Of a stretch of 64,000 nt of DNA, positions 1-64,000 are shown in pieces. The translations under genes and the position numbers were made by a program. The notes under the pieces were generated by a model, which saw only the letters and a list, made by a program, of their open reading frames with translations, had not been told where the DNA came from and searched no databases. Within the stretch, counting starts at the first letter, position 1, and each line of letters opens with the position of its first letter. Source of the stretch: an uncultured Actinomycetota bacterium (GTDB lineage Bacteria > Actinomycetota > Actinomycetes > Streptosporangiales > Streptosporangiaceae); NCBI GenBank assembly GCA_963711055.1, contig CAVQCR010000013.1, positions 1,248-65,247 on the forward strand, given 5' to 3'.

Positions 1-38
1 CCTGGGCGGCGGAGCCCGACGTGGTGTCGCTAGATCCG

Positions 39-120
39 CCGTACGGAGACACCTGGAGGGGACAGACACTCCTGATAGCGAGCGGTCTGTAAAACCGTCG
101 GCTCAGCCAATGCCACCGGC
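39..120. repeat. Copy A of a tRNA-like repeat: anticodon-arm-like hairpin GCGGT-CTGTAAA-ACCGT (82-98) followed by a GGC-TCA-GCC mini-hairpin; degraded relative of copy B at 6606-6710
   Basis: By-eye alignment with 6606-6680 shares GGACAGACACTC[C/T]TGATA..GAGCGGTCTG..AAACC(C)GTCGGCTCAGC. Indels break every reading frame, so conservation is at nucleotide/RNA level. Confidence 0.5.
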
Positions 121-479
121 ACGCCTTTGCGTGGACGGCGACGGCGGAATAGGAACGATGATCGGCTGCCGATAGATCGGGCTGAGCTGAGCGCATAATG
201 GCGCTGTTATGGGCAACTGGTACCCGTCCCTTTCCCGTAGTGATGACGCCAGTGTGTCCGCGCTTGGCGCCGACAGGCAGGGGTTCGCCCGGTGGGAGGG
301 TTCAGGGGAACGTGATGGTCGGGGCATACCGGGCCGCAGGTGCTCGTAGATGGTCGTGGGCTACCACGTCGTCGAAATCGCCGCCGGCAGCGTCTTCGAG
401 CGCGGATCGGCAGTTATGGGCGGCGGTCGGCGCTGACGATCAGCTTTGGGTAGTGCGGGTATACCGCCGGACGGGGATC

Positions 480-1457
480 TCAGTCGATCGGCTCGCGATG
501 CACCCACTCGACGAGGTTGTCGGACGCGAGCGCCCGCACGCGCGCGGCGTACCGGGCGAGGTCGGCGTCGTCGAGGAGGTCGCGCCACTGGCCGCTCGTG
601 CCGCGGCTGAAGAACGCGGCGGGATCGATCCAGTGCTCCGGACCGCCGCCGGGGACGGTCGTGCCGGCCCTGCTGCGCATCGACTCGAACGTCGCCGCCT
701 GGACCAGGCGGGGCCATCGGTGCTCGTCGACGTCGATGCCGAGGCGCGCGGCCATCTGCCGCATCTGCCCCTCCAGGTCGGCCTTTAGGTCGTCGTAGTG
801 CAAATACACGACGTCGAGATCGCCGGCGGCGTCCCGGAACGTCTGCAGGTGCTCTACAGTGCGCCGCAGCGACGACCCGACCTGCGTCGACGGCGTCTCG
901 TCGTCGACCCACTGCCAGAAGCGGTCCCGCTCGCCGTCGGGGCGCGGCCGCGGTGGCCGCAATGGTCCGAGCTCGATACCGTCGATCGCGGCCGCCCGTT
1001 CGCGTTGGCTGAGGAACGCGCCGATGTCGGTGTTGCCGATATGGCGGTCCATCGACAGCCCCACGTCGCGCGGGTCCCGCCCGACGCAGATGTAGGTGAC
1101 CGCCGGATCGCTGGGTATCCCGTCGAGCGGCGTGTGGGTCTTGATGAACCGGCGGTGCGTCTGGGCTTCCAGGTCCGCGAACACGTCGGTGCGGGCACGA
1201 GTCACCATGTCGATCCACGGCGAGAGCGTGTCCAACGGGAGCGGGAGCTCCGGTTCCTGCAGTATGAGCAGGGCGCAGATCATCTGCGTCCACGTCGTCC
1301 CGCACTTTGGCGGGGTGCTGATGATGATGTCGCCGGGGCGGGGCTCGAAGCCGTCCCAGCGGTTGCTGTCGTACATACTCGCCTCATAGCGGCGCACGGC
1401 CGTCATCCTTGCAGCGGATCCGATCCCGTGAGGCCCAGATGATTCATCGCACGACAT
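480..1457 (-). CDS. Sulfotransferase family protein (PAPS-dependent); the start may instead be the internal Met at 1406
   Basis: PAPS-binding 5'-PSB motif PPKCGTTWTQ near the N-terminus. The rest of the sequence looks sulfotransferase-like (RFIKTHTP, GRDPRDV). Confidence 0.85.
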   Translation of the reverse strand: MSCDESSGPHGIGSAARMTAVRRYEASMYDSNRWDGFEPRPGDIIISTPPKCGTTWTQMICALLILQEPELPLPLDTLSPWIDMVTRARTDVFADLEAQTHRRFIKTHTPLDGIPSDPAVTYICVGRDPRDVGLSMDRHIGNTDIGAFLSQRERAAAIDGIELGPLRPPRPRPDGERDRFWQWVDDETPSTQVGSSLRRTVEHLQTFRDAAGDLDVVYLHYDDLKADLEGQMRQMAARLGIDVDEHRWPRLVQAATFESMRSRAGTTVPGGGPEHWIDPAAFFSRGTSGQWRDLLDDADLARYAARVRALASDNLVEWVHREPID

Positions 1458-1771
1458 TCTGCCGAGGGCTCAAGACTGAGGTTCCGAAGGGCGTCGCGCA
1501 ACAGTACGCAGCGCAGCACCCGCCCATAATGTCCGATCTCGAACACTCCGCGAGGGCATCATGAAGGCCAGAGGATGAGCGCCGAACGACGGTTAAGGCG
1601 TCGCAGCAGCGCACGCAGCAATCACGTTCTGTGACCGACATGGGCATCTCCGGGCAGTTTCTCGTGGCCGCCAGCGGGCAGATTTCGATGGCCGTCAACA
1701 GCACACCACGTTGGCTCCCCCCAGGGCCACTCGGATAGCTCGCGCCTAGGCCGAACTGAGACACTGCAGGC

Positions 1772-2398
1772 TCAGTGACCCACCCTGAGCCTACCGATCG
1801 CCTCACCGGGCATACCCGCCATCCACCTTGGCCTGCACGTCTCATGAGACATGCGAATTCTGGAGAAAAGCGGCTGATGGTGCGGATGACTCTTGAGGAA
1901 GTCACCGAGCCACTTGTCGAGTTCGGGGTCCTCGACCTCTGGAACGAAGGTAGAAGGCGCCGACCGCACCGGCCGCGGGCCGACGGTCGCGCCTTCGAGC
2001 GCGCGATGGATGGCGGCCAGGAGCACAGGCGCCTGCGAGCACTGCTGCTCGTCGTCGTCGGCCCATTGGCCCTCGATGAACGGCCAGACGCTGACCGGCC
2101 GACCATCAACCAGACCAACCGTCTCGCCTCGGGTGTTGACACGAGGCGCGATCGCTTCGCGGACCGACGCGGCGGCCGCGGTCGCCACCGCATGACACCA
2201 CTCGAGTTCTGCCAGCTGTCGCCACGCCGGCCCGATCCGGATGACGACGTCGCCGACGCGGAATGCCGCCGACTCCTCACCTCCGTAAAGACGAACAGCG
2301 GGACCGTTCAGGTTCGTCGACCAATCACGCTCGACGGCCTCACGCACATTCGATGTCAGCGGCGTGTCCACGAACGGCACCGGGACATGTTGGACCAC
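1772..2398 (-). pseudogene. Phosphotransferase (APH/choline-kinase-like) N-terminal fragment lacking the catalytic loop
   Basis: N-lobe-like sequence (AAFRVGDVVIRIGP, WPFIEGQ) but no HGD..N or DxD motifs. About 300 nt downstream has no coherent frame. Confidence 0.45.
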
Positions 2399-2457
2399 GC
2401 AACGCGGTGGAGTCGGAGCTCAGCCGAGAACTCCAGTCCCCGAGCGCGGCCGCCGGA

Positions 2458-3429
2458 CTACGACGAGAGTTCAGCCCGGCGCGACCACCAGGCCTCGGCG
2501 GCGGTCATTGCGCTCTCGGCCTCGTGGATGCCGTCGCCCACGAGCCCTGCGGTGGCAGCCCAGTGCAAGGGTACAAGGGCTAGAGCCCCGGGGAGCCAAC
2601 GGTGCTCGTCGCGAGTCAGCGGTTCCGGAGCCGTGCCTTCGTAGGCGTCGAGCAGTCGTCGCGGCTCGAGCAATTCGCCGCCCTGTGCGACGTGGTGCAG
2701 GCTGCCCGCGATGTCGTACAGCCGCTCCCTGACCCTCGCAAAATCCAGGTCGAAGGTGGCCCATGAGCCGTCTGACAGTTCTCCCGCGTTGCCCAATTTG
2801 TAGTCCCCATGAATCGGAGTGCATGGCAGTTCGACCTCCTTCCGGAGCTTGGAGAGCTCGCCAGTCAGTTGGCGCATCCGATGCACGACCGGCTCGCTGC
2901 GGGGTCCGAGCCTGCGGCGTGTGAAGCCGACCGAGTAACGCAGTTGGCCGAAGGTTCTGTGGTCGTCGAGGGGTTCGGGCGGGCTGGGCTCCCAGACTGC
3001 TTTGAGCGCAGTGTGAAGGCGTCCGAGCTCCTCGAATAGGCGGACGTAGGAGTCCTCGTCCGCCCGTGGCTGGACGTGATCGATGAACTCCTCAATCTCA
3101 GCCCAACGATCAGCGACCCTCAGGAGGTCGCAGCCGGAAATCCGAATCGGCCGAGCGACGCGGACTTGCGTCCGCTGGAGCCGCTCCCGCAGGCGCCGCA
3201 GTCCCGCTACCCGGCCGCGGCGGACCCAGGGCCTATGAACCCGGAGGACAACCGGCGGCTCAGCGTCTATCCGCACGTTGAGGTTGAACCCACCGCCAAT
3301 GTCTGCCCATCCGGCCCCTCGCGCGACGCGGGCGATCAGGGCCGAGACGGCCGGGTCATCTGGGCTGGCTCTAGGTCCGAACCAGCGCGGCAAGGGAGGG
3401 GGAGAGGTCGAAGCTTCGATTCCGGTCAT
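2458..3429 (-). CDS. Phosphotransferase enzyme family protein (aminoglycoside/homoserine-kinase-like fold)
   Basis: Catalytic loop HGDYKLGN and FDLDFA motif. Start trimmed to Met 147 of the track ORF (ATG at 3429); the upstream extension is Arg/Thr-rich and not protein-like. Confidence 0.8.
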   Translation of the reverse strand: MTGIEASTSPPPLPRWFGPRASPDDPAVSALIARVARGAGWADIGGGFNLNVRIDAEPPVVLRVHRPWVRRGRVAGLRRLRERLQRTQVRVARPIRISGCDLLRVADRWAEIEEFIDHVQPRADEDSYVRLFEELGRLHTALKAVWEPSPPEPLDDHRTFGQLRYSVGFTRRRLGPRSEPVVHRMRQLTGELSKLRKEVELPCTPIHGDYKLGNAGELSDGSWATFDLDFARVRERLYDIAGSLHHVAQGGELLEPRRLLDAYEGTAPEPLTRDEHRWLPGALALVPLHWAATAGLVGDGIHEAESAMTAAEAWWSRRAELSS

Positions 3430-3956
3430 GGCAATGGCCCACCAGCGCACCCGAGGAAGGGTCCGCCGGCGAGCACGGCGCAATCTTGCCGCGACGCTAT
3501 GACGACCGGCAACCCCGCAGCCCTTTCCGCTCGCCTGATCACCATCGTGGAGACGAGTGGCTGGTCGGTCGAGCCACTGGGCACTAGCTTTGCTGCCTGT
3601 CCGCAGCAGCGGTGACTTCGACGGCGCCGATAGCGCCGTCTCGGTAGGTGATCGTGAGGTCGTACATGCCGGCCTCGGAGTTGTCGTCGTGCTGGTCGAC
3701 CGCGCAGCCCGGGAGTGCCGCGCGCAGGCAGTCCCGTGCCCAAGCTTCCTCGTCAGGCAGGCCCACCATGGTTGCCTGCTTCTGGTGATGCTCCGTCTGC
3801 CGCAGCGGCGGGCATCTCGCCTTCCAGGAACTTGTTCCAGTCCGGGCCGCCATAGTCCCGGATCCACGTGAGCAACTCCGGCTTGTCAGGATGTTGGCTC
3901 AGAAACTGGAGCAATTTACCCCGCTTCGCGAAGCAGGCTGAGGGTCTTGATCGCGG

Positions 3957-4541
3957 TCAGCACGGAAGCTCCCGTTGGTCGGACCAGCGGGTAAAGGTCG
4001 CGTCGAGGGAGTCGATGAGGCGGGTGAAGGTGTCGTCCACCGACTGCGGCAGGCCGAACCCGCCGGCCGCTTCCAGGGAGGTGAACCCGTGCAGGACGAC
4101 CCGCAGCACGCGGATCGCGTCGATGGCGTCTTTTCCGCTGATCTGGTAGCCGTCGAGCACGGCGAGCAGGACAGCGGCGGCGGCCTCGCCCGCGGCGAGG
4201 TGTTCACTGTCGGCGGGGTCGGGGGCCCGGATGCTGGCTTCGGTTCGGCCGGGGTGCACGGCTGCGTAGGTTCGGTACGCCGCGGCGATGGCGTGCAGGG
4301 CGTCGCGGCCGGACCGCCCGACGGCGGCCCCGGCCATCGCCGCTGTCAGTTCCCGCACGCCGAGGACCGCCAGGTCGCGTCTGAGGCCGTCGAGGCTGTC
4401 GATGTGCTTGTACAAGCCCGGGAGCGAGATGCCGAGGCGCCTGGCGACGGCGGCCAGGGTGAGGCGGTCCAGGCCTGCCTCGTCGGCAACCGCCGCGGCC
4501 TCGGCGACAACCCGCTGGCGGCTCAGGCCGATGCGCGGCAT
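3957..4541 (-). CDS. TetR/AcrR family transcriptional regulator
   Basis: N-terminal HTH LTLAAVARRLGISLPGLYKHIDS; typical length of 194 aa. Confidence 0.9.
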   Translation of the reverse strand: MPRIGLSRQRVVAEAAAVADEAGLDRLTLAAVARRLGISLPGLYKHIDSLDGLRRDLAVLGVRELTAAMAGAAVGRSGRDALHAIAAAYRTYAAVHPGRTEASIRAPDPADSEHLAAGEAAAAVLLAVLDGYQISGKDAIDAIRVLRVVLHGFTSLEAAGGFGLPQSVDDTFTRLIDSLDATFTRWSDQRELPC

Positions 4542-4608
4542 TGGCTGTCCCTCCGAGCCTGGGCTGCGGCGCCGCGCCCGCCCGGAAGCGGCGCCTGCCC
4601 GCCGGCCA

Positions 4609-5304
4609 CTACCGGCCCCGCTGACCGAGCACGATTCCCGCCCCGGTCACCCAGGCCAGCAGCAACGGCAGTGACAGCCATGCGGCCAGAGCGAGGGCGG
4701 GGTTCAGCAGCGCGTACCCGACGCCGGACGCGGTGATCGCGGCGGCGAGCGCCACCCCGGTCCATTGCAGCCAGCCGGGCAGCAGACCGGTCCGCCTTGC
4801 CATGACAGTGCCTGCGGCGGCCATGGCGGCCAGCACCAGCATCTTCACCCCGTCGAGCCGGTTGAGCGCCTCGGTCACCGCCGCCGCGGTGCCAGCGTGC
4901 CCGGCGGGCACCACCGAGATGGTCAGGTACAGGCCCAGCGCGCACTGCACCAGCGCGATCGCCGCCGCGGCGGCGCCAGCGCCGATGGTCAGCCGGGACA
5001 CCCGGCCCGCGCGTGCGCGCAGGCCGCGCCCCAGGGCGATCGCCACCACGGCCAGGGCCAGCGACGCAGTGCCCTCGGTGAGCACAAACTGCGCGGCCGC
5101 GGCCACCTGGCGCCCGGCATCACCGGCCAGCACCTGCGCGCCGGTGGATCGGACGTCGGTCGAGGACGGCGCGACGGCCAGGCCCGCCAGCCACGACGCG
5201 GTGTAGGCGAGGCCGGCTACCGCCGGCACGCTCTGCAGACCCCGGCGCCGGGGCGTGCGGGCAGCCCGCACGGGCGTAGGGGCAACTGTCGGCGGTGTCA
5301 TCAA
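4609..5304 (-). CDS. Integral membrane protein (DUF4386-like), co-oriented upstream of the TetR gene
   Basis: Multiple Ala/Leu/Gly-rich hydrophobic segments. There is a 67-nt gap to the TetR gene and a palindrome just upstream. Confidence 0.7.
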   Translation of the reverse strand: MMTPPTVAPTPVRAARTPRRRGLQSVPAVAGLAYTASWLAGLAVAPSSTDVRSTGAQVLAGDAGRQVAAAAQFVLTEGTASLALAVVAIALGRGLRARAGRVSRLTIGAGAAAAAIALVQCALGLYLTISVVPAGHAGTAAAVTEALNRLDGVKMLVLAAMAAAGTVMARRTGLLPGWLQWTGVALAAAITASGVGYALLNPALALAAWLSLPLLLAWVTGAGIVLGQRGR

Positions 5305-5318
5305 GGGCTCCCTGATCG

Positions 5319-5360
5319 TTGGTTAGTTGAGATAACTCATAGGTTATCTACATTAACCAA
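5319..5360. promoter_or_regulatory. 42-nt imperfect palindrome, candidate TetR operator for the 5304-3957 operon
   Basis: TTGGTTAGTTGAGATAACTCA / TAGGTTATCTACATTAACCAA, with 16 of 21 positions symmetric (cores TTGGTTA and GATAAC). AT-rich island 15 nt upstream of the start at 5304. Confidence 0.45.
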
Positions 5361-5733
5361 GCTCGTCAAACCCGCATCCCGTGGTACCTGGCCCGCGGTG
5401 CCCAGCCCAGCGCGGGCCGGGACTTTTCCAAGGCCGTGCTATGCCGCCACTGCGGGACCACGGCCGGCTCAGCTACCCAGTCCGGGATCTCGGCATCCGA
5501 TGACGGCCAGCGCACATTCATGCCCACAGCCGGTACCTCAGCACCCGGATCGCCCGGCAGTTGGCCGCCTGTCCCCAGCGGCGGACTGCGTGGTGCCCGT
5601 CGACCCGGGCACCACGCCCAGGCGGCCAGCCCCGGCATGTGGTCTGCCTTCTCGTTGCCGCGGAAGGCACCGCGCGTCTGAGCCTGCATGATCGCGCTCT
5701 CGCTGCTGGTCGCCTGGTGGCGATGCTGAGCGG

Positions 5734-6468
5734 CTAGGAGCGGCCGGCTGCCTTCGCCCGGCTCACCGCCTCGGCCACATCTCCCCTCCACGGTTCGCCG
5801 TGGCCAGGGAGCAGCAGGTCAGCGTCGATTCCCGGCAGCGCATCGAGCGAAGCGAGTGCCAGCGGAGTGTCCTCATTCAGGCCCGACGGCATGATCTGGG
5901 GCCCGATCCGGCCCGTCAGCGGGTTCCTGGTCGCCAGGACATCGCCGGTCAGCAGCACGCGGCGATCCGGCAGCAGCAGGGCCGCGCTACCGGGCGTATG
6001 GCCGGGCGCGTGCACGACCCGCGGGTTTCCCGGCGCGTCAATGGTCTGGCCGTCGGCGAAGGCCGACACCTCGCTGACCGGGACCATCCTGGTTGCTCCC
6101 CGGCGGGCCAGCGAAAACAAAGTCCGGTAGAACTCGGCCCTGAGCAGGTAGGACATGACTCCGCCGTCCGTCTTCCCGCTGGCCTTGCCGGTCCTGGCCG
6201 CCTCCGCGTCAGCCTGGTGGATCCACACCCGCGCCCGCGCCTGGGCTCGTGTCCGTTCAGCGATCCCGATATGGTCGGGATGCGCGTGGGTGAGCAGCAC
6301 CGCCTCCACATCGGCAAGCTGACCGCCGAGCGAAGTCAGCGAGCGCTGGAAGAAATGCCAGTCACCCGGCGTGCCGGCGTCAACCAAGGTGAACTTGCCG
6401 GACTGCCCGATCAGATAGAAGTTCGTTACACCCTGCGTCAGACGGTGAACGCCTTCGGCGACCTCCAC
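5734..6468 (-). CDS. MBL-fold metallo-hydrolase
   Basis: THAHPDHIG and HAPGHTPGS metal-binding motifs. GTG start at 6468 preceded by GGGAGG with 7-nt spacing. The longer track ORF runs into the repeat at 6606-6710. Confidence 0.85.
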   Translation of the reverse strand: MEVAEGVHRLTQGVTNFYLIGQSGKFTLVDAGTPGDWHFFQRSLTSLGGQLADVEAVLLTHAHPDHIGIAERTRAQARARVWIHQADAEAARTGKASGKTDGGVMSYLLRAEFYRTLFSLARRGATRMVPVSEVSAFADGQTIDAPGNPRVVHAPGHTPGSAALLLPDRRVLLTGDVLATRNPLTGRIGPQIMPSGLNEDTPLALASLDALPGIDADLLLPGHGEPWRGDVAEAVSRAKAAGRS

Positions 6469-6605
6469 TGGACTGCCTCCCTCGACGGCAGACGGAGCCG
6501 GACTGGATGCCCGGGCACCATGACCATGACACGCCGGCGAAGGCTGGGGCCCGGTCGCCCATCCGCGTGCGGATGCGTTCGGCGATCGCATCAAGCAGGG
6601 GCTGC

Positions 6606-6710
6606 CCGTATGGAGGCGCCCGAAGCGGACAGACACTCTTGATAATGAGCGGTCTGCTAAACCCGTCGGCTCAGCGTACGTTGGTTCGAACCTAACAATA
6701 CCTGCCACTA
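6606..6710. repeat. Copy B of the tRNA-like repeat, here followed by a T-arm and acceptor-CCA-like tail; no pairing 5' acceptor strand, so not an intact tRNA
   Basis: Anticodon-arm-like GCGGT-CTGCTAA-ACC(C)GT at 6649-6666. T-arm GTTGG-TTCGAAC-CTAAC at 6680-6696, then AATACCT-G-CCA at 6697-6707. The 5' part GGAGGCGCCCGAAGCGG resembles a class II tRNA start but does not pair with the 3' end. Confidence 0.5.
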
Positions 6711-6930
6711 CCAGCGGAGACGGCTCGTGACCTGGCTATTCTCGGGCTCACGGGCGGAGCTGTTCGCGGTGGGAGACGTGCATCTGAGTCCCGCTGAGTC
6801 CGGTTCTCTACAGCTGTCCACGGACATATAGGGCACGGCGTCGGCGATCACGAACCCGGCATGGGCGGCTGGCATGGCTGGGATCCGGCACAGCTTGAGC
6901 GGTGTGCTCAGGTTCGAATCCTTAGCGCGG

Positions 6931-6954
6931 CTAGCGGGGCTCCTAGCGGGGCTC
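6931..6954. repeat. Tandem 12-mer CTAGCGGGGCTC x2, preceded by a related CTTAGCGCGGC
   Basis: Read directly. Lies in the 730-bp noncoding gap, just after a GGTTCGAATCC T-loop-like motif (6911-6921). Confidence 0.6.
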
Positions 6955-7093
6955 CACGCAAAGCGTCCCGCCGGTAACGCGCGTCCTGCAGCGGGCCAGC
7001 TTGTGATTGAAGGCAGATTCCAAGTCCCAGTCCGGCGAAGCTAGCGTGATCGTCCCGGGCGTAGGCCAGGAACGCGGCCCGCGGCACTGTAGA

Positions 7094-7117
7094 GTATCTC
7101 TGTTCTATATGAGATAC
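7094..7117. promoter_or_regulatory. Inverted repeat GTATCTC-N10-GAGATAC upstream of the GntR gene
   Basis: AT-rich island about 85 nt upstream of 7201. The spacer contains TGTTCTA, which recurs at 8784-8790. Confidence 0.35.
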
Positions 7118-7200
7118 ATCATGAGCCTGGCGAGGTGCCGGTCTCGACCGTCTGTGCCGCTGTTGACGGCGTCTCGGGCAAGTGACCAGCTAGGACGCGA

Positions 7201-7620
7201 ATGCTGCTCAGTATCGAACCTGACGGCTCTGTGCCGATCTATCAGCAGATCCGGGACCGGATCGTCGAGGCGATCGCCACGGGTGAGGCACCCACGGGCT
7301 CTGGGCTGCCTGCCACCCGGCAGCTGGCGGTTGATCTGGGCATCAACTTCCACACGGTCAACAAGGGCTATGACCTGCTGCGCCAGGAGGGCCTGTTGCG
7401 GATCGGCCGGAAGGCCGGCGCGGTGGTACAGCGCGACGCGACCAGCAGCCCGCCGAGGCCTGGCTGGCAAGAGGACTGGGCGAGTCGCCTGCGGACCTTG
7501 CTGGCCGAGGCCACTGCGCAGGGACTGGCGGCGGAGGAGATCATCGGGCGCTGCCAGGACATCGTCGCCGGGTTCGTGCCGGTCACCTACGGCGGCCCGG
7601 CGGTCGGAGAGGCGTCGTGA
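7201..7620 (+). CDS. GntR family transcriptional regulator (short YtrA-like subtype)
   Basis: Winged-helix motif LPATRQLAVDLGINFHTVNKGYDLLRQEGLL. Short C-terminal domain. The stop overlaps the next start (GTGA). Confidence 0.9.
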   Translation: MLLSIEPDGSVPIYQQIRDRIVEAIATGEAPTGSGLPATRQLAVDLGINFHTVNKGYDLLRQEGLLRIGRKAGAVVQRDATSSPPRPGWQEDWASRLRTLLAEATAQGLAAEEIIGRCQDIVAGFVPVTYGGPAVGEAS

Positions 7621-8685
7621 GCGCGGCTGTGCTGGTCGGGGACGTCGTGGTGCTGCTGTTCGGGGTGTTCATGTGTGTCGGGCCGCTGGTGACCCGGCCG
7701 AGCTTGCAGTTCGGTGTTCGCGTCCCGTCGGGGTATGCCGGGGCCGTGGTGATCCGCCGAGAGCGGCGCGCCTATCCAGTGGCGCAGCGTCCTGATCGCG
7801 ATCGGCGCCCTGGCCGCCCTGATCGCCTTGGGCGGCCATACGTCGCGTTGGCCCAGCCGGCTCGTTCTTATCATCGAGGTCGCCGCCGACCTGGGCTGCT
7901 TCAGGCGGGCGCATCAGCAGATCGCGAAGGTCAAGTCGGCGGAGGGCTGGTTTGCCGGGCGTCGGCAGATGGTGGTAGCCGACACCAGCTGGCGTAGCGA
8001 GCCCGAGGCGTTCCCGGCCCGCTGGCTTCTTCCGGCCGTGGCGGTGATCGCCGCGACCCTGATCGTCGGTGTCTTGCGCTACCCGCATCTGCCCGCCTAT
8101 CTGACCCTGAGCGACCACCGGGTGGCAACCTCGCCGGCGAGCGCGTTCGCGGTGGTCGTCGGTCAGTTGTACGCGACCGGGTTGTGGACGGGGCTGCTCG
8201 TGCTCGTGTACCGGTCGCGACCCGATCTGGACACGGCCGACCCGGCGGCGAGCCTGCGCAGCTACCGCAAGGCTCTCGGCGCGTTCGGGCGGGCCGGACT
8301 GATCCTCCTCGCTTGTGTCGACGCCAGCGTCCTGCTGTTCGCGTTGCAACTTTGGCAGGTGCTTCACCTCTCCGGCGGCGCGAACCTGCTCGCGGCGCTG
8401 CCCGTGGTGGCCGGCCTGGTCGGATTCCTCGTCACTGTGGTGGGCGCCGGGAGGGCACGGGCCCGAACCGTCGCTGGAGCGCAGGCGACCGACCGGGATG
8501 ACGACCAGTACTGGAAGGGCGGCATCGTCTATGTCAACCTCGACGATCCTGCCGTGCTGGTGGGGGCCAGGGTCGCTTTCGGGTGGACCGTCAACCTTGG
8601 CAATCCGATCGCGTGGCTGCTCGTCGCCGGGTTTCTCGCGCTGCCAGCCGGCTTGGTGATCGTCAAGGTCGCCACCGGCATCTGA
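7617..8685 (+). pseudogene. DUF1648/DUF5808-type membrane protein, reading frame broken near 7753-7775
   Basis: The N-terminal part (FGVRVPSGY...RRERRAY) is in one frame. It continues (WRSVLIAIGALAALIAL...) in the +1 frame. The C-terminal part has a DUF5808-like motif DDDQYWKGGIVYVNLDDPAVLV..GWTVNLGNP. Confidence 0.7.
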
Positions 8686-8780
8686 CGGCCGTCCAGGGGG
8701 ACGCTCGTCGTCCAGTCTGGGGTGGTGGGTGGAAGCTCTGAGCAGCACAATCCGCTGGCATCTGCCGTGATCTCTGCTAG

Positions 8781-8795
8781 TGTTGTTCTACAACA
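8781..8795. promoter_or_regulatory. Palindrome TGTTGT-tct-ACAACA just upstream of ABC cassette 1
   Basis: Perfect 6-bp arms, 13 nt before the ATG at 8808. Shares TGTTCTA with the site upstream of the GntR gene. Confidence 0.35.
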
Positions 8796-8807
8796 TATAG
8801 ATCAAAG

Positions 8808-9887
8808 ATGGGTGATCGTGGCCGACTCAAGTTCAGTCCAGGGCCCAGGCTGTTGAACCGAGGTCCGCAAAGCATGGAGCAAGTCGAAGTGCCGCTCGCC
8901 CATGCTCCGGGGCGCGCCAGTTCAGCTCCGTCGGGCGGTCCGAGTGCTCAGTCGGCGGTGGCGGTCGAGCACCTGACCAAGCATTTCGGGGACAGGGTGG
9001 CCTTCGAGGACGTGTCGTTCCGGGTCGGCTACGGAGAAGTGTTCGGCTTCCTCGGGCCGAACGGGGCAGGGAAGAGCACGACGGTGCGGACGCTCGGCAC
9101 GCTGCTCGCGCCGACCTCGGGCGCAGCGACGGTGGCCGGCATCGAGTTGCGTCCCGAGAACGGCCCGGCGATTCGCTCCCGGATCTCGGTCATGCCGGAG
9201 TCTCCCGGTCTCTACCTCCGCCTCACGGCAGCCGAGAACCTCGAATGCTTCGCCCGGCTCTACCGGCTGTCCGACCCGCATGAGCGCGTCGACCGGGCAC
9301 TGCAGGCGGTCAACCTGACCGAGAGGGCCAGCGATCTGTGCCGCTCGCTCTCCAAGGGCCTCCGGCAGCGGGTGGCGCTGGCCAGGGCGCTGCTCAGCGA
9401 CCCGGCCGTGCTCTTCCTGGGCGAGCCGACCTCCGGGCTCGACCCGGTCGCTACCAGAGAGGTCCACGACCTCATCGCAGCGCTCAGGGACCGCGGCGTG
9501 ACCATCTTCTTGACCACCCACCGCCTCGAGGAGGCCGAGCGGCTCTGTGACCGCGTCGCCATCCTCAACACGACGATCCGCCTGGTGGGCCGTCCCGACG
9601 AGCTGCGCGCCCAGCTGTTCAACACAAGCATCGAGATCCGGCTGCGCGCCGATCTCGCCGACCCCGCCTCCTTGTTCACCGGTGCTCTCGGGGTCGAGAG
9701 CTGGGAGACACAAGCCTCCGGCTCCTACCTGCTGACCGTGTCGGATCCCGACGCTGCCGCGCCCGGGGTCGCCCGGGCCCTCGTGCACGCCGGCGCGGAC
9801 ATCCTCGCGATCACCGAGTCCCGCCACTCCCTCGAAGACGTCTACCTGCAGCTCGTCGACGAGGACGTGGAGGCGAAGAAACGATGA
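8808..9887 (+). CDS. ABC transporter ATP-binding protein (cassette 1); Walker B reads FLGEPT instead of FLDEPT
   Basis: Walker A GPNGAGKST, signature LSKGLRQR, H-loop TTHRLEE. Close paralogue of 17674-18750. The start may be Met at 8874. Confidence 0.9.
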   Translation: MGDRGRLKFSPGPRLLNRGPQSMEQVEVPLAHAPGRASSAPSGGPSAQSAVAVEHLTKHFGDRVAFEDVSFRVGYGEVFGFLGPNGAGKSTTVRTLGTLLAPTSGAATVAGIELRPENGPAIRSRISVMPESPGLYLRLTAAENLECFARLYRLSDPHERVDRALQAVNLTERASDLCRSLSKGLRQRVALARALLSDPAVLFLGEPTSGLDPVATREVHDLIAALRDRGVTIFLTTHRLEEAERLCDRVAILNTTIRLVGRPDELRAQLFNTSIEIRLRADLADPASLFTGALGVESWETQASGSYLLTVSDPDAAAPGVARALVHAGADILAITESRHSLEDVYLQLVDEDVEAKKR

Positions 9888-10618
9888 GCTTCAGCTGGGC
9901 CAGGGCCGGGGCGATCCTGCAGAAGGAGCTGCGCGACTACCGGCGCAACCGGTACGTCATCTACACCATGGCGTTCCTGCCGCTCATCTTCCTGGCGATC
10001 CCCATCGTCGAGCTCTTCGCGGTCCACGTCGCGGCGGCGAGCGCCAAGTTCGATGCCCGCATCGGGCTCTCCCTGCTCTACATGCTGATCGAGCCGGCCA
10101 TCATCCCCTCCGTCCTGTCCGCCTACTCCGTAGTCGGAGAACGCGAGCAGGGCACGCTTGAACCAGTCCTCACCACCCCCATCCGGCGTGAGGAGTTCCT
10201 CGTCGGCAAGGCCCTGGCCGCGTTCCTCCCCGCCCTCCTTGTCGCGTACGTCATCTTCGGGGTCTTCCTCGGGGCCATCGCCCTGTTCGCCCACCCCGCC
10301 ATCGCCTCCGCGGTCTTCGAACGCGACCACCTCCTCATCCAGTTCCTGTTCACCCCGCTCGTCGCCGGCTGGTCGGTCTGGGCCGGCATCGCCATCTCCA
10401 CCCGGGTCAGCGACGTCCGCGCCGCCCAGCAACTCGCCACCGCCGCCAGCCTGCCGCCCCTCGGCATCGTGGCCCTCATGCAGTTCAACGTCGTCACCCC
10501 CTCGCTCGGCCTCGCCCTCGGCCTCGCCGCAGCCCTCCTGGTGATCGACGGGCTGGCCTGGCGTGTCGTGGCCACCATGTTCAACCGCGAACGCCTCGTT
10601 ACCGGTGGCCGGAGTTGA
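9884..10618 (+). CDS. ABC-2 type transporter permease (cassette 1)
   Basis: 244 aa with about 6 hydrophobic segments. ATGA start/stop overlap with the ATPase. Paralogue of 18747-19481. Confidence 0.9.
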   Translation: MSFSWARAGAILQKELRDYRRNRYVIYTMAFLPLIFLAIPIVELFAVHVAAASAKFDARIGLSLLYMLIEPAIIPSVLSAYSVVGEREQGTLEPVLTTPIRREEFLVGKALAAFLPALLVAYVIFGVFLGAIALFAHPAIASAVFERDHLLIQFLFTPLVAGWSVWAGIAISTRVSDVRAAQQLATAASLPPLGIVALMQFNVVTPSLGLALGLAAALLVIDGLAWRVVATMFNRERLVTGGRS

Positions 10619-10682
10619 CGCATCCAATGCTCGCAACAACGAAAACTGCCCCAACGGAGCTGCATGGAAAAGGAGGCGGACG

Positions 10683-10988
10683 GTGTCGGCAACCCTCAAG
10701 CTGATCCGAGAAGGGGTCGGCATGGAGCTTCGACGCGGAACGTTCGACGTCTTGGTCGACGGGAAGAGTGCCGTATCGATCGAACGGCACGATGCGGTCG
10801 AGGTGCCCATCGATCCCGGACGTCACACCATTCGGATTCGGGCTGGGAGATACTCAAGCCAAAATCACAGCTTTGAGGCATCAGATGACGAGACAATCAC
10901 GTTCCGTCTTCGCGGCGCGATGATGTGGCCTCGCTACGTCGCATCCATCGTCAAGCCTGATCTGGCAATCGCGCTACGGCGCGAATAG
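10683..10988 (+). CDS. Small protein S1 (101 aa) of an unrecognised family linked to the ABC-2 permeases
   Basis: GTG start 7 nt after AAAGGAGG. Shares the motifs SATL[KR]L, RRGTFDV.VDG, DPGRH, GRYSS, F R-x-x-G and the C-terminal IVKPDL.I.LRRE with 19549-19860 and 19987-20292. Confidence 0.75.
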   Translation: MSATLKLIREGVGMELRRGTFDVLVDGKSAVSIERHDAVEVPIDPGRHTIRIRAGRYSSQNHSFEASDDETITFRLRGAMMWPRYVASIVKPDLAIALRRE

Positions 10989-10989
10989 T

Positions 10990-11221
10990 CCCGATGGTAG
11001 AAGGCAACGTTTTCGCCTCGGCTGCCTCGAAGGGCGCAGTTCGGCTCGAGTTTCGGCCATTGCAGATTTTCGGGTGCGACGTCCAGGTTCCACTGGCGCC
11101 TCGAAAGTATCGTGCAATTCAGACGACCCGACAGACCATCGACCACGACGTCGAACGTGCCATGACGGACCTCCACGCCGCTTGTTTTGCGCGCAGGACG
11201 TATTGCGAGCCTCAGGACCAT
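10990..11221 (-). pseudogene. Degenerate copy (S2) of the small-protein family
   Basis: MVLRLAIRPARKTSGVEVRHGTFDVVVDG matches the family N-terminus, but the PGRH and GRxSS motifs are eroded. The 3' end runs antisense into S1. Confidence 0.35.
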
Positions 11222-11591
11222 GCCGACTTCACCGTGGCCGGGGACATCTGCGTCTGGCCCGATGCCGCCCTCATCACCCCCCTGATCACCATCCCGTGCG
11301 TGGCAGCGACCAGTAAAGTGGCGGGTTCCCGTCAACCGGACATCGACTCTACCGTGAGACCGCGCTATCACCGGCGGGCCTGGCCAAAGCCGCTGCCGGC
11401 CCTGCGCTTTCCGCCCGGGCGAAGGTCCCGGCACCGCGGGACCAAAGGCGCTGGTCCCTGGCCGGACGGCATGGCATTCCTAATACAGGCAATCTCACCC
11501 GGCTCTAGCCTGCTGCCGGCCAGGAGGCGTCATGGCAGCAGCGATGCCTGCCGCCCTCCGGACTGCCAGTGATATCCAGGAGCACAGAATT

Positions 11592-12074
11592 ATGAGTCAC
11601 GATGGTGAAAAATCCGATGTTGTCGCGGCAAGAAGGGGCGGAGCGACTATCCGACTGTGGCAGACCCCGAGTCGAGTTTGGCCCGCGTATCCGACCGTGG
11701 CTGTAATCCGGGCCGCATCCCGGCTCGGCCGGGCCCAGCGCCGGAGCCCTGCAGTCGGTGGTGTCAGCGTCTTCCTCGACGGCGCGAAGGTGGGCGCCAT
11801 CTCGCCCAAGCAGATTAAGGTGTACCGGGTCTCACCTGGGGACCATTCCTTGAGTATTCACTTCCTCGGGGGCTTGCGGCGGTCGAGGAAACTCGATGTT
11901 CCTCTAGCCGAGGGCGAGGAGAAGCAGTTCGTCTGTTTGCTGAACGGGTGGGCGTGGCCCTCTATCCGGCCCGCCACTGCCAAGGATGTCGATGTAATGG
12001 AACGGTGGCAGTCTCCGGCTGTTGACGCCTCGGACTTGGCTGATGACGATTCGAGATCCGAGACGACCCCATGA
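11592..12074 (+). CDS. Divergent, longer (160 aa) relative (S3) of the small-protein family
   Basis: ATG after AGGAG. Core VSVFLDGAKVGAISPKQIKVYRVSPGDHSLSI...EGEEKQFVC parallels VDG...PGRH...F.C of the family. Has extra N- and C-terminal tails. Confidence 0.5.
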   Translation: MSHDGEKSDVVAARRGGATIRLWQTPSRVWPAYPTVAVIRAASRLGRAQRRSPAVGGVSVFLDGAKVGAISPKQIKVYRVSPGDHSLSIHFLGGLRRSRKLDVPLAEGEEKQFVCLLNGWAWPSIRPATAKDVDVMERWQSPAVDASDLADDDSRSETTP

Positions 12075-12107
12075 GCAGCGAGTCCAGAACTGGGACCTGG
12101 CAATTGG

Positions 12108-12317
12108 TCACCTGAAACGAGCTCCCGGCCCCGAGAATCGGCCGTCACGGATCTTCAGGGTGTGAGGTTCAGGTGCGACTGCCGCCTCGAAAGAGTCGTG
12201 CACTCCAAACGATCCGACGCGTTCACCGTCGGCTATGACGTTGAACGTGTCACGGCGGACTTCGGGGAGGTCACGGGGCGGTTCCCTCGTTAACTCGGCG
12301 GTTGCCGACGTTGCACT
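12108..12317 (-). pseudogene. Truncated copy (S4) of the small-protein family
   Basis: Translates SATAELTREPPRDLPEVRRDTFNVIADGERVGSFGVHDSFEAAVAPEPHTLKIRDGRFSG then a stop. The start region is frameshifted relative to the GTG. Lies 50 nt downstream of the permease relic. Confidence 0.55.
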
Positions 12318-12366
12318 CTGTTCTCTTTGACATTTGGGTTTGGTCCGCTGCTACGAGATGAAAGGC

Positions 12367-12691
12367 TCAGCTTCGACCACCAGTAATGAGGCGTTCGCGG
12401 TCGAACATCGCGGCCACTGCCCGCATCCGAGGACGTCGACGGCCAGGAGGGCGGTGGCGAGTGCGGGCGCCAGTGCGAGGGTCGGCGCGATCACGTTGAA
12501 GGACATCAGCGCGATGATGGCGAGCGGGGGAGGCTGGCCAGCGTGCCGAGCTGCTGGGCGGCGCGCACGTCGACCGAGCGGGGGGAGATGGCGATGCCTG
12601 CCCAGATCGACCAGCCGGCCAGGAGCGGCGTGAAGAGCAACTGGACGAGGAGGTGGGAGCCCTCGAACACGGCGGAGGCGGCATCTAGCAA
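12367..12691 (-). pseudogene. 3' relic of a third ABC-2 permease (cassette 3), spread over three frames
   Basis: Fragments SAVFEGSHLLVQLLFTPLLAGWSIWAGIAISPRSVDVRAAQQL, LAIIALMSFNVIAPTLALAPALATALLAVD and AMFDRERLITGGRS align with the C-terminal third of 9884-10618 and 18747-19481. Confidence 0.75.
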
Positions 12692-12770
12692 ACGGTGCTG
12701 TCTGCCGACGGGACGATCCGGATAGCTTCCGCTGGGCTGGCCGGCCGGTCACCCGGCCAGCCCGGGTTGC

Positions 12771-13944
12771 TCACTTCCGACGCGGCCCGACACTGGCCGG
12801 CCGGGGCAGCGGGCAAGCGGCGGGCAGCTCACCGGGTTCGATGCGGAGGCGGGGCAGGATCCGGTCGAGCCAGGCGGGCACCCACCAGTTGGCCCGCCCC
12901 AGGACGTGCATCACCGTCGGCGCCAGGACGGTCCGAATGAGGTAGGCGTCGACGAAGATGGCGGCGGCGAAGCCTAGGCCGATCTGCTGTATGGGCAGCT
13001 GGCCGCCGATGATGAACGACGCGAACACCAGGATCGGGATCAGCGAGGCGGCGGTGATGACCCGGCCGGTCTCGGCCTGGCCCCGGATCACCGCGCGTTT
13101 GCTGTCGCCGGTGAGCGTCCACTCTTCGTGCATGTGGCTGATGAGGAAGACCTCGTAGTCGGTGGACAGGCCGAAGAGGATGGCGAACATGATCGACGGG
13201 ATCCAGTTTGTCATCGGCGCCGCCTGGCTGAATCCAGCACCGACTTGCCCCAGCCGAACTGGAACGCGGCGGTCATCACGCCCACCGCTACACCGAACGA
13301 CAGCAGATTCATGACCGTTGCCACCAGCGGGATGAGCAGGCTACGGAACACGACCATGAGCAGCAGGAAGGCCACTCCGACGACAATGCCCACGAACAGG
13401 GGCAGGTTGGAGCTCAGGTCGTGGGTGTAGCCCTCGTTGGCTGCGGTGGTACCGCCGATGTGGATCTGAAGGGCGCTGCCGGCTTCGGCCCGGGGGATGC
13501 CGGCCGCAGCCGGTCGAGCAGGGTGGTGGTCGCGGCGTCTTGTGGTCCGGTGGTCGGGTACACCTCAGCGACCGCGGCCTTGCCGTTCGGGCTGAGTACC
13601 GGCGGCACGACCCCGGCCACGCCGTGCTCATACCGGGTCGAGGTGGTGAACGCCGCGAAGCGTGCGCGGTCGGCGGGGCTGTCGATCTGGCCGACTAGCA
13701 CCAGGGGCCCGTTGAAACCGGGGCCGAACCCTGAACTGACCGTCGCGGCGAGCGCAGAACCAGCGTTCTGGATGTGGCCGTCAAGATGTAGGCCCCGCCA
13801 GTTTGCAGTTCGCCCGGTTTTGGAACGGTGTTTCTGCCTGCTCTCGGTGGCCGTCGAAGGTGATGGCGGAAGCGGCGGCCTGGCCTTGACGGGGTGACTT
13901 ACTGGCGAGGCGGACTTGCCGCGGCTGAGTACAGAGATCGGCAC
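12771..13944 (-). pseudogene. MMPL/RND-type transporter, C-terminal half only, in at least three frames
   Basis: FGLSTDYEVFLISHMHEE and IFVDAYLIRTVLAPTVMHVLGRANWWVPAWLDR (12771-13214). LIPLVATVMNLLSFGVAVGVM (13211-13393). Periplasmic-loop-like segment at 13414-13800. Confidence 0.75.
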
Positions 13945-13967
13945 GTCGTGGCGGTGATGACGCTGCG

Positions 13968-14324
13968 TTAGCTGCCGAATTCGTGGGAGCCGAAGGTCCA
14001 GATGTTCCCCTCTTGATCGCGGGCGCTGTACCCGCGCTGCGCGCCGTTGGGTGTGGAGTGTGGTTCATTCAGGACGTGACCGCCGCGGTCGACCGTTGTC
14101 CTATAGTGCGCGTCGGGATCGGAGACCCGTACGTAGGTCCAGGCATTGCCGACGTGACTACCGTGCAAGGCCTCCTGCTGATCCGTCTGAGCGACGGCCA
14201 CCCCGCCGTTGCACTGGATCTCGGCGACGTCCTCGCTCAGCCAGACGATCCGCAGCTCGAACACCTCGGCCAGCTCGGCCATCGCGTTGTGCATGTCCGC
14301 GTAGGTCAGCAACGGGCAGATCAT
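13968..14324 (-). CDS. Glyoxalase/bleomycin-resistance (VOC) family protein
   Basis: ATG at 14324 preceded by GGAGGAAC. 118 aa with a VOC-like C-terminus (GYSARDQEGNIWTFGS). Confidence 0.75.
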   Translation of the reverse strand: MICPLLTYADMHNAMAELAEVFELRIVWLSEDVAEIQCNGGVAVAQTDQQEALHGSHVGNAWTYVRVSDPDAHYRTTVDRGGHVLNEPHSTPNGAQRGYSARDQEGNIWTFGSHEFGS

Positions 14325-14373
14325 TGAGTTCCTCCTAGAGCGACCGGCGGCCCTGCTGGCCAGTGAGCCGCAG

Positions 14374-14963
14374 TTACCTAACGACCCGGTAGGTGATGTG
14401 CGTGACGTGCGGGTTCCCGGAGGCCTCGGTGACAAGGAGCTCGACCGGCTTGGTCAGATGATCGAAGAGCCGGATCCCGCGTCCTAGCACCACGGGCACG
14501 AGGTCGATGTGAATCGCATCGAGAAGCCCGAGTTGCAGGCACTGCTGGGTGACGCTGGGCGCGCCGACGACGACGTCCTTGTCGCCTGCGATCTCCCGCG
14601 CTACGTCAATGGCCCTAGGGACTCCCTCGGTGACGAACGTGAAGGGCGATCCCTCGCGGTCCGCCCATTCCTGGGGGACCCTGTGGGTCACGACGACCAT
14701 CGGCACGTTCATGGGGTGCTTGCCGCCCCACGCGTGTGAAATGTCGAAGGTCCGCCGCGCGGTCACCAGCACGCCGGCGCCCGGCCGGCTTCCTCGATGA
14801 GCTCGGCGGCTTCACGCGTCATCCCGGTCGCATGGTCGCCGTCCATGACCTCGGCGTCGATGCCTCCGGACGAATACCACTTGAAGACGTGTTCTACCCC
14901 GTCATCGGGATCAGCGACGAAGCCGTCGAGTGACATCGAAAATCCGGCGATTACCTCGCTCAT
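14374..14963 (-). pseudogene. Dihydrofolate-reductase-like (RibD C-terminal domain) protein with a frameshift near 14775-14790
   Basis: N-terminal part MSEVIAGFSMSLDGFVADPDDG in one frame. Continuation VLVTARRTFD...VVVTHRVP...VVGAPSVTQQCLQLGLLDAIHIDLVPVVLGRGIRLFD in another. Confidence 0.7.
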
Positions 14964-15025
14964 CTGATGGCCTCCTGTCTGTGCGAGTGGCTTGGCATTC
15001 CCGACCAGGCAGCACCTCTAAGCCG

Positions 15026-15053
15026 ATATATATTCTCTATAGAGAATATATAT
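15026..15053. promoter_or_regulatory. Perfect 28-bp palindrome ATATATATTCTCTA|TAGAGAATATATAT, candidate ArsR operator
   Basis: Read directly. AT-only island in a GC-rich genome, 21 nt upstream of the GTG at 15074 and 63 nt from the divergent gene start at 14963. Confidence 0.6.
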
Positions 15054-15073
15054 GTGGAGGGATACTTTGTCTC

Positions 15074-15919
15074 GTGGATGACGTCATCTTCGCAGCGCTT
15101 GCCGAGCGCAACCGCCTGCGGATCGTCGAGCTGCTCAACCAGGCGCCACGATGGGTCGGTGGGATCGCCGCCGAGCTCGGGCTTCGCCAGCCCCAGGTGA
15201 CCAAGCACCTGAAGACCCTGCAGCACGCGGGCCTGGTCACGATGCATCCGCTCGGCCAGCGCCGCATCTACGCGCTGCGACGGGAGCCCCTCCGGGAGCT
15301 GCGCCGATGGCTCGACGCGCTCGACACGGCGCAGCCGGCAGAACACGCGCTCCAGCGGTACGTCACCGCGATCGACAGCGAGCGCGCCCAGGCCGCGCTC
15401 GAACCCGGATGGGCCGTTGGCCGCCGGATCCGCCTGCAGCGGCAACTGCCAGCCCCGGCCAGTGACGTGTGGGCCTACTGGACGAGCGCGGCACTGGTAC
15501 GCCAGTGGTGGAGCCCCGAGCACTTCGATGTCGCCGAATGTGACATCGACCCGGTGCCCGGCGGGCGGCTGGCGATCACCATGCGAGCAGCCGACGGCGG
15601 CCGCTATCCCAGCCGCGGGCACTTCCTCACCGTCAGCCCGCCTCAGCGGCTTCGCTTCGAGCTCTCCCACCTCGCAGCCGACGACACGCCCGTGTTCACC
15701 GCCATCCACGACCTGCATCTCACCGATCACGGACAGCGCACCCAGCTCAATCTCGCGATCCGCATCACCGCGGCCAGCGTGGCAGCACCCGCCGCCATAG
15801 CGGGCATCCATCTCGGCTGGGAGCAGCTGCTCAGCAAGCTCACCCGCACGCTCGCCCGCGGCACCCAGCATCAGTCCCCGCCCTGCAAACAGCAGCAGTC
15901 CCCGCCCGGCGGACCCTAA
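15074..15919 (+). CDS. ArsR family regulator fused to an SRPBCC/AHSA1-like domain
   Basis: ArsR HTH RLRIVELLNQAPRWVGGIAAELGLRQPQVTKHLKTLQHAGLV. C-terminal half is Aha1/SRPBCC-like (VWAYWTSAALVRQWWSPEHFDV). The last roughly 25 aa are Gln/Pro-rich and may be read-through. Confidence 0.85.
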   Translation: MDDVIFAALAERNRLRIVELLNQAPRWVGGIAAELGLRQPQVTKHLKTLQHAGLVTMHPLGQRRIYALRREPLRELRRWLDALDTAQPAEHALQRYVTAIDSERAQAALEPGWAVGRRIRLQRQLPAPASDVWAYWTSAALVRQWWSPEHFDVAECDIDPVPGGRLAITMRAADGGRYPSRGHFLTVSPPQRLRFELSHLAADDTPVFTAIHDLHLTDHGQRTQLNLAIRITAASVAAPAAIAGIHLGWEQLLSKLTRTLARGTQHQSPPCKQQQSPPGGP

Positions 15920-16233
15920 GCCCCAGAACGAGGGCAGGGCGAAGGTCACCTGGCAGGCCTTGGCGGCGACGTAGGTCGCGCGGCAGGGCAGCGACTGCGA
16001 AGGCCAGCAGGGATGCCATGTTGATGATCGCCCCTGAGCCGCGCGACGCGGCGGATGGTCGCATAGCCGGCGCCGTATGGCCAGAGCATGCTCCCGGCCG
16101 CACCGCCGGCGCCCGGACTCCCCGATCCGCGCGCCGATCCTGCCATCCGCTTCGTCACCACTGGATTGTCAGACGCGCTGGCGCGGGCGACGGCCGCGGC
16201 CGGGGACGCTAACGTGGTGATCTTCGGCGCCAA
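15905..16233 (-). pseudogene. Short-chain dehydrogenase (SDR) fragment, multiply frameshifted
   Basis: GAIINMASLLAF and the catalytic YVAAK (YxxxK) lie in different frames. No intact N-terminal Rossmann motif. Confidence 0.3.
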
Positions 16234-16400
16234 CCTCGATCAGCAGTGCCTGACCCGCAGACGAGCTTGTCGAGGTCCTGGTGCATATTGCGCCCGTGCT
16301 TATCGGTTCGGGCATTTCCGCGTTCACTGCCGCCGTGTCCGGGGCGGCGGGCCTTCGATGTGCTGGAGCCATCCACGGCCGACCAGATGACGACGATACG
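16150..16400 (+). pseudogene. RibD_C/DHFR-like C-terminal fragment, frameshifted
   Basis: ANVVIFGANLDQQCL followed in another frame by VHIAPVLIGSGISAF. This parallels VVGAPSVTQQCLQLGLLDAIHIDLVPVVLGRGIRLF of 14374-14963. Confidence 0.3.
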
Positions 16401-16503
16401 CCTGGCGCCCGCCCAGGGCAGCCTGCCGGGGCGGGCGCGCCTAGGCCAAGCCCTTCCTTCGCCCGACCGCGCCGCGCCGCCGGTGGCGCTGTAGCAGGCG
16501 CTC

Positions 16504-16905
16504 ATGACCGTCCCGTGGTCGCTGACGTCACTGAACGACGCCCAGTTCGGGCCCAACGCCATGCGCCACTTCGAGCAGTCCCTCGCCGCGCTGGTCGGGA
16601 CCGGGCTCCCGGCAACGGCCACATTCGAGCTGATCGCCGTCGTCGACGACTACGTGTCCGGCAACGCCCTGCACGCCGTCGAGGCCCTGTCCCGCGCCAG
16701 GCTGGCCGAGGCCGACCCGGCTATGACCGCCGCCGCGGTTGCGCACGGCATCGCCCAGCTCCAGGCCGGGGACTTCCCCCAGCTCAGCGTGCTCTACGCC
16801 GAAGCCGCCAGCAACCCGGCCGCCGAGCCGCCGGCGCCGCCGATGACTGAATCAGCCCTCGCCGCCCAGTACGAGCGCGGCCTCGGTGAGCGCGGTCAGG
16901 GGTGA
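16504..16905 (+). pseudogene. TetR-type C-terminal ligand-domain fragment lacking the HTH
   Basis: Helical TetR_C-like sequence (FELIAVVDDYVSGNALHAVEAL) with no N-terminal DNA-binding domain. Confidence 0.4.
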
Positions 16906-17528
16906 TGGCGCGTCTCGATGCGGGTCGCCAAGTCGAAGGTGGTGGCGATCTCTTTCGCGTAGCTGTCGATGTCGAGTTCCGGATTGAGGGTCAGCCGGGA
17001 CGGCACGGCGTCGATGACGGCTCGGATCGTTACTGCCATGACGCGGGGCTCGAAGTCGGGGCGGAACTGGCCGGCTTTCTGGAAGCCGGCGAGCAGGTGC
17101 TCAAGGGCGCGGACTGCGTCGTCCACGTCGCTGTCGCCGTAGAAGATGCGTCGGCCGTCGGGGGCGCGCGCGATTTCGACCATCGCGATCAGGTCCTTGC
17201 GGTGCTCGCTCATGTACGCGAGGTTCGATTCGATGTAGGCCCGCAGCATGGTCGGGCCGGTTGAGTGGGCGACGATGCGCGGACGCATGTAGGCAATGCC
17301 CTGCTGGACCACTTCGTGGACGACCTGCCTGATGAGGTCGTCCTTGCCGGCGAAGTGGTAGCTGATCAGGCCCCGGCTGATCCCCAGTCTGTCAGCGATG
17401 CGGGCGAAGGACGCTCCCGCATAGCCGAACTCGGCGATGGTGTCGATCGCGGCCGCCACGATCTGCGCCCGCCGGGCGGTCTCGATGAAGGTCCGGTTCT
17501 CGCCGCCGGCCGCGGCTCCTGGCTGCAT
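16896..17528 (-). CDS. TetR family transcriptional regulator, divergent from ABC cassette 2
   Basis: HTH FGYAGASFARIADRLGISRGLISYHFAGKDDL. ATG at 17528; the track TTG at 17537 is an alternative start. Confidence 0.9.
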   Translation of the reverse strand: MQPGAAAGGENRTFIETARRAQIVAAAIDTIAEFGYAGASFARIADRLGISRGLISYHFAGKDDLIRQVVHEVVQQGIAYMRPRIVAHSTGPTMLRAYIESNLAYMSEHRKDLIAMVEIARAPDGRRIFYGDSDVDDAVRALEHLLAGFQKAGQFRPDFEPRVMAVTIRAVIDAVPSRLTLNPELDIDSYAKEIATTFDLATRIETRHHP

Positions 17529-17673
17529 GACCAACAAACTAGCAACATGCCCAGCCGGTCTGCTACCGTCCAGCTATGCGCGCCACGGAACTAGCGTCGT
17601 ACGTCCGCGATGAGAGGCGGAGGTCGACGGGCGAGGCGCGACGAGACCCGCCGGGCACCCGGCCGACCAGCAC

Positions 17674-18750
17674 ATGACGAGGCGCCCGCTCGTACCGGAA
17701 CGCCGCGCGTTCCGGCCGCCCCGCGAGATGCCCGTGACCCCGGAGCCGGCAACTCAAGTGACCAGTCGCGCTGAACCGATCACCGTTGCGCCGGCCCTGG
17801 ACGGCTCGACGGGCGAGTCCGCTGTGGTGGTCGAGCACCTGACCAAGCGCTTCGGCGAGCGCGTCGCGGTCGATGACGTTTCGTTCGAAGTTGGCTATGG
17901 CGAGGTGTTCGGCTTCCTCGGTCCCAACGGGGCGGGGAAGACCACGACCGTGCGGACGCTCGGCACGCTGCTGGCGCCGACCTCGGGGTCCGCGACGGTG
18001 GCCGGCATCGGGTTGCGCCCCGAGAACGGACCGGTCATCCGGTCGCGGATCTCGATCATGCCCGAGTCGCCGGGTCTCTACCTGCGCCTCACGGTGATGG
18101 AGAACCTGCAGTGCTTCGCCGGGCTGTACGAGCTAGACGATATTCGCGGGCGGATCGACAGGACACTGCGGGCGGTCAACCTCGCCGACCGTGCCGACGA
18201 TCAGTGCGGTGCGCTGTCGAAGGGGTTGCGTCAGCGGGTCGCGCTCGCGCGGGCGCTGCTCAGCGACCCGGCCGTGTTGTTCCTTGACGAGCCGACGTCT
18301 GGCCTTGATCCCGTGGCCACCCGCGAGGTCCACGAGCTGATCGGCTCCTTGCGCGAGCGGGGAGTGACGATCTTCCTCACCACCCACCGGCTGGAGGAAG
18401 CCGAACGGCTCTGCCACCGGGTGGCGATCCTGAGTACGACGTTGCGGCTGATCGGCCGGCCCGACGAGCTGCGCAGTCAACTGTTCAGCCGATCTCTGGA
18501 CGTGCGAGTCCGCACGCCGCTGGAGGATCCGAACGCGGTGCTCGGCGGTCTGCCCGGGGTCGAACGATGGGAACAGGCGCCATCCGGCTACACGCTCGCC
18601 GTTTCCGACCCCGAGATCGCCGCCCCGCAGGTGGCACGGGCGCTGGTCGGCGCCGGCGCTGACATCCTCTCGCTCGCCGAGTCCCGCCACTCGCTGGAGG
18701 ACGTCTACCTCGAGCTGATAGACGAGGACGTGGAGGCCAAGAGCCGATGA
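17674..18750 (+). CDS. ABC transporter ATP-binding protein (cassette 2), canonical motifs
   Basis: Walker A GPNGAGKTT, signature LSKGLRQR, Walker B VLFLDEPTSGLD, H-loop TTHRLEE. The start could be Met at 17728. Confidence 0.9.
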   Translation: MTRRPLVPERRAFRPPREMPVTPEPATQVTSRAEPITVAPALDGSTGESAVVVEHLTKRFGERVAVDDVSFEVGYGEVFGFLGPNGAGKTTTVRTLGTLLAPTSGSATVAGIGLRPENGPVIRSRISIMPESPGLYLRLTVMENLQCFAGLYELDDIRGRIDRTLRAVNLADRADDQCGALSKGLRQRVALARALLSDPAVLFLDEPTSGLDPVATREVHELIGSLRERGVTIFLTTHRLEEAERLCHRVAILSTTLRLIGRPDELRSQLFSRSLDVRVRTPLEDPNAVLGGLPGVERWEQAPSGYTLAVSDPEIAAPQVARALVGAGADILSLAESRHSLEDVYLELIDEDVEAKSR

Positions 18751-19481
18751 GCTTCAGCTGGACGCGCGTCCGGGCGATCGCCGTCAAGGAGCTACGGGAC
18801 TATCGCCGCAACCGCTTCGTGATCGGCACGATGACGGTGCTGCCGCTGCTGTTCATCGCCTTGCCGATAATCCAGTTGTTCCTTGCCAATGCGGAGGCGG
18901 ACACCGCCAACCTCAATAGGCGCATCGGACTCTCGCTCCTGTACATGCTGGTGATCCCGGCGTTCCTGCCCTCCACCCTGTCCGCCTACTCGGTGGTCGG
19001 AGAGCGCGAGCAGGGCACCCTGGAGCCTGTCCTGATCACCCCGATCCGCCGCGAGGAGTTCCTCATCGCCAAGGCGCTGGCCGCTTTCGTCCCGACTCTC
19101 GTCATCGCATACGTGGTCTTTGGCATCTTCCTCGCCGCCGCGGCCCTTTTCGCGCATCCCGTGATCGCCTCGGCGATCTACGCAGGCACGCACGTGCTGG
19201 TCCAGTTGCTGTTCACCCCGTTGCTCGCGGGCTGGGGAATCTGGGTTGGGATCGCGGTTTCCGCCCGCTCCGCCGATGTGCGCGCCGCCCAGCAGCTGAG
19301 CGTGCTCGGCACCCTGCCGCTGCTGGCCATCCTGGCGCTGATGTCGCTGAACGTGATACCCGTGTCGACCGCTCTCGCGATCGGCCTCGCCGCCGCCCTG
19401 CTGGCCGTCGACCTGCTCGCCTGGCGGGTAGTAGCGGCGATGTTCGACCGCGAGCGGCTCATCACCGGAACCCGGAGGTGA
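18747..19481 (+). CDS. ABC-2 type transporter permease (cassette 2)
   Basis: 244 aa, the same length as 9884-10618. ATGA overlap with the ATPase. Shares SAYSVVGEREQGTLEPVL.TPIRREEFL. Confidence 0.9.
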   Translation: MSFSWTRVRAIAVKELRDYRRNRFVIGTMTVLPLLFIALPIIQLFLANAEADTANLNRRIGLSLLYMLVIPAFLPSTLSAYSVVGEREQGTLEPVLITPIRREEFLIAKALAAFVPTLVIAYVVFGIFLAAAALFAHPVIASAIYAGTHVLVQLLFTPLLAGWGIWVGIAVSARSADVRAAQQLSVLGTLPLLAILALMSLNVIPVSTALAIGLAAALLAVDLLAWRVVAAMFDRERLITGTRR

Positions 19482-19548
19482 CCGCCGGCTCGCGGCACGA
19501 CGTTCTCCGGTACGACAGACAACAATTGAGACACAGAGGAGAACAGCA

Positions 19549-19860
19549 ATGTCCGCGACCCTGCGGCTGACGCGCGATGTCGGCTCCTTCGCCTTCGAGC
19601 TTCGAGGCGGACGGTTTGAGATCTCGGTCGATGGCGAAGCTGTCGGCTCGCTCGCGAACCACGACACGGCAGAGACCCAGATCGAACCCGGACGCCACAA
19701 CATCGTCTTGCGCAAGGGCCGGTACTCGAGCCGAACCCGCAGCTTCGACGCCGCCGACGGTGAGGTCGTCAACTTCCGGTGTAACGGTGCCAGGATCTGG
19801 CCGACCTACATCGCCTCCATCGTCAAGCCCGACCTCGGGATCAGCCTGAGGCGGGGATGA
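19549..19860 (+). CDS. Small protein S5 (103 aa) of the permease-linked family
   Basis: ATG after GAGGAGAACAGCA. MSATLRLTRD...FEISVDG...EPGRHNIVLRKGRYSSRTRSF...FRCNG...IVKPDLGISLRRG. Confidence 0.8.
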   Translation: MSATLRLTRDVGSFAFELRGGRFEISVDGEAVGSLANHDTAETQIEPGRHNIVLRKGRYSSRTRSFDAADGEVVNFRCNGARIWPTYIASIVKPDLGISLRRG

Positions 19861-19986
19861 GCAACCGCGCGGAAGCCGGCCGGCGAGCATGTGACCGGAA
19901 GCCGTGGATGACCGTCGCCGCCACGTGGCGTCGGTCGCCGAGTAGCCAGAGAAACGGCTTTCAGAAACAAGAGAAGGAGATCAACA

Positions 19987-20292
19987 ATGGCGGCAACGCT
20001 GAGGCTGGCGCACAAAGCTATCGGAGTGGAGGTCCGTCGCGGCACGTACGACGTCATGGTCGACGGAAAGCCTGCCGGGTCCGTTGAAATGAACGAGACC
20101 ATCGACATACCGGTCGAACCCGGGCGTCACATCCTGCAAGTCCGCAACGGCCGGAACTCCAGCCGAACCAAGACCTTCGACGTGGCCGAGGACGCAATCG
20201 TCGCCTTCCGCTGCACGGGAAAGAGCATCTTGCCGATCTTTCTCCTGTCCTTCATCTTTCCCAGCCTGGCACTATCGCTCCGTCGCGAGTAG
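19987..20292 (+). CDS. Small protein S6 (101 aa) of the permease-linked family, tandem to S5
   Basis: ATG after GAAGGAGATCAACA. MAATLRLAHK..VEVRRGTYDVMVDG..EPGRHILQVRNGRNSSRTKTF..FRCTG. Hydrophobic tail ILPIFLLSFIFPSLALSLRRE. Confidence 0.8.
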   Translation: MAATLRLAHKAIGVEVRRGTYDVMVDGKPAGSVEMNETIDIPVEPGRHILQVRNGRNSSRTKTFDVAEDAIVAFRCTGKSILPIFLLSFIFPSLALSLRRE

Positions 20293-20619
20293 CCCACCAT
20301 GCGCGAGCCCACCGCCTCGCTCCGGAGCCTGGCGCTCAAGCTCGCTCAGGCACAGCAGAGGAGGCGAGAGTGTTGGGATACGTCCGTCCTCACGTGGCAG
20401 CGGGCGCTCGACCTGGACGGCGGTGCGGGCCGACAGGGAGCATCTCCAGACGCGTATGAAGGAGAGCGGCGGACAATGAGCATGGCCGTTGATCATGACT
20501 TGGCGTCAGATACAAGGAGGTAGTCAACACGACAGTGCGCGGGTGCTGAATCCGTGCTGACCTCGGCAACGGCTGCTCGCTGTCTACCTTCGGAAGCTGC
20601 CCTCTAGTGGACGATCACC

Positions 20620-20681
20620 CAGATCTACGAAGGGACAACCAGATTCAGCGGCTCGTGATGGCCAGACAGCTTCTGCGGTGA
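20620..20681 (+). pseudogene. Remnant of an acyl-CoA dehydrogenase C-terminus
   Basis: QIYEGT then, after a 1-nt frame slip, NQIQRLVMARQLLR-stop, which is the characteristic ACAD C-terminal motif. Nothing coherent upstream. Confidence 0.4.
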
Positions 20682-20904
20682 TGATCATCTAGGCGTCTCT
20701 ATTCCGATTGCCACGAGGCGGCCGGAACAGACTGTGGAAGACCTGCCGGCCCGCCATCGAGCCGGAAATGGTCAGCCCGTAGAGCAGCGCGTGGCCCCTG
20801 CTGTCCCCGGCTCTCTGGCGTGGCAGAGCTGATTGCTGATCCGAGGAACCTGCACTCGACCGATAACGTCCAACTGCTAGCTCACGCATGGAGGAGGCTG
20901 GCAC

Positions 20905-21411
20905 ATGAAGGCGCTGAGATTCGGAGTCGGCCTTGCGGGTGCGCTTGCGCTCTCTGCTTGCGCCACCAGCGCCACCGCGCAGCCGCCACGCCATATGCAG
21001 CATTCAGGGGGGAACGCAGGCCGGCCGGTCGCCGGACTCGTCATACAGGAGCATTCGCAGGACGGCACAGTGACCGGCAGCTTCAGCCGACAAGGTGGCC
21101 CGATCTCATTCAACGGAACGCAGCCCGCAGAGCAGGCACTGTCAGGAACCGTTCAGTTCATCAGGTCGCGCAGCGCCCGGACGCCCGCGCAGCGCGGTCG
21201 GGTCGTTGTTGTCACTGTCCGCGTTGGCAGGTCGGGTAACTTCTCTCTTCGGCTGCCCGCCGGACGGTACCAGGTATGGGGCCGTTCGCCATCGATCATC
21301 GAAGTGCTGCCGTCCGGGGCTCAGCGGGAAACTGCGTGCTCGGGGCCGCTGTCAGTCACGGTCATACCGCACCGAACCCTACGGCTCGCCGTCACCTGCT
21401 TCGTCCCGTAA
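20905..21411 (+). CDS. Putative lipoprotein with a beta-sandwich (carboxypeptidase-regulatory-like) C-terminal region
   Basis: Signal peptide with lipobox LALSAC. Contains GNFSLRLPAGRYQVWG. Confidence 0.7.
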   Translation: MKALRFGVGLAGALALSACATSATAQPPRHMQHSGGNAGRPVAGLVIQEHSQDGTVTGSFSRQGGPISFNGTQPAEQALSGTVQFIRSRSARTPAQRGRVVVVTVRVGRSGNFSLRLPAGRYQVWGRSPSIIEVLPSGAQRETACSGPLSVTVIPHRTLRLAVTCFVP

Positions 21412-22266
21412 ATCGGCTGCGCTCGCGCGGTAGATGCGGCTGGCCGTATGGGCGAATATCGCCTGCCGCTCCGGCGCGCTCAGGCTAGCCGCCAGCTCGG
21501 CCGCCGCCGCCACAACAGTCGCGTAACTGGCGGTCAGCGTGCAGACTGGCCAGTCGGAGCCGAACATCAGCCGATCCGGCCCGAAACTTTCGATGGCGAG
21601 ATCGAAGTACGGGCGAATATCGACAGTGCTGGCCTCGCCGAGGATGCCCGAGAGCTTGCATGCCGTGTTGGGCAAGGCGGCCAGCGCGGTGAATGCGGCA
21701 GCCCAGTCCCCATCGAGGGGCTCTCCCACCGCAACGTTGCCCAAGTGGTCGAGGACGAAGGTCAGCTCGGGCACTGCGGCTGCCGCAGCGACCGCGCCGG
21801 GCAACTGGCCCGGCTGAAGAACCAGGTCGAAGCACATCCCGGCGGCCGCTACCGCCGAGAGGCCACGGCGCACATCCGGCCGGTCCAGCCAGTCTGGGGC
21901 CGGCTCGGTCAGCAGCGGATGCCGGATACCGGTCAGGAACCGGCCGCCCGGCAAGTTGCTGAGCCTGTTCAGCTCGGCCGCTACGTAGGGGACGGTTAGG
22001 TCGGTCCAGCCGACAACCGCCGCGACCAGGGGATCGGCCACGGCGAGCGTGAGCATCTCGGGCGTCTCGCCGGGCTCGGTAACCGTCTGCACGATCACAG
22101 TGGCGGTGACGCCCGCCGCCGCGGCCTGAGGTGCCAGGTCATCGATGGCGAACCGGCGGCGCAGCGGAGCGAGCGCGGCGTCAGATTCCAGCCACGGCTG
22201 AGCGCGTGCCGCCGGATCCCAGACGTGCTGATGGGAATCGATGATCGCCTCGGCGCGTACTGCCAC
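21379..22266 (-). CDS. Amidohydrolase-2 family metal-dependent hydrolase
   Basis: N-terminal IIDSHQHVWDP and C-terminal MFGSDWPV motifs. Confidence 0.85.
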   Translation of the reverse strand: MAVRAEAIIDSHQHVWDPAARAQPWLESDAALAPLRRRFAIDDLAPQAAAAGVTATVIVQTVTEPGETPEMLTLAVADPLVAAVVGWTDLTVPYVAAELNRLSNLPGGRFLTGIRHPLLTEPAPDWLDRPDVRRGLSAVAAAGMCFDLVLQPGQLPGAVAAAAAVPELTFVLDHLGNVAVGEPLDGDWAAAFTALAALPNTACKLSGILGEASTVDIRPYFDLAIESFGPDRLMFGSDWPVCTLTASYATVVAAAAELAASLSAPERQAIFAHTASRIYRASAADLRDEAGDGEP

Positions 22267-22369
22267 GAGGGGACTCTAAGCCCGGCAACGTGACCTGCCC
22301 AGGGAAGGGCGGATCGTGGCACGCTGTTAGTTGTGGTCTAGGCGTGCAATCCCGGATCGGAGCGACGAG

Positions 22370-23062
22370 ATGTTCGAGCGGTTTACCGACCGGGCGCGGC
22401 GGGTTGTGGTTCTGGCGCAAGAAGAGGCCAGGATGCTCAACCACAACTACATCGGCACTGAGCACATCCTGCTGGGCCTGATCCATGAGGGCGAGGGCGT
22501 TGCCGCGAAGGCGCTTGAGTCGCTGGGGATAAGCCTCGAAGCCGTGCGTCAGCAGGTTGAGGAGATTATCGGCCAGGGCCAGCAGGCGCCGTCGGGCCAC
22601 ATCCCGTTCACGCCGCGGGCTAAGAAGGTGCTTGAGCTTTCGCTGCGTGAAGCGCTCCAGCTTGGCCACAACTACATCGGCACGGAGCACATCCTGCTCG
22701 GCCTGATCCGTGAGGGCGAGGGCGTTGCCGCCCAGGTGCTGGTCCGCCTTGGTGCTGACCTGAACCGGGTCCGGAGCCAAGTGATCCGGCTGGCAACGAA
22801 GTCCGGGGACGGCCCGGAGCCCCCGGAGCCCACGGCGGCCGGGAGCGGGTCGTACAGCGTCAGTTCCCGAGTCCTCCGGGACAGGCCCAGGGGATGGGAA
22901 CGCGAGCTAATACCCGTGCTGGCTGACATCCAGCGTCGGCTGACCACAATCGAGAGGCGTCTGGGCATCGCGGCCGCCTTGGAGATGACGGCTGGGCAGG
23001 ATCCGGATTCTATGCCGGAGTCAGCCGCGCCTGGGGCAGAGCGGCAGCCAGACGAGAACTGA
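22370..23062 (+). CDS. Stand-alone Clp N-terminal (Clp R repeat) domain protein with a unique roughly 90-aa tail
   Basis: [38 protein letters not shown] plus a second repeat [27 protein letters not shown], nearly identical to the ClpC N-domain. No AAA+ module follows. Confidence 0.85.
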
Positions 23063-23152
23063 GCGCCCGCCGGGACCTGAGCCGGACCTGGACTCAGGCG
23101 TAGCGCCGGCGCTTCACAGTCCGAGCTGCTGCCAGGGGAGTGAGCCGACGGC

Positions 23153-23974
23153 CTAGAGACCCAGGTCGTCCAGTTGCTGGTGCAACTCGGCTCGCGGTCC
23201 TGAGTACTGAGCCGGATTCGCCTGGGCTGCCGCTGGGAGGCTAAGGGCCCTGCCGCCAGGCTCAGACCCGGCCGGGCGAGTGACCGCGGTCGGCGTGGTT
23301 GTGGTCATGGCACGCCTGCCAGCGGTCGAGCGGCGATCGCGGAAGATCCACCCGCCCACCACGCCGGCCGCAAGTCCGCCGATGTGGGCCTGCCAGCCGA
23401 TGCCTGCGTGCGGCAGTAGCACCGTGAACTGGTAGGCGAAGCACAGTGCCATGACGGCGCCGATCATGATGTCGATCGCATGCCGGTCGAAGAATCCGCG
23501 CACCAGGATGTAACCGAGATAGCCGAACACCACACCGCTGGCGCCCACTCCGACAGTGCCCGGCGAGCCCGTGAACCATGCCGCGAGTCCGCTCACCAGG
23601 ATCACGAGGGCGGTAAGCCCGAGGAAGCGGACCACGCCGCGGTAGGCGGCCAGGAAGCCGAAAATGAACAACGGTCCCGAGTTGCTCTCGATGTGGGTCC
23701 AGCTGACATGCAGGAATGGGGCCGTCAGTATGTACGGCAGGCTGCCGAGGTCGCGCGGCTTGATCCCGTAGTCCTGCGTGAGCTGATAGTGATCGGCCAC
23801 GTTGACCAGCTGAATTATCCACAGCAGGGCCAGGAAGCCGACCATTACGAACAGAGCCTTGCGGGCCTCGTCGAGCACGGCCTGAGCGTCTTCGCCCCCC
23901 ATGCTCCAGGCCAACCGCCGTGCGTTGCTCATCAGACCCCCCACCGCCGTCGAAACCTCACCCCTGGGCAGCAA
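23153..23974 (-). CDS. Rhomboid family intramembrane serine protease; the start may be Met at 23932
   Basis: GASGVVFGYLGY (GxSG catalytic Ser), HIGGLAAG (catalytic His) and several TM segments. Confidence 0.85.
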   Translation of the reverse strand: MLPRGEVSTAVGGLMSNARRLAWSMGGEDAQAVLDEARKALFVMVGFLALLWIIQLVNVADHYQLTQDYGIKPRDLGSLPYILTAPFLHVSWTHIESNSGPLFIFGFLAAYRGVVRFLGLTALVILVSGLAAWFTGSPGTVGVGASGVVFGYLGYILVRGFFDRHAIDIMIGAVMALCFAYQFTVLLPHAGIGWQAHIGGLAAGVVGGWIFRDRRSTAGRRAMTTTTPTAVTRPAGSEPGGRALSLPAAAQANPAQYSGPRAELHQQLDDLGL

Positions 23975-24443
23975 GCCATAGTCGGGTTATCAACCGAAGG
24001 TAAGCGCAGTCGTGCCATGCATGGACCGTAGCTGCAGTCTGGCCAGCATGGAAGCGCGATGGTGCCCAAGGCGGCGGGGCGGGCGCCGCATCGGGAGACA
24101 CGCCGGCGGTCCGGCGTGTCGGACCCGGCTCGCCGTTGAGCTGTGATCACAGCAGCCGGTCATTACGCCCGGTAATTGTTACGGTACGTATTGCCAAACT
24201 GTGATCTGCACGACACTAATTACGGGTTTCCAGCACAGCTTTTTCGGCGGAAACGCTTGGTCGGCGCTGTCAGTTCTGGCAACGTTATGCCGCGACGGTG
24301 CTAGGCCCGAAAAGCGGCTCCGCGCTTGCTCGCAGGAGCCGCCGGATTTCGGCTGCGCCGCCGTGCGACTCGCTGCCCTGTACCGCAGCGGTCCGCGCGC
24401 CGGGCAACTGGCTCGGCCGCGCTTGGCCGACGGAAGGACTGCA

Positions 24444-25100
24444 TTGTCACAGCACAGGAGACGGCCCAAAGCCACGCGCCGTCGGCGTAGGCGGGTAGGC
24501 GTCTTCATGGTTACCGCGGCAGCGGCAGCCATATCGGTGACGACAGTCGCGATCGTGTTCATCACTGGCCGTCCCGGATCGGCCACCGATCCGCTTGGCG
24601 CGGCCGTCGCCTTGGTGTCGAGCGGCAAGTCAGGCAGCGTGCTGGTGCAAGAGCGCCAGAACCTGATCCTCGAAGACGCAGCGACCCAAGCCTTCAGCGT
24701 GACCAGCGCCCCGAAGATCTCCACCTCGCCTGCGCCCGCCGCGCCCGCCCCCGGCCAGGTGGGCACCGTGGCGACAGTGCCGTCCGGCCCGGCGCCGAAC
24801 CCGGCGTCGGCGCAGGGCATTGCCTACGGGCTGCTGCCTGCCTACGGTTTCAGCACCTCGCAGTTTGGCTGTCTGGACGACCTATGGAACCAGGAGAGCG
24901 GCTGGCGGTGGAACGCGGAGAACGCGAGCGGCGCGTACGGGATCCCGCAGGCGCTGCCTGGGTCGAAGATGGCCAGCGCCGGCGCTGACTGGCTCACGGA
25001 CCCGACGACGCAGATCAAGTGGGGTCTCGGCTACATCAAGGCGGAGTACGGAACGCCGTGCGGTGCCTGGGACCACGAGGTCGCATATGGCTGGTACTGA
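24444..25100 (+). CDS. Secreted/membrane-anchored lysozyme-like (SLT-like) domain protein
   Basis: Arg-rich N-terminus plus TM (VTAAAAAISVTTVAIVFI). C-terminal WNQESGWRWNAENASGAYGIPQALPGSKMASAGADW...WGLGYIKAEYGTPCGAW...GWY. TTG start chosen; the ATG at 24507 is an alternative. Confidence 0.8.
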   Translation: MSQHRRRPKATRRRRRRVGVFMVTAAAAAISVTTVAIVFITGRPGSATDPLGAAVALVSSGKSGSVLVQERQNLILEDAATQAFSVTSAPKISTSPAPAAPAPGQVGTVATVPSGPAPNPASAQGIAYGLLPAYGFSTSQFGCLDDLWNQESGWRWNAENASGAYGIPQALPGSKMASAGADWLTDPTTQIKWGLGYIKAEYGTPCGAWDHEVAYGWY

Positions 25101-25209
25101 GTCGCTGAGCGCCAGCCGCTGAGCGTGCCCTTTTGGACCTGAGCCGCTGAGATCGCGCGACGGAGTCTGCGTGGATGAGGCCGTGGCACTGAGTCAGCGA
25201 CCCGACATG

Positions 25210-25231
25210 CTCACCAATGACAATTGGTGAG
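25210..25231. other. Hairpin/inverted repeat CTCACCAAT-gaca-ATTGGTGAG between the two lysozyme-like genes
   Basis: Perfect 9-bp arms, 110 nt after the stop at 25100. No T-run follows. Followed by a TTGACG -35-like box. Confidence 0.4.
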
Positions 25232-25518
25232 TTGCAATTCGTTATAGGTTGACGAGATTGCATGGCGTTCGCAGGCCTTGCTTCCCATGGGCTGTGAGAT
25301 ACCTCATACGCCATTTATGACCGTTTCGGTCTGCGGTCGGCTCATCAGACGGCAGGCTGGAGGGCTGTTAGCACCCAGCGTGCGCGCCGGCTGGCCTTTC
25401 GCAGGGCCCCGTCGCCTTGATCTCGCGTCCCGTCCGCACGCCGCTCCTGGTCGCCTAGTCACCGGAGCTGACCTGGGTGGCAAGAAGCGCGCCGAACGCG
25501 CTTGAGCAAAGGTAAATC

Positions 25519-26325
25519 TTGTCCCGGCATCAAAGACCCACGACTCCAGCTGTTATCAGCCACTTCGCCAAGCTCAACTGGCTGGTCGCCGCGCAATGGC
25601 GCCAAGCCCTCGTGCGGAACCATAAGCCACCAAAGCTCACCCTTGCTGTCGCAGGTTCGACCCTGGCGGCGGCTGCGGCAGTCGCAGCCATCTGGCCGGC
25701 TGTCGCCACTGCCCAGCCTGCTGGGCCCGCCAGGATCACGAGCACGTCAGCCAAGGCGGCGACGGCTGTGACAGCGGCCTCAGCGGTCGGCCAGACATCC
25801 GCGCAAATCGCCGCCAAATTCGAGGCCGCCACTCGCCTCCATGCAGTCCGAATAGAGGTTGCGCAGGCCCGGCGCGCGGATTTGCTGGCCGCGCGCCGAC
25901 TTGCCGCACGTAAGGCAGCGGCTCGCCGGCAGGCGGCGGCTGCGGCCACGAGCGGAACCAGCGGCGCCTCCGGGCCGAGTGCAACCGCCGTACCTGCCCA
26001 GCCAGCCGTCGTCGCCGCGGCCACCGGCTCGCCGCAGCAGATAGCGATGGGAATGCTCGGCTCATTCGGCTGGTCCAGTGGCCAGTTCTCCTGCCTCGAT
26101 GCGTTGTGGAACAGGGAAAGTGGCTGGAACCCGTACGCGAGCAATGCCGGTTCCGGCGCGTACGGCATCCCCCAGGCACTGCCGGGCAGCAAGATGGCCT
26201 CGGCAGGCGCCGACTGGCAGACCAACCCGGCTACCCAGATCAGGTGGGGGCTCGGCTACATCCAGGCAACCTACGGCTCCCCGTGCGGTGCATGGGGGCA
26301 CGAGCAGGGTTACGGCTGGTACTAG
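25519..26325 (+). CDS. Secreted lysozyme-like (SLT-like) domain protein, paralogue of 24444-25100
   Basis: Signal-anchor, Ala-rich linker and the same C-terminal domain (WNRESGWNPYASNAGSGAYGIPQALPGSKMASAGADW...GYGWY). Confidence 0.85.
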   Translation: MSRHQRPTTPAVISHFAKLNWLVAAQWRQALVRNHKPPKLTLAVAGSTLAAAAAVAAIWPAVATAQPAGPARITSTSAKAATAVTAASAVGQTSAQIAAKFEAATRLHAVRIEVAQARRADLLAARRLAARKAAARRQAAAAATSGTSGASGPSATAVPAQPAVVAAATGSPQQIAMGMLGSFGWSSGQFSCLDALWNRESGWNPYASNAGSGAYGIPQALPGSKMASAGADWQTNPATQIRWGLGYIQATYGSPCGAWGHEQGYGWY

Positions 26326-26434
26326 GAGTCTGGCACAGGGAGCCTGACCCTAGGCAGCACGCCACGAGCGGCCGCGCGCTGTCCCAGCGCGCGGCCGCCC
26401 GCTGCTTGCCGAACGGTGGGGCAGCGGGTTGGGC

Positions 26435-27590
26435 CTAGCCGAGGGGCGCTGGCAGCGGCCTGAAGGTCTTCATCGCGGCATGGAGGATGCCATTCGCGGC
26501 CGGGAACGTCGAGGCAGGAGCCCACAGGGTGAAGTTGTAGGGCTGCGGGCCTGAGCTGGTGACCAGCTTGACCAGGATGACCAGCTCGGTGAAGCCGAGG
26601 CCGGACGGTTTATGCCAGGTGAACTTGAGTACCGAGGCAGGCGCGGCCTTGAATCCGCCCACGGACATGAAGCCGATCTTGGCTAGCGACAGCAGCCTGA
26701 AATTGTGGTAAGTGCCGGAATCCAGGTCACGCAAGTACTCCGCCTGCGGCCACGGCTTGTCGTAGCTCCAGCTGCCTAGGCTTACTACCAGATGGAAGTC
26801 GCGGGCAGGCTGGTTGAGATGGGCCACCAGGATATCAATCGCCTGCTTCCAAGCGACCGGCATGCCGATCTTGAATCCGGCCGCTGACTCCATCACTAGC
26901 GCCGGAAAGCGATGCCAGATGTAGCCAGCCGGCAGCACTGGCGGGGTCGGGCCCGTGCTCGGCGTTGGGGTGGGCGTAGCCGACGGCGTCGGGGTGGGCG
27001 TCGGTGTCGGCGAGCCGCTGTCGCTGGGTCTGGTGGTCGGGCTCGTCGACCCGGTCGGGCTTGCGCCCGACGTGGGAGTCGGGCCGCTCCCATGCTTGCC
27101 ACCAGGGCCCGGATTCTTGCCGCTGGACGTCGCCGTCGTCGGGTCGCGGCCCGGCAGGGCCGACCTCCCACCGCCCCGGCCGTGACCCCTGGAACCCGGG
27201 TTGCCGGACCCCGACGACGGCGGGCGCGAGTGGCCGCCCACCGACGGGGCAACCGCGAGGGTTCTGCAACGCCTGAGCCTGCTGGCTGTGCGTGTAGGCG
27301 TCCCAGCCGGCATACGCCGCGACGACGATCGCGCCGATTCCGACGGCGGCAACCATGATCCGCCAGCGGCCCGAGGTGCGCTTGGCCGGGCTGGAAGATG
27401 GCCCGTTACCGCCTGAGCCGCCTTGGCCAGAGCCGCCTTGGCCAGAGCCGCCTTGGCCAGAGCCGCCTTTGCCGCCATCTGGCCCGCCTGGGCTGGCGGC
27501 GAGGTCGCCGTCCTTAGCAGCGGCCGGCGCGGCGGCCGATCCGATCGGCTGCCAGAGTATCGGCCCGCCCTCCAGGCCCATGCCGCCCCG
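26435..27590 (-). pseudogene. GGSGQ-repeat / TM helix / Pro-Thr linker / roughly 165-aa globular domain, read in two frames; probably the C-terminal part of the upstream Ser/Thr kinase
   Basis: One frame gives GGSGQGGSGQGGSGQ and the TM WRIMVAAVGIGAIVVAAYAGW. A second frame gives SPTPTPTPTPSATPTPTP and PAGYIWHRF...FTLWAPASTF. The frame switch lies somewhere between about 27250 and 26960. Confidence 0.6.
27415..27474. repeat. 15-bp tandem repeat GAGCCGCCTTGGCCA x3 plus one imperfect unit (encodes GGSGQ on the minus strand)
   Basis: Read directly from the sequence. Confidence 0.8.
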
Positions 27591-28731
27591 GTCGGCACTC
27601 GCTACTGCCGTCAGGCGCTGGTTTCGCTGACTCGGCCGCGGCCTCCGGCGGTAGTGCGAGGCCAGTCCCGGTCGGCATGGACAGCTCGGTGAAGACCGGA
27701 GGATCGAGGAACGACGCAGCTTGCGGAACCGGCCTACTCGTCTCGGCCAGCCTGCCGGGCGGTGCAGGCTCCGCCATCCCGGTCTCGGCTGCGGCGCCGG
27801 CACTGTCAGCGGCAAGGGTAACCCCGGCCGTGGCGTCGTCCGCCTTGTCCGCGGCGGCAGCGGCGAGCCAGCCGGCGCCGAGCGGCCTGGCACCGGTCCT
27901 GGCGGCGGTGGCGGCATCGGCGAGCAGCCTGGTCGCGGTAGCCGCATCCGGCCGGGCGCCCGGATCGCGGCTGAGCAGCGCGTCGATGACCGGACCGAGC
28001 GGGCCGGCGGATGGCGCGCGCGGCGCGTCCTCGTTCGCCACTCCGGCGCTGATCACCGACGATCCGCCAACCCGGTCGAAGGGCCCGCGGCCCTCGACGG
28101 CCGCGTACAGAGTTGCGCCGAGCGACCACAGGTCCGATGCCGGGGTCGCGATGTCGCCGCGGATCCGCTCGGGCGCGGTGAAGCCGGGGGTGCCGACGAC
28201 CATTCCGGCTTGCGTCATCGACGGGTCCCCGGCGAACGTGGCAATGCCGAAGTCAGTCAGCACTGCCCGGCCGTCCTTAGTGACCAGCACGTTACTGGGC
28301 TTGACGTCGCGGTGCAGTACCCCCGCAGCGTGCGCGGTGGACAGCGCGCTAACCAGGCTAGCGCCGAGCTCGGCGGCCTCCAGCGGGGGCAGCGGGCCGT
28401 CCTCGGTGATCACCCGGTCCAGCGACCGCGCCTCGACCAGCTCCATCACGATCCAGGGGTTGCCGTTCTCCTCGACGACGTCGAAGACCGTCACCACGCT
28501 GGGGTGGCTGAGCCTGGCGGCTGTCCTGGCCTCGCGCAGCGTGCGCTGATAGATAGCCTCAGCGTCGGCGGGCGCGGCGACCGCGCTGATCTGAACTTCC
28601 TTCACCGCGACATCTCGCGCGAGCAGCTCGTCGCGGCCGCGCCAGACGATGCCCATGGCACCGCGTCCTATCGGACCCTGCAGGCGATAGCGTCCGGCAA
28701 TCAACCGGCCGGTGCCCATTACCGAGTGCAT
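27514..28731 (-). CDS. Ser/Thr protein kinase (Hanks type), catalytic domain plus Ala/Pro-rich linker
   Basis: GRGAMGIVWRG...VAVKE, HRDVKPSNVLV, DFGIA, GTPGFTAPE. The apparent stop at 27514 lies in a low-complexity linker and overlaps the next reading frame. Confidence 0.9.
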   Translation of the reverse strand: MHSVMGTGRLIAGRYRLQGPIGRGAMGIVWRGRDELLARDVAVKEVQISAVAAPADAEAIYQRTLREARTAARLSHPSVVTVFDVVEENGNPWIVMELVEARSLDRVITEDGPLPPLEAAELGASLVSALSTAHAAGVLHRDVKPSNVLVTKDGRAVLTDFGIATFAGDPSMTQAGMVVGTPGFTAPERIRGDIATPASDLWSLGATLYAAVEGRGPFDRVGGSSVISAGVANEDAPRAPSAGPLGPVIDALLSRDPGARPDAATATRLLADAATAARTGARPLGAGWLAAAAADKADDATAGVTLAADSAGAAAETGMAEPAPPGRLAETSRPVPQAASFLDPPVFTELSMPTGTGLALPPEAAAESAKPAPDGSSECRPGRHGPGGRADTLAADRIGRRAGRC

Positions 28732-28840
28732 GGCGGGACCCTATCGAGAGCGACCACTCAGAGTTCTGAGAGGACGATGTGAGTTTCGACCGACGACAGT
28801 TTTGCCGACCACAGCGTAGCGTTCAGAAGTCCCGCTTTTG

Positions 28841-30280
28841 TTACTGTTGCCGCCTCGTCATCTCCAGGACGTCCAGTGCCTGGTCTAGCTGCTCCGCTGT
28901 GATCTTGCCGTTAGCCACGTGGCCGCGCGAGATGACCACGTCCTTGATCGTCTTGCCAGTTGCCAGCGCCTCGTGCGCGACCGCGGCCGCCGCCTCGTAG
29001 CCGATGAACCGGTTCAGTGCCGTCACGATCGCTGGCGAAGACTCGGCGTTACGCCGCAGCCGCTGCGCGTCCGCGGTGATCCCGGTCACGCAGTTGTCCG
29101 CCAGCGCCAGCGCCGCCGAGGAGAGCAGCGACAGAGACAACAGCAGGTTCCGCGCGATAACGGGCATCATCACATTGAGCTCGAAGTTGCCGGCCGCGCC
29201 GCCGAACGCCACCGCCGCGTCGTTGCCGATGACCTGGGCGCACACCTGGCATACGGCCTCGCAGATGACCGGGTTGACCTTGCCTGGCATGATCGACGAG
29301 CCCGGCTGCAGGTCGGGGATCCAGATCTCGGCCAGCCCGGTCCTCGGTCCCGATCCCATCAGCCGAAGGTCGTTGCAGATCTTGTACAGGCTGACAGCGA
29401 TGGTCCTGGTCACGCCGCTGGCTGCGACCAGGCCGTCGCGTCCGCCAGCCGCTTCAAAGTGATCCCGCGCCTCGGTCAGCGGCAGCCCCGTCTCCTCCGC
29501 CAGCCTGCTGATCACCGCTTCGGCGAAACGGAGCGGTGCGTTCAGCCCGGTACCGACTGCAGTCCCGCCAAGCGGCAACTCCGCGACGTCGGTCACCACG
29601 CCGGTGGCGCGCTCAGCGCCGTGCCGGACCGCGGCCGCGTAGCCGCCGAACTCCTGGCCGAGCGTAACCGGCGTGGCATCCATTAGGTGCGTCCGCCCGC
29701 TCTTGACAACCTCGGCAAACTCGAACGCCTTCTCGTCGAGCGCAGCGGCCAGGCGATCGAGTGCGGGCAGCAACGACCTGACGATCAGCTGGCCCGCGGC
29801 CAGGTGCATCGCCGAGGGGAACACATCGTTGGACGACTGCGACGCATTAACATGATCATTGGGGTGGACCGGCCGCCCGAGCCTGCGCGCGGCCAGCGTC
29901 GCGATGACCTCGTTCGCGTTCATGTTGGACGACGTGCCGGAACCGGTCTGGAACACATCAACCGGGAACTGGTCGTCGTAACGGCCGCCCGCTACCTCCG
30001 CCGCCGCGTCGTGAATCGCGGCCGCCATGTCCGCGGGCAGCACACCGAGTTCGCCGTTGACTACGGCAGCGGCGCCCTTGATCGAGGCAAGCGCGCCGAT
30101 CAGGTCGCGGGACAGCCGCTCGCCGGAGATCTGGAAGTTCTGCACGGCCCGCTGCGTCTGCGCCCCCCACAGCGCATCGGCGGGAACGGCTACCTCGCCC
30201 ATCGAGTCGTGCTCCATTCGGACCGTCGGGCGGACACCCTCCGACGACCCCCCGGACGGGCCGGCCTGCGCGTCTGTCAT
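28841..30280 (-). CDS. fumC: Class II fumarate hydratase
   Basis: [36 protein letters not shown] and the signature [11 protein letters not shown]. Confidence 0.9.
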
Positions 30281-30286
30281 CGGGAT

Positions 30287-31942
30287 TCAGTTCGGTCCGG
30301 AGCCGATTGTCAGCAGCGGGCTTTTCGGCGCGGTCACATCGGCGAAGAAATCGTTGCCCTTGTCATCGACCACGATGAACGCGGGGAAGTCACGCACCTC
30401 GATCCGCCAGACCGCCTCCATGCCGAGCTCGGGATACTCGAGCACCTCGACCTTGGTGATGCAGTCTTGCGCCAGCCGCGCTGCAGCGCCGCCGATCGAG
30501 CCGAGATAGAAGCCACCGTGCTGCTTGCAGGCCGCGGTGACCGCGGCTGACCGGTTGCCCTTGGCCAGCATCACCAGCGAGCCGCCTGCAGCCTGGAACC
30601 TATCCACGTAGGAGTCCATCCGGCCCGCCGTGGTCGGGCCGAACGACCCGGACGCGTAGCCCTCCGGAGTCTTGGCCGGTCCCGCGTAGTAGACAGCGTG
30701 GTCACGCAGGTAGCCGGGCATCGGCTGGCCCGCGTCGAGCAGCTCACTGATCTTGGCGTGGGCGATATCGCGCGCCACCACCATCGGTCCTGTCAGCGCC
30801 AGCCTGGTCCTGACCGGGTAACGGGAAAGCTCGGCGCGGATCTCGGCCATCGGCAGCGACAGGTCAATCTTGACGACGTCGCCGTCGAGTTCCGACCCGG
30901 CCGCATCCGGAAGATACTGCGCGGGGTCAGTCTCGAGTTGCTCAAGGAAGACCCCGTTACCCGAAATCTTGGCTTTTGCTTGCCTATCCGCTGAACACGA
31001 CACCGCGATCGCTACCGGACACGATGCGCCGTGCCGGGGGAGCCTGATTACCCGCACGTCGTGGCAGAAGTACTTGCCGCCGAACTGGGCGCCGATGCCG
31101 GCCTTGCGCGTGATTTCGAGCACCTGCTGCTCAAGCTCACGGTCGCGGAAGCCGTGCGCGTCCATCGAGCCGGCGGCCGGGATCGCGTCGAGATACTTGG
31201 CTGAGGCGTACTTGGCCGTCTTCAGCGCGTACTCAGCGCTCGTTCCGCCAACCACGATTGCCAGGTGATACGGCGGGCAGGCGGCGGTGCCGAGCGACCT
31301 GATCTTCTCTTCGAGGAAGGCGGCCATCCGGGCGGGATTGAGCACTGCCTTGGTCTCCTGGTAGAGGTACGACTTGTTGGCCGAGCCGCCGCCCTTGGCC
31401 ATGAACAGGAACTTGTACTCGTTCCCGCCGGTGGCGTACAGCTCGATCTGGGCCGGGAGGTTAGTGCCGGTGTTCCGCTCGTCCCACATCGTGAGCGGAG
31501 CGAGCTGGGAGTAGCGCAGGTTCAGCGTTGTGTAAGCGTCGTATACACCGCGAGCGATGTGCTCCTCGTCGCGGCCGTCGGTCAGCACCTGCTGACCGCG
31601 CTTGCCCATGACGATGGCGGTGCCAGTGTCCTGGCACATCGGCAGGATCCCGCCGGCCGCGATGCACGCGTTCATGAGCAGGTCGCGGGCGACGAACTTG
31701 TCGTTCGGCGATGCCTCCGGGTCGTCCAGGATGACGCGAAGCTGCCTGAGGTGAGCGGGCCGGAGCAGGTGTGCGATGTCGTGCATGGCCGCCGCGGTGA
31801 GGCGGGTCAGCACCTCGGGCTCGACCTGGATGAACTGCCGCCCGAGCGCCTGCTGCACGGTAATCCCGTCGGCGGTGAGCAACCGGTACTCGGTGTCGTC
31901 TGCCGCGGTTGGCAGCATGTCGGTGTAGGAGAACTCGGGCAT
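30287..31942 (-). CDS. Class I (Fe-S) fumarate hydratase, fused alpha/beta type
   Basis: [26 protein letters not shown] and a C-terminal beta domain (GPTTAGRMD). 551 aa. Confidence 0.92.
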
Positions 31943-32012
31943 TGGGACACATCCTCGTGGCCGGCCGTTGACCCTCTCATCGTATTTCGCAGCCGGACAG
32001 GTCCGTGCCGGG

Positions 32013-32615
32013 CTAGGTCCGGTCGGGCTTCGCCCTGGCAGCGGGTCCTAGGGGCCAGCGGCCGATGCCGGCGGCGCTACCCGGCTCGCTTCCTGCAGCG
32101 GGCCGGCCGAAGATGAACGCGGTGATCAGGGCAGCGGCTGCGGCCGCAACCGCGATGAACCCGCCGTAGCTCCAGCTGACCGAGACCGAAAGGTGGACGA
32201 CGATTTGCGAAAAGAAGTGCGGGATTGTTTGCGCGTAGCCAGGCGGCTTGGTCGCGACGGCGAGCAGGGCTAGGGCCAGGGCCAGGCCCGAGGTACCGAC
32301 CAGTAGTTGCCCGCCGCTGGGCAGGTTGCCGGGAACTCTTGCGATAGCGTCGCGCGCTACGAGCACGATCAGCCCCATGAGGGCCAGCGCGAACACGGCC
32401 CAGAGATAACTGTGCGCATCCGGTCCGTCAACGTAGTGGCTGGCCATGACTGAGTTCAACCGCGTCGTCCCACTGAACCAGGGCAGGAACAACGAGATGA
32501 CGAGGACCACCAGCGCCAGGCCGATAGCAGTGTCGCTGCGGTCCCAGCGCCGCACGGTTGCCCCAGCGGCTGGCGGAGGCGGGGAGAATTCGTAGTCGGC
32601 TGGTCCGCTGGCCAT
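32013..32615 (-). CDS. Membrane protein of unknown function
   Basis: Start trimmed to [10 protein letters not shown] (ATG at 32615). About 5 hydrophobic segments. Confidence 0.6.
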
Positions 32616-32885
32616 TGGGTCTCCCGAGTCCGGTGATATCGGGGCAATCCTAGCGTTCTGCGCCTCGGTGCGCTGCCCACGCGGACCCTGTCGGGTGGCA
32701 GCGACCAGCGAAATGCGGGCCGTCAGACCACCTTCCACCGATCTCGGCGACTTGGCTCGCGCGTTCGCCCGATTTGTAGAGGCCGAAATCGGTGGAAGGT
32801 CAGCTGTGCCAAGCTCAGAAGCATGCGGGCGGACCCTGTTCGGGTCCGCCCGCATGCCGCAAGGCGCGATCTTGCTGCCGGTCGG

Positions 32886-34417
32886 CTAGTCGGTGACCGG
32901 ACTGGCGACTGCCGCGGCGGCGGGCTGCCGAACGCGGATGACGACCGTGATCACGATCAGGGCCACCAGGTCGAAGATCGCCGCCGCTGTGAACGACGCG
33001 GCCATCCCGTGCACCCGGGCATGCGCCAGCTGGGCACCCGCGCTGGCGCCGGCCAGCGGGTGAGACGCGGCTGCCCGGCTTGCCGTGCCGAAGATCGTGA
33101 CCAGAATGGCCAGCCCGAGCGCGCCGCCCACCTGCTGCATGACGTTGACCATGCTGGCGGCCGCGCCTGACTCCTTCGGCGGCACGCCGGCCAGCGATGC
33201 CATCGTGAGCGGCACGAATACGATGCCCATGCCAGTACCGAGCATCAGCATCGGGATCAGGACGCCGGGGAAGTAGCTCGTGCCCGTGGTCAGCTGGCCA
33301 AGCCAGGCCATCCCGGCGACCACTGGTAGCAGGCCGGTGATCATCAGCGGCTTAGGCCCGAACCTCCCCACGAGCCTCGGAGCCAGCCGCGATGTCGCGA
33401 ACAAGGCGCCTGTCATCGGGACGAAGGAAACGCCGGCCTTGAGCGGGCTGAAGCCAAGCACTTCCTGGACGAACTGGCTGAGGAAGAAGAACGACCCGAA
33501 CATCCCGCCGACGAGGAGCAGCCGAGCCAGGTAGGACGCCGACCGGCTGCGATCACGGAGCAGCCAGAGCGGCGTAATCGGCTCACTCGTCCTGGTCTCG
33601 TTCAGCAGGAACAGGCTCAGCAGGACGGCGGCGGCCGCAAACGATCCCAGCGTGCCCACGCTTGACCAGCCGGCCGTGGCAGCGTTGATGAAGGCGTAGA
33701 CCAGGGCCGACATTCCGGCCGTCGAGGTGAGGGCGCCGAGGGCATCGAAGCGTCCCCGCTGACCGTGGGAACGGGCCAGCAATCGTGGCGTGGCGGCCAG
33801 CACGGCGATGCCGATCGGCACGTTGATAAAGAAGACCCAGCGCCACGACGCCCATTGGGTGATCATGCCGCCGAGTACCAGGCCTAGTGATGATCCGCCC
33901 ATGGTGACTGCGGTGAAGATGCTCAGGGCGCGGACTCGTTCCCGGCCCTCAGGAAAGCTCGTGACGATGGCCGCGAGGACGGCAGGTGAGGCAATGGCGC
34001 CACCGACACCCTGGATTGCGCGGGCGGCCAGCAGGGTGGCGGCTGATGTCGCCAGGCCGCCAGCGAGCGACGCGACGGTGAAGATAGCGAGCCCGGCCAT
34101 GAAGGCTTGCCGCCGGCCAAGTATGTCGCCGGCCGGCCGCCTAGGAGCAGCAGGCCGCCGAAGGTCAGCGCATAGGCGTTGAGCACCCAGGACAGGCTCG
34201 TGGCGGACAGGTGCAGGCCAGCCGCCATAGACGGAAGCGCGACGTTCACGACCGTCATGTCCAGCACGATCATGAGCTGGGCGCAGAGCACAACCGCGAG
34301 AGTGATATTGCGCCGGTCGCGGGAGTGGCGCGATTCTGGATGGTGCGCCTGCACCGCGACAGCCTGACCGGCTGTTGCGGGCGGAGCTTCGATTGAAGTG
34401 CGAGCAGGAGAAGGCAT
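32886..34417 (-). pseudogene. MFS transporter (DHA2/EmrB-like, 14-TMS type) with one frameshift at 34127-34141
   Basis: N-terminal part MPSPART...LCAQLMIVLDMTVVNVALPSMAAGL...LTFGGLLLLGGR in one frame. Continues AGDILGRRQAFMAGLAIF... in the main ORF. The slip lies in GGCCGGCCGG. SD GGAAGGA precedes the ATG at 34417. Confidence 0.8.
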
Positions 34418-34592
34418 GGTTCCTTCCAGGAACGTTTCGTGTACGGCATGCGCAGGCGGACGGACTGCGTACTCGTGGGAGCTCGCCGGTGGCGCTGATG
34501 GCTGCGGTGCCGCGCACGGCGGCACTGCTTACCCCGATCCAGGCCGCGTGGTGAGCGCTCGCCTTTGCGGCCTGGTTGAGCTATGCTCAATT

Positions 34593-34631
34593 CGGAGGCT
34601 CCCTCCGATAACTATACGGAGGATCCCTCCG
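34593..34631. promoter_or_regulatory. Two copies of the palindrome CGGAGG-N3-CCTCCG, 24 bp centre to centre; candidate TetR operators
   Basis: CGGAGGCTCCCTCCG at 34593-34607 and CGGAGGATCCCTCCG at 34617-34631, in the divergent MFS/TetR intergenic region. Confidence 0.55.
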
Positions 34632-34661
34632 CTTTGCAAACTCGAAATGCAGGAGTCTGTG

Positions 34662-35267
34662 ATGGGCGCTACCGGGCCGGTCAGCCAGGCCGGGCCGCCG
34701 ATGCGGGCAGACGCGCGCCGGAACTACGACCGGCTGCTGGCCACGGCTGCCGCGGCATTCGCCGAGCACGGTGCTGACGACGTCTCGCTGGAGGAAATCG
34801 CCCGGCGGGCCGGAGTTGGCATCGGCACGCTGTACCGGCACTTTCCCGTGCGCCAGGCATTGCTTGAAGCGGTCTACAAAGACCAGGTCGATGGACTCGA
34901 GGTGCTGGCCGGCAAGCTGCTCGCGGCGGAGTCGCCGGCCGATGCGCTGGCCCAGTGGATGCGCGCGTTCGCTGCGTTCGGCCGGACCAAGCGAAGCCTC
35001 AGCAGCGCGCTTGTTGCCACTATCGGCAAGGACTCAGAGCTCTTGTCCGCCTGCAGCGCTACCCTGCGTAGCTGCACCGATATGTTGCTTGACCGCGCGA
35101 AGCAGGCTGGCCTTGTCCGCGAGGATGTGCGATCAGGTGATGTCCTGCGGCTAAGTCACGGACTGATCCTCGCGACCGACGCCGCGCCGACTGATCCGGA
35201 TCAGGCTGACCGCCTGATCGGCTTGCTCGTCGACGGCCTGCTGGCGGGCGGATCCAGTCCACGCTGA
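34662..35267 (+). CDS. TetR family transcriptional regulator divergent from the MFS gene
   Basis: HTH VSLEEIARRAGVGIGTLYRHFPVRQALL. ATG at 34662, 6 nt after AGGAG. Confidence 0.9.
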   Translation: MGATGPVSQAGPPMRADARRNYDRLLATAAAAFAEHGADDVSLEEIARRAGVGIGTLYRHFPVRQALLEAVYKDQVDGLEVLAGKLLAAESPADALAQWMRAFAAFGRTKRSLSSALVATIGKDSELLSACSATLRSCTDMLLDRAKQAGLVREDVRSGDVLRLSHGLILATDAAPTDPDQADRLIGLLVDGLLAGGSSPR

Positions 35268-35453
35268 CAACGCCCGCGACGGTCCTGCCGGGTCTGTGTG
35301 GGTCGTCTCTGGTGCGCGTGCGTAGTCGGACCTGGATACGCGTGCTTGCGCCGCGTTGTCGCGGGTAGCAACCAGGGGCTGGGTCGCCGGCTCTCGGTCG
35401 CGTTGCCGCCGCGGTGGCCGGCCGCCGCACTAGCCGAGGTGAGGACGATAAAC

Positions 35454-35732
35454 GTGAGCAGCATCAACGAGCAAGGCATCAGCCGTAAGCAGCAGTTAAT
35501 CCCCGAGCAACTGAGTTCTGAAGTGCGCGGAGCTGTCGACATCGATGAGGCAAGGCGGCAGTTGGAACTTGCCGCTCATGACGTTGCCGTGGCTTCCAGT
35601 TGCATCGGCCTGGGCGACCTGGACAGGGCGCACACCAGCGTGATCACGGCCCGTGCCGAAGTCGACGCAGCGGAGAACATCCTGAGGGTCGCCTTGAACG
35701 CAACGAGCGCCGTCCAGCCGGACGCCAGGTAG
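35454..35732 (+). CDS. Small helical hypothetical protein (92 aa)
   Basis: GTG after GAGGTGAGGA. No recognisable motif. Coding status uncertain. Confidence 0.35.
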   Translation: MSSINEQGISRKQQLIPEQLSSEVRGAVDIDEARRQLELAAHDVAVASSCIGLGDLDRAHTSVITARAEVDAAENILRVALNATSAVQPDAR

Positions 35733-35835
35733 TGCCGCGATGACAAGCTGCAGCCGACGCGGTTGACCTCGGTCAGGCGGCAGCGCAGCCGTGAAATCCT
35801 CGGGGATGACGTCATCGCCGGGGTTCACGCGATTA

Positions 35836-35850
35836 GTGTGTGACACACAC
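35836..35850. promoter_or_regulatory. Inverted repeat GTGTGTG-a-CACACAC flanked by direct ATTAG; candidate operator
   Basis: Read directly. Lies 33 nt upstream of the ATG at 35883, in the operon that also encodes a MarR-type regulator. Confidence 0.4.
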
Positions 35851-35882
35851 ATTAGATTGTTGTGGTAGGAGGAGTGGAGCCC

Positions 35883-36278
35883 ATGGCACAGGCAGCTGGC
35901 TCGTTTACCGTCGCTTCCTGGGACGAGAACACGTATCAGGAGCTCAGCGACAACGGAAAGCTAACCAAGGCGACCGTCACGTTTGCCTTGACCGGTGATC
36001 TCAGTGGCAATGCGACCTGGGACGCGGTGATGTGTTACAGGCCAGACGGCACGGCGATCTATACAGGCATGCAGCGGGTGGACGGCCAGCTCGCCGGGGT
36101 CGACGGCAGTTTCGTCGTCCGGGCCGACGGCGACTTCGTCAACGGCGAAGCGCGGTCACGCTGGCACATCATCGAGGGCTCAGGCACGGGTGGTTTGTCC
36201 GGCTTGACTGGCAACGGTTCGGCTGTCGCCACCGCCGAGCCGCCCGGCCATTTCACTCTCGACTACGACTTTGGCTGA
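35883..36278 (+). CDS. DUF3224 domain protein
   Basis: SFTVASWDENTY...ATVTFALTGDLSG...IIEGSGTGGLSGLTGNG pattern. ATG after GGTAGGAGGAG. Confidence 0.8.
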   Translation: MAQAAGSFTVASWDENTYQELSDNGKLTKATVTFALTGDLSGNATWDAVMCYRPDGTAIYTGMQRVDGQLAGVDGSFVVRADGDFVNGEARSRWHIIEGSGTGGLSGLTGNGSAVATAEPPGHFTLDYDFG

Positions 36279-36852
36279 CCGTAGCGCGCACGTCCAGCAG
36301 GTCCAGCACGTCAGTCTCGACCGGCCCGCCAACGTGTTCGGCGCGCTTGCGCTGGTCGTCTCGGACCAGGTAGCCGACGCGACCGCTGCGGCGGCAGGGC
36401 GGTCCGAATCGGCGCCTGCCGCGCTGGCCGCCTTGCTCCACTTCCTCGATCGCCCCTCGGTCGACCTGCTTCGGCAGGTGCTCGGCCTGACCTCGTCGGG
36501 AACCGTCAGGTTGCTCGACCGGCTGGCCGAGGCTGGCTTGATCGAGCGCTTGGCGGCGGAGGACCGGCGGTCCACGGCTATCGTGCTGACCGAGGCAGGC
36601 AAGGCAGTGGCCGAGGACGTCTGCCGCGCCCGCGCCAGAGTGCTCGACCGCGCGCTAGCTGCGCTCGCCCCGGCCGAGCGCGCGGACTTCGAGCGGCTTG
36701 TGGGCAAAATGCTTGTCGGCATGATGCGGGGTCCGGGTGCGGTGCGCTGGATCTGCCGCCTCTGCGACACCGGCATTTGCCGCGGCGCATCAGGTGGCTG
36801 CCCGGTTGGCAACGCGGCCCTGGTCCGCTACGCGGGGGTCGCGCCTACCTAG
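36271..36852 (+). CDS. MarR-type winged-helix regulator with a Cys-rich C-terminal tail; start uncertain
   Basis: LGLTSSGTVRLLDRLAEAGLIERLAAEDRRSTAIVLTEAGKAV. Tail WICRLCDTGICRGASGGCPVGN. Confidence 0.75.
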   Translation: MADRSAHVQQVQHVSLDRPANVFGALALVVSDQVADATAAAAGRSESAPAALAALLHFLDRPSVDLLRQVLGLTSSGTVRLLDRLAEAGLIERLAAEDRRSTAIVLTEAGKAVAEDVCRARARVLDRALAALAPAERADFERLVGKMLVGMMRGPGAVRWICRLCDTGICRGASGGCPVGNAALVRYAGVAPT

Positions 36853-37609
36853 CCAGCCGCGGCAGCAGCGCGGCGGCAGCGGTCACGCCCACCACGGTGG
36901 CCGCCACGAGCACCGTCAGATCTAGGCCGAGATGAGCTGGCGTGCCGATCAACAGCCCGCGCAAGGCATCGACCTCGTACGATAGCGGGTTGCATCTGCT
37001 GATCACCTGGAGCCAGCCTGGCATGATCCGCTCCGGGTACAGCGCGCTGGAGCTGAAGAACAACGGCATGGTGATGGCCTGCCCGATCCCCATCAGCCGG
37101 TCTCTCGACAGTGCCAGCCCGGCGATCGTCATGGACAGGCAGGAGAAGAATGCCGAGCCGAGCACCACGACGGCAGCAGCCCCGAGCAGCTTCAGCGGAT
37201 TGTCAGTCAGCGCGACGCCGAGGATCGCGGACAAGATCACTACCACCGTCGCCTGCACCACCGACCGGACGCCGGCGGCGAACGCCTTCCCGGTGATGAG
37301 CGCCGACCGCGGGGTCGGGGTGACCATGAGCTTGGTCAGCACGCCGGCGTCGCGTTCCCAGATGATCTGGATGCCATAGAAGATCGCGATGAACAGCGCC
37401 GACTGGGCCAGGATGCCCGGCGCCAGGAAGGCCAGGTACGGGATGCCGCCCGGCGTCGGAATCGCATGGATCTTGGTAAAGACCTCGCCGTAAATCAGCA
37501 GCCAGAGTGCTGGCTGGATGGCCCTGGTGTACAACTCGGTCCGGTCATGCCGGATCTTGCGCAGCTCAACCCAGCACAGGGTGAGGATGCGGCTCGCCAG
37601 CCGCCGCAT
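36845..37609 (-). CDS. ABC-2 type (DrrB-like) transporter permease; the start could be GTG at 37645
   Basis: Six hydrophobic segments, directly downstream of a DrrA-like ATPase. Confidence 0.8.
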   Translation of the reverse strand: MRRLASRILTLCWVELRKIRHDRTELYTRAIQPALWLLIYGEVFTKIHAIPTPGGIPYLAFLAPGILAQSALFIAIFYGIQIIWERDAGVLTKLMVTPTPRSALITGKAFAAGVRSVVQATVVVILSAILGVALTDNPLKLLGAAAVVVLGSAFFSCLSMTIAGLALSRDRLMGIGQAITMPLFFSSSALYPERIMPGWLQVISRCNPLSYEVDALRGLLIGTPAHLGLDLTVLVAATVVGVTAAAALLPRLAR

Positions 37610-37679
37610 GACGGCAGCCGGGGTGTCGGCCGACGGCAGCAGCACGGCCGAGAAGTCAGCGGGTCCGCGAACAGCGTTC

Positions 37680-38564
37680 TCAGCCGAGACGGCGGGCGGT
37701 ACGCCTGGCGCGGCGGACGTCACGGATGCCTCCTGATTCTGCGTCTCCGGCAAGAGCGCCACCGGTGTAGTGGCGGAAGACGTCGTCGAGCGTTGCGCTC
37801 TCGCTCAGCATCGCCTTAAGCAGGCCGGGCGAGCCGGTAGCGCGAATGGACCCCGCGTGCATGAGCGCTATCCGGTCGCAGTAGGTGTCGGCTTCGTCCA
37901 TGTAGTGCGTGGTCATCAGCACGGTCATGGCCGCCGCCTGGCGCAGACTGGCGATGTGCTCCCATACATCGGTACGCGCGATGGGGTCGAGGCCGACGGT
38001 CGGCTCATCGAGCACGAGCAACCTGGGGGAGTTGACCAGCGCCTGCGCGAGCTCGAGCCGCCGGATCATGCCTCCGGAGTAGGTCTTGACCAGCCGCCCG
38101 GCCGGCTCGGTCAGCCCCATGGCAGCCAGCGCGCCGTCCACACGCTCGCGGCGGACGGCCCGCGGCACATCAAACAGGCGCGCGAACAGCTCGACGTTCT
38201 CCCGCCCGGTGAGCGTGGCATCGGCTGACAACAATTGGGGAACGTAGCCGATCATCCGGCGCACTAGCATCGGGCGCGCGGCCGTGTCGACACCGAACAC
38301 GCTGATGGCCCCGGCCATCGGCGTGAGCAGCGTAGTCAGCATGCGGATTGTCGTTGTCTTGCCCGCCCCGTTCGGGCCAAGCAGCCCGAACGTCTCGCCG
38401 GGCTCGATGCGCAGATCCACGTGGTCGACGGCGGTGTGTGAGCCGAACCGGTAGGTGAGGCCCGAGCAGACGACGGCGCTGCCCGCGAACTCTGGTCGCG
38501 CGGCCGCCGGGGCCGGGCCGCCCGTGGTGCCAGGCAACACCGTGGTGTCAGGCAGCTCGGTCAA
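37680..38564 (-). CDS. ABC transporter ATP-binding protein (DrrA/daunorubicin-resistance-like)
   Basis: GPNGAGKTTT, YSGGMIRRLELAQAL, LLVLDEPTVGLDP, TTHYMDEAD. Confidence 0.9.
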   Translation of the reverse strand: MTELPDTTVLPGTTGGPAPAAARPEFAGSAVVCSGLTYRFGSHTAVDHVDLRIEPGETFGLLGPNGAGKTTTIRMLTTLLTPMAGAISVFGVDTAARPMLVRRMIGYVPQLLSADATLTGRENVELFARLFDVPRAVRRERVDGALAAMGLTEPAGRLVKTYSGGMIRRLELAQALVNSPRLLVLDEPTVGLDPIARTDVWEHIASLRQAAAMTVLMTTHYMDEADTYCDRIALMHAGSIRATGSPGLLKAMLSESATLDDVFRHYTGGALAGDAESGGIRDVRRARRTARRLG

Positions 38565-39009
38565 TGCTCCCCATTCCCTCGGCGAGCCTGACCAGCGCGG
38601 GCAGCGCCGCGGCGAGAGCTCGCCGGTCAGCCGTGGACAGCCGGGCCAGCGCGTGGCCAGCGAGGTCGGCTCGAAGGTCTCGCCACTCAGTGAGGCGCTG
38701 AGCGCCCCGGCCGGTTATCGTCAGCAGCGCCGTGCGGCCATCTTCGGCGCTGCGGGCGCGCCGCAGCAGTCCGACGCTTGTTAGCTTGCCGACCAGTGTG
38801 CTCACCGTGTTGGGCGCGAGATGCAATTCCTGGGCCGCATCGGCCACGGTGATGCCGGGCCTGCTCGCGGCCAGCCGGAGCAGCTCCGACTGCGCGGGCG
38901 GGAGGGGCTCCTGCTGCCATGCCTGCCGCGCGGCCCGGCGCGCAGTCCGCCGGAGCAGGCTGACAGCAGCCATCAGCTCGGCGCCTATCTCGGCAGATGA
39001 ATCGTTCAC
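38548..39009 (-). CDS. MarR family transcriptional regulator, first gene of the DrrAB-like operon
   Basis: ITVADAAQELHLAPNTVSTLVGKLTSVGLLRRARSAEDGRTALLTITGRG. 17-nt overlap with the ATPase start. Confidence 0.85.
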   Translation of the reverse strand: MNDSSAEIGAELMAAVSLLRRTARRAARQAWQQEPLPPAQSELLRLAASRPGITVADAAQELHLAPNTVSTLVGKLTSVGLLRRARSAEDGRTALLTITGRGAQRLTEWRDLRADLAGHALARLSTADRRALAAALPALVRLAEGMGSIDRAA

Positions 39010-39063
39010 AGAGCTAACTATATCGCGGCATACGTTCGCCGGCGCCTGCCTAACCGATGCCAG

Positions 39064-40207
39064 TTACTGCGCGTCGACGTCGGCTTCGTTGAGGCCGTAT
39101 AGCCGCGCCGCGTTTCCCGCGCCGATCATCCGGGCGACCCTGATCGCATCGGGCTCGGTCCAGTGCCCGCCGGCCGACCCAGCCGCCAAGGACTTCGGCC
39201 ATAGCCTGTCGCCATAGCTGGGCTCCGAGGTACACCAGCTCCGGCAGGCCGTAGCCGTCGGAGGAGTACAGCACCTTGCCAAACGGGGCGAGTTCCAGTG
39301 TTTCGGCCAGCACGGCCGCCGCCCGTGCGCCTGTGTAGTTCACCATCAGGCCAACATCCAGGTAGACGTTCGGATACGCCTGCGCCAGGAAACCGGCATG
39401 GCGATGGAACGGGTAACAGTGCAGGAGAACCACGGGCACGCCGCAGCTGGCGAGGAAGTCGCGGGCCAGCGCCGGATCGGCTCGCCGCAGGTCAAGGTCG
39501 GGATCGCCGAAGCCGGTGTGCAGCTGGATTGGCAGGCCCCGGTCCACCGCGCTCCACAAGGCGTGGCGGAGCAGTACCGGATCGGACATCCGCGCCTGGC
39601 CGGTTGTCTCGGCGTTACGCAGCCAGTCGCCGGCCGCGACCCGCACAGCCGCCGGTGCCGGCCGGGACGAGTCGAAGTCCAGCCCGAACCGGTAGGCCAC
39701 GATGCTCTTGACCGCAGCCGCCCCCGCCGACCGCTGCCAGAGCAGCTCGCGGAGCCTGTCACCGAACTCTGCGGCAGCGCACCCGGAGGTGGCGAGTTCC
39801 TCGGCTACCGACTCAAGCCGGATCACCTCGCGAACCGCGGCCTCGGACAGTTCCCCAAGGTCAGCAAGGCTGGCCGAGCCAGGCGCGGCGAACCCGGTGT
39901 CGACCAGGAGGCAGGAGCAGCCCGCCGCCGACAGCAGCGCCTCGGCTGGCCTGGTTCCCGCCAGCGAGTTCCGGTACCCGAGGTACGCGTCAGCCTCGGC
40001 CGCGGAGGCCAGGCCGAGGACCGGGCCGCACCAGCGCCGGAGCGCGAAGCCAAGCTGGGTGTCGAATTGCGTCGTACCAGGCGGGGCATGCTGGTCCGAC
40101 TCGGTCAGGAAGGCCTCGAAATCGGCCTTGGCCACGGGCCCGAGCAGGACCGAATGCACGTGGTTGTCGACGAGCCGCAAATCCTCTATGGCCTCAGGCA
40201 AGCTCAT
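39064..40207 (-). pseudogene. Amidohydrolase family protein with a frameshift near 39165-39190
   Basis: N-terminal LVDNHVHSVL. The main frame ends in an Arg-rich tail, whereas another frame gives the typical C-terminus GHWTEPDAIRVARMIGAGNAARLYGLNE. Confidence 0.75.
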
Positions 40208-40330
40208 GCCTGAACGTAACCCACCGCTGCGCGCGGCTCCCTGTCGGACACGACATTCGGCTTCCGGCGGGACCGCCCGGCCGACTCGCCCACGGTAACC
40301 GCTGATATTTACCCGCGATGTGGCAGCAGC

Positions 40331-40690
40331 CTACCGGCGCGCCCGGAGGTCTCCGCAGACGAAGGCAAGCGCCAGGACGGCAGCACTCCAGGAGTCCCGC
40401 TTGCCTATCGAGCGAACGCTGGCAAGGCTGACCGTGAGGTCGAGCGAATCACTCGCTAATGCCGCCGTGGTCCAGCGCCGGGCATCCTTATCGTCGCCCG
40501 ACGTGGCGGCGGCGACGGCGCCAAGGCCCAGCACTAGGTCCCTCACACCGACTGTCCGCATCAGCAGCAACGCCGCGCTCGTCGGCTCCTCCCGGCCTGA
40601 CAACCGCATCGGCGCTGCCGGCGCGGCGACAAGGGCAACGCCTACCGCTGCCCGCAGCCAGCCCATCGCCTCGCTGCTGGTGATCGACAC
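40331..40690 (-). CDS. Small membrane protein, unknown function
   Basis: 119 aa with 3-4 hydrophobic segments. No motif recognised. Confidence 0.45.
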   Translation of the reverse strand: MSITSSEAMGWLRAAVGVALVAAPAAPMRLSGREEPTSAALLLMRTVGVRDLVLGLGAVAAATSGDDKDARRWTTAALASDSLDLTVSLASVRSIGKRDSWSAAVLALAFVCGDLRARR

Positions 40691-40789
40691 GGTCGCAGCG
40701 TATGCCAGGAGGGCACATCAGGATGGCATCTCCAACCTCAGCGGCGTCATGATGCCAGCTACCGCGCCGTCCGGGACCCTGGTTGTCGG

Positions 40790-41854
40790 CTAGCCCGCCT
40801 CGATGCGCCGGTTGCCAGTCAGGAGGATCCAGACCTGCCCTGGCGCGAAGGTCATGCGCTTACCGGAAGGGGTCGTGAAGGTCGTGCCGCCGTTCCAGTT
40901 CGGCCGCGACCAGCGGGCCGCGTAGGCCTTCCCGTTCCGGAGCACGATTGCGGTGCCATGGCCGGTGGATTCGGCAAACGGCGGCGGGACACCGTACTCC
41001 AGGAAACCGGACTTACGCACGACCGTGTGCTGGATCACCACGGTGGCGGCCGAGAACCGGATGCCGCTAGAGGTCTTCGCCGGGATGCCATCCATCGAGA
41101 TCAGCCAGTGGCGCTTGCTCGCAGACCACGTGAAGCTGAACTTAGCTGAGGGGTAGGTAACGGTCTCCGACCTGGTGACGCGGCCGCCGAACGGCGCCGG
41201 GCCGAATCTGAAGCCGATGTTGTGGGCCTTGCTGGCGCCTCTGGCCTCCTTCAGCAGAACCTTGGTGCTCGCGAAGAGGTTGTAGGGCGCGATCCGCTGG
41301 TAGTCCCGGTAATACCCGCCGACAATGCCGGCGTAGAGGTCGACGATCCGGGCCTTTTCCACTACGGGAAGCAGCTGCCCCTGGGCGCCGGAGAACGCGA
41401 ACGCCGGGCGGCCGAACTGGCGTAGCAGCTGCAGGTCGTCTCGCCGGGTGCTGCGGACCGGCCCGATGACCGGCGGGAAATGCGAGGAGAAGACAGCCAT
41501 GAAGCGGGTGAGGCCGCCCTCCACTGGCAGCACGTACACGATGTCAGCTTCGTTGATGCCGGTTTGCGGTCGCGCGTAGACGATGTTGTCGATCTTGACG
41601 ATAAGCACCCGTGCCAGCTGCTTCACTGGCTCCCCGGTGAAGGGAGACAGCAGCCGGTGCGGCTTAGCGACGACATGTGTGGGCGTCGGCGTGGGCTTAG
41701 CCGTGTGGGCAGCGGGAATCACTCGGCCAGGTATCAGCACCAGGACTGCCGCCACTGCGGCGGCGGTCGCCACCGCAGCCGCGGCCGAGACGATTGTCTT
41801 CGCGCGAGTCCACGGCAGCAGCGTCCTGCTTGCCCACGTAGTAAGCCATCTCAT
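40790..41854 (-). CDS. DUF3048 domain protein (secreted/anchored)
   Basis: N-terminal TM. Contains IVKIDNIVYARPQTGINEADIVYVLPVEGGLTRFMAVF. Confidence 0.8.
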   Translation of the reverse strand: MRWLTTWASRTLLPWTRAKTIVSAAAAVATAAAVAAVLVLIPGRVIPAAHTAKPTPTPTHVVAKPHRLLSPFTGEPVKQLARVLIVKIDNIVYARPQTGINEADIVYVLPVEGGLTRFMAVFSSHFPPVIGPVRSTRRDDLQLLRQFGRPAFAFSGAQGQLLPVVEKARIVDLYAGIVGGYYRDYQRIAPYNLFASTKVLLKEARGASKAHNIGFRFGPAPFGGRVTRSETVTYPSAKFSFTWSASKRHWLISMDGIPAKTSSGIRFSAATVVIQHTVVRKSGFLEYGVPPPFAESTGHGTAIVLRNGKAYAARWSRPNWNGGTTFTTPSGKRMTFAPGQVWILLTGNRRIEAG

Positions 41855-42001
41855 GACTGCCCCCGAGTTTCCGCGGTGCCGGGTTCGCAGGACAGGGTAT
41901 CTCCGCGGGGCGGCTAAACCAGCACGCTTCCAGTCTGGAGCTTAGCGACCGCCGCACTGGCCAAAGTTCACTAAACGCATAGATCTCGGACTGCCAGGCG
42001 A

Positions 42002-43030
42002 TCACGGAGTCCGGTTCTTGTCGATCTGGTCGAAGTCGCCGTAGCCGTTGTACGTGCCGCCGCCTCCGGACCACTGCCACATCAGGGCGTACTCGCTAGC
42101 GCTGGTGATGCCGCCGAAGAACTGTGCGCAGGTGCTCGTCCCGGTCAGGCACCAGCCGCTCGGGACATGGGCCAGGCTGCTGGTGTCGCCTAGGTAGGTC
42201 CACTCGTAGGTGTTCGAGATGGTGGAGTACTTGCCGGTGCCGAAGATGGACGCCCAGATCGGCGGAGCCGAGTACACCCCGGCCTTATAGCTGGAATGGC
42301 TGGTCAGGTAGTCGGCGAACCCGTTAAAGTCGGCGCGGTCCACCTGCGCGGCGATGTAGTTGCGCCGCACCCTGCCGCTGCATGGTGAGGTGTAGACGGC
42401 GTTCCAGCCGTTGTCCGGCGCCGGCGTATAGCTTGGCGCGTTGCCGGGCAGCTCCACGTCCAGGAAGACCACCGGGTAGGTCACCTTCGGCCGCAGCGCA
42501 TTGAGGTCGCGTATTGCCGCCGCTGCCTGCGCCTGGCCCCACGCCGCCGCTTCCTTGCTCGTCCCGTTGAAATGCGGATCGACGCCTGGCCCAGCCATGA
42601 ACCAGTACGCACCGGTGCCAATGCCCAGGTGGTAGGTAGTGAGGTTGGTCCGGGCATCGCTGGCGTCGGTCTTGGACCATACGACCTTGCCGCCGCAGTG
42701 CTGCCAGTTGGCCCAGTTCCCGATCATCCCGATGTAGCCGCCGTAGCTGCCGCCGATGGCGGGCTCCCCGTACGGCGCCGGGCCTGGGATGGCCATATAG
42801 CTGCTGTCCGTTCCGTACCAGAACCCGGCTGGCGAGTCGAACTGGCGCGCCGCGGTGCCGCCGGCCGCTGCAGTGCCGCTCGCCGCGAGCGACGAACCGG
42901 CCGTACTCAGCACGATCGCGGCGGCCACGAGACCCGCCGCTAGGGCGCCTGCGGCCCGGCCAACGGCGCGCCGGTCGTGCCTGGTTCGCAGTGCCTTCAC
43001 GATGTCAGCGTCCCCTCTGTTGGTCGGCAA
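42002..43030 (-). CDS. Secreted glycoside-hydrolase-like protein (GH25/DUF1906-like); functional call is tentative
   Basis: Arg-rich signal (RRAVGRAAGALAAGLVAAA). Trp/Tyr/Gly-rich body with VVFLDVE. Confidence 0.7.
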   Translation of the reverse strand: MPTNRGDADIVKALRTRHDRRAVGRAAGALAAGLVAAAIVLSTAGSSLAASGTAAAGGTAARQFDSPAGFWYGTDSSYMAIPGPAPYGEPAIGGSYGGYIGMIGNWANWQHCGGKVVWSKTDASDARTNLTTYHLGIGTGAYWFMAGPGVDPHFNGTSKEAAAWGQAQAAAAIRDLNALRPKVTYPVVFLDVELPGNAPSYTPAPDNGWNAVYTSPCSGRVRRNYIAAQVDRADFNGFADYLTSHSSYKAGVYSAPPIWASIFGTGKYSTISNTYEWTYLGDTSSLAHVPSGWCLTGTSTCAQFFGGITSASEYALMWQWSGGGGTYNGYGDFDQIDKNRTP

Positions 43031-43103
43031 CCCTGCCGGTTGGCAAGCCGCCTCAGGTACGCCAGCGCGCGGCTAGAACCTGATGAAGTGCTGGCCTTGC
43101 AGG

Positions 43104-43277
43104 TTACGGCACGTTTTCGTCCCCCTGGGCCATGTCCGGGCCATGAGACGTCAGCTCGCTGGCGGCCTCGTCAATCACCCTGCGCGTCCTGTCGGGCGCC
43201 GACGGCAGGAAGTGGGTGTAGACCCTGAGGGAGAATCCGGGATCGCCATGGCCCAGGTACACGGCCAGCGAGCGGAT
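43104..43277 (-). mobile_element. C-terminal remnant of a tyrosine recombinase/phage integrase
   Basis: LAVYLGHGDPGFSLRVYTHFLPS matches the LGH...Y catalytic-Tyr box. No N-terminal or core domains are present. Confidence 0.6.
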
Positions 43278-43281
43278 GCGC

Positions 43282-43455
43282 CTAGCCCTCGTTTTGCTGC
43301 TCCTGGGGAGCATCCGGAGCGACTCCCCGCACCACGGGATTGTCGTAGTCTGGGAAGGATTCGGCGATACCCGGCGCGGACTCGTCATCCTCGTCCACGT
43401 TGACCAGGCCGAGGTAGACGGCCATCTTCCGGATGGGGCCCGCTGGCCTCCCCAC
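43282..43455 (-). pseudogene. SepF-like N-terminal peptide only (57 codons)
   Basis: AGPIRKMAVYLGLVNVDEDDE mirrors the actinobacterial SepF N-terminus (RKMAVYLGLVEDD) and acidic linker. The FtsZ-binding C-terminal domain is absent. Confidence 0.45.
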
Positions 43456-43658
43456 AGGGACGTCCGGGTCGGCGGGGGCGAACTCGTGGATTGTTCCCGC
43501 GCTGGTCAATCCATGCCACCGGGCCCGGCGCGGACACCATACGGCGCCGTCCGGGCCCCGATCAGGTCTGCTTAGCTTGCTAGATCCTCAGCAGGTCAGC
43601 GTCAGCCGGGGCCACCTCAAGAGCGGACGCAGCCAAGTCGGCCAGGACGGCTCCAGGA

Positions 43659-43886
43659 TCAGCGGCGGCGGGCCGCCAGCCGCCATGTCGCGTACGTGAC
43701 GGTCACGACAGCCCACCCGATGACCGCTACGCCCAGCTGGGAGACGGACCAGAAGTTGAGCATGATGGCCGCGATGATGCAGAAGATGGCGACGGCCTGA
43801 GCCGCCAGGAAAGCAGGTAAGGCGCGCCGCCTGCGCGGTAAGACGTGCCTGAGCTGGCCTGGTTCCCAGAAGTTCGTCATGAGCAC
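43659..43886 (-). CDS. Small two-TM membrane protein
   Basis: 75 aa with two hydrophobic helices flanked by Arg clusters. Confidence 0.45.
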   Translation of the reverse strand: MLMTNFWEPGQLRHVLPRRRRALPAFLAAQAVAIFCIIAAIMLNFWSVSQLGVAVIGWAVVTVTYATWRLAARRR

Positions 43887-44048
43887 GACGATAGCGCGGC
43901 CACGGTCGGAATGACTGGCGGACCCTGGGCCATTCCTGGGCCAAATGACAGGCTAATTTCGCCTGTCAGCGTCTAACGCGGCCTACTGCCAGAACTGCAC
44001 GTCAGCGGGTGTGCGCGACGTGTCCGCCGAGGTGAGGAAGTGGGCCGG

Positions 44049-45452
44049 TCAAAACCTGATGAAATGCTGGAAGCACTCGAACGCGGTGTCGTGCTCGGCA
44101 AACGCGGCCGCTTCGGCTCGCTTGACCGCCAGGTACGCGGCCGATCGGAGCGGACCGAGCGCGGTCATCAGCAGCTCATCGCAGGCAAGGGCATCGAGTG
44201 CTTCGGCCAGGCTGCGGGGCAGGCGGGTGGCGCCGGCCGACTCGCGCTCGGCCTCCGACATCGTGGCCGGGTCAACGTTGACCGGCTCGCCGGGATCCAG
44301 CTGTCGCCGGATCCCATCCAGCCCGGCGTGGATGAACGCGCCCAGGGCCAGGTATGGGTTCGCGCTCGAGTCGGACGGCTTCAGCTCCAGGTTCACCGAG
44401 CTGGCCGCGTCACCGCGCAGCGGCGAGCAGATCCGGACCGCGGCCTCGCGGTTGTCCATCCCGTAGCAGGTGAACGCGCTGCTCCAGAACTGCGGCTGGA
44501 GGCGGCGGTAGCTGTTCACGCTGCCGCAGGTCAGGGCCACGAGGGCCGGGAGGTGTGCAAGGACGCCGCCGATGAAGTGATATCCGACCGCCGACAGGCC
44601 ATAACGATCGGCTGGGTCGGCAAAGACAGCCGCGCCGCCAGTCGAACCGGCCTCGGGCAGGCTGGTCAAGGAGGCATGCAAATGGGTGCCGTTACCCGCC
44701 TGATCTGGTATCGGCTTGGCCGCCAGGCTCGCCCACAGCCCGCGGCGGAAGGCGACGCCGCGCACGGTCTCCCGGTACAGCACGTGGTTGTCGGCCGCGC
44801 GCAGCGCGGGTGCGTGCCGGACGGTTATCTCATGCTGACCGTGCCCGAGCTCGGGGTAGTAGTGCTCGACCTGCAGACCTTGCGCGTTCAGCGCCTGCAC
44901 CAGATCGATGACGACGTCGTGTGCTTGGTGGAATCCGGTCGATGAGTAACACAGGCTGTCGTCGAGCGGCACCAGCTTGTCCGGTCCGCCGCCCGGATCG
45001 CTCTCGCGCCGCCCGAGGGTGAATTCGGGCTCGAAGGCGGCTGTCATGGCGTAGCCCTCGGCCGCGAGCTCATCGATCGCCTGCTTCAGGAAGGTGCGGG
45101 CGCACGCCTCCCACGGCTCACCATCCGGCTTGACCAGGTCAGAGAGCATCACGCCTGCGCCCGGTGCGTAGGGCAGGGCAACCAGGGTGGCAGGATCGGG
45201 CTTGATCCGGACCTCGCCGACCGGGCCCATTCCGGCCACCGGCTGGAGGGTGTCCAGCATGCTCATGGCCATCATCGCCACCGTGTGGCCGATGCCGCTC
45301 TCGATGCGCTCCGGCAAGAACGCGGCGGATGTCGCCTTGCCACGGATGACGCCGCCGTGGTCGGCATAAAGAAACCGGATCAGCTCAAGATCGCTAGAAG
45401 CCGCCTTCGCCAGGGCATCCCTTACCGCCGCATCACTGTCGCCAAAATTCAT
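44049..45452 (-). CDS. Glutamine synthetase family protein (GlnA3/gamma-glutamyl-amine ligase-like)
   Basis: GS beta-grasp and catalytic-domain layout (LIRFLYADHGGVIRGK, NGTHLHASL, SYRRL). ATGA overlap with the upstream MFS gene. Confidence 0.9.
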   Translation of the reverse strand: MNFGDSDAAVRDALAKAASSDLELIRFLYADHGGVIRGKATSAAFLPERIESGIGHTVAMMAMSMLDTLQPVAGMGPVGEVRIKPDPATLVALPYAPGAGVMLSDLVKPDGEPWEACARTFLKQAIDELAAEGYAMTAAFEPEFTLGRRESDPGGGPDKLVPLDDSLCYSSTGFHQAHDVVIDLVQALNAQGLQVEHYYPELGHGQHEITVRHAPALRAADNHVLYRETVRGVAFRRGLWASLAAKPIPDQAGNGTHLHASLTSLPEAGSTGGAAVFADPADRYGLSAVGYHFIGGVLAHLPALVALTCGSVNSYRRLQPQFWSSAFTCYGMDNREAAVRICSPLRGDAASSVNLELKPSDSSANPYLALGAFIHAGLDGIRRQLDPGEPVNVDPATMSEAERESAGATRLPRSLAEALDALACDELLMTALGPLRSAAYLAVKRAEAAAFAEHDTAFECFQHFIRF

Positions 45453-47335
45453 GCGTCAGGCGTAGCACGACCATCGGCTGTTCGTACAGATTCCCGGCCA
45501 ACATGGCCGTTGCCGGCTGCGCCGTTGGCGGCAATGTCGTCGGCGATCACGTCCGTGTCGGCCGCCTCGGTGGCCGTCGAGGCAGCAATGATCGCCGCCT
45601 CGACGGGGTCCTCATGCACGTACTTGCCCCCGCGGAGCGCCGACGCCGCGGCGGCGATAACCAGCACGGCAATCGCCATGGAGAAAACGATCACCAGCCC
45701 ATGGTGGAACGGCTGCGAGATCAGCCCGGGAAAGAACGTCCTGCCGGTGAGCACGGCCACGTTGTGCGCAGGCAGGTGACTGAGCACGCCGGTGGGGGCG
45801 AGCAGCGAATGCACCGGGTTGTAGCCGAGAAACGCGGCGAACAGGCTGCCGACCGGCGGCAGCGAGCCGATCTTGTGCGCGATCGCGTCCGGCACGCCCT
45901 GGGCGGTCAGCCCGCTGGTCAGCGTCTTCGGCAGGGTGGCCGCTAGCCCGGCGATCATCAGCGAGAAGAACACGCCGATGGACAGCACAAAGCCGGAGTT
46001 CTGGAACGTGGCCAGCATGCCCGAGGCCGCGCCGCGCTGCTTGGCCGGGACGCTGTTCATGATCGCAGCGGCGTTCGGCGCGGAGAACAGGCCCATGCCG
46101 GCGCCCGCCACGAAGATCAGCGCGGCGAACTCCGGGTAGGTGAAGTTCACCGGGATGAGCAGCAGCCCGCCGAAAGCCACCGCGGACACCAGCAGGCCGC
46201 CGGAGGCGAACGCCCGCGCGCCGTGCTTGTCGGACAGCCATCCGGAGATCGGGCCGGACACTACGAAGCCGAACGTCAGCGCCAGCAGGTAGATGCCCGA
46301 CCAGAGCGGGGTGTCGGCGTAGTTGTAGCCGTGCAGCACCAGCCAGATGCCCTGCAGCCAGATGATCAGCATGAACTGAAGGCCGCCGCGGGCGATGGAG
46401 GCGAGCAGCGTAGCGCTGACGCCAGCCGCGAACGCCCGGATTCGCATCAGGTGCAGGTCGAACATCGGCGATTGGACCTTGGTCTCGATGATGCAGAACG
46501 CCACGAGCATGGCGACGCCGCCGATCAGGCCGGTCAGGACCAGCGGGCTGGTCCAGCCCATCGAGTGGCCGCCGTAGGGCTGGATGCCGTAGGTGATGCC
46601 CGTCAGCAGCAAGATCAGGCCGACTCCGAAGGTGATGTTCCCGAGCCAGTCGATCCTGGCGGGCGTGCGCACCCCGACTTCTCGCAGGCTCAGGTACGAC
46701 CAGATCGTGCCGCCGAGGCCGATCGGCACCGACACGATGAACACCAGGCGCCAGTCGACGGCAGCCAGAACGCCGCCGAGGATGAGGCCGATGAACTGGC
46801 CGGAAATGCCCGCCACCTGGTTGATGCCCATGGCCGTGCCGCGCTGGTTGGCCGGGAACGCGTCGGTCAGGATGGCCGGCGAGTTGGCCATCAGCATGGC
46901 TCCGCCGACTGCCTGGAGGACCCGGAACCCGATGAGCCAGAGCGCGCCGCTGGCTCCGGTAAACGGGTCGAACGGCAGCGCCAGCGCGCCCAGGCCGAAG
47001 ATCGCGAAGCCAGCGTTGTACATCCGGACCCGGCCGTAGATGTCCCCGAGCCGGCCGAGGGTGACGACGAGCACGGCGGAGACGACGAGGTAGCCCATCA
47101 GCATCCAGAGCAGATAGCTGATATTGCTGGGCTGGAGCGGGTTCAGGTGAATGCCGCGGAAGATGGCGGGCAGCGCGATGATCACGATTGACGCGTTGAC
47201 CGTGGCCGCGAGCATGCCGAGCGTGGTGTTAGACAGCGCTACCCACTTGTAGCGCCCGTCGCGCAGGCTGCCATTCGGTAGTCCGGCGGCTGCCAGCGCC
47301 CTACCAGGTCGTTCGGTGTCCGCAGGCTCACCCAT
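45449..47335 (-). CDS. MFS transporter (DHA2 14-TMS type) with an acidic C-terminal tail
   Basis: ATG at 47335 after GGAGGA. Contains LGRLGDIYGRVRMYNAGF, with 14 hydrophobic segments by eye. Confidence 0.88.
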   Translation of the reverse strand: MGEPADTERPGRALAAAGLPNGSLRDGRYKWVALSNTTLGMLAATVNASIVIIALPAIFRGIHLNPLQPSNISYLLWMLMGYLVVSAVLVVTLGRLGDIYGRVRMYNAGFAIFGLGALALPFDPFTGASGALWLIGFRVLQAVGGAMLMANSPAILTDAFPANQRGTAMGINQVAGISGQFIGLILGGVLAAVDWRLVFIVSVPIGLGGTIWSYLSLREVGVRTPARIDWLGNITFGVGLILLLTGITYGIQPYGGHSMGWTSPLVLTGLIGGVAMLVAFCIIETKVQSPMFDLHLMRIRAFAAGVSATLLASIARGGLQFMLIIWLQGIWLVLHGYNYADTPLWSGIYLLALTFGFVVSGPISGWLSDKHGARAFASGGLLVSAVAFGGLLLIPVNFTYPEFAALIFVAGAGMGLFSAPNAAAIMNSVPAKQRGAASGMLATFQNSGFVLSIGVFFSLMIAGLAATLPKTLTSGLTAQGVPDAIAHKIGSLPPVGSLFAAFLGYNPVHSLLAPTGVLSHLPAHNVAVLTGRTFFPGLISQPFHHGLVIVFSMAIAVLVIAAAASALRGGKYVHEDPVEAAIIAASTATEAADTDVIADDIAANGAAGNGHVGRESVRTADGRATPDA

Positions 47336-47628
47336 GTGCTGTCCTCCGCATCGGTGCCGTCCGCACCCCCTCGCCGTGCAGATACTTGCTATTACAAAAC
47401 TAACAGGGACCGGAGGTGACCGGGACGGCGCGGGCAGCCTGCGCTGGCGTTCGGATGGTAACGGGGCCAGCACGGCACGCGGTCCGCGCACGCTCGGCGG
47501 TAGACCTCAGCCGGTGGCTACCGGTTGCCAGCCCCGCGGCGCCCTCAGCGGCAGCTGGGCGACCGTAGCCGCTGAGCGGCCGCCGACGACGACCCGGCGG
47601 TGAGTACCTGGGGAGTATCTTTTACAGA

Positions 47629-48273
47629 GTGACACACCGCCCGTCGCCACGCGATCTTCGTGCCTCTGATTTCGATCGCGACCGGGTGATCACCCTGCTC
47701 AGCGACGCCGCGGCCGATGGCAGGCTGACGCCCGAGGAGCACTCGGACCGGGTTGGCCGGGCACATCAGGCGCGCACGCTCGGCGAGCTAGTAGTGCTAA
47801 CCGAAGACTTGGCAGAGCCATCGGCGCAGCCCATCCGCCTGGACGGGCGCAAGGGCCTCGTCGGCGTCTTTGGCCGGGACGCCAGAAGCGGCCGCTGGGT
47901 CGTGCCTGCCAGCCTGCCCGTGGTGGCATTCTTCGGCGAGGTAGAGCTCGACCTGCGAGACGCACTACTGCAGAGCGGCCGGACCATCATCTACGCAACC
48001 GTGGTGGCCGGCACCCTGCACCTGATAGTTCCCGATGGCGTTGCCGTCGAGATGAACGGCACGTCGGTCCTCACCCGCAGGATCAACCGGACGGCTCGGA
48101 TGCCCGGCCATGGCTTCGGCGGTCCCGGTGATCCGGCAGACGGCGGACGGACCGTGATCGAGGTGCGCACCGTCGCGGTGGCCGGGACCGTCAAAGTGAC
48201 CTCACCGAAACGACCAGGCTGGCTCGGCGCGCTGCGGCGCGGCAGTCTCCCGCGCGGCAGCTTCCTGCAGTAA
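47629..48273 (+). CDS. DUF1707 domain protein with a LiaF-like C-terminal region
   Basis: LRASDFDRDRVITLLSDAAADGRLTPEEHSDRV. Confidence 0.8.
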   Translation: MTHRPSPRDLRASDFDRDRVITLLSDAAADGRLTPEEHSDRVGRAHQARTLGELVVLTEDLAEPSAQPIRLDGRKGLVGVFGRDARSGRWVVPASLPVVAFFGEVELDLRDALLQSGRTIIYATVVAGTLHLIVPDGVAVEMNGTSVLTRRINRTARMPGHGFGGPGDPADGGRTVIEVRTVAVAGTVKVTSPKRPGWLGALRRGSLPRGSFLQ

Positions 48274-48323
48274 CAGGCGCCCGTTCCACCCGGCGCCCGT
48301 CCGGACCGGCGCCCGCGCTGTTC

Positions 48324-49409
48324 TTAGCCGGCGCCCGGCCCGCTGGCTCGGCTAGCCGCCTGGAAGTCGACTGCGCTGTAGGCACTGAGCTTCCACAGCT
48401 GGTGCTCGCTGTGGATTTTCCGCACCGTGCCGGACCTGGCCCGCATCACTAGTGAGTCAGTGGTCGCGCCGCCAGACCGGTACCTGACCCCGGCGAGGAG
48501 ATCGCCATCGGTGATCCCGGTCGCTGCGAAGAACGCGTCATCGGACGCCACCAGGTCGTCGGTGTCCAGCACCCGGCCCAGGTCGTGGCCGGCGTCGATG
48601 GCCTTGGCGCGCTCGGCATCGTCGCGGGGTGCCAGCTTGCCCAGGATCACGCCACCGAGGCACTTCACCGCGCACGCCGCGATGATGCCTTCAGGCGTAC
48701 CGCCGATACCCAGCAGCAGGTCGATGCCGGTTCCCTCGCTGGCTGCCAGGATCGCGCCGGCGACGTCGCCGTCGGTGAGCAGCTTGATCCGGGCACCGGC
48801 CTCGCGTACCTCGCGGATTAGCTCGGCATGCCGCGGCCGGTCCAGGATCACGACGGTCACATCGGACGGCGAGCAGCTCTTGGCCCTGGCAACAGCTGAG
48901 ATGTTCGCAGCCGGCGGGGCGTCCAGGTCCACGACGCTGGCCGCCTCGGGGCCTGTTACTAGCTTGGACATGTAGTAAACGGCGGAAGGGTCGTACATCG
49001 AGCCGCGCGCACTGACGGCGAGCACGGAAATCGCGTTGGGCATGCCGTTGGCCGTGAGCCTGGTCCCGTCGATCGGGTCGACGGCCACGTCACACAGCGC
49101 CCCGCTGCCGTCGCCGACGTGCTCGCCGTTGTACAGCATCGGCGCCCGATCCTTCTCGCCCTCGCCGATGACCACGATGCCGTTCATCGAGACGGTATTG
49201 ATGAGCTGGCGCATCGCGTTGACTGCGGCCGCGTCGGCGCCGTTCTTGTCACCGCGGCCTACCCAGCGGGCCGAGGCCATCGCCCCGGCCTCCGTCACCC
49301 TGGCGAGCTCGAGCGCCAGGTTGCGGTCCGGCGCGTGGCGGCCTGGGGCGGGCGTGGCCATCGCCGCCTCGGCCGGTGAGCCCCTGGCCGCTGCCTGATC
49401 CTCACCCAT
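48324..49409 (-). CDS. glpX: Class II fructose-1,6-bisphosphatase
   Basis: [33 protein letters not shown] and [17 protein letters not shown]. Start set at the Met preceded by GGGAAGG. Confidence 0.9.
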
Positions 49410-49516
49410 GACCGCTGCACCTTCCCTGTTGGCTGGCGTTGGTGGAATCCTATGTAGCACGTGGGCCAGCTGGCCGACCGCCCTGTGACGGGCTCGTTCG
49501 AGAACGCCGGATTCAG

Positions 49517-50248
49517 ATGCCCCATCCCGTGACAACCGAGCCCAGTACGGCCGACAGCAGTACGGCCGACAGCAGTACGGCCGACAGCAGTACGGCCGAC
49601 AGCAGTACGGCCGACAGGAGCCCTGCTGATGAGAAGCGGGTGCCTGCCGCCCGCAACCCTGAGCGGGGCAGCTCTGAGCGCGGGGCCTCGACCAGAAGCG
49701 TGCTGCTGGCGGCAGCGCGCGAGGTCTTCATCCTGGAGGGCTACGCGCAGGCCGGCGTCACCGATATCGTCGCGCTGGCAGGCGCGAGCGTCGGTAGTCT
49801 TTATCACCATTTCGCGGGCAAGGCAGAGTTGTACCTGGCGCTCTTCAGCGAACTTAATGACGAGCTTGACGCCAGGACCCGCAGCGCGGTTCGCGCCAGC
49901 CGCGCGGCCGGCGTTACCGATCCCATGGAGCTCTTCGTTGCTGGCGCGCACGGTTACCTTGAGGTCTGCATCGAGCAGCGCGAGCTTTCCGCGATGTTCG
50001 CGCGGGGCGACGGGCCGCCGGGATTCGACTTGCTAGCGAGGCGCCGGCTGGTCGCGTGGGTCGCCAAGAACAGCGAGTTCTTCGCGCGCAGTGGCGAGCC
50101 GCTTGATGAGGCAGTTGCCGTCGTCATGACCGGGGCGATGCTGCTCGCCAGCGCCGAGGTGTCACAGGCGGCCGATGCCAGCCGGGCGCGTCAACTGGCT
50201 GATGGCGTCATTCAGGTGCTGTCCAGGCTGCACGTGCGGTCTGGCTGA
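49517..50248 (+). CDS. TetR family regulator with an N-terminal (STADS)x5 repeat tail
   Basis: [36 protein letters not shown]-terminal tail [35 protein letters not shown]. Confidence 0.85.
49544..49618. repeat. 15-bp tandem repeat AGTACGGCCGACAGC x5 (last unit ends in G)
   Basis: Read directly. In frame within the TetR N-terminal tail. Confidence 0.9.
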
Positions 50249-50253
50249 GCGGC

Positions 50254-50559
50254 TCAGAACGGGGCTCCGGGCGCGGGCTCCTGGTGCTGCTGGGCCATTG
50301 CCGTGGCGAGCCTGGCACGTGCGCCCTCGAGCCATTCCTCGCAGATCGCCGCCAGCTGCTCGCCCCGCTCCCAGAGCTGCAAAGACTGCTCGAGCGTCAG
50401 GCCGCCCGCCTCCAAGCGCTTGACCAGCTCGGTCAGTTCATCCCTGGCCTGCTCATAAGCGGGACGCTGCGGATCGCCGCCAGCTAGCCCCGGCTCTCGC
50501 CCGGCCGAAGCCGACGGGCTCTTGCCGGGCTTCGCGCCTCCGTCGCTCGCAGTTGTCAC
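50254..50559 (-). CDS. xseB: Exodeoxyribonuclease VII small subunit
   Basis: YEQARDELTELVKRLEAGGLTLEQSLQLWERGEQLAAICEEWL. GTG start chosen at 50559; the upstream ORF extension is not protein-like. Confidence 0.8.
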   Translation of the reverse strand: MTTASDGGAKPGKSPSASAGREPGLAGGDPQRPAYEQARDELTELVKRLEAGGLTLEQSLQLWERGEQLAAICEEWLEGARARLATAMAQQHQEPAPGAPF

Positions 50560-50570
50560 GATCGCCAGCC

Positions 50571-50919
50571 TAACTGGACGCGGCGGTAACGGATTAGCCG
50601 CGCTTGTCCGATGAACGTATGCCGGGCGCCCCCGTCCGGTACTGCCGAAGGGACCGTGATGTGCAGCTCCGATCATCCCGGCGTCCGGCGCTCTTGCGCA
50701 CTCTCGCTGCGCACTGCATGCAATGCGCGGCCTACCACGTGGCTGCAACGCCGTGAGTTGGCGTGGCTCACGGCGACCGTTCCAAGCTCGCTCTGTGCGG
50801 TCAACACGCGCTGCCGGGTGCCACGCACCCGGCCCGGTTACCTGGCCGAGCTGGGCGACTGCTGGTACCGGCCGCCGTCGAGCTGGCGGCTAGGCGGCCC
50901 GCGCAAGTAACTGGACGCG
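50571..50919. repeat. 12-bp direct repeat TAACTGGACGCG at 50571-50582 and 50908-50919, bracketing 325 nt (337-bp period) of noncoding DNA between xseA and xseB
   Basis: Both copies read directly. No convincing ORF in between. Confidence 0.5.
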
Positions 50920-50949
50920 ACGCGTGCGCCAACGTCAATGGGAACCGTG

Positions 50950-52158
50950 CTACGCACTCCCGCGCGCGGTGACCTGGAGGTGGTCGTCGGCGAACCGCAG
51001 GTCGAGCACCTCACCGTCGGACACCTCGGCGGCGGCCCGCACGACTCTCGCATCGGCGTGCTGCACGATCGCGTAGCCGCGGCGCAAGGTAGCCGCGGGC
51101 GACAGGCTTACCAGCCTGGCCCTGACGTGCGCAAGGTCGTCGTCCGCCCGGTCCAGCCCGGCGGCGACGGTCAGCCTGGCCCGCTCGGCCAGGCCGAGGA
51201 TCTGTTCGAGCTGCCGGTCGATCTCGCGCAGCGGGCTGGCGACCGCTGGTCTTGACCGGATAGCGCTCAGCCAGGAACTCTCCCGGTCGAGCCGGCCAGC
51301 CAGAGCCCGGCGCGCCCGCATCCGCAGCTCACCGATCAGCCCGAGCTGCTCGGCCACGTCGGGCACGGCCCGGCGCGCCGCGTCGGTCGGCGTTGAGGCG
51401 CGGACATCCGCGACGAGGTCCAGCAACGGCACATCCTGCTCGTGACCGATAGCGCTAATGACCGGCGTGACACAGGCGGCCACCGCGCGGACGAGGTCCT
51501 CGTCGGAAAACGGCAGCAAGTCCTCGATCGATCCGCCGCCGCGCGCGATGATGATCACCTCAACCGCCCGGTCGGCATCGAGCCGGTGCAGCGCGTCGAT
51601 GATTTCCTCGGTGGCGTGCGGACCCTGCACGGCGACCTGCTCGACCCGGAATCGAACTGCTGGCCAGCGCCGGGCCGCATTGCGGAGCACATCGCGTTCG
51701 GCAGCCGAATCGCGGCCGCAGATCAAGCCGACGCCGACCGGCAGGAAGGGCAGCTTTCTCTTCCGCGCGGCGGAAAACAGGCCCTCGGCGGCCAGTGCCG
51801 CACGGCGCCGCTCCAGCCTGGCCAGCAACTCTCCGATGCCGACTGCCTTGATGTGGGTTGCGGTCAGCGCGAACGACCCCTTGGCGGAATTGAACTCGGG
51901 CTTTGCCCAGACCACGACGCGCGCGCCTTCAGCCGGCGCCGGATCGGTGGCGTCCAGTACGGCCGCAGCGCAGATAACGCGGACCGACACCGCGGCTACC
52001 GGATCTCGCAGCGTGAGGAAGACCGTGCCGCCTCGCCTTGTCAGCTCCGCGATCTGGCCCTCGACCCACACTCGGCCGAGGCGCCCGATCCAGTCACCGA
52101 CGAGCCGCAGCACCGTTCGGACTGGAACGGGTGCCTGCTCTGAGGTCTCAAGCGGCAT
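50950..52158 (-). CDS. xseA: Exodeoxyribonuclease VII large subunit
   Basis: N-terminal OB-fold region ([23 protein letters not shown]), catalytic region ([18 protein letters not shown]) and coiled-coil C-terminus. Confidence 0.9.
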
Positions 52159-52209
52159 GCCGGCCCTTGGTCATAACCGCCGCCGGCGACCAATGTGGCT
52201 GGGCTGCGC

Positions 52210-52746
52210 TCACCCGCCGCTCTCTACCTTCTCGATGCGCCGCTCCAGCATGCCGAGCACGTCGGGCCTCTCGGCATTCTTTCGCTCATAATCGGCCAGC
52301 ACTTTCAGCTGATCCGTACTCAGCGTGCGCAGGCGGGCGCGGATCGACGCGAGTGACAGATTGTCGTAGTCGGCCAGCGGCAGCGCTCGGGAGGTGGTAG
52401 CGGGCGCGGCATCGATCACGATGGGGCCGCCGGTCCCAGCGCGCTCGGATAGCTCGGGCAGGCTGTCGTTGTAGATCTCGTCGGCGGTGAGCAGCCGTAC
52501 GTTGCCGGTCTCATCGAGCGAGCGCCACCGGGATTCAGCAGCCGGTCGGCTTGGCTCCGGCCGCTGCTGCGGGGCTGCCTGCCTGGGCGGCAAGGTCCCG
52601 GAGGTCCCGGTGTGGGGCTGCGGCCGCGCCGGGGTCGGGCCTGGTCGGTCGGCAGCGAGCAGGATCCGGCCGATCCCTGAGAACACGGCCCTAAGGGCCC
52701 CGGCCGGAGCCCGCTTGATCTGATCAGGGATCTGTGAAATGCCCAT
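52210..52746 (-). CDS. Conserved actinobacterial hypothetical protein (in the position of the gene between xseA and ispH in related genomes)
   Basis: Pro/Gln-rich centre and a helical C-terminus (LSLASIRARLRTLSTDQLKVLADYERKNAERPDVLGMLERRI). Confidence 0.65.
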   Translation of the reverse strand: MGISQIPDQIKRAPAGALRAVFSGIGRILLAADRPGPTPARPQPHTGTSGTLPPRQAAPQQRPEPSRPAAESRWRSLDETGNVRLLTADEIYNDSLPELSERAGTGGPIVIDAAPATTSRALPLADYDNLSLASIRARLRTLSTDQLKVLADYERKNAERPDVLGMLERRIEKVESGG

Positions 52747-52942
52747 AAGTGATCGGTCTCCTTTTGCACTGCGACGGGGTGCCAGCCGGAGCTAGCCTCG
52801 GAAGGCCGGCCACCGGGCGGCATTTCACCCTCGGGACATTGTCGCTGGCCTGAGGCGTCGCGCAAGCCGCGGCTGCCAATAATTAGCTCGGTGCGGCCAG
52901 CCGCCGGGTCAGGGCTCATCGGTGGTCGCCTAAAATGACCCC

Positions 52943-53905
52943 ATGCCTGATCAGTCCCGCCGAGTGCTGCTCGCCAAGCCCCGTGGCTATTGCGCTGGAG
53001 TTGACCGGGCTGTGCAAACTGTCGAGAAGGCACTGGAGCGCTTCGGCGCCCCCGTGTACGTGCGCAAACAAATCGTGCATAACACCCATGTCGTTCGTGC
53101 GCTCGAGGACCGGGGCGCGATCTTCGTGGAGGAGACAGAAGCTGTCCCGGAGGGCGCAGTGGTCGTGTTCTCCGCGCACGGGGTCTCGCCGGGGGTGCGC
53201 GAGGAGGCAAAAGAGCGCGGGCTGCGGACCATCGACGCGACGTGCCCGCTCGTGACGAAGGTGCATAATGAGGCCCGCCGGTTCGCGGCGCAGGACTACG
53301 ACATCCTGCTGATCGGCCACGAGGGTCACGAGGAAGTGGTCGGCACCACCGGCGAGGCGCCCGCCAACATCCAGCTCGTCGACGGGCCAGCCGGGGGCGA
53401 TTCGGTCGAGGTGCGCGACGGCTCGAAGGTCGCCTGGTTGTCCCAGACGACGCTCTCGGTAGACGAGACGCTCGAGACCGTTGCCGCGCTGCGCAAGCGC
53501 TTCCCGCTGCTGCTCGACCCGCCGAGCGACGACATCTGTTACGCGACGCAGAACCGGCAGCTTGCGGTCAAGCTGATCGCCGGGCAGTCCGATGTGGTAA
53601 TCGTCGTCGGTTCAACCAACTCATCCAACTCCGTCCGGCTGGTCGAGGTCGCCCGCGATGCGGGCGCCAGCGCCGCCTACCTGGTCGACGACGCGTCCGG
53701 GATCGATCAATCCTGGCTGGTCAATGCTGGCACTGTCGGCGTCACCAGCGGTGCTTCGGTCCCGGAGGACCTGGTGGACGGCGTGCTCGCCAAGCTGGCC
53801 GAGAGCGGTTACACCGACGTCGAGGAGATCGAGGCGGTTCCCGAGCGCATGCAGTTCGCTCTGCCACACGAGTTGCGGAAGCCTGTGGCCAGCCCGGAGG
53901 CCTAA
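52943..53905 (+). CDS. ispH: 4-hydroxy-3-methylbut-2-enyl diphosphate reductase
   Basis: [42 protein letters not shown] and ICYATQNRQ. Confidence 0.95.
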
Positions 53906-53913
53906 CTGCTGAC

Positions 53914-53929
53914 CTGGTGCCGCCACCAG
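53914..53929. terminator. Short GC hairpin CTGGTG-ccgc-CACCAG in the 40-nt convergent gap; possible bidirectional terminator
   Basis: Seen directly. The stem is only 6 bp and there is no U-tract. Confidence 0.25.
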
Positions 53930-53945
53930 CATCGCTGGTCGCAGG

Positions 53946-55337
53946 TCATCCGGCCGCGCTGATTGCCCGTCCGCCACCGATGAGGTGCGGCGCGGTCGTG
54001 GGCTCGCGCGCAACCGCCGCCCTGCTCACCAGCTCAGGCCCGGTGTCAACGAAGAGCTCCGGCGCCGAGAGCGTGCGCACCGTTTCCTCAACCGGTCTGG
54101 GCGGTTCGAGCTCGCCCTCTACCAGGCCGAGCTCGTTCAGTTTGCGGGCACTCACCAGGACGCGGCTCTCGAGCGAGCCGACCGCCCTGTTATAGCTGGT
54201 CACCGCAGTAGTCAGTGCCTTGCCCAGGCCATCAACGTGCCTGCCAAGTCCGGCGATGCGCTCATAGAGCTCGCGACCAAGATCGAATACCGCGCGCGCG
54301 TTGTCTGAGAGCGCTTCCTGCTGCCATGCGTACTGGGCCGTGCGCAGCATGGTCACCAGTGTCGTCGGCGTCGCGATGTGCACCTTGTGGGTCATCGCGT
54401 ACTCAAGCAGCGCTGAGTCATGCTCAAGTGCTGGCGCCAGGAATGCCTCACCGGGAATGAAGAGGATGACGAACTCCGGAGACGGGCTGAGCGCCGCCCA
54501 GTACGCCTTGGCGGCGAGCCGGTCGACATGCTCCCGCAGATGACGCGCGTGGGCTCCGAGCCGCGCCTCCCGAATGTCCGCTGCGGAGGCCTCGGCAGCC
54601 TCCAGGTACGCGGCCAGCGACACCTTTGAGTCAACGACGATGTTCTTGCCGCCGGCGAGGCGGATAACCATGTCCGGGCGGAGTGCCCCGTCGGATGTCG
54701 TTACTCCTACCTGCTCGTCGAAGTCGCATTTGTTGCTCATGCCGGCCAGCTCAACCACCCGCCGGAGCTGCATCTCTCCCCAGCGGCCGCGTGCCTCGGG
54801 TCGGCGCAGGGCGGTGACCAGGGCCTGCGTCTGCGCGCGCAGCTGATCAGATGACTGGCGCGCGATTGCGACTTGCTCAGATAGCGCTGCATGCGACGAT
54901 CGACGGGCTGCCTCGGCCTCTCTGAGCTGGCTCTCCACCCTGGCCAGGGTGTCGCGCAGCGGCTGGACCAGTTGCTCGACGGCGGCCTTCCGGTTGTCGA
55001 GCTCGCCGGTGGCCTTTGCACCCGCCGCGCCGAGCCTGCCCTCGGCGATTTCGAGGAACGTTCTGGCGCTCTGGTCCAGCGCTTGCGCGGACAATGCCCG
55101 GAATCGATCCGCGAGCTGGCCATCGATCAGCTCGGCCTTCTCTCGCGCAGCGCGTTCCATCAGCGCCGCGCGGTCCTGCGCGGCCCGCGCGCGCTCGTCC
55201 GCGGCGCGAGCCTGACCCGTCAGGTCAGCGGCAACGTTAGCCAGCCGACCGCGGGCCAGCAGGTAGCCGATCGCGCCGCCGAGTGCGGCCCCGAGCGCGA
55301 GCCCTATGAGCAGCGAAGTCGCGTTCATACTCTGCAT
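53946..55337 (-). CDS. rmuC: DNA recombination protein RmuC
   Basis: N-terminal TM, long coiled coil and an RmuC nuclease-like C-terminus (MVIRLAGGKNIVVDSKVSL...FVILFIPGEAF). Confidence 0.9.
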   Translation of the reverse strand: MQSMNATSLLIGLALGAALGGAIGYLLARGRLANVAADLTGQARAADERARAAQDRAALMERAAREKAELIDGQLADRFRALSAQALDQSARTFLEIAEGRLGAAGAKATGELDNRKAAVEQLVQPLRDTLARVESQLREAEAARRSSHAALSEQVAIARQSSDQLRAQTQALVTALRRPEARGRWGEMQLRRVVELAGMSNKCDFDEQVGVTTSDGALRPDMVIRLAGGKNIVVDSKVSLAAYLEAAEASAADIREARLGAHARHLREHVDRLAAKAYWAALSPSPEFVILFIPGEAFLAPALEHDSALLEYAMTHKVHIATPTTLVTMLRTAQYAWQQEALSDNARAVFDLGRELYERIAGLGRHVDGLGKALTTAVTSYNRAVGSLESRVLVSARKLNELGLVEGELEPPRPVEETVRTLSAPELFVDTGPELVSRAAVAREPTTAPHLIGGGRAISAAG

Positions 55338-55392
55338 GCTGGCAGCCGGGGACGACAGTTCTCCGGTCCGACACGCCCACTAGACTTCACCG

Positions 55393-56487
55393 GTGAGCCT
55401 GTCCATCGGGATTGTCGGATTGCCCAACGTCGGCAAATCCACCCTGTTTAACGCGCTGACCCGCGCCAATGCCCTGGCCTCCAACTACCCGTTCGCGACA
55501 ATCGAGCCGAACGTCGGCATTGTCGGTATCCCCGATGCGCGGCTGGACGCGCTCTCCCGGCTGTATGACTCGGCCAGGATCGTGCCCGCAACTGTCCGGT
55601 TCGTCGACATCGCTGGCCTGGTCCGCGGCGCATCGGCCGGACAGGGGCTTGGCAACCAGTTTCTGTCGCATATCCGCGAGACCGACGCGATCTGCCAGGT
55701 CGTGCGAGTCTTTGACGACCCCGACGTCAGCCACGTGGACGGCGACGTCTCACCGGAGCGCGACATCGAGACGATCGCCACCGAGCTCATGCTGGCCGAT
55801 CTCCAGACGCTGGAGAAGGCGGTCCCGCGCCTGGTCAAGGAGGCCAGGTCCGCCAAAGACCCCGAGCGGACCCGGCTGGCCGATGCGGCAGAGCGGGCAC
55901 AGCAGGTGCTTGACGGCGGCACAACCCTTTTCGCCGGGGCGGCGGTCGCCGGGATAGACCTGACCAACCTGCGTGAACTGCAGCTGCTCACGGCCAAGCC
56001 GTTCCTCTATGTATTCAATGAAGACGATTCTGAGTTGCAGGATGAGCAGCTCAGGAAGCGGCTGGCCGCGCTGGTCGCGCCGGCCGAGTCGGTCTTCCTC
56101 GACGCGAAGACCGAGGCCGAACTCGCCGAGCTGTCGCCGGAGGACGCCGCCGAAATGCTGGCCGAGCTGGGCCTGGGGGAGCCGGGCCTGGCGCAGCTGG
56201 CGCGGGCCGGGTTCGCCGCGCTCAAGCTCTCGACGTTCCTGACCGCGGGTCCCAAGGAGGCACGGGCGTGGACGATTCCGGTCGGCGCAACCGCCCCGCA
56301 GGCGGCTGGCGTGATCCATTCCGACTTCCAGCGAAAGTTCATCAAGGCTGAGGTCGTGTCTTTCGACGACCTGATGGCCGCCGGGTCCATTGTCGCGGCG
56401 CGAGCAGCGGGCAAGGCCCGGATCGAAGGCAAGGATTACGTCATGCGCGACGGCGACGTCGTCGAATTCCGTCATGGAAGCGGATGA
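55393..56487 (+). CDS. ychF: Redox-regulated ATPase YchF
   Basis: IGIVGLPNVGKSTLFNALT, DIAGLVRGAS and a C-terminal TGS-like domain (GKDYVMRDGDVVEFR). Confidence 0.95.
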   Translation: MSLSIGIVGLPNVGKSTLFNALTRANALASNYPFATIEPNVGIVGIPDARLDALSRLYDSARIVPATVRFVDIAGLVRGASAGQGLGNQFLSHIRETDAICQVVRVFDDPDVSHVDGDVSPERDIETIATELMLADLQTLEKAVPRLVKEARSAKDPERTRLADAAERAQQVLDGGTTLFAGAAVAGIDLTNLRELQLLTAKPFLYVFNEDDSELQDEQLRKRLAALVAPAESVFLDAKTEAELAELSPEDAAEMLAELGLGEPGLAQLARAGFAALKLSTFLTAGPKEARAWTIPVGATAPQAAGVIHSDFQRKFIKAEVVSFDDLMAAGSIVAARAAGKARIEGKDYVMRDGDVVEFRHGSG

Positions 56488-56893
56488 CGAGCACGGCCGC
56501 CGGGCGGATGCCCTGCGGATGATGTCCTCGATCTCGCTCACGCGAGAGCGCACTTAGCCGCGAACCCGGTTCCGCTCCAGGATGGTCCGCCGCGCGAAGC
56601 ACAGCGGCAAAGCGCGGATCCGGGTCACCAGCACCCGGAAAGCTGCTGGCACGCAACCTGAACCGTGAATGCGCATGATCCGTCGTACCCCTACACCGGC
56701 GTCGTGGACTATCCAGCGCTTCCCGTCCTGGTTACGCGGTCTAGCTTTGCGTCATGGCAGCGCCGGATGACCTTGACAACCGTCTTGACTATTTCGTCAC
56801 GAAGCGTTGACTCTGCCGCGAATCGGACTACGGTCAGAATGCGCTAGGGAGACTTTCGACCAAGTCCGGACAATCAGGCACGGGGAGGCCTCG

Positions 56894-57739
56894 TTGAAAC
56901 CTGCACGCTCTCTTACCGCCCTGTCCGTCCTCGCGATAGCGATGGCGTTCGTTCCGGCGTTAAGTGCGTCGGCCAGTACTGGCAGCGGCCGCAGTCCGTC
57001 CGCCGGCGCGCCGACGCAGTTCGCATCAGCATCGGTGAGCCAGACGGCCCACGCCGTGCCGATCTCCGCTCGGGCCGCGGCGAAAGCCGACTCGGGCAGC
57101 GGCTTCGCCTGCATCATCGACGTCAAGAGAAGGAAAACCGTGCAGGCCTACCAGCCGCTCAACCTCGAACGCAGTGGCAACTCCTATGAGTACCACTGGC
57201 TCCTGTCGCCGTACTCGGTGCGCCACGCCCGCAGACTGAACGGCCGTCAGTGGACCTTCCAGGTCGAGACGTGCGGGACCGGCGGCGGGCACACCTGGAA
57301 CCACTGGCATCAGTACTTCGACGGGCAGGGGCAGATGCTGGAGTACCGAGCCGATCACATGATCGGCTGGAAGTGGGCCAGCGCGGTCAAGCAGGGCACC
57401 GTCTCGGCGTCGCTGAACTTCCAGGTCAACGTCGGCGTGGTCACCATCGGCGGCAGCACCAACGTGGCGAATTACGGCACTCACTCGGGCACCACCGGCA
57501 AGGACCCGAACGTGAGCTGGCCTAAGCGCTGGCGCAAGTACAATGCAAATCGGATCAACGAGTTCTACATGTCGCCGCACACCTTCAAGTTCAACGGCAC
57601 CGGCTCGGAGGAAGGCAACGTGGGCCACTCGCTGTATGAATTCAACACCGCCGGCACGGTGAACTTCACCTACGGAGCGTCACCGACGATCCTGGCGCTC
57701 TGCGCCGCTCTACTGGACAATTGCCCGAAATTCAATTGA
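56894..57739 (+). CDS. Secreted protein of unknown function, Trp/Asn/Tyr/His-rich
   Basis: TTG start after GGGGAGG. Signal peptide LTALSVLAIAMAFVPALSASA. No motif recognised. Visibly lower GC than its neighbours. Confidence 0.65.
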   Translation: MKPARSLTALSVLAIAMAFVPALSASASTGSGRSPSAGAPTQFASASVSQTAHAVPISARAAAKADSGSGFACIIDVKRRKTVQAYQPLNLERSGNSYEYHWLLSPYSVRHARRLNGRQWTFQVETCGTGGGHTWNHWHQYFDGQGQMLEYRADHMIGWKWASAVKQGTVSASLNFQVNVGVVTIGGSTNVANYGTHSGTTGKDPNVSWPKRWRKYNANRINEFYMSPHTFKFNGTGSEEGNVGHSLYEFNTAGTVNFTYGASPTILALCAALLDNCPKFN

Positions 57740-57752
57740 GGGCGGACCGCCG

Positions 57753-58701
57753 GTGACCCGCCGGGCTGCCCGCGTCCTGGCCGCGTGCGCCCTGGCCTCC
57801 GTCCTGGCGTCGTGCACCGGGGCCGGCGGCCATGCCGCCGGCCCTCGTGGCCGGTCGCTGCCGCCGGGGGCGGCACGGCTGCTGGGACAGGGGTCGCTGT
57901 ACCTGCTGGCGGGGCCCAGTCCGTATTCGGCGAACCTGTGGCGGGTCGACCTGCCGTCCGGCCGGAGCAGCCAGCTGACGCACAACCCGCCGCAGGACGG
58001 GGTGTCAAACTTCGACGCCTCCCCGGCCGGGCTGGTGATGGGCGACGCGCGCAGCAGCGTGGACGTGCTGGACGCCCTGGAGCACCGGAAGGTGGTGCAG
58101 ATCGGCGACGGCGTCGGCGACGGGCCGGTGATCAGCGCGTCCGGGCAGATCGCGTACGAGATTGATGCCGCGCCGCCGTACAAGGGGCCGTGGACGTACT
58201 ACCGGATCGTGCTGCGCGACGGCATCACCGGGCCGCCGCGCACGATCTACGCCGGAACGCCGCTACGGCAACCTCGGGCTCGTGAACTGGTCTCCCGACG
58301 GCGCCGACATCATGATCAGCCAGGGACCGGACAGCGGGCGGTACGATGCGCTGCTGATCATCAACCCGGCCGGCCGGGTCGTCCGCCAGCTGCCCGAGGT
58401 GCGACCAAATCCCGACAACCTGGTGTGGGGCCCGGACGGCCTGGCGGTCGGCAACGGACTCTTCCACTCCGGGCCGAACGAGGTGCTGAGCCTGTCCGGC
58501 CGGGTGAGGTACACGGTGCCAGGCGGCTGGGTGCCGATGTGCTGGAACCCGGCCGGCAACGCGATGATCGCTTTCCGCGCCCCGCATGAGATCGGGCTGT
58601 GGCGGCTGGCCAGGCCCGGGACGGTGCGGGCCCTTGGCCCGCTGCCAATCGGCGGCCTGCTGGAATGCCGCTGGTTGTCCCGACCCGCGGCCGGAACCTG
58701 A
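57753..58701 (+). pseudogene. Lipoprotein with TolB-like beta-propeller repeats, frameshift near 58245-58265
   Basis: Lipobox LASC. First frame reads ...PRTIYAGTPL. Second frame reads RYGNLGLVNWSPDGADIMISQGPDSG...LVWGPDGLAV. Confidence 0.65.
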
Positions 58702-58875
58702 TCAAGAGCAACCCGTGGAATTCCCTGACGGGGTATCCCTGGGCACCCCCTCAGCCTCCCGGTCGTCCCGTGATTTCTTCCCCCCTCGGCGTGCTGTGGC
58801 ATGCGCTGGTGTTCAGCCCGAGCCTTCTCACAAACCAAGCGCATCCCATATGTGTCGTCTTGGTTAGGATCGCGA

Positions 58876-59043
58876 GATGCGGATCTTCCTGCAGACGGAT
58901 CGACTGACTCTGCGCCGTTTCATCGAGGCAGACGAGGACAACTGTTCGAGCTGAACAGTGACCCGGAGGTCATGCGGTTCCTCACGCTCGGGAGTCGAGC
59001 AGGAACGGGCCAGGAACTGCAGTTTAGGTGTCACATGAGTTGA
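58876..59043 (+). pseudogene. GNAT (RimJ/RimL-like) N-terminal remnant, frameshifted and truncated
   Basis: MRIFLQTDRLTLRRFIEADEDN then, after a 1-nt slip, FELNSDPEVMRFLT. Ends after about 55 codons. Confidence 0.5.
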
Positions 59044-59180
59044 CACATGTGGTCAGCGTCGTTGCAGAGCGTCCGCACGCCTGTGTGCGCTGGCCATCTA
59101 TGTGCGGTGGCGGGGATATCACATTCGCGGTCCGGGCGGTGTCTTCATGTCAAACAGGCAATCGTCTAAGGAGGCCTCCC

Positions 59181-59759
59181 GTGGCGCTACGCGTTCCGAA
59201 GGCAGAGCTGCCCGCCGATATAAGCGAAAACATGATCAAGCAGTTCGGTGCCGTGCCTGAGCCCGTCGAGGTGGTATGGCACTGCCCCCAGGTCGCTTTG
59301 GCCAGCTTGGAGTTCAGCGGCAAGGTGGGCGCGTGGCATGCGGCCGACGAGAGCCTCAAGTCGTTCGCGCACATGGCCGTCGCGTCACAGGTCGGCTGCA
59401 GCTGGTGCCTCGACATCGGCTATTTCCAGGCGCAGAACCAGAACCTGGACCTGGCCAAGGCGAGCCAGGTGCCACGCTGGCGGGAGTCGGAGGTGTTCAC
59501 GCCGCTGGAACGGGACGTGCTGGAGTACGCCGAGGCCATGACGAACACGCCGCCGACCGTCACCGACGAGCTGTCGGCGAGCCTGCTGGAGCGGCTCGGC
59601 CCGGCGGCGCTGGTCGAGCTCACCGTGTTCATCGCCGCTGCCAACATGGCGACCCGGGCCAACACCGCGCACGGGATCGCGTCGCAAGGCTTCTCCGCCG
59701 CGTGCGAGATTCCGCTGGCGGCCCGGCCTGAGAATTCCGACGTAGCGTCGGCGGCATGA
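59181..59759 (+). CDS. Carboxymuconolactone decarboxylase (AhpD-like) family protein
   Basis: GTG after AGGAGG. CxxC-like motif GCSWCLDIGYF and LERDVLEYAEAMT. The stop overlaps the sigma-factor start. Confidence 0.8.
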   Translation: MALRVPKAELPADISENMIKQFGAVPEPVEVVWHCPQVALASLEFSGKVGAWHAADESLKSFAHMAVASQVGCSWCLDIGYFQAQNQNLDLAKASQVPRWRESEVFTPLERDVLEYAEAMTNTPPTVTDELSASLLERLGPAALVELTVFIAAANMATRANTAHGIASQGFSAACEIPLAARPENSDVASAA

Positions 59760-60622
59760 CCGAGGACCCGTTCGTCGCCCATCGCACCCTGCTGTTCACG
59801 GTCGCCTACGAGATGCTCGGGTCGGCGGCCGACGCCGAGGACGTGGTGCAGGAGGCCTGGCTGCGGTGGGCCGACGTCGACCAATCGCAGGTACATGACC
59901 CACGGGCGTACCTCATCCGGGTCGTCACCCGGCAAGCGCTCAACCGCCTGCGGACGTTGTCCCGCCGCCGCGAGGAATACGTTGGCGAGTGGCTGCCGGA
60001 ACCACTGCTGACCAGCCCTGATGTCGCCGAGGACGTCGAACTCGCGGAGAGCGTCTCGATTGCGATGCTGACCGTGCTGGAGACGCTCGGGCCGGCAGAG
60101 CGGGCGGTGTTCGTGCTCCGCGAGGTCTTCGAGATGCCGTACGGCGAGATCGCCGAGGCCATCGGGAAGTCAGCGGCCGCGGTGCGGCAGATCGCGCGGC
60201 GGGCGCGCGAGAATGTGGCGGCTCGGCGGCCGCGGGTGCAGGTGAGCCGGTCGGAGCAGCAGGCGGTGGTGGAGCGGTTCCTGGTCGCGTTGCGAACCGG
60301 ACAGTTGCAGGAGCTGATGGCGGTCATGGCGCCGGACGTGGTCCTGATCGCCGACGGTGGCGGGCATGTGGCTGCCGCTCGGGCTCCGATCCACGGGGCC
60401 GAACTCGTGGCGAAGTTGCTCGCGCGCGCGAACCGTGTGGCGGGCGCGTTCGAGACGACGCCCGTGTGGCTCAACGGCGCGCCTGCGGGCCGGATAGAAA
60501 TCGGCGGCCAGGTGGCCGCGGTGAGCCTCGTGGTGGAAAACGGGCGGGTCACCCGGATCTACGCGATAGCAAACCCGCGGAAGCTGACGCGGCTGGTTGA
60601 ACCAGCCGAACTCACCAGGTAG
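59756..60622 (+). CDS. ECF sigma factor with SnoaL-like C-terminal extension (ECF41/SigJ-like)
   Basis: Region 2 AEDVVQEAWLRW, region 4 MPYGEIAEAIGKSAAAVRQIARRAR, and a C-terminal roughly 100-aa NTF2-like extension. Confidence 0.9.
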   Translation: MTEDPFVAHRTLLFTVAYEMLGSAADAEDVVQEAWLRWADVDQSQVHDPRAYLIRVVTRQALNRLRTLSRRREEYVGEWLPEPLLTSPDVAEDVELAESVSIAMLTVLETLGPAERAVFVLREVFEMPYGEIAEAIGKSAAAVRQIARRARENVAARRPRVQVSRSEQQAVVERFLVALRTGQLQELMAVMAPDVVLIADGGGHVAAARAPIHGAELVAKLLARANRVAGAFETTPVWLNGAPAGRIEIGGQVAAVSLVVENGRVTRIYAIANPRKLTRLVEPAELTR

Positions 60623-60797
60623 GACTGCTGCTCTGGCCTCGTGAGCGCCGGATTCCAGCCGCCAGTCTGCTGGCTGACTTTGGCGGGCGCACGCGTATGG
60701 CCGTTCTGTGCGGCGCGGTCCGCTGCATCGTTTGTGACGGCACTCTGCCATCGCGCGGTCCTTGCGGCATCGGCGGCCGGCGGGCAGGCTGGCTGGG

Positions 60798-61102
60798 ATG
60801 ACGGATATGCCTGTGCTGCTGGACCGGCTGGAGCAGGCGGGTGGCGCGCGGACGTGGTGCCATCGGCGGACGGCTGGGAGCTTGTCCTGGCCGAGAACGT
60901 CGCCTACCTGGTCGATGACCGGCGCCGCTGGCAGGCGCTGGCAGCGCTGCGGAGCGTCGTGGGACTGGACCCTGAACAGATCCTCGCCGCTCACGAGGAT
61001 GTGCTCCGCAGCGTCGTCGCTGGTGCCAGGCCGGCGGAACGGGCCCAGCGCTTGCGCCGGTGCGCTGAGCCCTTCCTGCTTGATCTGTCCCGTCAGGGGT
61101 GA
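60798..61102 (+). pseudogene. Small HhH/endonuclease-III-like fragment, frameshift near 60845
   Basis: MTDMPVLLDRLEQA in one frame. Then DGWELVLAENVAYLVDDRRRWQALAALRSVVGLDPEQIL in another. Assignment is weak. Confidence 0.35.
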
Positions 61103-61257
61103 CTGTCCTAGCGCCGCCACCCGCCGCCCCTGTACTGACCGCCGTGCCGCCCGTCCAGACTGCGAGCGGGCCCCCCGTGCGCGGAGAAGTGCCCGTTCTC
61201 TCGGGGCCGGGTCCCACCTCCGGCTAACCCCCGGGCCTTTTGCGGGCACTATGAGGG

Positions 61258-62373
61258 GTGAGGATGTCCGGTGAGCACAGGTCCGACGCCGACCTCGTGC
61301 GCGAAGCGCTGCGCGGGTCGCGTGAGCCGCTTGCCGAGTTGTTGCGGCGGCACTTTCCCACGGCGGTGTTCGTGGCCACCCGGATGCTGGGTTCGCCGGA
61401 GCTGGCCCGCGATGCAGCTCAAGAGGCCGCGATCGCGGCGATGACCGACCTGGACCGGTTGCGTTGTCCGGACAGATTCGGCGCCTGGTTTTGCGGGATA
61501 GCCCTGAACGTGGCCCGGCGATGGCGCCGTGAGCTCCGCGCCGAACTGCTGGGCCTGCCGACTGATGTCGTTTCGCCCGCTCCGGGTCCGGCTGAGGCCG
61601 CGGAGCTCACCGACATAGCGGCGCGGGTCCGCGGCGCTGTCGCCGCGCTACCTGCCGGCCAGCGCAACGCGGTGATGCTGTTTTACCTGCAGGGCCTGAG
61701 CCACCGCGAAGTGGCGGCCGAGCTCGGCATCTCCGTGGGGGCGGTGAAGGCCCGGCTGCACCAGGCACGGGTCTCCCTGGCCCCCAGGCTCGCATCAGTA
61801 GCCGACTTCCTGGAGGAGACGACCATGACAGCCGAGGGCGCGCAATGGATCGACGTGTCGGTATCGGAGATCCGCCGGTCCCATGGCGACAATGAGGACG
61901 AGTGGCAATTCGTGATGGTACTGGCCGAGCGCGACGGCGCCCGGACACTGCCGATCTGGATCGGACCCGCCGAGGCGATCTGCCTCGCCATGGAGCTGCA
62001 ATCAGCGGAGACGCCCCGCCCGTTCACGTACAAGCTCGCGGCTGGGCTAGTCGGAGCGGCAGGCGCAAAAGTGGCCGAGGTCAGGATCACTCGACTGATT
62101 GAGGAAGTGTTCTACGCGTCAGTGCTCGTCGACGGCCCGGCCGGCCGTCGTGAGGTTGACTCCCGCCCGAGCGACGCAGTGAACCTGGCCCTGGCTGCGG
62201 GCGCGCCAGTCAAGGTCGAAGCGGGGCTGCTGCGCGCCGAGCAGGCCCTGGCGCAGGCGGGGGGGCTTGCGTCCCTCTCCGTGGCGACTGCCGAGATAGC
62301 CGCCGAAGCCCAGCAACGGATCCGCGAACGGCGCTGGCACGTCTGCGCACCGGGAGCGGACCCCGCCCTTTAA
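61258..62373 (+). CDS. ECF sigma factor fused to a C-terminal DUF151/bifunctional-nuclease (BFN) domain
   Basis: Region 2 DAAQEAAIAAMTDLDRL..FGAWFCGIALNVARRW. Region 4 LPAGQRNAVMLFYLQGLSHREVAAELGISVGAVKARLHQAR. Then VMVLAERDGARTLPIWIGPAEAICLAMEL..PRPFTYKL...VFYASVLV...SRPSDAVNLALAAGAPVKV. Confidence 0.85.
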   Translation: MRMSGEHRSDADLVREALRGSREPLAELLRRHFPTAVFVATRMLGSPELARDAAQEAAIAAMTDLDRLRCPDRFGAWFCGIALNVARRWRRELRAELLGLPTDVVSPAPGPAEAAELTDIAARVRGAVAALPAGQRNAVMLFYLQGLSHREVAAELGISVGAVKARLHQARVSLAPRLASVADFLEETTMTAEGAQWIDVSVSEIRRSHGDNEDEWQFVMVLAERDGARTLPIWIGPAEAICLAMELQSAETPRPFTYKLAAGLVGAAGAKVAEVRITRLIEEVFYASVLVDGPAGRREVDSRPSDAVNLALAAGAPVKVEAGLLRAEQALAQAGGLASLSVATAEIAAEAQQRIRERRWHVCAPGADPAL

Positions 62374-62491
62374 GTGGCGAACGCCGCCACGGCCGGAAGC
62401 GCCTATCTGCGCAGCAAATGGACGAGCCGACAGGGAGGAACGACCGTACGGAACCGTACACTTCCGTGCGGTCCTGTGCTACCATGGACTC

Positions 62492-62779
62492 ATGACCACG
62501 ATCAGGGCCGAGGAGGTACGGATTCCCCGGCATGCACGCGAGGCGGTCGCCCGGCACGAGCGGGTGGTCGTCGTGAATCACGAACGGCCGACCTTTGTCA
62601 TCATGCATCCAGATGACACCGCGGCGCGTTCGACGGCGGTGCGGCCAGGACGGCCGCTGCGCGAGGCGCTCGGGCTGCTCGCTGGCGCGGCCCTGCCGGA
62701 TACCGGTTTCGCCGACGACATGGAGGCCGTGCTCGCCGACGTCGGGCCGGCTCCGGATGACCCGTGGGCACGCTCCTAG
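62492..62779 (+). CDS. Type II antitoxin (Phd/YefM-like) paired with the PIN toxin
   Basis: 95 aa. N-terminal VVVNHERPTFVIMHPDD. 16-nt overlap with the toxin gene. Confidence 0.75.
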   Translation: MTTIRAEEVRIPRHAREAVARHERVVVVNHERPTFVIMHPDDTAARSTAVRPGRPLREALGLLAGAALPDTGFADDMEAVLADVGPAPDDPWARS

Positions 62780-63207
62780 ACACCACGGTCTTCATCGACC
62801 TTGAACGCGCCGTCCGGCGCCTGCCGCCCGGAGGCGCCATGGCCGAGGTGAGCGGGCGGCTGGAAGAGCAGCTGGGGCCTGATGAGGAGGTCGGGATCGC
62901 CGCCATTACGGCTTCCGAGTTGCTCCATGGCGTGCACCGCGCGACCCCGGAGCACCGGGCTCGCCGTGAGGCCTTCGTCGAGGCGGTCCTGGCCGCGTTT
63001 CCAGCGCTGCCTTTCGGCCTCCTAGTCGCTCGTGCGCACGCCCGCATCTGGGCCGAACTCGCCACTGCGGGCCAGGACGTCGGGGCGCACGACCGGCTCG
63101 TCGCGGCGACCGCCATAACGGCCGGATGGCGCGTCGGAACAGCCAATCTCCGGCACTTTGACCGTATCGCCGGCCTCGACATCCTGAGCATCTCCTTTAC
63201 CGGCTAA
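62764..63207 (+). CDS. vapC: PIN-domain ribonuclease toxin VapC
   Basis: LLDTTVFIDLE (first acidic residue), ITASELLHG and DRLVAATAITAGWRVGTANLRHF. Confidence 0.85.
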   Translation: MGTLLDTTVFIDLERAVRRLPPGGAMAEVSGRLEEQLGPDEEVGIAAITASELLHGVHRATPEHRARREAFVEAVLAAFPALPFGLLVARAHARIWAELATAGQDVGAHDRLVAATAITAGWRVGTANLRHFDRIAGLDILSISFTG

Positions 63208-63249
63208 CAAAATTGCGCTGACTCGGTTTGCCGATCTTTCATAATGCGG

Positions 63250-63333
63250 ACGACGATGCGACCGTTGACCGTTGATGGTCGACGATTGACGATTGACGAT
63301 TGACGCTTGACCGCTGGCCGCTGACGACGACAA
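63250..63333. repeat. Heptanucleotide tandem array, about 10-12 units, consensus (A/G)TTGAC(G/C)
   Basis: TTGA/TCGA/CTGA recur with an exact 7-nt period from 63265 to 63321, and ATTGACG occurs x3 perfectly. A period of 7 is not a multiple of 3, so the array is noncoding. Confidence 0.8.
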
Positions 63334-63612
63334 TTGGCGGCAGTGACGGGGCGGAGGATGGGGGCCTTGGAGGTCAAGCGGGGGTGTTACTCGACAGACA
63401 TAGACGGCGACTTCGTCTTCTTCCTCATCGGCACGCGGTTCAATCATCCGCTGAGCATCCGCAAGTGGTGGCCGGTGGCAACAGCCATGCCCAAGATGCT
63501 GAAAGTACTGGGCCAGCAGCCCGAACTGGGCTGCCTCGGATTCGAGCCGCACCCAGTAAGGGCAACACAGCTGCGGCGCGCATCGGGGCGAGCACGACTG
63601 ACGAACCGGTAG
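63334..63612 (+). pseudogene. DUF4188 domain protein, N-terminal half only
   Basis: IDGDFVFFLIGTRFNHPLSIRKWWPVATAMPKMLKVLGQQPELGCLGFE matches the DUF4188 N-terminus, then diverges and stops early. Confidence 0.5.
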
Positions 63613-64000
63613 TCGAACTGTACTGACGCCGCTGCGCGGGTTCAGTCCTCGGCGTCGATGGTCCTAGGGCCGGGCCGGTCGCCGCAGCCGGGATTGCCGA
63701 GCCGCGGGCGGTCGGGTCCCGGATCGGCGGCAGCCGGTATCAATGAAGGCCGCCGCTGGCGCAACGTTGCCGTGTGCCCGCCAGACCAGCGTGCGCGTCG
63801 CCGCCGGCCAGCCGTGTATTGGGACGAACACAACCTCCGGGTGGACCTGGCAGGTCGGGGACTACTGCTGGAATGCGCCGGAATCGGTGCCGGGGTTCTG
63901 CTCGGGCTGCTGGCCGGCGCGGCCATGCGGGTCGAGCGTGGCCCTGGCACCACCATGCTCATGACCGTGGCCGGCCTGCCATATCTGGCGATCTGGGTCG

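Follow-up and report, generated by a model that had tools for sequence, protein, structure and literature searches.

An ECF sigma factor with a C-terminal BFN/DUF151 domain and a putative nested start for the BFN part

Among the main signaling devices of bacteria are the ECF sigma factors. In the stretch of DNA analyzed here (the window, 64,000 nucleotides from an uncultured member of the Streptosporangiaceae), one open reading frame had been annotated from its letters as an ECF sigma factor followed by a BFN/DUF151 domain. The locus raises two questions: whether the fusion is real and, if so, what a domain family named after nuclease activity does behind a sigma factor. The initial annotation had offered an in-cis sensor or anti-sigma-like module on the one hand and a nucleic-acid-binding activity tethered to RNA polymerase on the other.

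The fusion gene and its family

The reading frame is uninterrupted and has Pfam matches to sigma region 2, sigma region 4 and a full BFN domain, as had been proposed (Table 1). Regions 1.1 and 3 are absent by Pfam, as in ECF (group 4) sigma factors, the general sigma70-ECF model TIGR02937 matches with 79.7 bits, above its cut-off of 42.9, and Foldseek matches of the sigma part of the AF2 model were mostly ECF sigma factors. A failure of the C-terminal half to match BFN models had been named as the outcome that would speak against the assignment; it matches PF02577 (BFN_dom) with 99.8 bits, clearly above the cut-off of 27 (E 1e-28). The quoted BFN motifs (LPIWIG..EA, PRP.T, FYA and RPSDA..NLAL) were all found, phmmer relates the domain to 1sj5 (E 7.5e-15), and the C-terminal part of the AF2 model superimposes on TM0160 (1vjl) with a target-normalized TM-score of 0.78 at 33% identity (Foldseek). 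A linker does separate the two parts, but the disordered tether is about 12 residues long (pLDDT < 50 at residues 181–189 of the AF2 model, 369-aa numbering) instead of the roughly 20 that had been claimed. The continuous frame, a coding-like GC1/GC2/GC3 composition that is equal across the sigma and BFN halves, and more than 110 intact proteins among the best homologues rule out two genes or a frameshift in the window. The window gene is a genuine covalent sigma–BFN fusion.

Table 1. Features of the sigma–BFN locus (positions in the window).
Feature	Position	Strand	Basis
Full-length ORF sigma2-sigma4-BFN, 371 aa, GTG start	61258..62373	+	ORF calling, Pfam, TIGR02937, AF2
-35-like element GCTAACC (contains AAC), predicted	61223..61229	+	same spacing in 65/65 upstream regions
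-10-like element CACTAT, 17 nt after CTAACC, predicted	61247..61252	+	same spacing in 65/65 upstream regions
GTG start codon and inferred transcription start	61258..61260	+	start codon exactly 5 nt past CACTAT
Sigma-70 region 2, residues 28-94	61339..61539	+	Pfam PF04542 Sigma70_r2, E 1e-9
Sigma-70 region 4, residues 123-173	61624..61776	+	Pfam PF08281 Sigma70_r4_2, E 3e-16
Internal Shine-Dalgarno-like GGAGGAG in linker codons	61812..61818	+	GAGG core conserved in family
Nested in-frame ORF, ATG Met190, predicted 182-aa BFN-only isoform	61825..62373	+	start column conserved
BFN/DUF151 domain, residues 220-329 (Pfam limits), fold from about residue 197	61915..62244	+	PF02577
Thr257-Tyr258, equivalents of TM0160 Thr57-His58; putative catalytic His replaced	62026..62031	+	alignment to TM0160
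Asp306 of RPSDA, equivalent of TM0160 Asp115, kept	62173..62175	+	alignment to TM0160
C-terminal helix, conserved (..VATAEIAAEAQQRIRE..)	62287..62343	+	confident helix in full-length and BFN-only AF2 models

The neighbors are those that had been named. The gene at 59756–60622 encodes a SigJ/ECF41-type sigma factor (TIGR02957, 339 bits against a cut-off of 323, with a weak SnoaL_2 match) and is preceded by a gene with a weak, below-cut-off CMD-family match, while the gene at 62764–63207 encodes a PIN/VapC protein and follows a weak Phd/YefM-like ORF. No anti-sigma gene adjoins the fusion gene, again in agreement with the annotation, and a comparison of 35 loci revealed no conserved partner gene; the commonest neighbor, DUF2087-like by eye, occurs in 10 of them and is convergent. 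Stand-alone BFN genes had been expected beside MerR-type regulators, and in both genomes looked at (the window's own and G008) they lie in FHA-MerR-BFN clusters, with a further MerR-like gene downstream in the window's genome. A 374-aa open frame of G008 turned out to be an ordinary stand-alone BFN within such a cluster.

The proposed search for the fusion across genomes gave 1197 matches, and more than 110 of the best 120 carry sigma region 2, sigma region 4 and BFN in a single protein of 340–400 aa, so the architecture is widely kept. In species genomes, 556 relatives were found, and Pfam confirmed distant members; the family spans Actinomycetota (hundreds of members from soil), Chloroflexota, Rokubacteriota and Bacteroidota. 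The sigma cores of 23 fusions and one secondarily unfused sister form one clade (support 99/96), all on the same side of a branch in every bootstrap tree (100%) after removal of the long branch L117. An additional ECF sigma factor of genome G000 (C5:205094) had joined the clade by long-branch attraction to L117 and left it with the removal of that branch. Since the architecture is common to over 1,000 homologues across phyla and the sigma cores form one clade, the fusion is no accident.

We found no true two-gene split among the relatives. Apparent splits with the BFN gene behind a separate sigma gene (L165/P0183, L176/P0126 and L177/P0144, and likewise L028, L029, L033, L034 and L113) proved to be copies with frameshifts, mostly from long-read or MAG assemblies. 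Gene callers choose the internal start in the linker on 5'-truncated contigs, and reading the DNA of a short "stand-alone" relative (L169) revealed such a case; many other short representatives start at the same linker Met. Only one short relative (P0270/L170) resembles a real stand-alone BFN, on a contig too short to judge.

The sigma core can evidently persist without the BFN domain, since one allele (L175) has kept the sigma part and the promoter but lost the BFN part and a sister sigma (P0211) has a different tail in its place. Other members carry additions. An insertion of about 130 Pro-rich residues is tolerated in the tether of L107, Anaerolineales members have an additional degenerate BFN gene 20 nt downstream of the fusion gene, and in 4 of 79 representative sigma–BFN clusters a Clp_N domain is added C-terminally, beyond the conserved helix. 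A fusion of a CHAT protease with BFN exists as well (P0350).

A predicted promoter and a nested start

All 65 nonredundant upstream regions of family members contain GCTAACC-N17-CACTAT with invariant spacing. The start codon lies exactly 5 nt past CACTAT in 64 of the 65 (GTG in 61, ATG in 3), while the five intervening nucleotides vary (31 different pentamers). From this fixed distance we infer that the mRNA is leaderless, with its 5' end at the start codon. AAC is typical of ECF -35 boxes. The core AAC[CT] was also found upstream of fusions in Chloroflexota, Rokubacteriota, Bacteroidota and Acidimicrobiia, and the same promoter core precedes the BFN-less sister P0211; the motif thus tracks the sigma core. 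The exact bipartite motif occurs once each in G000 and four other genomes, always at the fusion gene, and with a position-weight matrix the fusion-gene site of G000 reached 33 bits compared with 18.4 for the next-best site. Since the motif follows the sigma clade and is found once per genome, at the fusion gene, the gene is probably self-activated, that is, positively autoregulated through its own predicted promoter with an AAC-containing -35 box. Neither a housekeeping promoter nor an intrinsic terminator was predicted at the locus.

The same scans revealed no second promoter of the fusion type in G000 or the other genomes, which leaves a model of the sigma factor as purely the regulator of a regulon without its targets. 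Exact, one-mismatch, position-weight-matrix and relaxed cross-phylum patterns occurred no more often than by chance in G000 and five other genomes, a result to be read with 9% of G000 missing from the assembly, and one-mismatch sites were in no excess over the control in the genomes scanned.

A second signal lies inside the reading frame. In 67 of the 69 members, the Met190 column in the linker holds a codon that could serve as a start (ATG 47, GTG 20). Where the column encodes Val, the codon is GTG in 20 of 20 cases, compared with 46.5% GTG among Val codons overall, which by our own arithmetic would arise by chance with a probability of about 2e-7. Upstream, the GAGG core is conserved at positions -12 to -9 (G.66, A.87, G.81, G.91), even as 63 of the 67 hexapeptides encoded there differ. 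A Shine-Dalgarno match of at least 5 nt was found at this column in 49 of 63 members, compared with 0–6 at other conserved Met/Val columns; it is built with rare codons, such as GTA, AGG and GGA, and part of the signal stems from one fairly common Glu codon. The internal start is also present in members from Thermomicrobiales, Caldilineaceae, Anaerolineales, Rokubacteriota and Acidimicrobiia, and the 182-aa product folds on its own in AF2 (pLDDT 90.8, pTM 0.86). With a conserved start codon and a ribosome-binding site inside the ORF, as expected of a nested gene, the gene probably also makes a separate 182-aa BFN-only protein. The same conservation means that a regulator encoded here may act in trans, beyond acting in cis.

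These observations bear on the in-cis sensor or anti-sigma-like module that had been suggested. A regulatory, anti-sigma-like role fits, since there is no conserved neighbor, the sigma factors form one clade and the promoter looks self-recognized; the restriction to in-cis action does not follow, as the internal start makes action in trans possible as well.

Could the BFN domain nevertheless be a purely in-cis extension, as in ECF41 and ECF42, gating the sigma factor through sigma2/sigma4 or RNA polymerase, with the internal Shine-Dalgarno/ATG idle in initiation and instead a translational pause site or a leftover of two ancestral genes? Known ECF groups with C-terminal extensions likewise lack an anti-sigma gene and have cores that cluster by extension (PMC7826278). 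The AF2 model also gives weak hints of a compact arrangement with the sigma domains placed against BFN: the full-length pTM is 0.70, where the largest rigid domain alone would give about 0.46 (our own estimate from the TM-score formula), and the modeled sigma2/sigma4 pose is slightly nearer to anti-sigma-bound (TM 0.49–0.52) than to holoenzyme forms (0.34–0.40; target-normalized). An indirect AF2 test of docking on sigma was negative, as the C-terminal helix keeps its confidence in the BFN-only model and thus packs on BFN, not on sigma. Against a purely in-cis role, a leftover would not have kept a codon able to start translation in 67 of 69 members from several phyla, every Val codon among them a GTG, a pause site needs no start codon, and the long tether insertion of L107 is tolerated. 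We therefore regard a purely in-cis extension as quite unlikely.

A different possibility is that the regulon consists of one gene. Here, the sigma factor would be a self-activating switch, the free BFN its output, protecting against stress as Cor does, and the fused BFN a reporter of the level or state of BFN. The promoter motif stands solely at the fusion gene in five genomes with near-matches not in excess, the neighbors are not conserved, so that nothing else is reliably co-expressed, and an internal start led by a Shine-Dalgarno sequence should yield more BFN than the leaderless GTG yields full-length protein. The stand-alone BFN protein Cor, moreover, has a stress phenotype (PMC3870250). 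But a canonical stand-alone BFN is already present in the FHA-MerR cluster of the window's genome, a sister sigma behind the same promoter lacks BFN altogether, and the target promoters of an ECF factor can differ from its autoregulated one, quite apart from the missing 9% of G000. This makes a one-gene regulon unlikely, though far from negligible.

The BFN pocket and the regulatory role of the domain

The BFN fold is credited with a putative Thr-His-Asp triad (PMC7249048). TM0160 and Cor (Rv1829) are dimers with a pocket to which one chain contributes Thr57 and His58 and its partner Asp115 (PMC7249048, PMC3870250). This putative pocket is not intact in the fusion: Thr257 and Asp306 are kept, but the His is replaced by Tyr258. 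Among 124 family members, the Asp306 column is invariant and the Tyr258 column holds Tyr in 98, His in 20 and Phe in 4; the residue that follows is Lys in 109 of the 124 and never Asp.

With Tyr in place of the putative catalytic His, in this protein and in the majority of its family, the pocket argues against a nuclease role. The idea of a nuclease or nucleic-acid-binding enzyme that the sigma part brings to RNA polymerase, where it would act on promoter DNA or RNA, draws on the name of the Pfam family, on the conserved BFN motifs that remain, Asp306 included, and on the DNase/RNase activity that plant BBD proteins are reported to show in vitro (PMC7249048). However, the neighboring Asp is never kept, and recombinant Cor, the single bacterial stand-alone member to have been assayed, showed neither DNase nor RNase activity; the authors of that study suspected a co-purifying activity behind the plant results (PMC3870250). 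The tethered nuclease of the initial annotation is thus very improbable. Cor matters for mycobacterial survival in the host, with its molecular function unresolved (PMC8125079).

Alternatively, BFN could serve Clp-type unfoldases or other proteases as their docking site or as a degron, and regulated degradation, not dimer partnering, would set the abundance of the sigma factor. The added Clp_N domains and the CHAT-protease–BFN fusion are in line with this, as are the strong trapping of DUF151-UVR proteins by plastid CLPC1 (PMC8889267) and the listing of a mycobacterial BFN protein in a ClpC1 interactome table (PMC10433963). On the other side, the mycobacterial interactome signal is weak and the window protein has neither a Clp_N nor a UVR domain. 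Proteolysis as the main control is improbable in our judgment, and it is compatible with, not exclusive of, the explanation that we prefer.

We hypothesize that the BFN fold serves here as a noncatalytic dimerization and sensing module. The sigma factor would recognize its own promoter and give rise to a leaderless mRNA, from which full-length sigma–BFN would be made from the 5' GTG and the free 182-aa BFN from the ATG with its Shine-Dalgarno sequence. Since BFN proteins are dimers with the pocket across the interface, we infer that the free isoform partners with the fused domain by dimerization; the pairing would set the activity of the sigma factor, which might be released by a ligand, a partner or a protease acting on BFN. 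The second BFN gene of the Anaerolineales members, just downstream of the fusion gene, fits such BFN–BFN partnering. In this form, a single ORF would do the work of a sigma gene and an anti-sigma gene that are co-transcribed. The full-length pTM counts for this explanation, whereas the negative docking test, the absence of a second promoter of this type from the scans, the sigma cores that persist without BFN, the common Glu codon behind part of the Shine-Dalgarno signal and the failure to find a natural two-gene split count against it. That the fusions are an ECF group with a BFN extension, self-activated and with two products, whose activity is set by BFN–BFN partnering, has in our view about an even chance of being correct. 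The stricter proposal, that one ORF holds a complete sigma/partner circuit in which the free BFN is an anti-sigma or co-factor working through BFN–BFN dimerization, we put forward tentatively, as a possibility with the balance against it.

Relation to known systems and significance

The sigma–BFN proteins share with the extension ECFs, namely ECF41 (SigJ, SnoaL-like), ECF42 (TPR), ECF56 (SigG1) and ECF238/44 (CorE, Cys-rich), a minimal sigma2-sigma4 core and a C-terminal domain of more than 50 aa (about 190 aa after region 4 in the window protein). They also share the absence of a cognate anti-sigma, cores that cluster by extension and a promoter that is probably autoregulated. They differ in that the extension has the BFN/DUF151 fold, in that the conserved internal start predicts the extension as a free protein as well, and in that no regulon promoter was found beyond the fusion gene. 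By Pfam, the window protein has none of the tails of the named groups (SnoaL, TPR or Cys-rich), and the NCBIfam subfamily and equivalog models all score far below cut-off (for example, NF004113 with 109.5 versus 208). In the ECF papers searched (classification studies and a review, main text), the terms DUF151, DNase-RNase, PF02577 and "nuclease" do not occur, and full-text searches returned no paper joining DUF151/BFN terms with ECF sigma factors. On our best reading, the sigma–BFN proteins represent a new ECF type whose regulatory extension is built in.

The BFN part itself has the fold of TM0160 (PDB 1VJL, 1SJ5) and Cor and the motifs LPIWIG, PRP.T, FYA and RPSDA, and it is presumably also dimeric with the pocket across the interface. 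Unlike these proteins, it is fused behind a sigma factor, reads TYKL in place of THDL and ends in a helix where actinobacterial Cor has an acidic tail. The fusion also lies outside the FHA-MerR-BFN-MerR cluster of the stand-alone BFN, which the same genome has separately. With the plant BBD nucleases (OmBBD and AtBBD1/2, HCR-DUF151-UVR), it shares the DUF151 domain and the invariant Asp, but the partner domains are different and nuclease activity is reported for BBD only; BBD is linked to ClpC1 by its UVR domain, whereas Clp_N occurs in a minority of the sigma–BFN relatives.

Two products from one ORF have precedents outside transcription. In YscQ/SpaO of type III secretion and in CheA-L/CheA-S, an internal in-frame start gives a short isoform that binds the same domain in the full-length protein. 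As there, the short product of sigma–BFN, here a predicted one, is the C-terminal domain of the long. We are not aware of a sigma factor that does this, and a full-text search for "internal translation initiation" together with ECF sigma and anti-sigma terms returned no paper with the phrase.

A small field has followed each new mode of ECF control (SnoaL, TPR and Cys-rich extensions, phosphorylation), and the sigma–BFN proteins form a large group whose type of extension is absent from the literature searched. The proposal can be tested directly by way of its clear-cut promoter, found a single time in each genome, and of the predicted second protein from a nested start, and the compact promoter–sigma pair could serve as an orthogonal expression switch. 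If the stricter proposal is true, sigma–BFN would become the first known case of a sigma factor whose regulator is encoded within its own reading frame. Since DUF151/BFN is widespread, the fusion also bears on the function of the domain: the conserved sigma fusion, together with the Clp_N and CHAT fusions, points away from a nuclease and toward protein–protein control of transcription or proteolysis. Under the stricter proposal, the DUF151/Cor family would gain a role in the control of transcription, possibly by way of Clp-type proteolysis, rather than in nucleic-acid cutting.

Architecture and distribution of the sigma-BFN family

The initial annotation had claimed a single ORF joining ECF sigma regions 2 and 4 to a BFN/DUF151 domain, and the claim was borne out by 371 continuous codons, three Pfam domains, and a coding-like GC1/GC2/GC3 pattern that is the same in both halves of the ORF. 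The protein passed the general ECF model TIGR02937, and all NCBIfam subfamily and equivalog models were far under cut-off. Full-length AlphaFold2 modeling, with an alignment of 124 homologues as input, gave a mean pLDDT of 85.5 and a pTM of 0.70, with low confidence only in the sigma2-sigma4 linker and in the ~12 residues that lead from region 4 to the first BFN strand. In Foldseek searches, the N-terminal part resembled ECF sigma factors and the C-terminal part resembled TM0160 (1vjl), a stand-alone BFN/DUF151 protein (target-normalised TM 0.78).

Features of the sigma-BFN gene and its product (window positions or protein residues)
Feature	Position	Strand	Remark
GCTAACC	61223-61229	+	conserved upstream element
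CACTAT	61247-61252	+	conserved upstream element
GTG start	61258-61260	+	five bases after CACTAT
sigma-BFN ORF	61258-62373	+	single open frame, 371 codons from GTG
Sigma70_r2	residues 28-94	+	Pfam
Sigma70_r4_2	residues 123-173	+	Pfam
Internal SD GGAGGAG	61812-61818	+	conserved at nucleotide level
Nested ATG	61825	+	conserved start column; 182-aa predicted BFN-only protein
BFN_dom PF02577	residues 220-329	+	Pfam, 99.8 bits vs cut-off 27

A word-indexed search returned 1197 relatives, and nearly every one of the 120 top matches (64-92% identical) is a single 350-400-aa protein that combines sigma regions 2 and 4 with BFN. A conserved-peptide scan of one genome per species found 556 relatives, the majority in soil/peat MAGs labelled Streptosporangiaceae, Trebonia, or Actinomycetota and others in Acidimicrobiaceae, Thermomicrobiales, Caldilineaceae, Anaerolineales, Rokubacteriota, and a Flammeovirgaceae MAG; the distant members were each verified as a single ORF with both domains. 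The distribution is patchy, as among 200 sampled same-order genomes the fusion was found in the window's genome only, the remainder having only a canonical stand-alone BFN (~40% identity). In addition to the fusion, the window's genome encodes a canonical stand-alone BFN, which sits in the usual FHA-MerR-BFN-MerR cluster. Apparent split sigma and BFN gene pairs (L165, L176, L177, L028, L029, L033, L034, L113) were rejected because they are copies broken by single-base frameshifts, most likely assembly indels, in mainly long-read MAG assemblies. A numbered ECF group may already contain sigma-BFN proteins without discussion.

Sigma-core phylogeny and genomic surroundings

The trees combined 24 fusion cores with 41 further sigma factors encoded by the window's genome and 17 taken from the distant genomes. 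In a quick tree, a single branch (SH-aLRT 93) had every fusion on the same side, and in a careful tree all fusions fell in a 99/97 clade together with P0211, an unfused sister, and a long-branch ECF that paired with locus L117, itself a long branch. Membership of this ECF was rejected because its position depended on L117: when L117 was omitted it left the clade, which then had support of 99/96 and was recovered in 100% of bootstrap trees. The sigma-BFN cores thus cluster by extension, as do the extension-bearing ECF groups for which PMC7826278 describes the same pattern, where extension and core co-evolve.

The nearest unfused sigma factor, P0211 (L166:1136-1960; core 55% identical), is nested inside the fusion clade and has an acidic, helical tail unrelated to BFN. 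Downstream of it lie three ~100-aa genes and then a radical-SAM gene, which could form a small peptide-modification cluster. P0123 (L175:1501-2100), a sigma-only allele, retains an intact family promoter and has lost its BFN part by deletion; 138 nt separate it from a convergent gene downstream.

The neighbours first reported were found again: upstream, a weak, sub-cut-off CMD-family match and then a SigJ/ECF41-type sigma factor (TIGR02957, 339 bits), and downstream, a PIN/VapC protein preceded by a weak Phd/YefM-like ORF. At 59028-60622, the CMD-family gene overlaps the start of the SigJ-type sigma gene (TIGR02957 above cut-off, SnoaL_2 weak), the classic ECF41 gene pair. The 636-nt gap upstream of sigma-BFN holds a 153-codon ORF (60641-61102, + strand) without a Pfam match, which may be a gene remnant; by eye, we take its C-terminal half to resemble an endonuclease III/HhH-GPD-like N-terminus. 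No neighbour gene was conserved across 35 family loci, which leaves no candidate for an anti-sigma gene, in agreement with the initial annotation. A genome of the same genus (G141) is without the sigma-BFN gene, and the surrounding 9 kb (55000-64000) is spread there over three contigs, with the matches to ychF, sigJ, and vapBC each on a different one; this stretch is therefore a variable region.

Promoter and nested start

The elements (G/A)CTAACC(C/T) and G(G)CACTAT, separated by an invariant spacer, were present in 65/65 non-redundant upstream regions, and the start codon (GTG in 61, ATG in 3) follows the -10 box after five variable bases. Since this fixed 5-nt distance is a signature of leaderless mRNA, the GTG start originally proposed is preferred to the database ATG at 61264. 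The core AAC[CT]-N18-ACTA[TG] was also found upstream of fusions from Thermomicrobiales, Anaerolineales, Rokubacteriota, another Chloroflexota MAG, a Bacteroidota MAG, and Acidimicrobiaceae and, again leaderless, upstream of P0211 with its different tail. Across phyla and irrespective of host, the promoter goes with the sigma core, so that recognition by sigma-BFN itself would be the simplest reading of these sequences.

In the window's genome, the position-weight matrix scored 33 bits at the gene, compared with 18.4 at the next best site. The exact motif occurred once per genome, at the gene, in four other genomes, where one-mismatch matches showed no excess over a reversed-pattern control, and the relaxed core was at chance level only; given this rarity, no regulon was found. 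A motif found only at the gene itself would fit one main rival explanation, a one-gene regulon whose output is free BFN.

At the linker column of Met190, the residue predicted to start a BFN-only isoform, 47 of 69 members have ATG, 20 have GTG, and none has another Val codon; as GTG makes up 46.5% of Val codons across family genes, 20/20 GTG has a chance probability of ~2e-7. A GAGG core lies at -12 to -9 of this start (base frequencies 0.66-0.91), the hexapeptides encoded over the SD differ in 63/67, and the SD is built with the locally rare codons GTA, AGG, GGA, and AAA. At the Met190 column, 49/63 members pair the start codon with an SD match of ≥5 nt, compared with 0-6 at other conserved Met/Val columns. 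Members from Caldilineaceae, Anaerolineales (L112), Rokubacteriota, Thermomicrobiales, and Acidimicrobiaceae share the nested SD and start; in the Bacteroidota member an A-rich stretch precedes the ATG, and the nested start is absent from L117. Numerous "short" representatives from the exhaustive search start exactly at the linker Met, and in L169, the only 5'-truncated contig with DNA examined, the gene caller chose the internal start. The BFN-only protein folds confidently alone in AlphaFold2 (pLDDT 90.8, pTM 0.86), and an indirect test for BFN docking on sigma, via this model, was negative. That the extension works purely in cis is a second main rival to a role for free BFN.

The BFN pocket, architectural variants, and proposed control

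The pocket proposed for TM0160, as cited in PMC7249048, brings Thr57 and His58 together with Asp115 from the partner chain; the aligned window residues are Thr257, Tyr258, and Asp306. Tyr occupies the His position in 98 of 124 members, His in 20, and Phe in 4; at the next position, Asp in the canonical THDL, Lys is found in 109 and Asp in none. HD is still present in L115 and L117, which branch deeply. Of the stand-alone bacterial members, only Cor (Rv1829) has been studied; it is a dimer and showed neither DNase nor RNase activity (PMC3870250), and its function is still termed unresolved (PMC8125079). The initial annotation had suggested a nucleic-acid-binding activity tethered to RNA polymerase; a nuclease tethered by the sigma part is made unlikely by the loss of the pocket His and of the Asp after it and by the inactivity of Cor, and, judging from the alignment, the BFN domain of this protein probably does not act as a nuclease.

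Architectural variants hint at function. In Anaerolineales, a second, degenerate BFN gene (L110:4070-4780, L112:4060-4722; Pfam 33-35 bits) that has lost the RPSD motif lies ~20 nt downstream of sigma-BFN. The Flammeovirgaceae (Bacteroidota) protein (L115:2974-5028, 684 aa) continues into leucine-rich repeats, and in L107:2929-4437 a Pro-rich repeat of ~130 aa (PGDPEPAAPQPGA...) is inserted into the tether between sigma4 and BFN, ahead of the conserved internal start. An extra C-terminal Clp_N, in the order sigma2-sigma4-BFN-helix-Clp_N, occurs in 4/79 representative sigma-BFN clusters (P0290, P0344, P0374, P0382), and P0350, among the nearest representatives, joins a CHAT protease to two BFN domains. 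Plastid CLPC1 traps DUF151-UVR proteins (PMC8889267), and a ClpC1 interactome list includes the mycobacterial BFN protein (PMC10433963). Together with these CLPC1/ClpC1 links, the Clp_N and CHAT fusions would fit the third main rival, control by proteolysis. The nearest representatives also include P0349, a BFN with an aminoglycoside-2''-adenylyltransferase-like domain, and P0244, a 4976-aa protein with 13 BFN-like stretches.

The fusion, in its own clade and with no conserved anti-sigma gene, combines a genome-unique promoter, a nested RBS and start, and a degraded pocket. We propose that the leaderless sigma-BFN gene would be switched on by its own sigma product and that one mRNA would yield both full-length sigma-BFN and free BFN. 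Free BFN would pair with fused BFN via the dimer interface and so set sigma activity, like a co-transcribed anti-sigma, and the input signal would work on BFN through a pocket ligand, a partner, or Clp-type proteolysis.
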